Assembly: GCA_001563875.1 (NCBI GenBank)
Contig: LKMN01000010.1
Coordinates: 1 to 22,556 of the forward strand
Source of the DNA: Nanohaloarchaea archaeon B1-Br10_U2g1
GTDB taxonomy: Archaea; Nanohalarchaeota; Nanosalinia; Nanosalinales; Nanosalinaceae
Length of the DNA stretch: 22,556 nucleotides
Direction: 5' to 3'
Shown in pieces: positions 1 through 22,556 of the stretch. How positions within the stretch are numbered: position 1 is the stretch's first letter; every line of letters starts with the position of its first letter. A program made the translations under genes and the position numbers. The notes beneath the pieces are model-generated. The model was not told the origin of the DNA, searched no databases, and saw only the letters and a program-made list of their open reading frames with translations.

Positions 1-3
1 CGA

Positions 4-53
4 CACCCTGACTTCATATGGAGTAGTAATTTAAACCTTAATTTCTAATGGAG
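4..53 (-). promoter_or_regulatory. Two ORB-like origin recognition boxes (probable edge of oriC / orc1 promoter)
   Basis: Minus strand reads CTCCATATGAAGTCAGGGTG (4-23) and CTCCATTAGAAATTAAGGTT (34-53). Both fit the TCCA-N3-GAA core with a G-rich tail, are 30 bp apart and lie directly upstream of orc1/cdc6. A TTTAAA TATA-like box sits at 30-35. Confidence 0.7.
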
Positions 54-105
54 AATACGCGGACTAGAAGATGAAAAGAAAGGTTCGAACTACGGAGGGG
101 AGGAA

Positions 106-1311
106 ATGAGTCAGAGCAATCTGAAGTCGATGTTCACCGACTATATAGACGGTGACTCGTTCTTCAAAAATAAGGATGCACTTACAACCAACTGGAAACC
201 TGATAATATTCTACACAGAGATCAGCAGATCAATGATCTGGCAAGCATACTAGCACCAAGCCTAAGAGGGGATGATCCTAGCAACGTCTTCATCTACGGA
301 TCGGTAGGAACAGGAAAAACACTTATCACAAAACATGTCACAGAAGAACTTACAAGTGTTGCAAACTCGGAAGACGTAGATCTTAACATAGTATATATCA
401 ACTGTAAGATGAAGAAGGTGGCGGATACAGAGTACCGTTTACTCGCAAAGCTTGCCGAGCAGCTAGGAGATGATGTGCCTTCTACAGGCCTACCTACAGA
501 CGAGGTCTACAACCGTTTCTTTGAAGCCTTACAGGAACAGGAAGGTGTAGTAGTTATAGCGTTAGACGAGATAGATGCTCTGGTAAAGAAGGTAGGGGAC
601 GAGTTTCTTTACAACCTTACAAGGATCAACGACGATCTACAGAAGACAAAAGTAAGTATAATAGGGATATCAAATGATCTAAACTTCACAGAGTATATGG
701 ACTCTCGAGTGAAGTCATCACTTTCTGAAGAGGAGATTATATTCCCTCCTTACAACGCAATAGAGCTTAGAGAGATACTTAAGGATAGAGCTGAGAAAGG
801 TTTTGTCGAGGAAGCTTTGAAAGGAGGAGTAATCTCTAAATGTTCTGCTCTAGCAGCACAGGAACACGGTGATGCGAGAAGAGCCTTAGATCTTATACGT
901 GTGGCTGGAGAGCTAGCTGAAAGAAGCAGTTCGGAAGAGATCGCCAAAAAACATGTTGACAAAGCTCAAGAGAAAATTGAAAGAGATAGAATAGTAGAGA
1001 CGGTTAGAAGCCAGCCAAAACACTCCAAACTTGTCCTATACATAATACTCGATATGACAGATGACCAAGATGATATAGCTACCGGTGATGTATACTCTGA
1101 ATACAAAGGACTCTGTGAGGAAGTAGACGTTTCGAAGCTTACTCAGAGAAGAGTATCAGGACTTATATCAGAGCTAGATATGCTTGGAGTAATCAACGCA
1201 AAAGTCATATCCAAAGGACGTTACGGACGTACAAGACAGATAAGTGTTGACCTATCAGAAGATATCCGAGGCCAGATCAAGGAAATGGTTGAGGACAAGT
1301 TTTACATTTAG
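106..1311 (+). CDS. cdc6: Orc1/Cdc6 replication initiator (origin-associated type)
   Basis: Walker A GSVGTGKT, Walker B IALDEID, sensor GDARRALD, C-terminal winged helix TQRRVS...ELDMLG...SKGRYGRTR. Purine-rich RBS (GGAGGGGAGG) upstream. Confidence 0.97.
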   Translation: MSQSNLKSMFTDYIDGDSFFKNKDALTTNWKPDNILHRDQQINDLASILAPSLRGDDPSNVFIYGSVGTGKTLITKHVTEELTSVANSEDVDLNIVYINCKMKKVADTEYRLLAKLAEQLGDDVPSTGLPTDEVYNRFFEALQEQEGVVVIALDEIDALVKKVGDEFLYNLTRINDDLQKTKVSIIGISNDLNFTEYMDSRVKSSLSEEEIIFPPYNAIELREILKDRAEKGFVEEALKGGVISKCSALAAQEHGDARRALDLIRVAGELAERSSSEEIAKKHVDKAQEKIERDRIVETVRSQPKHSKLVLYIILDMTDDQDDIATGDVYSEYKGLCEEVDVSKLTQRRVSGLISELDMLGVINAKVISKGRYGRTRQISVDLSEDIRGQIKEMVEDKFYI

Positions 1312-1347
1312 AGTTTCAACTCTTGAGGGGAGTTGAGAGGGGAAAGA

Positions 1348-2925
1348 ATGAACAAACACGTAGTTAAACAGCTAACAAAAGAAGGATGTATTGTTGAAAA
1401 AGATGCGGCAGAAGCATTGACAGAAGAAGACATAGAGGCCATAAGATCTCTTGATACAACACCTATGTATATCACAGAGAGTATGTTAACGAATCTACGT
1501 GAAAAAGAGGTTGTTTCTAACGGAGGAACAGTAGTAAAACAGAAAACCGGTGAAAGATCCGGCCAGGACGGCTCCAACAGAGATCAAGAACCTGAATCCG
1601 GAAAGTTAAATAGCTCTGAGACAGAGAAGACTTCTGAAGAATATACTGAAAAAGATCAGAGTTCAGACGTTTCTACACCGGTAAAGATAATGGATGACAG
1701 AGACCGTAAGGAGATCAGGACAAAGGTCGAGATAGTTGACGATAAAGAGATCTCGATAACGGAGAAAGGTGTTCCCGAGTTCTTACAGTACTACAACGAC
1801 CGTTACGACGCGATGAAGAAGCTTCTTATGAACCGTATGGAGATGCAGTCCGCAACAACAATCAACAGGCTGGAAAGAAGAAACGAAGGTGACGAAGCTA
1901 CCACCATAGGCCTAGTAAATGATAAGTACTCAACAAACAGCGGTAAATGGATAGTTGAGATAGAGGATAATACGGAGAGCTTCAAGGTTCTAGTAGATGA
2001 AAGGGAAGGAGAGAGAATAGTTCCTGACGAGGTTATAGGCGTAATAGGAAGCATGGGAGGAGACATAATCTATGCGGACAGTATCGTAAGACCTGATATG
2101 CCTATACCAAGCGGTATCAAGACTACGGAAGACGATGTAGAGGCTGCATATATATCTGACCTCCATCTAGGATCCAAAGATACGTCCCATAAAGCGTTCG
2201 ACAGGTTTGCTAAATGGCTTAACTCCAAGGCAGCGGAGAAGGTAGGATATCTAGTGATACCTGGAGACGTCGTCGAAGGCGTAGGAACTTACCCGGGCCA
2301 AGAACATGATCTAGAGGTAACCGATATATACAAACAGTACAGGCTTTTCGAAGAATGGGTTGAGAGGATACCGGAACATATACAGATAGTTGTATCTCCA
2401 GGAAACCACGATATAACACGTCTAGCTGAGCCACAGCCATCTCTACCGGAGAAGGCTTTACCGACTATAAAGGACTACAACAATGTACATCTGGTTCAGA
2501 ACCCGCAGACGGTCAGGTTACACGGTATAGAAGGAAAGGGGATAGTCAATCTTCTTTACCACGGAACCTCTTTCGACGGCCATGTAGACCAGATAAAGGA
2601 TCTTAGGGAGAAGGCGTACGAGGAGCCGCACCATGTCATGATAGATCTGCTGAAGAGAAGACATCTAGCACCTACCTTCGGAACCAACTCCGTATCTCCC
2701 GAAGAGAAAGACCATCTTGTTATAAGAGAGGAGCCGGACGTCTTCGTCACAGGACATTTCCACAGCCATAGCAACGAAAACTACAAGGGAACAAACGTTA
2801 TCAACGCTTCAAGCTTCCAGAAACAGACCGACTTCCAGAGAAGGGTAGGCCACGAACCTGATCCTGGAAAGGTAACGGTTGTCAACTACAAAACCCGTAA
2901 TACCAGAGTCAAGAAGTTTATCTAG
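1348..2925 (+). CDS. polB: DNA polymerase D small (proofreading exonuclease) subunit DP1
   Basis: Calcineurin-like phosphoesterase motifs DLHLG, GDVVEG, PGNHD, YHG and GHFH, plus LKRRHLAP, an OB fold and a low-complexity linker. Lies between cdc6 and DP2. ATG 1348 (after GAGGGG) is preferred over TTG 1333. Confidence 0.95.
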   Translation: MNKHVVKQLTKEGCIVEKDAAEALTEEDIEAIRSLDTTPMYITESMLTNLREKEVVSNGGTVVKQKTGERSGQDGSNRDQEPESGKLNSSETEKTSEEYTEKDQSSDVSTPVKIMDDRDRKEIRTKVEIVDDKEISITEKGVPEFLQYYNDRYDAMKKLLMNRMEMQSATTINRLERRNEGDEATTIGLVNDKYSTNSGKWIVEIEDNTESFKVLVDEREGERIVPDEVIGVIGSMGGDIIYADSIVRPDMPIPSGIKTTEDDVEAAYISDLHLGSKDTSHKAFDRFAKWLNSKAAEKVGYLVIPGDVVEGVGTYPGQEHDLEVTDIYKQYRLFEEWVERIPEHIQIVVSPGNHDITRLAEPQPSLPEKALPTIKDYNNVHLVQNPQTVRLHGIEGKGIVNLLYHGTSFDGHVDQIKDLREKAYEEPHHVMIDLLKRRHLAPTFGTNSVSPEEKDHLVIREEPDVFVTGHFHSHSNENYKGTNVINASSFQKQTDFQRRVGHEPDPGKVTVVNYKTRNTRVKKFI

Positions 2926-2930
2926 AAAAA

Positions 2931-5900
2931 ATGAAGACCGACAAATACTTTGAAACAATAGAGAAAGAGACTGAGAAAGCATATGAAGTTGCGGAGAAAG
3001 CAAGAGCTCAGTCCAAAGATCCTGAGCAACGAGTAGATATACCTGTAGCAACAGATCTACCGGAGAAAGCTTCAAGCCTGGTTATTGCCGCCAAGTTTCC
3101 TGAGTTAGAGGATAAAGGCGTTCCGGAACGTATAAGAGAGCTGGAGAACGAGTACGGTAAGAACGATGAACGTGTAGCGTTCAAGATAGCTAGGGAGATA
3201 GCTGAAGAAAACTTTGTGGAGTTCAATGATAGAGAAAGAGCCTGCAATGCGGGAATAAGAGTGGGAGTAAGCTACATGACAGGAGGTATTACAACAGCTC
3301 CTTTAGAAGGTATTGGAGAGATAAAAGTAAGAGAGAACGACGACGGCACGAAATATCTGGCGGTATACTACTCAGGACCTATTAGAAGCGCCGGCGGAAC
3401 AGCATCCGCGATGAGCGTACTTCTGTCCGACTATGTAAGGATCGGTGTAGGACTTGACAGGTTCAAGCCTTCGGAGACAATAACTAAGAGATACTCTACA
3501 GAGGTAGAAGACTACTACAACCGTGTTACATCCAAACAGTACAATCCTACACGTGAAGAGACAGAGATGATTGCAGAGAATGTTCCGGTCGAAGTCACGG
3601 GGTCAGCGACCGAAAGCTTGGATGTATCGAACTACAAAGACCTGGAAAGGGTGGAAACCAACAGAATCAGAGGAGGAATGTGTCTAGTATATCTTGACGG
3701 CCTTCCTCTGAAAGCATCTAAGATAAAGAAACGTATAGAGAAATGGGGTAAGGAGTTCGGACTTGAACACTGGGAATGGATATCTGAATACCTGAATCTA
3801 CAGAAAAGTATTCACTCCTCGGACGACTCCGATGAAGATTCAGGAGATAAAAAGAAGAAATATACCGCGTCAGACAAGTTTCTAGGATCACTGACCGCAG
3901 GAAGACCTGTGCTAGCCCATCCTGGAAAAAAAGGCGGTTTCAGGCTTCGTTACGGGCATTCACGTACGAACGGTTTGGCAGCAGCATCTTTCCATCCCGC
4001 GACTATGGAGGTAACAGAAAGGTTCATGGCTATAGGAACACAGCTAAAGACAGAGTATCCTATGAAAGGAACGGTCGGAACCCCTTGTGACTCGATACAT
4101 CCTCCGGTTGTAAGGTTAGAGGATGGAGCGGTGGTCAAGCTGGAGTCCAGAGAACAAGCCAAGAAGCTGGAGCCCGAGATAGAGGAAATACTCTTTGTAG
4201 GGGATATGCTGGTTCCGTTCGGAGAGTTTATAGAGAACGGGAAAAAGCTGCTTCCATCACCTTACGTAAAGGAGTGGTGGGAAAAGGAACTGGAGAAGAC
4301 GCTTAAAGAAAAAAATGTAAAGCTAGGAAGAGACTTCTCAGAAAGAGATCCTTCTCCTGAAGAAGCTTTCAAGATATCAGAAAAGCTTGAGATCCCTCTA
4401 CATCCAAGATGGACTTACCACTGGAGAGAAACCGATGTTGAAGGATTTAAAGCGCTTCACAAAGCGTTAAGAGAAGATAAATTAGAGGGAAAACAGGTTA
4501 AAAATACTTTAGAGGATCTACTTGTACCGCATAAAGTTACTGAGAACGGTCTGAAACTATCCAAAAACGATTTTAAGGTTTTAAAAGAGCTTCTTAGGCC
4601 TGGAGAAGACAATAAAGAGCTTCTAGAATCTCTTGAGTCCTCTGAAGATATACCGGGTTTTATAGAAGAGGTTTCGGGAATAGAGGTACGGGAACAGGCG
4701 CCTCACTACCTCGGGTCAAGGATGGGTAGACCGGAAAAGGCAGAGAGAAGAACTATCAAAGGAAAGCCGCAGCTCCTCTTCCCCTGTGGCAAACAGGAAG
4801 GCGGCCGTATGAGAAACCTTTCAGCATCATACAAGAAAGAGACCGTAAACGAGTCGATAATCCATAACAAATGTCCTGAATGTGATGAATACAGCTACTT
4901 CTCATACTGCAAAGAATGCGGAACATCTACCGAGCCTGTATGGTTCTGTATGGACTGTGGCAAAGAACATAAGGAAGAGCCCAATAGCTGTGGCAAATGC
5001 GGAAATGACAGATTTAAACGGTACAAGAGGACTGATATAGATGTTAAGAAACTGGTAGATGACGCAAAGCAGAAATTAGGTATCAGAAATATGCCGGAGC
5101 TACTGAAATCTGTAAGAGGTATGAGCGGGAAAAACAAAAACGTCGAGCCGATAGAGAAAGGACTTCTAAGAGAGAAACACGATCTTTATGTCAACAAAGA
5201 TGGTACTGTGCGTTATGATGCAACAGATCTACCTATGACTCATTTCAAGCCTAGAGAGATAGATGTTTCCGTCGATAAGCTGAGAGAGCTCGGATACACT
5301 GAAGATATTGAAGGCAACAGTTTGGAGAACCAGGAACAGATCTTAGAGTTAAAGCCTCAAGACATCGTTATACCGGACGGAGAGAAATCACTTCCGGCCT
5401 CAGACTATATGATCAGAGTTACAAAGTTTATAGACGAACTACTAGAGAAGTTCTACGGACTGGAACCATACTACAATGTTGAGGAAAAAGAAGATCTTGT
5501 AGGCTCACTGGTAATCGGATTAGCACCTCACACATCAGGAGGTACTGTAGGCCGAATAATAGGTTTTACAGACGCTAAAGGGATCTATGCTCATCCATAC
5601 TGGCACGCAGGAAAAAGAAGAAATGCAGATGGAGACGAAGATGCAATACTTCTTCTTATGGACGGCTTACTAAACTTTTCACGCGATTTCCTTCCAGATA
5701 TGACAGGTGCAAGAACTATGGATGCGCCTTTAATCCTTTCAACAGTTCTAAATGCTGATGAGGTTGATGATGAGGCTTGGGCTACAGAAACAGTTAGTGA
5801 GTATCCTCTAAGCTTTTATGAGGAAACTTTGGATTATAAGAAGCCGTGGGAGTTAGAAACAGATATACAGATAGGAGAGGATATCGTACACAGCGACGAG

Positions 5901-6410
5901 CCTTACAACCACGGATTTACCCATGACTCCACATCTGTAGAGGATGGACCTACACAGAGTGAGTACGTAACGCTTGATGAGATGAGCGAGAAGACCTCAG
6001 CACAGCTAGGTATAGGAGAGAAGCTTAAAGCTGTTGACGAGGACAAGGTAGCCGAGCTTCTGCTTAGAAAACACTTCATACCTGATATAAAAGGTAATCT
6101 AAGAAGTTTCTCCAGTCAGAAGATGCGATGTGTCGACTGTAACGAGAAGTTCCGTAGAGTTCCTATGACGGATCAGACGATAGCTCCGACAGGTAAGACC
6201 ACAGCACAATGTCCGAGCTGCGGAGGCAAGGTTCTTTTGACAATCCATGAAGGCACCATAAAGAAGTATATGAATCCCAGTAAAGATATAATCGACCAGT
6301 ATGAGGTAGGACCTTATACACGTCAGCAGATACTTATCCTTAAGAAGATGATACAGAGTCTTTTCGGGAAGGACAACAGACAGTCAGGGCTTAAACAGTT
6401 TACAGCATAA
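2931..6410 (+). CDS. polC: DNA polymerase D large subunit DP2
   Basis: GPIRSAGGTA, GGFRLRYG, RMGRPEK, central CxxC zinc clusters, catalytic DGDED, C-terminal CVDC...CPSC zinc finger and PIP-like QSGLKQF terminus. No intein. Confidence 0.98.
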   Translation: MKTDKYFETIEKETEKAYEVAEKARAQSKDPEQRVDIPVATDLPEKASSLVIAAKFPELEDKGVPERIRELENEYGKNDERVAFKIAREIAEENFVEFNDRERACNAGIRVGVSYMTGGITTAPLEGIGEIKVRENDDGTKYLAVYYSGPIRSAGGTASAMSVLLSDYVRIGVGLDRFKPSETITKRYSTEVEDYYNRVTSKQYNPTREETEMIAENVPVEVTGSATESLDVSNYKDLERVETNRIRGGMCLVYLDGLPLKASKIKKRIEKWGKEFGLEHWEWISEYLNLQKSIHSSDDSDEDSGDKKKKYTASDKFLGSLTAGRPVLAHPGKKGGFRLRYGHSRTNGLAAASFHPATMEVTERFMAIGTQLKTEYPMKGTVGTPCDSIHPPVVRLEDGAVVKLESREQAKKLEPEIEEILFVGDMLVPFGEFIENGKKLLPSPYVKEWWEKELEKTLKEKNVKLGRDFSERDPSPEEAFKISEKLEIPLHPRWTYHWRETDVEGFKALHKALREDKLEGKQVKNTLEDLLVPHKVTENGLKLSKNDFKVLKELLRPGEDNKELLESLESSEDIPGFIEEVSGIEVREQAPHYLGSRMGRPEKAERRTIKGKPQLLFPCGKQEGGRMRNLSASYKKETVNESIIHNKCPECDEYSYFSYCKECGTSTEPVWFCMDCGKEHKEEPNSCGKCGNDRFKRYKRTDIDVKKLVDDAKQKLGIRNMPELLKSVRGMSGKNKNVEPIEKGLLREKHDLYVNKDGTVRYDATDLPMTHFKPREIDVSVDKLRELGYTEDIEGNSLENQEQILELKPQDIVIPDGEKSLPASDYMIRVTKFIDELLEKFYGLEPYYNVEEKEDLVGSLVIGLAPHTSGGTVGRIIGFTDAKGIYAHPYWHAGKRRNADGDEDAILLLMDGLLNFSRDFLPDMTGARTMDAPLILSTVLNADEVDDEAWATETVSEYPLSFYEETLDYKKPWELETDIQIGEDIVHSDEPYNHGFTHDSTSVEDGPTQSEYVTLDEMSEKTSAQLGIGEKLKAVDEDKVAELLLRKHFIPDIKGNLRSFSSQKMRCVDCNEKFRRVPMTDQTIAPTGKTTAQCPSCGGKVLLTIHEGTIKKYMNPSKDIIDQYEVGPYTRQQILILKKMIQSLFGKDNRQSGLKQFTA

Positions 6411-6513
6411 CCGCTGTATTTACTGGATTCCTGAGAAGGAATGAAATGAAAACTACGATTGTTCCACTTCTTAACCATAAGATTATTTAGGCTCGTAAAC
6501 CGGTTTTTAACTT

Positions 6514-7047
6514 ATGAGCAGAGAAGTTGAGATCAAGGAAGTCATGACTGATGGAGTAATAGCAATTGAAACCGACAAAACCGTTGTACAAGCAGCGAAA
6601 CTGTTGAGAGATGAAGGTATTCGAGGCTTAGTTGCGGTGGAAAACGGAGAAGCTATCGGAGTTATTGTATGTAGAGATATAGTCTATGAGGTAGTTGCAA
6701 AAGGCATGAACCCTCAAGAGACAAAGGTTGAAGATATAATGAGCACCGATCTTATCGTTGCAGAGGAAGACGAGGTTCTTGATGAGGTAGCTATGGCGAT
6801 GGTAAGAAACAACGTCTCCCGTATACCGGTTGTGAGACAGGATATGCTTGTAGGAATACTTACACAGTCAGATATTGTAAGAGCATGGCCTGGGTTTGCC
6901 GAGATTATAGGTGAAGAGGAAGAGATGGATGCTGAAGCCACACCGAGACAGACCAATAAAGAGGGAACCTGTGAAAGCTGTGAAAACTACTCTGAGAGCT
7001 TAGTAGACGCAGACGGACTTCTACTGTGTCCTGAATGTAGAGAGTGA
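6514..7047 (+). CDS. CBS-pair protein with C-terminal zinc ribbon
   Basis: Two CBS repeats (IKEVMT...GVIVCRDI and VEDIMS...GILTQSDI), followed by GTCESC...LCPEC. Confidence 0.9.
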   Translation: MSREVEIKEVMTDGVIAIETDKTVVQAAKLLRDEGIRGLVAVENGEAIGVIVCRDIVYEVVAKGMNPQETKVEDIMSTDLIVAEEDEVLDEVAMAMVRNNVSRIPVVRQDMLVGILTQSDIVRAWPGFAEIIGEEEEMDAEATPRQTNKEGTCESCENYSESLVDADGLLLCPECRE

Positions 7048-7102
7048 AAACACATATCCTCTCTTACATACCTTTTTTATCCTGTCAAAGAAACTTTCTA
7101 CC

Positions 7103-7543
7103 ATGGATATAACAGAGGAGGTAATTAGGAGAAGAGAGACCTTGCCGGCTAAAGGAGACTCTGTATATCCGGAGATAAGAGATCTTATAGAGAGAAGGAT
7201 GGACTTCGACCATGTATCAGAGGAAAAGTACTACCATGATACGGAGAACGGAACAGTCCGGTCAGAACTGAAGGCGGAACAAGGATTCGATGAGCATACA
7301 GAGGCAGAGTACGATATATTTATCGTTGTGTCTGCATCAGGAGAAGTAGATATACAGGTTAAGGGCAAGCTTGTGACCGAGTACGAGTTCTCAGGTAATA
7401 GAGAGCCTATATGGCACTATGCGTATAGAGCTCTGTACGAGAAATTTATCTACGGCACCGTAAGACAGGGCTACGTTCCGGCGGTAGAGGAGAAAACCGA
7501 TGAGCTACTTACACGTCTAAGACAGAATATGGAGGTTTCCTAA
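7103..7543 (+). CDS. Hypothetical protein (paralog A of a three-gene array)
   Basis: 146-aa acidic ORF. Its stop overlaps the next start (TAATG), and its residue pattern is shared with the next two ORFs. Confidence 0.85.
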   Translation: MDITEEVIRRRETLPAKGDSVYPEIRDLIERRMDFDHVSEEKYYHDTENGTVRSELKAEQGFDEHTEAEYDIFIVVSASGEVDIQVKGKLVTEYEFSGNREPIWHYAYRALYEKFIYGTVRQGYVPAVEEKTDELLTRLRQNMEVS

Positions 7544-8163
7544 TGGTGAAGTTTGAGGAGTCTTCGTTCTCGAAGTCAGATGTCTTCTTTGTCAAAGAAG
7601 ATCCTGCAAGAATCTACAGAGGGCTGAAGGATCTGCTAGTCGACGAGTTCGATATGGACAGGATTGAGGAAGGCCATATGGAGTTCAGCGTGAATAAACC
7701 TAAAGATAAGATAAGGCTGTGGGCATTCAAAGAGAAAAGCCCTCATACAGTACTACGTTTCAAACTAGGTTTCAGAGTCAAAAAACCTAAAGATATATAC
7801 AAAGTTCAGAGACCTGAAGATATACTAAAAGCGCAGGTAGCTGTTGATGCTAAGGTTATAACTGTCTACCCTGGAGGAGAACCGATCTCATGGGTTCCGG
7901 AGCCGTTGATGGAAGACAATACTTCCACATGGGGCAAGACAGGGCTTAAAGCAGAGGAACGAACACGGTTCCAGAAATCGAAGTTCTATGAGATACTTGT
8001 AGGGATATGGTACAACAAATTTTACTCAAAAGAGATAAGCCGTTACGAAGAGGAGGCAGAGGAGATATCTCTACATATACATAATCTAATGCGTGAAAAG
8101 TTTGGAGTACAAAAATCTATACACCGTTCAGGTTCATCACAGTACAAACCTCCATGGAGCTGA
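7543..8163 (+). CDS. Hypothetical protein (paralog B)
   Basis: 206-aa ORF, translationally coupled to the upstream gene, with the same helix / beta-meander / aromatic helix layout. Confidence 0.85.
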   Translation: MVKFEESSFSKSDVFFVKEDPARIYRGLKDLLVDEFDMDRIEEGHMEFSVNKPKDKIRLWAFKEKSPHTVLRFKLGFRVKKPKDIYKVQRPEDILKAQVAVDAKVITVYPGGEPISWVPEPLMEDNTSTWGKTGLKAEERTRFQKSKFYEILVGIWYNKFYSKEISRYEEEAEEISLHIHNLMREKFGVQKSIHRSGSSQYKPPWS

Positions 8164-8171
8164 GATAAGAG

Positions 8172-8834
8172 ATGTCATCAGACAAAGAAGGAAACTGGCT
8201 TACAAACAAGGTTAAGTACTGGCTGGACTTCCCGGATCCAAGCACCGACCACCACGACAATATATGGCACCATTTCCATATCTTTGACGGTCACTGGATA
8301 AGAGTACAGAACAGGAAAGAATGGTATGAAAGCCCTAACGTGCCAGGGATATACAAAGACCATAAGTATATCTTTAAAGAAAACGTAGGGATAGGAAGGC
8401 CCGAGGAAACCTTTTACGCGCAGAACGTTGACAACGGAGATTTCAAATCAGTGATGGAGGCCTCAGAAGGTCTTCCAAGCGGTAGAGGAGACCTGAAAAT
8501 AACGACAACCATCAACACGAAGAGCCCTCCTTCAGGAGAGAACGACTTCGCCCTAGTTGAGTATGTCGTTGATACAGAGATAAAGTATGATTTACACAAG
8601 GGAATAACATTTCTTCCACGTATACTTGCAAGACCGTTAAACAGGTTCTTCAAATGGGCGTTCTTCAATATTCTAGGAGAAGAGATGGTGGACCGAGACG
8701 GAGAGTACGCAAGAGAAAGAACAACAGAGTACTTCCAGTATGTAAGAAAGTACCATGGTGAAGAGCCCACCCAGACACGGACTAGACAGGCCGAGTTCAA
8801 ACCGGTTCCTGAAGACGGAATATTCTTCCAGTAA
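8172..8834 (+). CDS. Hypothetical protein (paralog C, His/Trp-rich N-terminal extension)
   Basis: 220-aa ORF starting 8 nt after paralog B. Core aligns by eye with A and B. Confidence 0.85.
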   Translation: MSSDKEGNWLTNKVKYWLDFPDPSTDHHDNIWHHFHIFDGHWIRVQNRKEWYESPNVPGIYKDHKYIFKENVGIGRPEETFYAQNVDNGDFKSVMEASEGLPSGRGDLKITTTINTKSPPSGENDFALVEYVVDTEIKYDLHKGITFLPRILARPLNRFFKWAFFNILGEEMVDRDGEYARERTTEYFQYVRKYHGEEPTQTRTRQAEFKPVPEDGIFFQ

Positions 8835-8901
8835 ACGGTCGGTACAGTAAGACAGTTAAGGCTTGGGAAAGAAGTCATCATTGCGGGACTACTAAATTAT
8901 A

Positions 8902-8977
8902 TTGGCTGTCCTGCGTCAGCAAATGTGACCCTAAAAGGGACAGGGGATGATCATCTGTGTTACAGGACAGCCAAATA
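8902..8977 (+). ncRNA. Putative single-hairpin archaeal H/ACA guide sRNA (predicted target: 23S rRNA helix 69, U1915 in E. coli numbering)
   Basis: 12-bp lower stem TTGGCTGTCCTG/CAGGACAGCCAA, internal pocket (GUCA / GUUAC), upper stem GCAAAUG/CAUCUGU, K-turn GUGA...GAUGAUC and an ANA box (AAA/AUA at 8973-8977) 14-16 nt from the top of the pocket. Transcript ends are unknown. Confidence 0.75.
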
Positions 8978-8980
8978 CTA

Positions 8981-9232
8981 ATGACCCAGATATACGTCAA
9001 AGTAGAGCCAGACTCCAGGAAGTTCAGTATAGAAGAAGACGTCATTCCCAAGATAAAGCTGGAAGAAAGCCCTGAGAACGGAAGAGCGAACAGAGAACTT
9101 CTGAAAAGGCTGCAAAAAATTCTTGGAGCAAAACCTGGTATAATATCCGGACACAAGTCCCGCAGGAAAAAACTGGAAATACCTTTAGACGAAGACGAAA
9201 TAAGACAAAAAATGAGGGAATACGATGGGTAA
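8981..9232 (+). CDS. DUF167 (YggU/UPF0235) family protein
   Basis: IYVKVEPDS...ESPENGRANRELL...IISGHKSRRK matches the family pattern. ATG 8981 is preferred because GTG 8957 lies inside the RNA hairpin. Confidence 0.88.
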   Translation: MTQIYVKVEPDSRKFSIEEDVIPKIKLEESPENGRANRELLKRLQKILGAKPGIISGHKSRRKKLEIPLDEDEIRQKMREYDG

Positions 9233-10355
9233 AGTCGCGCAAAGCTCCGTAAAATATGTTATACAAGCAAAACTTGAGTCAGGAGGAGTTGTAGAAAAAC
9301 CTGATATAGTTGGAGCGGTATTTGGACAGACAGAAGGGCTTCTAGGAGAGGAACTGGACTTAAGAGAGCTTCAAGAACGTGGAAGAATAGGAAGGATAGA
9401 GGTTGATGTAAAAAAGAAAAACGGTAAATCACAAGCCTCTATAGAGATACCTACCTCACTAGATGCCACAGAAACTTGTTTACTAGCTGCTTCACTTGAA
9501 ACAATCGAAAGAGTCGGACCTACAACAGCAGAGATAAGTGTAGAAGAAGTTAAAGACCAGAGAACATCGAAAAGAGACTACATAGTTAAGAGAGCAAAAC
9601 AGCTGCTTGAAGATATTGAGACCGACAAACCAGAACATAGACAGATAACGAAAGAGATACGTGAAAAAGCCAGGAAATCAGAGCTAACAAATTACAGAGG
9701 CTTTAATGCAGGACCTGCCGCAGAAGACTCTGAAGAAGTTATAGTGGTAGAAGGCAGAGCTGATATAGTAAACCTATTGAAACACGGTGTTAAGAACACT
9801 ATAGCTCTGGGAGGCACATCAATACCTGACAAAGTATTTGAACTGGTACAGGATAAACAGATAACTTTATTCCTTGACGGTGATCGGGGAGGAGATCTTA
9901 TTCTAAAAGAGTTTACGGATAAACAGAAACCGGACTACGTAGCCAGAGCACCTAAAGATAAAGAGGTAGAAGACATAACTAAAGAACAGATCCATAAAGC
10001 TTTGAGAGACAAAGAGCCTGCAGACTACGTAAAGACAACTGAAGAAGATAAAAGACCTGAAGAGATTGAAGAACTAAACGAGAAACTTAACAATCTTGTA
10101 GGTACTAGAGCGGTCTACGTTCTTGATAAAAATCTTGAAACAGTAGATAGATTTCCTCTAAAGAAGTTTGAAGAAAATGTTAGAGACTTGGAGTCATGTT
10201 ACGCTGTCTTATTGGATGGAGAAGTTGATGGCGATAAGATTGATCTTTTAGAAGACATTACGGAGTATGTCTTAGGGATGAAGAAAACAGGCTACGTTAA
10301 CTCCAGCGAGACAGTAATTATGACGAGAGAAGAGTTAAAACCGCTGACAACTTAA
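9225..10355 (+). CDS. dnaG: Archaeal DnaG (TOPRIM; exosome-associated primase-like protein)
   Basis: N-terminal GVVEKPDIVGAVFGQTEGLLG...LRELQ...GRIGRI and TOPRIM motifs VVEGRAD and DGDRGG. Overlaps the end of DUF167. Confidence 0.96.
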   Translation: MGKVAQSSVKYVIQAKLESGGVVEKPDIVGAVFGQTEGLLGEELDLRELQERGRIGRIEVDVKKKNGKSQASIEIPTSLDATETCLLAASLETIERVGPTTAEISVEEVKDQRTSKRDYIVKRAKQLLEDIETDKPEHRQITKEIREKARKSELTNYRGFNAGPAAEDSEEVIVVEGRADIVNLLKHGVKNTIALGGTSIPDKVFELVQDKQITLFLDGDRGGDLILKEFTDKQKPDYVARAPKDKEVEDITKEQIHKALRDKEPADYVKTTEEDKRPEEIEELNEKLNNLVGTRAVYVLDKNLETVDRFPLKKFEENVRDLESCYAVLLDGEVDGDKIDLLEDITEYVLGMKKTGYVNSSETVIMTREELKPLTT

Positions 10356-10359
10356 AGAG

Positions 10360-10998
10360 TTATTCCCAGGGATTCTCAGGGTCCGGGTTGTGTCGAGCCT
10401 GCTCTGCATAAAACTGGAGGTCGAACTCTTTGAAGTCGTTATCGACGTTCTGAACGGTTTCAGGTATCTGCCACTGCACACTTATGTAGTGCTCCTCTGT
10501 GGGTTGGAAGGGCTGTTCTTCTTCTGTGGTCAGGTTTCCGTCAAGTAGGTATCCGTCTCCAAGCTCGTTTTCTACATCTGCTAGTGATCCTTGGTAGATC
10601 ATTTCGTCGTCTGAGTTGAATACTCCATCTCCTTGATCGTCATAGAAGATATCTACTTCTACGTTTTGAGCTAGGTCTCCGTCTTCATCGGTTTGGTCAA
10701 ATAGTATCCATTTCCAGGCGTTGTTTCCTGATACAACTGTACTAATAGTGGTCACGCCTGAATCGCCGGGTTTAATGTCTTGAAAGTTGAATATTGTTTC
10801 TGGCTCGCCTGAAGGATCTTGTTGGTCTATAACCTCGTCGTTATATTCTGTAGAAAACCCTATCTCTAGAGTTACGCTACCTGCCTGGAAGGTGTTGTCC
10901 TCTATGACAACTGAGTCGTTTAGATAGGCGGCTGTGGCCGTACCTGTTATAACACCTATTATTCCGAGTAGTAACAGCGAGCTGAACGTTTTTTTCAT
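10360..10998 (-). CDS. SipW-dependent signal peptide protein, TasA/camelysin-like
   Basis: MKK + hydrophobic stretch + GTATAAYLND...NTFQAGSVTL is a SipW-cognate signal pattern. Also IKPGDSG and a C-terminal FYAEQARHN. Confidence 0.8.
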   Translation of the reverse strand: MKKTFSSLLLLGIIGVITGTATAAYLNDSVVIEDNTFQAGSVTLEIGFSTEYNDEVIDQQDPSGEPETIFNFQDIKPGDSGVTTISTVVSGNNAWKWILFDQTDEDGDLAQNVEVDIFYDDQGDGVFNSDDEMIYQGSLADVENELGDGYLLDGNLTTEEEQPFQPTEEHYISVQWQIPETVQNVDNDFKEFDLQFYAEQARHNPDPENPWE

Positions 10999-11176
10999 CT
11001 TATTACCTTCTTTATGTTTGGCTGTGTGTGTTTGACAACGGTTTTAAGAGGTTTTGTATCTGTTTGCCATGCTTTTACCGGCTTATAACGGTTAGGAGGC
11101 GGATACTATTTAAAAAAATATATGAAACGGACAAATGTTGTGGTATGCAGGACAGGTTTTGGTGTCCGAAAGATAT

Positions 11177-11503
11177 CTATGCTATATAGTCAGTTGTCTG
11201 TTCCTCGGCATCTTTCCTGTCTGTCTCGCCGGTTGAAGGCACCTCTATATCTCCAAACTTCTCTTCATAACGTTCAATATTTTTCTCAAGAAGGTTTTTG
11301 AACATCTTAGCCTTCTCAGGAGAGACTATAACAGGGTTATGCTCAGATACGACTGTCTGTTTCTTGTTCTTACCAAATCTGTCAAGCCGGGGAGCACTCT
11401 TCTTGAAGTCGAGAAAGATCTTATCCTCTCTAAATATTATGGCTAGATTATCGGCGTAAAAGCTTCTGCCTGAACGGGATTCAAAGTCTGTTGAGTCGGA
11501 CAT
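11177..11503 (-). CDS. Conserved hypothetical protein, DUF3467-like
   Basis: FYADN...IFLDFKK...VIVSPEKAKMFKNLLEKNIERYEEKFGDI pattern. Confidence 0.75.
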   Translation of the reverse strand: MSDSTDFESRSGRSFYADNLAIIFREDKIFLDFKKSAPRLDRFGKNKKQTVVSEHNPVIVSPEKAKMFKNLLEKNIERYEEKFGDIEVPSTGETDRKDAEEQTTDYIA

Positions 11504-11539
11504 AAGACATTTTAACTCATAGAGACTTTTATACAGAAA

Positions 11540-11614
11540 AGCCCCGTCCGGGATTTGAACCCGGGACCTGCTCCTTACGAGGGAGCCGCTCTAGCCAGGC
11601 TGAGCCAACGAGGC
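11540..11614 (-). tRNA. tRNA-Thr (anticodon CGT), intronless, CCA not encoded
   Basis: Minus strand reads GCCTCGTTGGCTCAGCCTGGCTAGAGCGGCTCCCTCGTAAGGAGCAGGTCCCGGGTTCAAATCCCGGACGGGGC-T. Full cloverleaf, anticodon loop CTCGTAA, TTCAAAT T-loop, U discriminator followed by a T-run. Confidence 0.97.
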
Positions 11615-11710
11615 GGTAATAGTTAATCCGGTATAAACTCTTTTTACAGGTATCCGTTTAACTGATTTAAACTATTTTGACGTATTTAACTTAAACAAAG
11701 GTTGTTAAGA

Positions 11711-11908
11711 ATGCATGAAAGAGTAGGAGAGGTAGCAGGTTATATTTGGCGTTACTTAGAAGAAGTTGGCGAGTGTTCGGTTTCAGAAGCTGTAAAACAA
11801 GCTGATAGCCCTCAGTCTAAGGCCTACATGGCGCTGGGATGGCTGGCAAGAGAGGATAAAATCGTTTTTGAATCAGATGGAAGAGCGACAAGAGTGAGAC
11901 TTCAATGA
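11711..11908 (+). CDS. Small winged helix-turn-helix protein, DUF2582-like
   Basis: VGEVAGYIWRYL...MALGWLAREDKI signature. ATG 11711 is preferred over TTG 11702. Confidence 0.85.
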   Translation: MHERVGEVAGYIWRYLEEVGECSVSEAVKQADSPQSKAYMALGWLAREDKIVFESDGRATRVRLQ

Positions 11909-12849
11909 GTCTAAAGAAAGGAGCTGAAACGGTAATACTACAATGTCTGGATGTTTCAAAGGATGATAAGGTGGTTATACTAGATGATGGGAACGATCCA
12001 GAGATACTCAAGGCTTTAACACATTTTCTGAACGAACAGAAGACAGAGTTCCATATTGTTGATTATGAAGAACCTGAGAACCATGGAGAAGAACCTCCAG
12101 AGTTTGTAGCTGAACAGATGAAGTCCTCAGATGTCTTTATCGCACCAACCAAGAAATCAGTATCACATACCCGTGCAAGGGTTGAGGCGTGTGAGAACGG
12201 CTCTCGGGGATCTACGTCTCCTGGTATCAACCAAGAAATCTGGAATACAAGTCTTCAGGCTGACTACCGTAACGTAGAATCAATTACTGACAGGGTCTAC
12301 AAAATTTTAGAAGATACAGAGACCGTAAGAATTAAGACTGACTCGGGAACAGATCTGAGTCTCAAAATAAATATCGACTACTTCCATAAAGACGACGGAA
12401 TGATAAAGAGGCCTGGAGAGTTCGGAAACCTTCCTGCAGGAGAAGTAGACGGCGCGCCTATAGAGGTGAACGGAAAACTTGTTGTAGACCATTTACCTAT
12501 CGATAAGGAGGCTGAAGGAACAGAAATATTTATACAGAACAGTGAAGTGGTTGAGACTGTTGGAGCCGAAGACTCAAAACTGCAGGAAAACTTTGAAGAA
12601 GTAGAAGGTTTCAGACACGTTGCAGAGTTCGGTTTCGGTACTAATCCTGAAGCAGAGCTTATAGGAAAGATTTTGCAGGATGAAAAAGTCTTAGGAACTG
12701 TACATATCGCTTTCGGAGACAACACCTCTTATGTGTCTAAGGGAGAGCACAGAAACCAGTCTGAAATACACTGGGATGTTATCTGTAAGAAACCTACAGT
12801 ATTTTTCGACGACGAAAAGATGCTTGATAGAGGGAAGAAAGTGTTCTGA
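11905..12849 (+). CDS. M29-family (thermophilic metalloprotease / leucyl) aminopeptidase
   Basis: GTDL, GNLPAGEV, AEFGFGTN, DEKVLGTVHIAFGDN and IHWDV motifs. ATGA overlap with the upstream gene. Confidence 0.9.
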   Translation: MSLKKGAETVILQCLDVSKDDKVVILDDGNDPEILKALTHFLNEQKTEFHIVDYEEPENHGEEPPEFVAEQMKSSDVFIAPTKKSVSHTRARVEACENGSRGSTSPGINQEIWNTSLQADYRNVESITDRVYKILEDTETVRIKTDSGTDLSLKINIDYFHKDDGMIKRPGEFGNLPAGEVDGAPIEVNGKLVVDHLPIDKEAEGTEIFIQNSEVVETVGAEDSKLQENFEEVEGFRHVAEFGFGTNPEAELIGKILQDEKVLGTVHIAFGDNTSYVSKGEHRNQSEIHWDVICKKPTVFFDDEKMLDRGKKVF

Positions 12850-12855
12850 ATGATC

Positions 12856-12870
12856 TTTTCCTTTATTTTT
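12856..12870 (+). terminator. T-rich archaeal-type terminator
   Basis: TTTTCCTTTATTTTT a few nt after the peptidase stop. Confidence 0.5.
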
Positions 12871-12930
12871 AATTGAGCTGTTTTTAAGCCAGTCTTATAA
12901 CATATAACTGATTAGGTTTCACAAAATGTT

Positions 12931-13401
12931 GTGGTGGCAGAAGAAGACACATTTGTCGCGGTAAATCTTTTTGAACATACTGAGTTGATAGATGATATAC
13001 TCAGTAGAGGAACAGAATCGGAGTTTTTTGTAGGAATAATGCGCAATGAGAGCTACATACTGGATAAAAAGGCTGAGGGGGGACGGGAGAGATCCTTGTT
13101 TGATGAGGCATACAGATGGGAGAGTTTCGATTACAGGAGTTCTATTATCTTCAATATTCCTTCTGAAGATATAACGTATGCAGGATCTATACAGAATATT
13201 AGAAAAGTCCATGAAGTGATATCTAGAAGTTTTCCAAGCGCAGAGTATAGGATAGAGCCTGAACTGTGTTTTGATGAAGATTATAGGAGAGAGATGTGTT
13301 GTGACGCTACCCTTGATGAACAGTACCGAGACAGTATCTTTTATGATCTCGGAGAGTTGTTGGAAGATGAACCTTTCAATCGAAACAGTTTAAAACAGTA
13401 A
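12931..13401 (+). CDS. Hypothetical protein (no recognisable motif)
   Basis: 156-aa acidic ORF filling the gap between two genes. GTG start is uncertain. Confidence 0.6.
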   Translation: MVAEEDTFVAVNLFEHTELIDDILSRGTESEFFVGIMRNESYILDKKAEGGRERSLFDEAYRWESFDYRSSIIFNIPSEDITYAGSIQNIRKVHEVISRSFPSAEYRIEPELCFDEDYRREMCCDATLDEQYRDSIFYDLGELLEDEPFNRNSLKQ

Positions 13402-13578
13402 CTCCTTATTATTCCAATGTATGGCAAACGCTGTCCTAAATCAGCCTTCTGAACTGGAGACAGCTGTATCTATGCCTGAGTTTATTACCAAGTTTCTGAA
13501 TATCTTTGGGACCAAACTACTTTGGAGATAAAAAAGGTCCCGGAGCTGTTCTATACGCCTTAAAGGGTTTTTTCTATA

Positions 13579-14295
13579 ATGGTTCTGGATCAACTAAAGA
13601 GCGGCGCTTCACGGCATTTAAACAGTTATGATGGAGATACGAAAAGACTTGCTTTCCTGCTCTGTCTGCCGATGGTTGACGGAGTCTTCCCTATGTTACT
13701 GGTTACAGGTGCTGTAGACACGTTTTCCAGCATGGTTGCTGTAGCATTAACGGTTTTCACGGGTGCAGGAGCTTTAGCAGTCCTCTACTCTTCTACAGAA
13801 ACCCGGGAAGAGGCAGTGAAGATGGTTAAAAAGGTCTCGCCACTAGTTTTTACCGGTGCTGTACTTGTGTCTTTGGTGGCTCCGGTCTTTGAAACAGTTT
13901 TTTATGTTGAGAGACTTAGTTATGCGGCAGGAATAGTGCTAATGGTTATAGCGGCTAAGATGGCTTCGGTTCCGTACTCTGGAAAGTTCTCAACACCAGG
14001 AATAATAGTGACAGGCATGGTTCTATCGGTTAATGATCTTGGAGCTGTTGCCTTAAGCCTTCAGTATGTTGTACCGGCAATTGCCACTGTAACAGTAGCT
14101 TTATTAGGGCTTTATGGTGCTGCAATGGTCAACAGCTCTTCAATGAACTTAAACTATATTAGGAAAGGTGGTGCTGTAGTTTTGCTGATTATAGCGTTGT
14201 CCTTGTTCGGTTTGAATATTCCTTCAACCGCAGGATTAGCTGTACTAGCTTTGTCGCTTGTTGCATCGTTCAGAGATCCTTTAAATTATTTTTAG
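13579..14295 (+). CDS. Multi-pass membrane protein, DUF5794-like
   Basis: GDTKRLAFLLCLPMVDGVFP N-terminal motif resembles the haloarchaeal DUF5794 family. About 7 hydrophobic segments. Confidence 0.65.
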   Translation: MVLDQLKSGASRHLNSYDGDTKRLAFLLCLPMVDGVFPMLLVTGAVDTFSSMVAVALTVFTGAGALAVLYSSTETREEAVKMVKKVSPLVFTGAVLVSLVAPVFETVFYVERLSYAAGIVLMVIAAKMASVPYSGKFSTPGIIVTGMVLSVNDLGAVALSLQYVVPAIATVTVALLGLYGAAMVNSSSMNLNYIRKGGAVVLLIIALSLFGLNIPSTAGLAVLALSLVASFRDPLNYF

Positions 14296-14678
14296 AATCT
14301 ATGGATCTTGAATTTGATGTCTGAGTCCTTCTCTAGTCTTTCAGAGATCTTCACTACTAGACGTTGACGTGTAGGACCTAGGACGAAGAGAAATCCTAGG
14401 AAGTCCGTTATGAATCCGGGGCTTAAAAGCATTATACCTCCTAATAGAAGCATTAATACTTCAAGCATATTCCTAGATACTTCTTTAGCGGTTACGGAGG
14501 TTGAAAGCCTTCTAAGAACCCCTAAACCCTCACGTTTTATTACGGCTGCCCCTACTACACCTGTAACTATTATAAAGAATACTGTGTAGATTAAACCGAA
14601 CTCTGAAGCTATCTGCATCAAGAGATACAGGTCTACAAACGGTAACAGTAGGAACAGTATTACAAGGTATGCTAGCAT
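14292..14678 (-). CDS. fxsA: FxsA family membrane protein
   Basis: LLPFVDLYLL...TGVVG...REG...GGIMLLSPGFITDFLG signature. Confidence 0.92.
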   Translation of the reverse strand: MLAYLVILFLLLPFVDLYLLMQIASEFGLIYTVFFIIVTGVVGAAVIKREGLGVLRRLSTSVTAKEVSRNMLEVLMLLLGGIMLLSPGFITDFLGFLFVLGPTRQRLVVKISERLEKDSDIKFKIHRF

Positions 14679-14726
14679 CGGTGCCGTAGATACAGTTTAA
14701 AGTCTAAACCTATTAAAATACGTTAT

Positions 14727-15764
14727 ATGAAAGAGCTACTCAAACAGCTGACCGAGACCTCAGGCGTCTCCGGAAACGAGTCCAAAATCCGTGAAGTAAT
14801 CAGAGAAGAAGTTGAAGACCACGCAGACTCAGTAAAAACAGATAAAATGGGTAACCTTGTTGCAAGAAAAGGTTCAGGCAATCTAACACTGATGATTGCG
14901 GCACATATGGATCAAATCGGTTTAACAGTGAAAAATATAGATGAAAACGGATTTATCAAGTTTTCAAAAGTTGGAGGAGTAACAACACAGTCATTAATGA
15001 ATCAAAGAGTCGACATAAACACTTCTGACGGCGAGATAAAAGGCGTTATAGGTATGAAGCCTCCGCACTTAATGGATAAAGAGAAAAGAGAAGCTTTACC
15101 CGATGAAGACAGTTTATTCATCGATATAGGCGCGAAAGACAAAGAAGAAGTAGAAGAAACAGGAGTAAAAGTCGGAGACTACATAACATTCGATAGAACA
15201 GCTTCAGAGCTGCAGAACGATTACGTAACATCTCTGGCCATGGATAACAGGGTAGGCTGTCTAGTAGGTATAGAAGCGCTGAAACATTTCGATGAAGACT
15301 ATGAACTTGCAGTTGTCTTCTCAACACAGGAAGAAGTAGGATTGAAAGGAGCAAAAACGTCTGCATATGGTATAGAACCGGATGTAGCTTTAGCAGTAGA
15401 TGTCTCTATTGCAGGAGACGTACCAGGAATCAAAGATGACGAATCAACACTTGAAACAGGAGAAGGAGTTGAAATAACAATGGTACAAAGCAACGGAAGA
15501 GGACTACTTACACCTGAAAACGTGAAGAGCTGGTTGGTTGATACCGCTGAGGACAACGGACACAGCTACCAGCCAGGTGTCTGGGAAGGAGGGGCAACCG
15601 ACGCAGCAAAGATAAACCTCGTAAGAGATGGAGTACCCACCGGATCTATAGGGGTGCCTTTGAGAAACATGCATTCCGCAACAGAAGTTGTCAAAGTATC
15701 GGACATTGAGGAAACTGTTGACTTTCTAGAAGACGCCTTCCAGAGTATGGAAGACTACTTCTAA
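14727..15764 (+). CDS. M42-family (TET) metallo-aminopeptidase
   Basis: GVSGNE, AAHMDQIG, AMDNRVG, QEEVGLKGA, AVDV, GATDA and RNMHSATE motifs. Confidence 0.95.
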   Translation: MKELLKQLTETSGVSGNESKIREVIREEVEDHADSVKTDKMGNLVARKGSGNLTLMIAAHMDQIGLTVKNIDENGFIKFSKVGGVTTQSLMNQRVDINTSDGEIKGVIGMKPPHLMDKEKREALPDEDSLFIDIGAKDKEEVEETGVKVGDYITFDRTASELQNDYVTSLAMDNRVGCLVGIEALKHFDEDYELAVVFSTQEEVGLKGAKTSAYGIEPDVALAVDVSIAGDVPGIKDDESTLETGEGVEITMVQSNGRGLLTPENVKSWLVDTAEDNGHSYQPGVWEGGATDAAKINLVRDGVPTGSIGVPLRNMHSATEVVKVSDIEETVDFLEDAFQSMEDYF

Positions 15765-15778
15765 ACCCTTTTTTCTAT

Positions 15779-16120
15779 TTACTGCTCTAAGCTTTCTGCT
15801 ATAATCTGTAGATCACCTTCATAGATATCTACATATCCTTGTACAGTGACTTCTCTGTCTGTATCTATCCAGGTCTCTGAATCGAACTCCACAACATTTA
15901 TCTCTCCTGTACCATCCGATATATCGAGAAAAAGATGTCCTGAACCGGTATTAAAGTTAACTACCTCGCCGGTAAGCTTGATATGTTCGCCTGTCATCGA
16001 CTCGTCTAACTCCTCGACTTCGTGCTCCGCAGGAGAAACCATGGGCTCGGTGAAAAACATTATAGATAGGCCTATCAAAGACAGCGTTACTGATATCCGG
16101 TATACGGTTTTCTTCCTCAT
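15779..16120 (-). CDS. Membrane-anchored single OB-fold protein
   Basis: N-terminal hydrophobic helix, then IKLTGEV...HLFLDISDGTGEINVVEF...VTVQGYVDIYEGDLQIIA (tRNA-anticodon-type OB fold). Confidence 0.8.
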   Translation of the reverse strand: MRKKTVYRISVTLSLIGLSIMFFTEPMVSPAEHEVEELDESMTGEHIKLTGEVVNFNTGSGHLFLDISDGTGEINVVEFDSETWIDTDREVTVQGYVDIYEGDLQIIAESLEQ

Positions 16121-16641
16121 AGAGACTTTGTGTACACCTTCCTGTACTCTTTGTTCTTGCTTTGGAAAAGGTTCACGTTATCTACTTCTAGTTCGCCAAA
16201 ATAATGGTTTTCGTAGTCTCTAAGCATTCTCTGAACCTTTCTCTTCTCAGAGCTCCGGATGTCGGAGATCCGTAGAAGCGTTATATGAGGTTTGAAAGGG
16301 TGGCTGTTATCTGAAGATACTTTGTGGCTACATACCTGTTTGTACAGACGTGTAAACTTATCGTCTTCTACCCCTGCCCATACGACACGTATATACTCTT
16401 GAGAGGGAAAGGCACCGACATCTTCAACCCGTACCTTAAAACTAGAGATGTTGATGTTGTCCAAGGCCTCTATAACCTGTTCGGTCTCTGTCTTATCTAG
16501 GTTCTGGAAGAACTGGAATGTGATATGCATCTTCTCACGTGGAACCGGTTTGAAACCGAGATCAAAGGAGCCCCTTACTTCTTTCAGCTTATGTAGAAGA
16601 TCAGGTTCCTGAATATCTACTGCAGAGAACAGACTCGCCAT
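16117..16641 (-). CDS. thpR: RNA 2',3'-cyclic phosphodiesterase (2H family)
   Basis: Two HxT motifs (MHITFQF, FKPHITL), plus GAFP and RVVWAG. The start MASLFSAVD at 16641 fits the family N-terminus; the ORF-track extension to 16722 overlaps the divergent gene. Confidence 0.92.
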   Translation of the reverse strand: MASLFSAVDIQEPDLLHKLKEVRGSFDLGFKPVPREKMHITFQFFQNLDKTETEQVIEALDNINISSFKVRVEDVGAFPSQEYIRVVWAGVEDDKFTRLYKQVCSHKVSSDNSHPFKPHITLLRISDIRSSEKRKVQRMLRDYENHYFGELEVDNVNLFQSKNKEYRKVYTKSL

Positions 16642-16695
16642 ACAACTTTTTAACTTTCCTACTCTCAAATAACTATTATAGGTGCCAAAATAATA

Positions 16696-16956
16696 ATGTC
16701 GGACAGACCACGTGGAACACAATTACTAGGTAAGACGATAGTATCTGAAGAGCACGGTAAAAAATACGGGGAAGTAGAAGATGTATCCTTTGTATCAGAT
16801 ACCGGAGAGCTAATGAACCTTCTGATAAACAATACAACAGAGCATATCGATGACGTACAGCTACAGGAAGATAGAAAAGGACGTAACATTGTACCTTTCT
16901 CCGCAGTAAGAAGCATCGGAGACTTCGTAATAGTTAGTGAAGACGATATAATCTAG
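16696..16956 (+). CDS. PRC-barrel domain protein (CdpB-like)
   Basis: LLGKTIVSEEHGKKYGEVEDV...TGEL...VPFSAVRSIGDFVIV. Confidence 0.9.
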   Translation: MSDRPRGTQLLGKTIVSEEHGKKYGEVEDVSFVSDTGELMNLLINNTTEHIDDVQLQEDRKGRNIVPFSAVRSIGDFVIVSEDDII

Positions 16957-16962
16957 TTCTAG

Positions 16963-17286
16963 GGTTTAGATGTTTTAGATCAGTATCTAGAAGCGCTCAA
17001 GCCTAGAAGGCAAAATTCCTTAGTATTCTTAACTCTTTATTTACCTATCCTGTTGTTCGTAGTATATCTGAACTTTCTAACATCTAGGTGTTTAGTAGGT
17101 GTTGAATGTTTTGAGGCATCTCATCATACAGTACCTTCTCTGTATCCGGGAGCTACTTGTTCGCAGGTATGCGCATCTACTCTAGATTTAATAGAAGGAT
17201 ATGCGATATGGTTCTCCTTATTTTTTGTACTTCCTGCGTTACTTCTGTATTTTCTCAGTAGTTTGGCTGTAGAGAAATTTAAATAA
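16963..17286 (+). CDS. Small two-TM membrane protein with a four-Cys loop; start codon unresolved (possible frameshift)
   Basis: Frame is open from 16963 and reads LDQYLEALKPRR-TM1-C..C..C..C-TM2-EKFK. The first in-frame TTG (17053) falls inside TM1. Confidence 0.55.
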   Translation, partial: GLDVLDQYLEALKPRRQNSLVFLTLYLPILLFVVYLNFLTSRCLVGVECFEASHHTVPSLYPGATCSQVCASTLDLIEGYAIWFSLFFVLPALLLYFLSSLAVEKFK

Positions 17287-17314
17287 AAACTGAAGGAGCG
17301 AAGACAGATTTTTT

Positions 17315-18271
17315 TTAGGTGTCTTCAATTCCCTTATCGCTTATCTCGAAGACTGCTTCGCCTTCAGGTAGATACGGGCTGTCTTCTAGTCTTGCAACCC
17401 TTGTATCCTTCTTCCCTTTTCTGAGGTAGATTATTATCGCGCAGTTGTGTGCTACGATGTTTCCTCCTATAGCTTTCGTCGGATCTCCAAACATCTGGTC
17501 CGGATTGTCCATGACCTGGTTGGTGACCACTACCGCTACGTTGTGTGTATTGGCTACCTTGAGAAGTGTTGACATATGTTTGTTGAGCTTTTGCTGTCTT
17601 TTAGCTAGCTCTCCTCTTCCTACGTACTCGCTTCGGAAGTGCGCCATCAGTGAGTCGACTACTATTAGTCCGATATCGTTTTCGTTACAGATCTGTCTAG
17701 CTTCTTCCGCCAGAAGCATCTGGTGGTCGGAGTTGAATGCTCTTGCTACAAAGATGTTGTCTAGTACTTGTTCAGGATCCATGTCCTGGCTTTCCGCCAT
17801 CTGTTCGACTCTTTCTGGTGTAAAAGTGTCTTCTGTGTCTATGTAGATAGCTCCTTTGCCCATGCCTCCTTCTTCAGGACTTTTTTGAACGTTTACTGAT
17901 AGGTGGTGCGCTATCTGTGTTTTTCCTGCTGAGAACTCTCCGTATAGTTCTGTAATGGCTTGTGTTTCGATTCCGCCGTCTAGGAGTTCGTTGAAGTCTT
18001 CGCTCGCTGTAGCTATCTTCTCCATCTTTTCCCGTTGCTTCATCTTTTCTGTTCCTGTTTCGAATCCTCCTACGTCTGCAAGATCTTTTGCAGAGTGAAC
18101 TATGCTTTCTGCAGCGCTTTCTCCGATTCCGTCTACTTGACCGGCTAGTTCTCCAGCCTTCATGTTCGCTATCTCCATCAAGTTAGTTAGACCTTCTTCT
18201 TTCAGTCTTTCCGCTGTTTTTCCGCCTACGCCGTCCAAGTCTTCGAGTTCTACCTCTTTTTGTTCTGTCAT
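17315..18271 (-). CDS. radA: DNA repair and recombination protein RadA
   Basis: N-terminal HhH domain, Walker A GEFSAGKT, YIDTEDTF, VVDSL, FRSEYVGRGELAKRQQ, TNQV and DSPYLPEGEA. No intein. Confidence 0.98.
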   Translation of the reverse strand: MTEQKEVELEDLDGVGGKTAERLKEEGLTNLMEIANMKAGELAGQVDGIGESAAESIVHSAKDLADVGGFETGTEKMKQREKMEKIATASEDFNELLDGGIETQAITELYGEFSAGKTQIAHHLSVNVQKSPEEGGMGKGAIYIDTEDTFTPERVEQMAESQDMDPEQVLDNIFVARAFNSDHQMLLAEEARQICNENDIGLIVVDSLMAHFRSEYVGRGELAKRQQKLNKHMSTLLKVANTHNVAVVVTNQVMDNPDQMFGDPTKAIGGNIVAHNCAIIIYLRKGKKDTRVARLEDSPYLPEGEAVFEISDKGIEDT

Positions 18272-18290
18272 AGTATTTTTTAACCTCTCC

Positions 18291-19286
18291 TTATGCTTCC
18301 ATTATTTCAAGTAGTTCTTTGATTTCTTCTTCGGTCGATACTTGTTCGAAGCTGTTTGCAAGCATCTCAATTCTTCCGAAGTAGTCGTTGTAACGTGTAC
18401 GTCCTTGTATAAGTATTTCTTTTCCTATTACTTCTTCTGCTGCGTCTTCTACAGCTTTTTTGTCTCCTTCTTTTTCTTCTTCCTCTGTGATTTCCAGTAA
18501 ATCTCGTGCTTGGTCTCCGAACAGTACTACTCTTATGTTTCCGGTTCCGTCGTCCACAACGCATGATATTGCAAGTCTGTAGTCAGGATCCTCTACTTCG
18601 TCTCCATCATCGGTTACGTAGTCTCCGTCGTCGTTCTCCCTTACCGTGTCTCCTGAGTCAGGGTCTACCATGTAGAATGGATTACTGGTGTAGACATCTA
18701 CGAGCATACCGGTTACTTCGAATGATGAGCCCTCTGTTCTTACCTCGCCTATGTTGGCGCTGGTGGTTGTCGTGTCTCGGGTCTCTATCTCTGGTACCTC
18801 GTCTTCGTCCGCCATCTTTACCTGTACGTCGTCTCCAAGTCTCAGTTCGGCGTTTTCTCTGTTGTCTTCAACAGTGTATGCTCCGGCTATATGTATTGCG
18901 TCGCCTTCTTGTACTTTCTCTGCTATCTTGGTCTGTTCGTCCCAGAGCGTTAGTCTTATTGTTCCGGTATCGTCTCCGAGCACCACGTTCTGTACTTTTC
19001 CTTCGTCTCCATCATCTCTCTCGAAAGTATTGGGGTCTGTAATATTCACTACTCGGGCCTTTATGGACACCTTACGCATCTCTGGAACGATGTTCTCTAC
19101 CTTGAGTTCTTGTTTTGAGGCTTCTGCTATGTCGACGCCGTGTTCTTTTGCGACGAGGTGTGCTGCACCTTCTTCGGATACGAGTCCGGAGAATTCTTCC
19201 ATCTTTTCGTCTATCTTTTCCTGTATGTCGTCTTCATCTAGGTCTGCTTCCTCGACTATTTTTTCGATTATTTCGTCGGTGTCCAT
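18291..19286 (-). CDS. rpa: Replication protein A (single-stranded DNA-binding; N-terminal helical domain plus two OB folds)
   Basis: GLVSEEGAAHLVA, DDTGTIRLTLW and DDGTGNIRVVLF. Directly upstream of radA, with an RBS (GGAGAGG) between them. Confidence 0.92.
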   Translation of the reverse strand: MDTDEIIEKIVEEADLDEDDIQEKIDEKMEEFSGLVSEEGAAHLVAKEHGVDIAEASKQELKVENIVPEMRKVSIKARVVNITDPNTFERDDGDEGKVQNVVLGDDTGTIRLTLWDEQTKIAEKVQEGDAIHIAGAYTVEDNRENAELRLGDDVQVKMADEDEVPEIETRDTTTTSANIGEVRTEGSSFEVTGMLVDVYTSNPFYMVDPDSGDTVRENDDGDYVTDDGDEVEDPDYRLAISCVVDDGTGNIRVVLFGDQARDLLEITEEEEKEGDKKAVEDAAEEVIGKEILIQGRTRYNDYFGRIEMLANSFEQVSTEEEIKELLEIMEA

Positions 19287-19366
19287 ATGGTTGTAGTTGA
19301 GAATTAAGACTTAAATCCGTGGTGTCTACCTATTTGTAGAAGTTAAAAAGTAGGGGTAAGGCTGGT

Positions 19367-19564
19367 TTATCTTAGAGCTTCTCTTATGTCTTCGGCTCTA
19401 ACCGTCTTTCTGTCGTTATCTTTGGCGACACCGATTGATTCTTCTGCTATATCTCCAGCGAACATTTCTAGTATCTCTCTGAGTTCGTCGGCGCTTCCTT
19501 CTGACACTCTTTTGTCTCCTTGGCTCTTTATGATCTCCTTCATTTTGGCTGTTGAGAACTCCAT
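19367..19564 (-). CDS. Archaeal histone (HMf-like singlet, variant)
   Basis: Aligns without gaps to HMfB: IIK..G..RVS...IL...DIA.E....A....RKTV.AEDI. ATG 19564 is preferred. Confidence 0.93.
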   Translation of the reverse strand: MEFSTAKMKEIIKSQGDKRVSEGSADELREILEMFAGDIAEESIGVAKDNDRKTVRAEDIREALR

Positions 19565-19915
19565 TTTAATCACGGTTAACGGTTTATACTGAATTTATTT
19601 AAACAAGGTGGCGGGTTCAACGGCCTGTATCATCTTTCTAGAGGTTTGCCTGAATTTTTGTGCGGTTTTGTCCGGAAAGGCCTTGTTGTTTTTAGCTGCT
19701 TTCTTTCTGTTTATAGTTTTTCTAGACTTGTCATAAAACGTTTTATGTTATATGGTGTTTTATTTGGGCTTTTAAAGATTTTAAAGCTGTCTAAATCCAA
19801 TTAAAGTTGATTTAAGACTGTATTTTACCAGGGTTTTATTAATATGCTACTACACCAAAGAGTATATGGTACAATTATGCCAACAAGAAACATTATTGAG
19901 CCTTGATATAATATC

Positions 19916-19933
19916 TTTACTTAAACAAGTAAA
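19916..19933 (+). promoter_or_regulatory. Inverted repeat over the wHTH gene promoter (candidate operator)
   Basis: TTTACTT-AAAC-AAGTAAA is a perfect 7-4-7 inverted repeat 25-43 nt upstream of ATG 19959. GATAT-A-ATATC is adjacent at 19905-19915. Confidence 0.45.
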
Positions 19934-19958
19934 CAAAGACATGTTTTGGGAGATATAA

Positions 19959-20243
19959 ATGACTGAGACGCCAGAAGAGCTATTTGTAAACTCGAAACCG
20001 GTCCGAACACTTGTAAAACTCAGCAGAAGATCAGACTACTATGCGTCCGCATTATCGACAGAGGTCGATGCAACGTATTCGCACACCGTGAAAATACTTC
20101 AGCGGATGAAAAGACACGACCTAGTCGAGTTTGAGAAGAAAGGTAGAAAAAAGATAGTCAGACTTACGGACGATGGAGAAGACTTGGCCGAGATATTCCG
20201 TGAACTTGTCCAAGAGTTTGAAGCGGAAAGGATTCCAACATAA
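19959..20243 (+). CDS. MarR-like winged-helix transcription regulator
   Basis: KPVRTLV...YASALSTEVDATYSHTVKIL...LVEFEKKGRKKIVRLTDDG. Confidence 0.88.
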   Translation: MTETPEELFVNSKPVRTLVKLSRRSDYYASALSTEVDATYSHTVKILQRMKRHDLVEFEKKGRKKIVRLTDDGEDLAEIFRELVQEFEAERIPT

Positions 20244-20283
20244 AACATGAAAGTTGATTAACTTCCCGCTGCAATTACCGGTT

Positions 20284-20490
20284 GTGAGAATTACAAAGAT
20301 ACAGGACGACGGCAGCAAATTCATTATATACGGAGAAACCGGTCTAGCAGGAAAGCTTAGAGAGGTGTTCGACAATCTAGGCCTGGGAATATCGGTGACA
20401 GAAAACGACAGAGCCGAAGCCAACATACTCTACACAGAGAACAACAGGGATATCGTGCTGAGAATACTTGATGAGAGAACAGAAAAGTAG
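20284..20490 (+). CDS. Small hypothetical protein
   Basis: Globular-looking ORF filling the gap. Start could be TTG 20254 or GTG 20284; the latter has a TTAA element about 25 nt upstream. Confidence 0.6.
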   Translation: MRITKIQDDGSKFIIYGETGLAGKLREVFDNLGLGISVTENDRAEANILYTENNRDIVLRILDERTEK

Positions 20491-20505
20491 ATCAAAGCGG
20501 GACGG

Positions 20506-20874
20506 CTATTCTGGTTCACCAAGAGTTCTTTCAATAGTATTCTTGTCTGCCTCTATAAGATAGGTATTGCCTCTTTTCTTTCTCTTGATTAAATCTGCCT
20601 GGTACAGGTCGTCTAGGGCTTGACTAACGGTGGCCTTAGACAGCTCAGTTCTGTCAGGTAGCTCGCTCTGCATAATGCTGCCGTTGATTACCTGATTAAG
20701 CACGGTTATTCGGGATTTAGGCATATTCAGACGATTGGTATCTATAGATGTGTCCTTACGACCTCTTATATTGTGAATATAGCCCAAAAGTAGGAGCACT
20801 AATGTAAGCAGTACTCCAATAGAAATGTAGACTAAGGGACCAATCACGGCCTCAGGAAAGACAGGTTCTGCCAT
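20506..20874 (-). CDS. Membrane-anchored winged-helix regulator (one TM + HTH)
   Basis: TM helix LVYISIGVLLTLVLLLLGY, then IMQSELPDRTELSKATVSQALDDLYQADLIKRKKRGNTYLI. Confidence 0.85.
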   Translation of the reverse strand: MAEPVFPEAVIGPLVYISIGVLLTLVLLLLGYIHNIRGRKDTSIDTNRLNMPKSRITVLNQVINGSIMQSELPDRTELSKATVSQALDDLYQADLIKRKKRGNTYLIEADKNTIERTLGEPE

Positions 20875-21040
20875 AATACTGTTATACTTAATATTTGTTT
20901 AATAACTAATTGACGAAAATAAACACCTAAAGTCCGTAGTTAAACGCTATTAAACGAATTCTGAACGTTCTCAAACTCTTGTTTATAAAGAGCTGTTATA
21001 AGGGTGGCGGAACAAGAAACTTCTTGGTGGACAAACCAAA

Positions 21041-21766
21041 ATGAAGAAAAAACTAAGATTTGCAGCTGTAATAGGTATGGTAGCATTACTTGCTGCAACC
21101 GTAGCTGCAGAAGAACACGAGAACATATCAGAAGACTTAGAAGTACCGGAAGAGGCTGAACAGCTTCCTGAAGAAGCAGATGAACAAGCCAGTATCCGCG
21201 TACCGGGAGACAGATTCTACTTTGCAACATCGATCTCTGAAAGGATAGAGACAGGTATTGCCAGAGCTCCAGGAATAGGAAGTGTTGAAAGAGAAGCACA
21301 AGTAGAAGCAAACCATGCTGAAAGAAGGCTGGCGGAGGCAGAAGCTCTCTCTCAGAGAAACGATTCGGAAAGAGCAGAACAGGCAATTGAAAGATACAGT
21401 CAAGGAGTTGAAAGATCGTCTGAGAAAGCTAACCAGTCTGGTAACGAAGAAATCCAAGACAGGATAGCAGAGGCGTCTCAACAACAGACCGAGAGACTTG
21501 AAAGTTTAAGAGAACAGCTTCCTGAAGAGGCACAACAAGGAATAGAAACAGCGATAGAGAACAGTCAGAGGGCAGGACCCCCTTCCGATTTAGGACCTGA
21601 TACTGAAAGAGGACCGGCAGAGGATAACGGCCAGAACCAGACAGGAACTTCTGAAGCCGCAGACCAGTTACCGGACCAAGAACCTTCCGAACAAGAAAAC
21701 TTGACGGAGACCACAGGTAACGAAACCTTGGAAAACAACAGCAGTCAAAACGAGCAGAATAACTAA
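21041..21766 (+). CDS. Secreted acidic helical protein, DUF5667-like
   Basis: Sec signal MKKKLRFAAVIGMVALLAATVAA, PGDRFYF...ERIE...HAERRLAEAEAL motif, LPEEA repeats and a low-complexity Q/N/E tail. Confidence 0.7.
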   Translation: MKKKLRFAAVIGMVALLAATVAAEEHENISEDLEVPEEAEQLPEEADEQASIRVPGDRFYFATSISERIETGIARAPGIGSVEREAQVEANHAERRLAEAEALSQRNDSERAEQAIERYSQGVERSSEKANQSGNEEIQDRIAEASQQQTERLESLREQLPEEAQQGIETAIENSQRAGPPSDLGPDTERGPAEDNGQNQTGTSEAADQLPDQEPSEQENLTETTGNETLENNSSQNEQNN

Positions 21767-21769
21767 TAA

Positions 21770-21793
21770 CCCTTTCTTCTTTACACTTTTTTT
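21770..21793 (+). terminator. Pyrimidine/T-run terminator between convergent genes
   Basis: CCCTTTCTTCTTTACACTTTTTTT after the 21766 stop. Confidence 0.5.
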
Positions 21794-22556
21794 ATTGGTT
21801 CGATAGATCTCTTGACCTAACCTGTAAAAACTTCAGATAGGACAATGCTGAGGCCAACAACATCGTGGCACCAACAAGTTCCAGGCTTTCCTCAACTAGA
21901 TAGTCTTTCAGACGGTATCGGACATCCATCATCTCAATACCTAGCTCTTCCTCCTTGTCAAGAATATTCTGATCTCCTAGCTCATAAAGCTCTCTCAGTT
22001 CACCGTCTCCCATTGAACCGGTTGCTTCGTATAGATAGTCTCCTATAACGTAGTTAACACTGGTTAAGTCTCCAGGACCAGAAATAAAGGCAGCAGAACC
22101 GTAGAAAACAAAGCCTACAGCCAGTATAACAACAGTCACGCGGCTTTGTCTAATATACTTCCCATACTTCAGAACCGCTACCAAAGGTATCAAACCGAGC
22201 ATAACAAAGTAGAGCGTTTCAAGAAGGTTCAGTAAAACCCATTCAAAGGTTAGAAGGTTTCTCAAAACCAGATGCCTGATATCCAGAGAGTCCTCCAGAA
22301 ACATTAGGAACCCTGCCACGGAAAAAAGACCCCAGAAAACAGATTCCTCTTTTCTGTCCTGTTCGTCCAGAACCTTGTAGAGATAGTACGAAACAGTTGA
22401 GAGTCCTGCAAGAAACAGCCATTGCAAAAGCTCTATAGGGCCTGCCTCTGTAAACATGAAGTCCCAGAAAACAGGTACTGTACGGCTCTGAAAAAGATCT
22501 CTCAGACCGTAAATATTTCTTACATCTATAAGGTACACGGCTATGTAGGATAAGAG
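21792..22556 (-). CDS. Multi-pass membrane protein, 5' end outside the window
   Basis: Frame stays open to the window edge. Several TM segments with acidic/His motifs (EAGPIE, LEDSLDIRH, EESLELVG). Confidence 0.75.
   Translation of the reverse strand, partial: LLSYIAVYLIDVRNIYGLRDLFQSRTVPVFWDFMFTEAGPIELLQWLFLAGLSTVSYYLYKVLDEQDRKEESVFWGLFSVAGFLMFLEDSLDIRHLVLRNLLTFEWVLLNLLETLYFVMLGLIPLVAVLKYGKYIRQSRVTVVILAVGFVFYGSAAFISGPGDLTSVNYVIGDYLYEATGSMGDGELRELYELGDQNILDKEEELGIEMMDVRYRLKDYLVEESLELVGATMLLASALSYLKFLQVRSRDLSNQ

Follow-up and report, generated by a model that had tools for sequence, protein, structure and literature searches.

Three coupled, anciently paralogous genes of Nanohaloarchaeota may encode a hetero-oligomeric, non-catalytic module

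Three consecutive genes without a name, here called A, B and C, lie on a contig of Nanohaloarchaea archaeon B1-Br10_U2g1. Do they descend from one ancestor, and do their products act together? The genomes of Nanohaloarchaeota and Aenigmatarchaeota measure 0.6–1.3 Mb, and nearly every gene kept in them should matter. We analyzed the window, that is the whole stretch of 22,556 nt; all coordinates are positions within it (Table 1).

The three ORFs are found on the plus strand exactly where the preliminary description had placed them, with the stop and start codons of A and B overlapping in TAATG (7541–7545) and an 8-nt gap (8164–8171) between B and C, as read from the sequence. By the geometry of archaeal promoters, the box TTTTTTAT may be the promoter of an A-B-C transcript without leader; a similar box, ATTATTTA (6482–6489), precedes the gene of a CBS-pair protein. 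Scans for sigma-70 promoters and intrinsic terminators yielded no more than in shuffled sequences; such models do not apply to archaea. No transmembrane segment was found in A, B or C, the maximal 19-aa hydropathy being 0.65–0.95 versus 1.97 for a secreted control from the same window, and the earlier statement that signal peptides are lacking holds as well. The positions conserved family-wide contain no Cys/His/Ser/Asp cluster, in agreement with the claim that there is no known catalytic motif.

Table 1. Features of the A-B-C locus and its flanks (positions in the window).
Feature	Coordinates	Strand	Description	Basis
CBS-pair protein	6514..7047	+	177 aa; C-terminal CxxC...CxxC zinc ribbon	Pfam CBS, E 1.5e-23
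TATA-like T/A-rich box TTTTTTAT	7073..7080	+	centre ~26 nt 5' of gene A ATG	sequence
Gene A	7103..7543	+	146 aa; pI 4.7 (acidic)	ORF
GGAGG, Shine-Dalgarno-like site	7531..7535	+	within 3' end of gene A, 8 nt 5' of B ATG	sequence; putative function
Gene B	7543..8163	+	206 aa; pI 9.0 (basic)	ORF
C-terminal tail of B	8104..8160	+	conserved; G-x-x-P/K-x-[IV]-G/H-[KR]-[ST]-x-x-x-x-[YF]-x-P type	alignments
Gene C	8172..8834	+	220 aa; pI 5.6 (acidic)	ORF
C-terminal tail of C	8757..8831	+	conserved; disordered in monomer model (pLDDT 39–43, residues 200–220)	alignments; model
DUF167/YggU-family gene	8957..9232	+		Pfam DUF167, E 1.8e-12
Archaeal DnaG (Toprim)	9225..10355	+		NCBIfam NF003108, E 5e-122

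BLASTP comparisons among A, B and C gave no significant similarity (E 0.078 to 28), and hhalign of profiles built from close relatives alone was merely suggestive (56%, 19% and 0.8%). Once the profiles were widened to include 12 loci from diverged lineages, all three pairs were linked: A and B at 99.3% (E 4e-20, 150 columns), B and C at 97.3% (E 2.8e-11, 159 columns), and A and C at 96.7% (E 4e-10, 139 columns). With the widened HMMs, searches of the genome's 3315 six-frame ORF segments of at least 60 aa picked out the sister genes alone (A to B, 1.3e-13; B to A, 1.7e-6; C to B, 1.9e-8; C to A, 1.9e-5; best unrelated ORF, 0.18–0.8) and detected no fourth paralog, and the A and B profiles cross-match neighbouring genes of the locus in diverged genomes. 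The four blocks previously aligned by eye (first helix, strands, late strand and aromatic helix) fall into the register of the profile alignments. By these profile comparisons, A, B and C are true ancient paralogs, and the proposed old triplication is borne out by the presence of all three clades in each lineage sampled from the phylum.

Homologs numbered 49 for A, 179 for B and 152 for C. Genes A and C were each found in 62, and gene B in 61, of 70 nanohaloarchaeal genomes; all 28 high-quality genomes contain each of the three, as a core status would have it, and the seven MAGs from which all three are missing are each incomplete. The synteny survey showed the cluster to be kept across the phylum in fixed order: the coordinate tables place A next to B in 61 of the 61 genomes with both genes and C next after B in 60 of them, the sole exception being a contig end.

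Outside Nanohaloarchaeota the family is present in 119 of 121 Aenigmatarchaeota genomes, usually as a tandem pair (on the same strand in all 24 loci examined) and in one clade as a single copy; this range, and its near-universality there, are new here. A, B and C and the paired and single-copy forms of Aenigmatarchaeota match one another over the full domain in profile comparisons and share the hallmarks Y..L in helix 1, E at strand 2, a D-x-x-T turn, T-x-Y-P after the last strand and an aromatic helix with Y...R. The tree supports the clans AE (97), NH-A (90) and NH-B+C (89), and gene A is both the shortest paralog and the nearest to the outgroup; by this phylogeny, the Aenigmatarchaeota pair is a duplication independent of the Nanohaloarchaeota triplet. 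The credible library matches were all stand-alone proteins of 44–222 aa, and no fused form occurred among 120 library matches. At HMMER sensitivity the family is confined to DPANN-type archaea, namely these two phyla. The earlier label "core DPANN" is partly supported, holding for both of them; Woesearchaeota contributed only language-model look-alikes.

Widespread as it is, the family is nameless and lacks a Pfam model, and none of its relatives has a solved structure. Neither Pfam nor NCBIfam contained a family matching A, B or C at E<=1, Pfam scans of 38 and 45 relatives yielded nothing above the cut-off, and PDB sequence searches with three family profiles returned zero, zero and one chance match (E 1.2), in accordance with the earlier view that no characterised family is matched. 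No publication on the family was found in the titles and abstract openings covered by a full-text literature search. As judged from these searches, the family is undescribed; its proteins are small and cytoplasmic.

The AF2 models of A (pLDDT 80.1, pTM 0.72) and C (pLDDT 82.1, pTM 0.71) both have five strands, the first two separated by a single helix. The elements are E2-15, H21-32, E37-46, E51-61, E66-76, E81-93, H103-116 and H124-145 in A, and H7-18, E39-54, H60-72, E78-84, E91-100, E106-116, E126-140 and H150-194 in C, followed by the disordered tail. According to the models, the family fold consists of one alpha+beta domain and falls in the TBP-like/KA1/helix-grip class (beta-alpha-beta4-alpha, in A with an extra C-terminal helix). 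The top Foldseek matches of both models were solely Bet v 1/PR-10, START/CERT, Ups1-PRELI, CoxG and ARO/CYC proteins, with 45 matches at E<=1e-3 for A (best 1.1e-4) and a best match of 5.7e-4 for C, at low TM-scores (0.15–0.43). Models and structure search agree with the helix-grip/TBP-like sheet of the preliminary description; its "unknown fold" is not supported, as the fold class matched by the models is a common and known one. The aromatic helix, for which membrane binding had been considered, lies inside the ranges that superpose on the KA1 and Bet v 1 domains, which suggests a helix that belongs to the fold itself and packs against the sheet, not a free one that binds membrane.

Known proteins of this fold class differ from A, B and C in several respects. 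In the AF2 models, the beta-alpha-beta4-alpha fold of KA1 and of the KA1-like C-terminal domain of AMPK-SNF1 alpha superposes across the whole domain, but there is no sequence relation (no Pfam match), and KA1 is a C-terminal appendage of a kinase or an RNA-modifying enzyme/methyltransferase, whereas A, B and C are stand-alone tandem paralogs with an extra C-terminal helix, tails and no linked kinase. KA1 domains use a basic surface to bind acidic phospholipids or RNA; by composition, B is basic while A and C are acidic. A Bet v 1-like grip is defined as beta-alpha-alpha-beta6-alpha, in which a sheet of seven strands grips the C-terminal helix. Members of the Bet v 1-like/SRPBCC/START group (Ups1-PRELI, Lam/StART-like, PR-10, PYR/PYL, CoxG, ARO/CYC) have seven strands and two helices after strand 1, compared with five strands and one helix in the models of A and C (TM-scores at most 0.43), and Pfam scans of A, B, C and their relatives gave no match to Polyketide_cyc2, AHSA1, START, Bet_v_1 or COXG, although a remote relation may escape such scans. 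The TBP-like fold proteins BACOVA_04320 (DUF4468) and BDI_3606 are bacterial, have no sequence relation, no tandem paralogs and no known function. Matches to the heterodimerising C-terminal domains of the paralog pairs IntS9/IntS11 and CPSF73/CPSF100, which belong to large nucleases, were weaker and shorter (73–89 residues).

The gene order in the window is Cdc6/Orc1, PolD DP1, PolD DP2, CBS, A, B, C, DUF167 and DnaG, with RadA and RPA further on; Pfam and NCBIfam matches of these genes confirm the placement between PolD and DnaG noted before. PolD DP2 upstream and DnaG downstream recur in other nanohaloarchaeal loci with sufficient flank, the DUF167 gene comes next after C in nine of the 19 loci (in most others the flank is too short to tell), and in complete genomes the triplet lies 7–10 kb from the record start. 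At the single-copy locus of Aenigmatarchaeota, Cdc6, Hjc and RPA are likewise located no more than 4 kb away, but none of 12 pair-bearing loci has a replication gene next to the pair. The RNA role formerly proposed from the neighbours is not borne out by them: the replication island is specific to Nanohaloarchaeota, and the neighbours of the pairs differ. A replacement of GINS by the triplet was considered and rejected, because a weak Sld5-like match (E 0.0019, below cut-off) exists elsewhere in the genome.

Linkage to the CBS gene in both phyla is new here. The CBS-pair protein, which also has weak DUF7573/Zn-ribbon matches in Pfam, is orthologous over its full length to the CBS-Zn-ribbon protein of Aenigmatarchaeota (E 2e-30), and its gene immediately precedes a family gene in 16 of the 19 loci of Nanohaloarchaeota and in eight of eight single-copy loci of Aenigmatarchaeota. 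The three other nanohaloarchaeal loci lack an upstream CBS gene, and the protein of some diverged lineages has no zinc ribbon. In none of 24 pair-bearing loci of Aenigmatarchaeota does the CBS-Zn-ribbon gene lie next upstream; ten of these have weak CBS matches on the opposite strand, and the genes conserved beside the pairs are different ones.

The three proteins contain 11–15% FWY (proteome median 7.8%), with C at 15%, and B has a pI of 9.0 versus a proteome median of 4.72. The median pI of B is 8.8 across 20 Nanosalinaceae-type proteins and 6.6 in 12 diverged loci, so that its basic character is not universal. In the alignments, B has an insert of ~40 aa after the last strand and C an N-terminal extension of ~38 aa, which is missing in diverged lineages; the tail type of B is common to B and C and absent from A. 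PIP-box and HbYX motifs were considered for the C-terminal tails and rejected, the spacing being unsuitable. An ...FFQ end is seen only in Nanosalinaceae-type C proteins.

The explanation that we prefer, and to which we give an even chance, is that A, B and C form a hetero-oligomeric, non-catalytic adaptor or binding module with the CBS-Zn-ribbon protein as its probable partner. We infer the hetero-oligomer from the gene organisation. The ancestral single-copy protein would have been a homo-oligomer that turned into a hetero-oligomer independently in two phyla, giving the pair of most Aenigmatarchaeota and the A-B-C triplet, whose members would be carried on one translationally coupled, probably leaderless transcript; pair and triplet from one gene would make a clean natural example of this transition. 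The invariant positions of the family are sparse and structural-looking and are read as non-catalytic, and the complex would act as an adaptor or binding module. In it, A may retain the ancestral core and B may supply a basic surface amid an acidic proteome, and the conserved, flexible, basic-aromatic C-terminal tails of B and C could dock on a partner or an anionic surface. The likeliest protein partner would be the CBS-pair/zinc-ribbon protein encoded directly upstream, which would render the assembly responsive to adenine nucleotides. In the AMPK core, KA1-like domains scaffold a CBS subunit; the likeness (KA1-like plus CBS) is one of architecture, not ancestry, and for the CBS subunit it is here one of gene adjacency only. 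The function may concern membrane, lipid or nucleic acid.

Several observations count against parts of this explanation. CBS domains are common, so that some CBS adjacency could be due to chance, and the CBS gene is not upstream in pair-bearing Aenigmatarchaeota. An AMPK-like role has no linked kinase or other output domain: no kinase domain, and hence no catalytic subunit as required for an AMPK/SNF1-type core, was found among the window genes or the scanned related loci. The proposed basic surface is not shared by B of all lineages. The A+B+C complex prediction (partner A), a run without controls, speaks neither for nor against an assembly: its ipSAE values were 0.01 and 0.03, where the mark is 0.32.

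The products might instead be sub-functionalised, separate monomers merely kept in one operon, as their strong differences in charge, length and extensions could indicate. We give this little chance, since strict co-occurrence in a fixed order across the phylum, translational coupling, and the independent appearance, for a second time, of closely spaced paralogs in another phylum commonly mark obligate heteromers, without any of them being proof. A nucleic-acid-binding, TBP-like/KA1-like heteromer serving origin-proximal replication or RNA machinery is suggested by the replication island with its PolD DP2 and DnaG flanks, the closeness to the record start, the replication genes around the single-copy locus and the basic B; moreover, the KA1-type domains of METTL16 and TUT1 bind RNA. 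Yet this context is not conserved with the family, given the 12 pair-bearing loci; A and C are acidic, small genomes put many genes near the origin by chance, and the weak GINS-like match leaves no obvious gap in the replisome. Such a role appears improbable.

DPANN symbionts are held to be without lipid synthesis and reliant on the lipids of their hosts, and trimmed Bet v 1/StARkin-like helix-grip modules, alone or heteromeric, could bind or shuttle lipids. The exclusively Bet v 1/START-type top matches of A and C, the richness in aromatic residues, the basic B, which would suit acidic membranes, the restriction to DPANN-type phyla, and, behind the Aenigmatarchaeota pair, a small ORF whose N-terminus holds a hydrophobic or amphipathic segment, all fit this possibility. 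We nevertheless consider it unlikely: the TM-scores are low, the modelled five strands and one helix are not the cavity-forming seven-stranded grip, neither A, B, C nor 45 relatives match a Pfam SRPBCC family, the proteins are cytoplasmic and without export signal, and hhalign of the A profile with one AHSA1 protein gave 0.3%, itself a weak test. A more specific version, in which A-B-C and its relatives would be a DPANN-specific, membrane-directed, CBS-gated StARkin/KA1-like module binding acidic host-derived lipids via basic B and the aromatic core, has very little chance of being correct; if true, it would belong to the long-sought pathway through which nano-archaea auxotrophic for lipids take up or distribute the membrane lipids of the host. 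More generally, a membrane/lipid or CBS-coupled function, if real, would bear on lipid acquisition or energy-state sensing in the symbionts. With three proteins of 146–220 aa and a CBS partner the system is a tractable target, whose characterisation could uncover a lineage-specific core function of DPANN symbionts.

A 163-aa ORF divergent from big1 was considered as a family member and rejected (hhalign 0.2% and 0.5%). The neighbour genes big1 and big2 have no sequence match in PDB; a weak match to AP_endonuc_2 is seen in two of 12 big2 members.

The three genes A, B and C lie close together (see the table below): the A stop codon and the B start codon overlap as TAATG, with GGAGG 8 nt upstream of the B start codon, and a gap of 8 nt separates B from C, so that both spacings claimed in the preliminary description are present in the sequence. 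No match to Pfam or NCBIfam was found for any of the three proteins at E<=1, and the three family profiles had no credible match among PDB sequences. Homologs numbered 49 for A, 179 for B and 152 for C; the named ones are all from Nanohaloarchaea and every one is annotated as hypothetical. An antisense ORF of 155 aa at 8414-8881 (minus strand), recorded as lying wholly within gene C, probably arose by chance, given the 152 homologs of the plus-strand gene.

Coordinates of the paralogous genes (in the window) and of the big1/big2 region of the same genome (G000, this genome; C16, another of its contigs; L068, a fetched locus)
Feature	Position	Strand	Description
A	7103-7543	+	ORF, 146 aa
B	7543-8163	+	ORF, 206 aa
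C	8172-8834	+	ORF, 220 aa
big1/big2	G000:C16:42753-46969 = L068:6751-10970	-	homology to Aenigmatarchaeota big1/big2
Small ORF by big1	L068:11046-11537	+	163 aa

BLASTP detected no similarity among A, B and C, and hhalign comparison of close-ortholog profiles gave hints only (A-B 56 %, A-C 19 %, B-C 0.8 %). In four diverged genomes, the A profile also matched adjoining genes (E from 2.6e-6 to 3.2e-4). Thirteen loci from four diverged families of the phylum, all of which contain the same triplet, were added to the profiles, and the widened HMMs were run against the full set of 3315 six-frame ORF segments that the window's genome yields. The sister genes were the only ORFs recovered (A to B, 1.3e-13; B to A, 1.7e-6; C to B, 1.9e-8; C to A, 1.9e-5), the top unrelated ORF scoring 0.18-0.8, and no fourth paralog was found among these segments. 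With the widened profiles hhalign gave 99.3 %, 97.3 % and 96.7 % across 139-159 columns. A, B and C are thus established as paralogs, as had been proposed by eye, and all four alignment blocks drawn in the preliminary description are in the correct register.

The triplet is conserved throughout Nanohaloarchaeota. In a profile survey of 70 genomes A was found in 62, B in 61 and C in 62; each was present in all 28 genomes with a completeness of 90 % or more, and all three were missing from seven incomplete MAGs. Coordinate tables show A and B adjacent in all 61 genomes having both, and C following B in 60 of them, the remaining case being a contig end; the expected conservation of the cluster in relatives was therefore observed.

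The window is an origin-proximal replication island, in which Cdc6/Orc1, the PolD small subunit (DP1) and the PolD large subunit (DP2), in a row at 106-6410, are followed by a CBS-pair protein whose C-terminus is a zinc ribbon (CBS-Zn-ribbon), A, B, C, DUF167 and DnaG, so that the triplet does lie between PolD and dnaG. Farther on, RadA (Rad51 family) adjoins an RPA-like OB-fold protein (17315-19286, minus strand). Among 19 loci, the CBS-pair gene is directly upstream of A in 16 and preceded by DP2 in 13 (many flanks being too short to tell), while DUF167 and DnaG are downstream in nine and seven, respectively. In four complete relatives the distance of the triplet from the record start is 7-10 kb, which probably places the replication origin immediately upstream of the window. 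Both the CBS gene and A have a T/A-rich box some 26-28 nt upstream of the start codon; given archaeal promoter geometry these boxes are candidate promoters, and they suggest that the two genes are on separate leaderless transcripts. The CBS proteins upstream of A in three loci from diverged nanohaloarchaeal families (L007, L010 and L017) are shorter (140-148 aa) and lack the C-terminal cysteine zinc ribbon, which is present in the window, in locus L015 and in Aenigmatarchaeota.

Outside the phylum, a search of 1.84 billion representatives with an all-lineage A profile gave 120 proteins at E<=1e-3: beyond nanohaloarchaeal A, about 100 were stand-alone proteins of 150-190 aa, and two long repeat proteins look spurious. 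Pfam scans of 38 and then 45 of these proteins gave nothing above the cut-off; the few named members are hypothetical proteins of Candidatus Aenigmarchaeota. Language-model look-alikes formed large unnamed clusters from Aenigmatarchaeota; those from Woesearchaeota are no more than a lead. The family was found in 119 of 121 sampled genomes of the phylum of the Aenigmatarchaeota loci, mostly with two matches each; in all 24 loci examined the two copies stand in tandem on one strand, separated by a few nucleotides. One clade is single-copy (3/3 genomes). A 1987-nt contig (L027) from a MAG labelled Planctomycetota carries an archaeal CBS-Zn-ribbon gene followed by a family gene; most likely the contig is archaeal and its binning into a bacterial MAG an error.

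Three clans were present in a quick maximum-likelihood tree built from 97 sequences (sampling, for each family, 10 of the 20 rows of Nanosalinaceae type, and 14 of the 24 pairs), which carries some flagged long branches: all Aenigmatarchaeota copies (SH-aLRT 97), nanohaloarchaeal A (90) and B+C (89). This indicates that the tandem pair and the triplet arose independently. On the same tree the triplication, in which A split from B+C before B split from C, is older than the sampled radiation of Nanohaloarchaeota.

In the single-copy clade, the gene directly upstream, at about 10 nt, encodes in 8/8 loci a CBS-pair protein of 176 aa that ends in a zinc ribbon and aligns end to end with that of the window (E 2e-30). 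The pair-bearing clade has unlike neighbours: in all 12 wider loci, big1 (about 540-580 aa) and big2 (about 600-860 aa) are located divergently upstream of the pair. Neither had Pfam matches in these loci, apart from a weak xylose-isomerase-like TIM-barrel match in two of the 12 big2 members, or any match among PDB sequences. Several loci scanned have a Pol-beta-type nucleotidyltransferase (NTP_transf_2) behind big2, and an Obg-like GTPase is nearby in 10/12. Adjacent big1/big2 homologs (E 3e-21 and 1e-30) are also found on another contig of the window's genome, again with a nucleotidyltransferase behind them; this adjacent pair, conserved in both phyla, is another undescribed DPANN gene set. 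Small ORFs (92-163 aa) follow the family pair in 9/12 loci and stand beside, and divergent from, big1 in the window's genome. The two sets resemble each other at the level of architecture: the N-terminus is hydrophobic or amphipathic (M-x-x-F-D-x-L-K-like in some), a long linker predicted to be disordered comes next, and the C-terminus is a coiled coil. Profile comparison rejected the one beside big1 as a family member. In one of the 12 loci a bona fide AHSA1/SRPBCC gene (L063:5236-5658, plus strand) adjoins the pair, which looks like coincidence rather than linkage.

AlphaFold2 models made from family alignments (A: pLDDT 80.1, pTM 0.72; C: 82.1 and 0.71) share the order strand, helix, four strands and a final helical part, which is two helices in A and one long helix in C; C is further extended by a helix at its N-terminus and by a tail that is disordered. 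The same fold may be assumed for B because of its 99.3 % profile match to A. Foldseek searches of the PDB with both models returned only Bet v 1/PR-10, START, Ups1-PRELI, PYL, CoxG and ARO/CYC proteins, with TM-scores of only 0.15-0.43. KA1/AMPK-CTD-type structures match the models across the full domain, whereas Bet v 1-type proteins score about equally with only partial coverage. The aromatic helix falls within the superposed ranges, so in the models it is more probably an integral part of the fold, packed on the sheet, than a free-standing membrane helix. The models thus match a known fold class and do not support the initial notion of an unknown fold. The family itself is new and undescribed within that class; a literature search at the level of listings found nothing on it. 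New here are the full-domain KA1/AMPK-CTD-type matches, the finding that Aenigmatarchaeota duplicated the gene in tandem independently, the CBS-Zn-ribbon linkage across two phyla and the big1/big2 neighbourhood.

Few residues are conserved across all clades: a Tyr and a Leu of the first helix, a Glu at strand 2, a turn of the form D-x-x-T, the motif T-x-Y-P following the last strand, and a Tyr and an Arg of the aromatic helix. There is no catalytic-looking cluster among them, in agreement with the reported lack of a catalytic motif. The signal peptide is likewise absent: none of the three proteins has a transmembrane- or signal-like segment (maximal 19-residue hydropathy 0.65-0.95, versus 1.97 in a secreted protein of the same window). 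The pI of B is 9.0 (median 8.8 in 20 relatives, with diverged lineages less basic), versus a proteome median of 4.7, and alignments show a conserved basic-aromatic C-terminal tail common to B and C, which is the disordered tail of the C monomer model. Strict co-occurrence, fixed order, translational coupling and the fact that adjacent paralogs arose a second time, independently, suggest that A, B and C form an obligate hetero-oligomer whose ancestor was a homo-oligomer. On the best reading, A-B-C would be a complex without catalytic activity that serves for binding or as an adaptor, probably together with the CBS-Zn-ribbon protein; its target would be an anionic surface or partner. Among the rival readings, lipid handling by A, B and C as a helix-grip module appears unlikely, and nucleic-acid binding within the replication island and three independent monomers are, equally, somewhat less likely still.

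Elsewhere in the window, a very acidic 212-aa protein (10360-10998, minus strand) that has no Pfam match and begins with a clear hydrophobic segment resembling a signal peptide is a candidate secreted or surface protein. A tRNA-Thr (CGU) gene at 11540-11614 (minus strand) is the sole RNA gene found by ARAGORN and Rfam, and a gene of the LigT-like 2',5' RNA ligase family is located at 16117-16722 (minus strand).

What the first reader, a model, noticed from the sequence alone, without database searches (positions are those of the whole stretch)
8902..8977. Unannotated H/ACA guide RNA with a pocket complementary to 23S rRNA helix 69
Seen: a perfect 12-bp basal stem (8902-8913 / 8963-8974); an upper stem (8919-8925 / 8952-8958, one mismatch); a complete kink-turn (G-C, U-U, tandem sheared GA at 8927-8928 / 8949-8950, 3-nt bulge GAU, CCCU/AGGG stem); and an ANA triplet 14-16 nt from the pocket. 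The pocket strands GUUAC (8959-8963) and GUCA (8915-8918) specify a target 5'-GUAAC-U-N-UGAC-3'. Known: archaeal and eukaryotic helix 69 reads GUAACUAUGAC, the U after GUAAC is the pseudouridylated position 1915 (E. coli numbering), and archaeal H/ACA RNAs use an L7Ae-binding K-turn/K-loop of GUGA...AUGAUC type. Inference: a Cbf5 guide RNA retained in a reduced DPANN genome, with a non-canonical AAA/AUA box.
Basis: partly seen in the sequence, partly recalled or inferred. Interest (0 to 1): 0.85.

Follow-up and report, generated by a model that had tools for sequence, protein, structure and literature searches.

The report
H/ACA guide RNA for helix 69
This short hairpin is very probably a small guide RNA, conserved across a whole phylum of tiny salt-lake archaea, that directs an enzyme to convert one key uridine in the large ribosomal RNA into pseudouridine; it is an ordinary kind of RNA found in a group where it had not been described.

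Summary
The hairpin is at the stated coordinates on the + strand. It is a single-hairpin archaeal box H/ACA guide RNA.

- **Conservation:** a covariance model built from it finds one copy in 58 of 70 genomes of the phylum. Contig titles of model-confirmed copies read Nanohaloarchaea, Nanohalobium or Asbonarchaeaceae.
- **Structure:** 17 of 19 base pairs show compensatory changes. The two pocket strands (…GUCA and GUUAC) are almost invariant.
- **Family features:** a K-turn sits with its distal G·A at the 10th position of the upper stem. An ANA triplet lies 14-15 nt from the pocket in 45 of 52 copies.
- **Target:** the pocket matches 23S helix 69 (GGUAAC-UA-UGACCG) of relatives. The unpaired U corresponds to Haloferax Ψ1940. 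One relative's guide forms 12 bp there (0 of 300 shuffled pockets reach this).
- **Proteins:** Cbf5, Nop10 and L7Ae are encoded. Gar1 was not detected in any of the 70 genomes.

Caveats:
- This genome has no assembled 23S.
- Its own pocket gives only 8-9 bp, which is not significant alone (60 of 300 shuffles reach 9).
- No RNA data exist, so expression and modification are untested.

No Rfam family matches, and no paper on it was found in the searched library. The closest known guide is Haloferax sR-h45 stem-loop 2.

The parts
8904..8912 (+). Lower stem (P1), 5' strand GGCUGUCCU. This is the 9-bp core conserved in the family; in this genus it is extended to 8902-8913.
   Evidence: sequence. 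In some searches, 8 of the 9 lower-stem pairs have compensatory changes across 52 copies.
8913..8918 (+). 5' strand of the pseudouridylation pocket, GCGUCA. GUCA (8915-8918) would pair with UGAC 3' of the target UA. G8913 can instead pair with C8963.
   Evidence: In one search, GUCA ends this strand in 51 of 52 copies. Searches show complementarity to helix 69.
8919..8925 (+). Upper stem (P2), 5' strand GCAAAUG.
   Evidence: In one search, 6 of the 7 P2 pairs are compensatory. G-U at the P2 base occurs in 48 of 52 copies, which marks the + strand.
8926..8928 (+). K-turn, non-bulged strand UGA (U/U pair, then G/A and A/G sheared pairs).
   Evidence: In some searches, NGA is present in 47 of 52 copies.
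8929..8945 (+). K-turn C-stem CCCU / AGGG (8929-8932 with 8942-8945) and apical loop AAAAGGGAC (8933-8941).
   Evidence: In one search, all 3 modelled C-stem pairs are compensatory and 80% of cells are paired. In one search, GGGAC is in the apical part of 31 of 52 copies; this is unexplained.
8946..8951 (+). K-turn, bulged strand: 3-nt bulge GAU, then G8949 A8950 (sheared pairs), then U8951.
   Evidence: In some searches, UGA is present in 48 of 52 copies. The distal G/A pair is the 10th position from the P2 base; the rule of 9-10 is stated in PMC7075261.
8952..8958 (+). Upper stem (P2), 3' strand CAUCUGU.
8959..8963 (+). 3' strand of the pocket, GUUAC. It would pair with GUAAC 5' of the target U.
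   Evidence: In one search, GUUAC occurs in 46 of 52 copies, plus 3 with GUUACC. Searches show the target match.
8964..8972 (+). Lower stem (P1), 3' strand AGGACAGCC.
8973..8977 (+). ANA box region AAAUA. AAA (8973-8975) begins 14 nt after the P2 base. AUA (8975-8977) begins 16 nt after it.
   Evidence: In one search, the first A of ANA is 14 nt from the P2 base in 42 of 52 copies and 15 nt in 3. In one search, the first triplet after the stem is AAA in 30 copies, AUA in 10 and ACA in 5.
8981..9232 (+). DUF167 (YggU-family) gene. Its ATG lies 6 nt after the last base of the 12-bp stem (8974). It is the context of the guide, not part of it.
   Evidence: PF02594, 48 bits. In one search, a DUF167 gene follows on the same strand in 40 of 52 loci.
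9225..10355 (+). Archaeal DnaG gene (context).
   Evidence: NF003108, 408 bits against a cut-off of 300.

Best explanation
Window 8902-8977 (+ strand) encodes a single-hairpin archaeal box H/ACA guide RNA.

Inferred mechanism, by analogy with solved and reconstituted archaeal H/ACA particles:
- L7Ae binds the K-turn in the upper stem.
- Cbf5-Nop10 binds the lower stem and the ANA triplet.
- The two strands of the internal loop pair with 23S rRNA helix 69 on either side of an unpaired U-A (5'-GUAAC-[UA]-UGAC-3').
- Cbf5 isomerises that U. It is the equivalent of Haloferax volcanii U1940 (E. coli 1915 by my recollection).

Because the next U of the loop (the 1942 equivalent) is paired with the guide, this is a 'typical' one-site guide. 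Haloferax stem-loop 2 differs: it makes two pseudouridines from an unpaired UNUN.

Shown here: the structure, its covariation, invariance of the pocket, the spacing rules, complementarity to relatives' helix 69, and the presence of Cbf5, Nop10 and L7Ae.

Inferred only: expression, protein binding, and pseudouridine formation.
For: 1. **Anatomy.** It is as described and is the only locus in the genome that fits a strict H/ACA descriptor.

2. **A conserved family.**
- BLAST finds the hairpin in 17 of 41 relatives.
- Covariance model R1 was built from 16 copies. It finds it in 58 of 70 genomes of the phylum and 30 of 32 genera, with one copy in 57 of the 58. 42 of those 58 genomes were not in the seed alignment.

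3. **Covariation.**
- On 52 of the 59 matched places, 17 of 19 pairs have compensatory changes. 91.3% of cells are paired, against at most 45.2% when partners are slid. 0 of 500 shuffles reach the observed values.
- RNAalifold predicts the same helices on its own, with 16 of 18 pairs compensatory.
- The lower stem changes from GCUGCCC/GGGCAGC to GCCCGCC/GGCGGGC between families, while the pocket stays fixed.

4. **Pocket invariance.** GUCA ends the 5' strand in 51 of 52 copies. GUUAC is the 3' strand in 46 of 52.

5. **Spacing rules (figures quoted from passages of the papers).**
- ANA lies 14 nt (42 of 52) or 15 nt (3 of 52) from the P2 base. The published figures are 14-15 nt (PMC2377435) and 15 +/- 1 (PMC7075261).
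- The distal G/A pair is the 10th position of P2, against a published 9-10.

6. **Target.**
- Helix 69 reads GGCGGUAACUAUGACCGUC in 18 of 20 23S pieces from the phylum.
- The motif is unique in each of the 5 23S loci searched.
- For relative G017, the guide's best site in its own 16S and 23S is this U, with 12 Watson-Crick pairs. The next best site has 8 pairs including wobbles. 0 of 300 shuffled pockets reach 12.
- Measured against the consensus helix 69, 40 of 52 guides give at least 11 bp.

7. **Strand.**
- G-U at the P2 base occurs in 48 of 52 copies.
- Reverse-strand scores are about 18-21 bits, against 28-90 for the forward strand.

8. **Proteins.** Cbf5 with a PUA domain, Nop10 and L7Ae are in this genome. 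Cbf5 is over its cut-off in 64 of 70 genomes.

9. **Precedent.** The same uridine is guide-modified in Haloferax by sR-h45 SL2. An engineered 'perfect 1940 guide' of typical design made only Psi1940 (PMC7075261, passages).
Against: - The genome's own 23S rRNA is not assembled, nor is that of the only same-genus relative. The target sequence in this organism is therefore assumed from relatives.
- This copy is the weakest of the family at the pocket. Its 5' strand is GCGUCA instead of CGGUCA, so only 4 bp form on that side.
- G8913-C8963 can close the pocket by one more pair, leaving 8-9 bp in total. 60 of 300 shuffled pockets reach 9 bp somewhere in a relative's rRNAs.
- In this copy, A8973 and A8974 can pair with U8903 and U8902. 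That partly buries the AAA triplet and leaves AUA at a spacing of 16.
- Gar1 was not detected in 0 of 70 genomes. However, the same search also missed it in 1 of the 4 archaeal control genomes.
- Seven of 52 copies lack ANA within the first four tail positions.
- One genus has Cbf5 and the same helix 69 but no detectable guide in 0 of 4 genomes.
- No Rfam H/ACA family matches.
- The alignment used for one search was fitted to the model, which favours the structure. The seed alignment was not fitted and agrees: 11 of 19 pairs compensatory, 89.4% paired.
Confidence: 0.85

Rival explanations
1. It is a cis-acting K-turn leader. The hairpin would be part of the 5' untranslated region of the DUF167-dnaG mRNA, binding L7Ae (or another protein) to control translation. 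Archaeal L7Ae does this on its own mRNA leader.
For: - The DUF167 start codon lies 6 nt after the stem here. A DUF167 gene follows on the same strand in 40 of 52 loci, with its start from 6 nt before to 78 nt after the end of the model match. In many genomes this leaves little room for a separate promoter.
- A K-turn is present.
- L7Ae regulation through a leader K-turn is in print (PMC6298567, seen as listing and abstract only).
Against: - A regulatory K-turn does not need an invariant two-sided internal loop complementary to helix 69, a 9-bp lower stem, or an ANA triplet at exactly 14-15 nt.
- 25 of 52 copies have a run of four or more U within 26 nt after the stem, as expected for an archaeal terminator of a separate small RNA.
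- The two readings are not exclusive: a guide can be cut out of a leader.
Confidence: 0.07
2. It is a structured RNA or DNA element of another kind. Candidates are a terminator or stabiliser hairpin of the upstream gene, an RNA read from the minus strand, or a box C/D-like RNA. On this reading the match to helix 69 is coincidental.
For: - The minus strand folds even better in isolation (-35.1 kcal/mol, z = -5.5).
- The hairpin follows a conserved upstream ORF (present in 41 of 52 loci).
- No Rfam family is matched.
- For this single copy the pocket match is not significant.
Against: - G-U pairs, which would be C/A on the other strand, are conserved. The P2 base pair is G-U in 48 of 52 copies.
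- Reverse-strand model scores are about 18-21 bits against 28-90 forward.
- The unpaired pocket strands are the most conserved part of the element, which a terminator would not require.
- The match to helix 69 holds across families whose stems have diverged completely.
- No box C (RUGAUGA) with box D (CUGA) arrangement and its terminal stem is seen in the sequence (the box consensus is recalled).
Confidence: 0.05
3. It is a true H/ACA-type RNA, but its main substrate or role is something else. It could target another RNA (a tRNA or another rRNA site), or act as a chaperone of helix-69 folding without catalysis.
For: - Modification was not tested.
- Some copies pair with only 7-9 bp (8 of 52).
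- Gar1, which aids turnover (statement in PMC2377435), was not detected.
Against: - In a relative's 16S and 23S the helix-69 site is by far the best site: 12 bp against at most 8.
- That site is a known guide-dependent pseudouridine in Haloferax.
- tRNAs and mRNAs were not scanned.
Confidence: 0.03

Closest known systems
Haloferax volcanii sR-h45, 3' stem-loop (SL2) (PMC7075261; passages read)
   Same: - It is an archaeal H/ACA hairpin with a K-turn, a lower stem and an ANA/ACA tail.
- It guides Cbf5 to the helix-69 loop of 23S rRNA.
- The first U of the loop tetrad UAUG (Psi1940) is the same uridine that the pocket here presents.
- A single stem-loop suffices for function in Haloferax.
   Different: - sR-h45 has two stem-loops separated by a 56-nt linker. 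Its SL2 leaves UAUG (UNUN) unpaired, makes two pseudouridines (1940 and 1942), and needs ACA.
- The RNA here is a single hairpin. Only 67 nt lie between the upstream stop codon and the stem.
- Here the second U is paired to the guide, as in that paper's engineered 'perfect 1940 guide', which made only Psi1940.
- The tail here is mostly AAA or AUA.
- Sequence homology to sR-h45 was not tested, because I had no usable copy of its sequence.
Single-hairpin H/ACA sRNAs of Pyrococcus and other Euryarchaeota (Pab91, Pf9 and others; PMC2377435, passages)
   Same: The architecture and metrics match: a lower helix of at least 7 bp, an internal loop of 5-11 nt per strand, an upper helix with a K-turn or K-loop, an ANA triplet 14-15 nt from the target U, and rRNA targets with an unpaired UN.
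   Different: - The sequence and target differ, and no Rfam H/ACA family scores.
- Pyrococcus has seven such RNAs guiding many sites. Here only one candidate was found in the genome.
- Gar1 was not detected in this phylum.
Eukaryotic snR191 (yeast) and U19 (human) H/ACA snoRNAs (named in PMC7075261)
   Same: They guide the two conserved helix-69 pseudouridines equivalent to Haloferax 1940 and 1942.
   Different: They have the hairpin-hinge-hairpin-tail form, with one hairpin per site, no K-turn, and a four-protein particle that includes Gar1.

Membership tests
Archaeal box H/ACA guide sRNA | Lower helix of at least 7 bp closing an internal loop | tested here: met
   The family core is 9 bp (12 bp in this copy). 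8 of the 9 pairs are compensatory across 52 copies. The criterion is from PMC2377435.
Archaeal box H/ACA guide sRNA | Pseudouridylation pocket: two single strands, 5-11 nt each | tested here: met
   In the family, the 5' strand is at least 6 nt in all 52 copies (6 or 7 nt in 47). The 3' strand is 5 nt in 49 of 52 and 6 nt in the other 3. In this copy the strands are 6 and 5 nt, or 5 and 4 nt if G8913-C8963 forms, which puts it at the lower limit.
Archaeal box H/ACA guide sRNA | [quoted passage not shown] | tested here: met
   At sequence level, NGA is in 47 of 52 copies and UGA opposite in 48 of 52. The distal G/A pair is position 10 (the rule is). L7Ae binding itself was not tested.
Archaeal box H/ACA guide sRNA | ANA triplet after the lower stem, 14-15 nt (15 +/- 1) from the target U | tested here: met
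   The spacing is 14 nt in 42 of 52 copies and 15 nt in 3. It is absent from the first four tail positions in 7. In this copy AAA is at 14 nt, partly able to pair, and AUA is at 16 nt.
Archaeal box H/ACA guide sRNA | Two-sided complementarity to an rRNA site that leaves U and the next base unpaired | tested here: met
   This is met in relatives. G017 gives 12 bp at its own 23S helix 69 (0 of 300 shuffles reach it). 40 of 52 guides give at least 11 bp against the consensus helix 69. For this genome alone the result is inconclusive: no 23S is assembled, and its 9 bp is reached by 60 of 300 shuffles.
Archaeal box H/ACA guide sRNA | Partner proteins Cbf5, Nop10 and L7Ae are encoded | tested here: met
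   Cbf5 scores 351 bits against a cut-off of 242 and has a PUA domain. The Nop10 and L7Ae fragments have the right best families.
Archaeal box H/ACA guide sRNA | Fourth core protein Gar1 is encoded | tested here: not met
   PF04410 was found in 0 of 70 genomes of the phylum. The negative is weak: the search uses one Pfam model on six frames, and it rang in only 3 of the 4 archaeal control genomes. Gar1 defines the protein set, not the RNA.
Archaeal box H/ACA guide sRNA | Expressed as a small RNA, and the target U is pseudouridine dependent on it | not testable with these tools
   No RNA run is listed for this sequence.
Any Rfam H/ACA family (release 15) | Score at or above the family's gathering threshold | tested here: not met
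   There is no match at gathering scores in the window. With E up to 10 on 8780-9080, only chance-level hits to unrelated families appear. By that measure it is a new sequence family.
Haloferax sR-h45-type double-hairpin guide | Two stem-loops with a long linker, and helix-69 UNUN left unpaired so that two sites are made | tested here: not met
   It is a single hairpin. Only 67 nt lie between the upstream stop (8834) and the stem, and the DUF167 gene starts 6 nt after the stem. The guide's A8918 would pair with the second U of the loop.

The most novel reading that the evidence does not exclude
This may be the only H/ACA guide of the whole phylum Nanohaloarchaeota, and a natural 'typical' one-site helix-69 guide. 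Three further features would go with that:
- It works in a minimal Cbf5-Nop10-L7Ae particle that has lost Gar1.
- In many lineages, this one included, it is made from the 5' leader of the DUF167-dnaG messenger rather than from its own gene.
- That arrangement would tie a ribosome modification to expression of DnaG, which I recall as a subunit of the archaeal exosome.

It would then be the reason these reduced genomes keep Cbf5 and Nop10 at all.
Probability: 0.2. Interest if true: 0.6.

Novelty: new member of a known kind. Interest (0 to 1): 0.5.

Why it matters
- **New family in a new group.** It adds a well-supported H/ACA guide RNA family for a DPANN phylum in which none is described. That statement rests on the library I could search and on Rfam.
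- **A rationale for retained genes.** It gives one reason for the near-universal retention of Cbf5 in genomes of 0.5-1.7 Mb.
- **Helix 69 is kept.** The helix-69 pseudouridine, conserved from bacteria to humans according to PMC7075261, appears to be kept even in this reduced lineage.
- **Natural material for open questions.** The family offers a typical one-site counterpart to the atypical two-site Haloferax guide. It also offers ANA variants (AAA, AUA, ACA) and an apparently Gar1-less setting.
- **Annotation.** The covariance model can annotate the RNA in about four fifths of available genomes of the phylum.

Tried and rejected
- **Own target sequence.** The archaeal LSU and SSU models found no rRNA in this assembly, nor an LSU in the same-genus genome. 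I then laid contigs of four DNA runs that hold the window on a relative's helix-69 region. No variant at 5% or more is listed between L024 3437 and 3497. The stretch is covered by many organisms, so nothing can be assigned to this one.
- **Expression.** No RNA holder is listed.
- **Organism names.** The search for related loci with DnaG found nothing. The names came instead from a pattern scan. That scan gave 55 loci. All 26 with archaeal titles are hit by model R1, and none of the 29 with bacterial titles is.
- **Phylum-level search.** One search returned the same 70 genomes as the order-level search and added nothing.
- **Other guides in this genome.** The strict descriptor finds only this locus. 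A second scan gave 5 weak loci against 1 in a shuffled genome. None has an rRNA site of 9 bp. That scan demanded a perfect upper stem and so missed the true locus, which means its sensitivity is poor.
- **The genus without a guide.** At E up to 10, only hits of 10-12 bits appear. The best was inspected and lacks the pocket.
- **Promoter.** By eye, many relatives have a TTAA-type box upstream of the stem. A simple count gave 12 of 52 at -55 to -25, against 7 of 51 and 0 of 51 in control windows. This is too weak to claim.
- **Box C/D reading.** Rejected, because no C and D boxes with a terminal stem are present.
- **Minus-strand reading.** Rejected.
- **Not attempted.** A protein complex prediction was not attempted, because the partner in question is an RNA.
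- **Tools and supplements.** Supplementary files of the papers were not requested. Those of PMC7075261 and of Blaby et al. 2011 (not read) may list haloarchaeal homologues that bear on the comparison with sR-h45.
Full report
**1. The observation.**
- A perfect 12-bp stem: 8902-8913 with 8963-8974.
- An upper stem: 8919-8925 with 8952-8958. It has one A/C mismatch and a G-U at its base.
- A K-turn-like motif. Its closing pairs are G8925-C8952 and U8926/U8951. The sheared pairs are G8927/A8950 and A8928/G8949. The bulge is GAU at 8946-8948. The C-stem is CCCU paired with AGGG, 8929-8932 with 8942-8945.
- Pocket strands (C)GUCA at 8914-8918 and GUUAC at 8959-8963.
- A tail AAAUA at 8973-8977.

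The + strand folds better than all 200 shuffles (z = -3.6). The minus strand folds better still in isolation (z = -5.5), so folding energy cannot assign the strand.

A strict H/ACA descriptor was run over both strands of the whole 709,831-base assembly. It returned this locus and nothing else.

Rfam has no match at gathering scores. A permissive search of 8780-9080 gave only chance-level hits.

**2. Context.**
- The hairpin lies in a 146-nt spacer between an ORF of 220 codons with no Pfam or NCBIfam family (8172-8834) and a DUF167 gene. The ATG of DUF167 is at 8981, 6 nt after the stem. Archaeal dnaG follows at 9225-10355.
- The arrangement is conserved. A DUF167 gene follows on the same strand in 40 of 52 related loci. 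The upstream ORF is recognisable in 41 of 52.

**3. A conserved family.**
- BLAST of the spacer plus DUF167 against 41 relatives matched in 17. Several matches covered only the hairpin, at 78-96% identity.
- I aligned 16 copies. On that unfitted alignment 11 of 19 proposed pairs have compensatory changes and 89.4% of cells are paired. Slid controls reach at most 43.3%.
- A covariance model R1 built from the 16 copies matched 58 of 70 genomes of the order and 30 of 32 genera. There is one copy per genome, except for one genome with two.
- The phylum-level search returned the same 70 genomes. 42 of the 58 matching genomes were not in the seed.
- A pattern scan of 185,579 species genomes gave 55 loci. 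The 26 whose titles read Nanohaloarchaea, Nanohalarchaeota, Nanohalobium, Asbonarchaeum/Asbonarchaeaceae or 'uncultured archaeon/euryarchaeote' all score with R1. None of the 29 bacterial loci does.
- The window therefore comes from a nanohaloarchaeon. This fits its 0.71-Mb genome at 96.75% completeness and salt-lake metagenome runs that hold the sequence.

**4. Structure.**
- I aligned 52 of the 59 matched places to the model. Seven places in six genomes were not fetched.
- 17 of 19 pairs have compensatory changes and 91.3% of cells are paired. Slid controls reach at most 45.2%, and 0 of 500 shuffles reach the observed values. This alignment is fitted to the model, which favours it.
- RNAalifold run on the same alignment predicts the same helices on its own, with 16 of 18 pairs compensatory.
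- The lower stem is rewritten between families (GCUGCCC/GGGCAGC to GCCCGCC/GGCGGGC). The single-stranded pocket does not change. The 5' strand ends in GUCA in 51 of 52 copies (GGUCA in 44). The 3' strand is GUUAC in 46 of 52, plus 3 with GUUACC.
- The base pair of the upper stem is G-U in 48 of 52 copies. It would be C/A on the other strand. Reverse-strand model scores are about 18-21 bits, against 28-90 forward. The RNA is therefore read from the + strand.

**5. Fit to the H/ACA rules.**
- Passages of PMC2377435 give a lower helix of at least 7 bp, pocket strands of 5-11 nt, a K-turn or K-loop, an ANA triplet, and 14-15 nt between ANA and the target U.
- Passages of PMC7075261 give a spacing of 15 +/- 1. 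They place the distal G/A pair at 9-10 positions from the base of the upper stem.
- In this family the core lower stem is 9 bp.
- The first A of ANA lies 14 nt after the upper stem in 42 of 52 copies and 15 nt in 3.
- The first triplet after the stem is AAA in 30 copies, AUA in 10 and ACA in 5.
- The distal G/A pair is the 10th position.
- NGA is present in 47 of 52 copies and the opposite UGA in 48 of 52.
- AUA, AAA and AGA variants of the box are known (PMC7991803, passage).

**6. Target.**
- The assembly has no 23S or 16S.
- Five complete relatives have 23S genes. GTAACTNTGAC occurs exactly once in each of those loci, in the context GGCGGUAACUAUGACCGUCUUAAGGUAGCG, which is helix 69.
- Twenty helix-69 pieces came from the 19 genomes that have this part of the 23S. 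Eighteen have that sequence. One has GGCAGUAACUAUGACUGUC, which still pairs with its guide through a wobble. One has GGCGCUAACUAUGAGCGUC.
- The family's pocket (CGGUCA and GUUAC) pairs with UGACCG and GUAAC and leaves U-A unpaired.
- In G017 the guide's best site in its own 16S and 23S is this U, with 12 Watson-Crick pairs. The next best site has 8 pairs including wobbles. 0 of 300 shuffled pockets reach 12.
- Measured against the consensus helix 69, 40 of 52 guides give at least 11 bp.
- The unpaired U is the first U of the loop tetrad UAUG, which is U1940 of Haloferax volcanii (PMC7075261). That this equals E. coli 1915 is my recollection.

**7. This particular copy is the weakest of the family at the pocket.**
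- Its 5' strand reads GCGUCA, so only GUCA pairs. G8913 can pair with C8963. The total is 9 bp, or 8 if that pair persists.
- 60 of 300 shuffled pockets reach 9 bp somewhere. The family makes it so.
- The same-genus copy has UAGUCA. Whether helix 69 of this genus differs is unknown.
- Contigs of four DNA runs that hold the window show no variant of 5% or more in helix 69. They cannot be tied to this organism.

**8. Proteins.**
- Cbf5 is a 317-residue ORF. It scores 351 bits on NF003280 against a cut-off of 242. It carries DKCLD, TruB_N, TruB_C_2 and PUA domains.
- Nop10 is present.
- L7Ae is present.
- Cbf5 is over its cut-off in 64 of 70 genomes.
- Gar1 (PF04410) was found in none of the 70 genomes. 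The same search detected it in 3 of the 4 archaeal controls, so the negative is suggestive rather than firm.

**9. Mechanism.**
The best reading is a standard archaeal H/ACA particle.
- L7Ae binds the K-turn.
- Cbf5-Nop10 binds the lower stem and ANA.
- Helix 69 is unfolded and held in the pocket.
- The first loop U is isomerised.

Because the guide's A8918 pairs with the second U of the loop, the design matches the engineered 'perfect 1940 guide' of PMC7075261, which made only Psi1940. It does not match the natural Haloferax SL2, which leaves UAUG open and makes two pseudouridines. All of this paragraph is inference from known systems. No RNA data are available.

**10. How the RNA is made is open.**
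- Half of the copies (25 of 52) have a run of four or more U soon after the stem, as for a separate small transcript.
- This copy has none, and its tail runs into the DUF167 start codon. It may be co-transcribed with DUF167-dnaG and trimmed.
- A promoter could not be established.

**11. Comparison and novelty.**
- The closest known system is Haloferax sR-h45 SL2. It has the same site, the same protein machinery and a K-turn. It differs in being a double hairpin with a two-site UNUN mode.
- The single-hairpin guides of Pyrococcus share the architecture but not the sequence or target.
- No Rfam family matches.
- Searches of the held library returned no paper on such an RNA. The term sets were Cbf5 with DPANN, Nanohaloarchae with pseudouridine, archaeal H/ACA with guide RNA and DPANN, and Nanohaloarchae with box H, L7Ae and Nop10.
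- This is therefore a new sequence family and a new member of a well-known kind. The presence of Cbf5 already implied a guide, so a specialist would not be surprised.
- It is still worth annotating. It is also of some interest as a natural one-site helix-69 guide in a possibly Gar1-less lineage.

**12. Verdict.**
- Confidence that this is a Cbf5 guide for helix 69 is 0.85.
- Interest is 0.5.

Noticed in passing
Relatives: L028/L097 (G011:C1 about 1873-2170) and L095/L100 (G013:C2 about 43046-43787): In two relatives the 23S gene is interrupted. The break lies 12 nt after the UGAC that pairs with the guide's 5' pocket strand, after ...UGACUGUCUUAAGGU in G011. The inserts are about 296 nt and about 740 nt. 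They are probably rRNA introns.
   Followed up: partly
L072 (G013:C3:521547-521638) and L095 (G013 23S): In G013 the closing pair of the helix-69 loop is flipped (GCUAACUAUGAGC). Its guide is the most degenerate of the family: 30.6 bits, a 5' pocket strand ending CUACA, and no clear K-turn. This could be a decaying guide or a mixed bin, since the genome has 7% contamination.
   Followed up: partly
Whole phylum (70 genomes): Gar1 (PF04410) was not detected in any genome, although Cbf5 is nearly universal and Nop10 and L7Ae are present in this genome. The same search missed Gar1 in one archaeal control genome.
   Followed up: partly
Genus g23: G026, G029, G037, G043: None of the four genomes has a detectable copy of the guide, even at E up to 10. 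All four have Cbf5, and the two with a 23S have the same helix 69.
   Followed up: partly
Window 8933-8941 and the same place in relatives: The apical part above the K-turn holds a conserved GGGAC in 31 of 52 copies. In many copies it is preceded by AA (AAGGGAC). No explanation was found. A second group of copies has a longer apical stem, with two extra bases between the 5' GA and that stem.
   Followed up: partly
Window 7103-8834: Three consecutive + strand ORFs of 146, 206 and 220 codons lie here. The latter two have no Pfam or NCBIfam family; the first was not scanned. The last ORF ends in ...FFQ and is syntenic with the guide in 41 of 52 loci.
   Followed up: partly
Relatives L048, L039, L044, L033, L037, L053, L056 and L076, just upstream of the guide: In several genera a short, unrelated G+C-rich hairpin sits immediately 5' of the lower stem. 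It may be part of a leader or a terminator of the upstream gene.
   Followed up: no
G053: C45:2620-2715 and C12:12049-12144: This is the only genome with two copies of the guide (54.8 and 52.7 bits). The genome is 74% complete, so this may be a duplication or two strains in one bin.
   Followed up: no
Window 11540-11614 (-): tRNA-Thr (anticodon CGU). It is the only Rfam or ARAGORN hit in the window.
   Followed up: no
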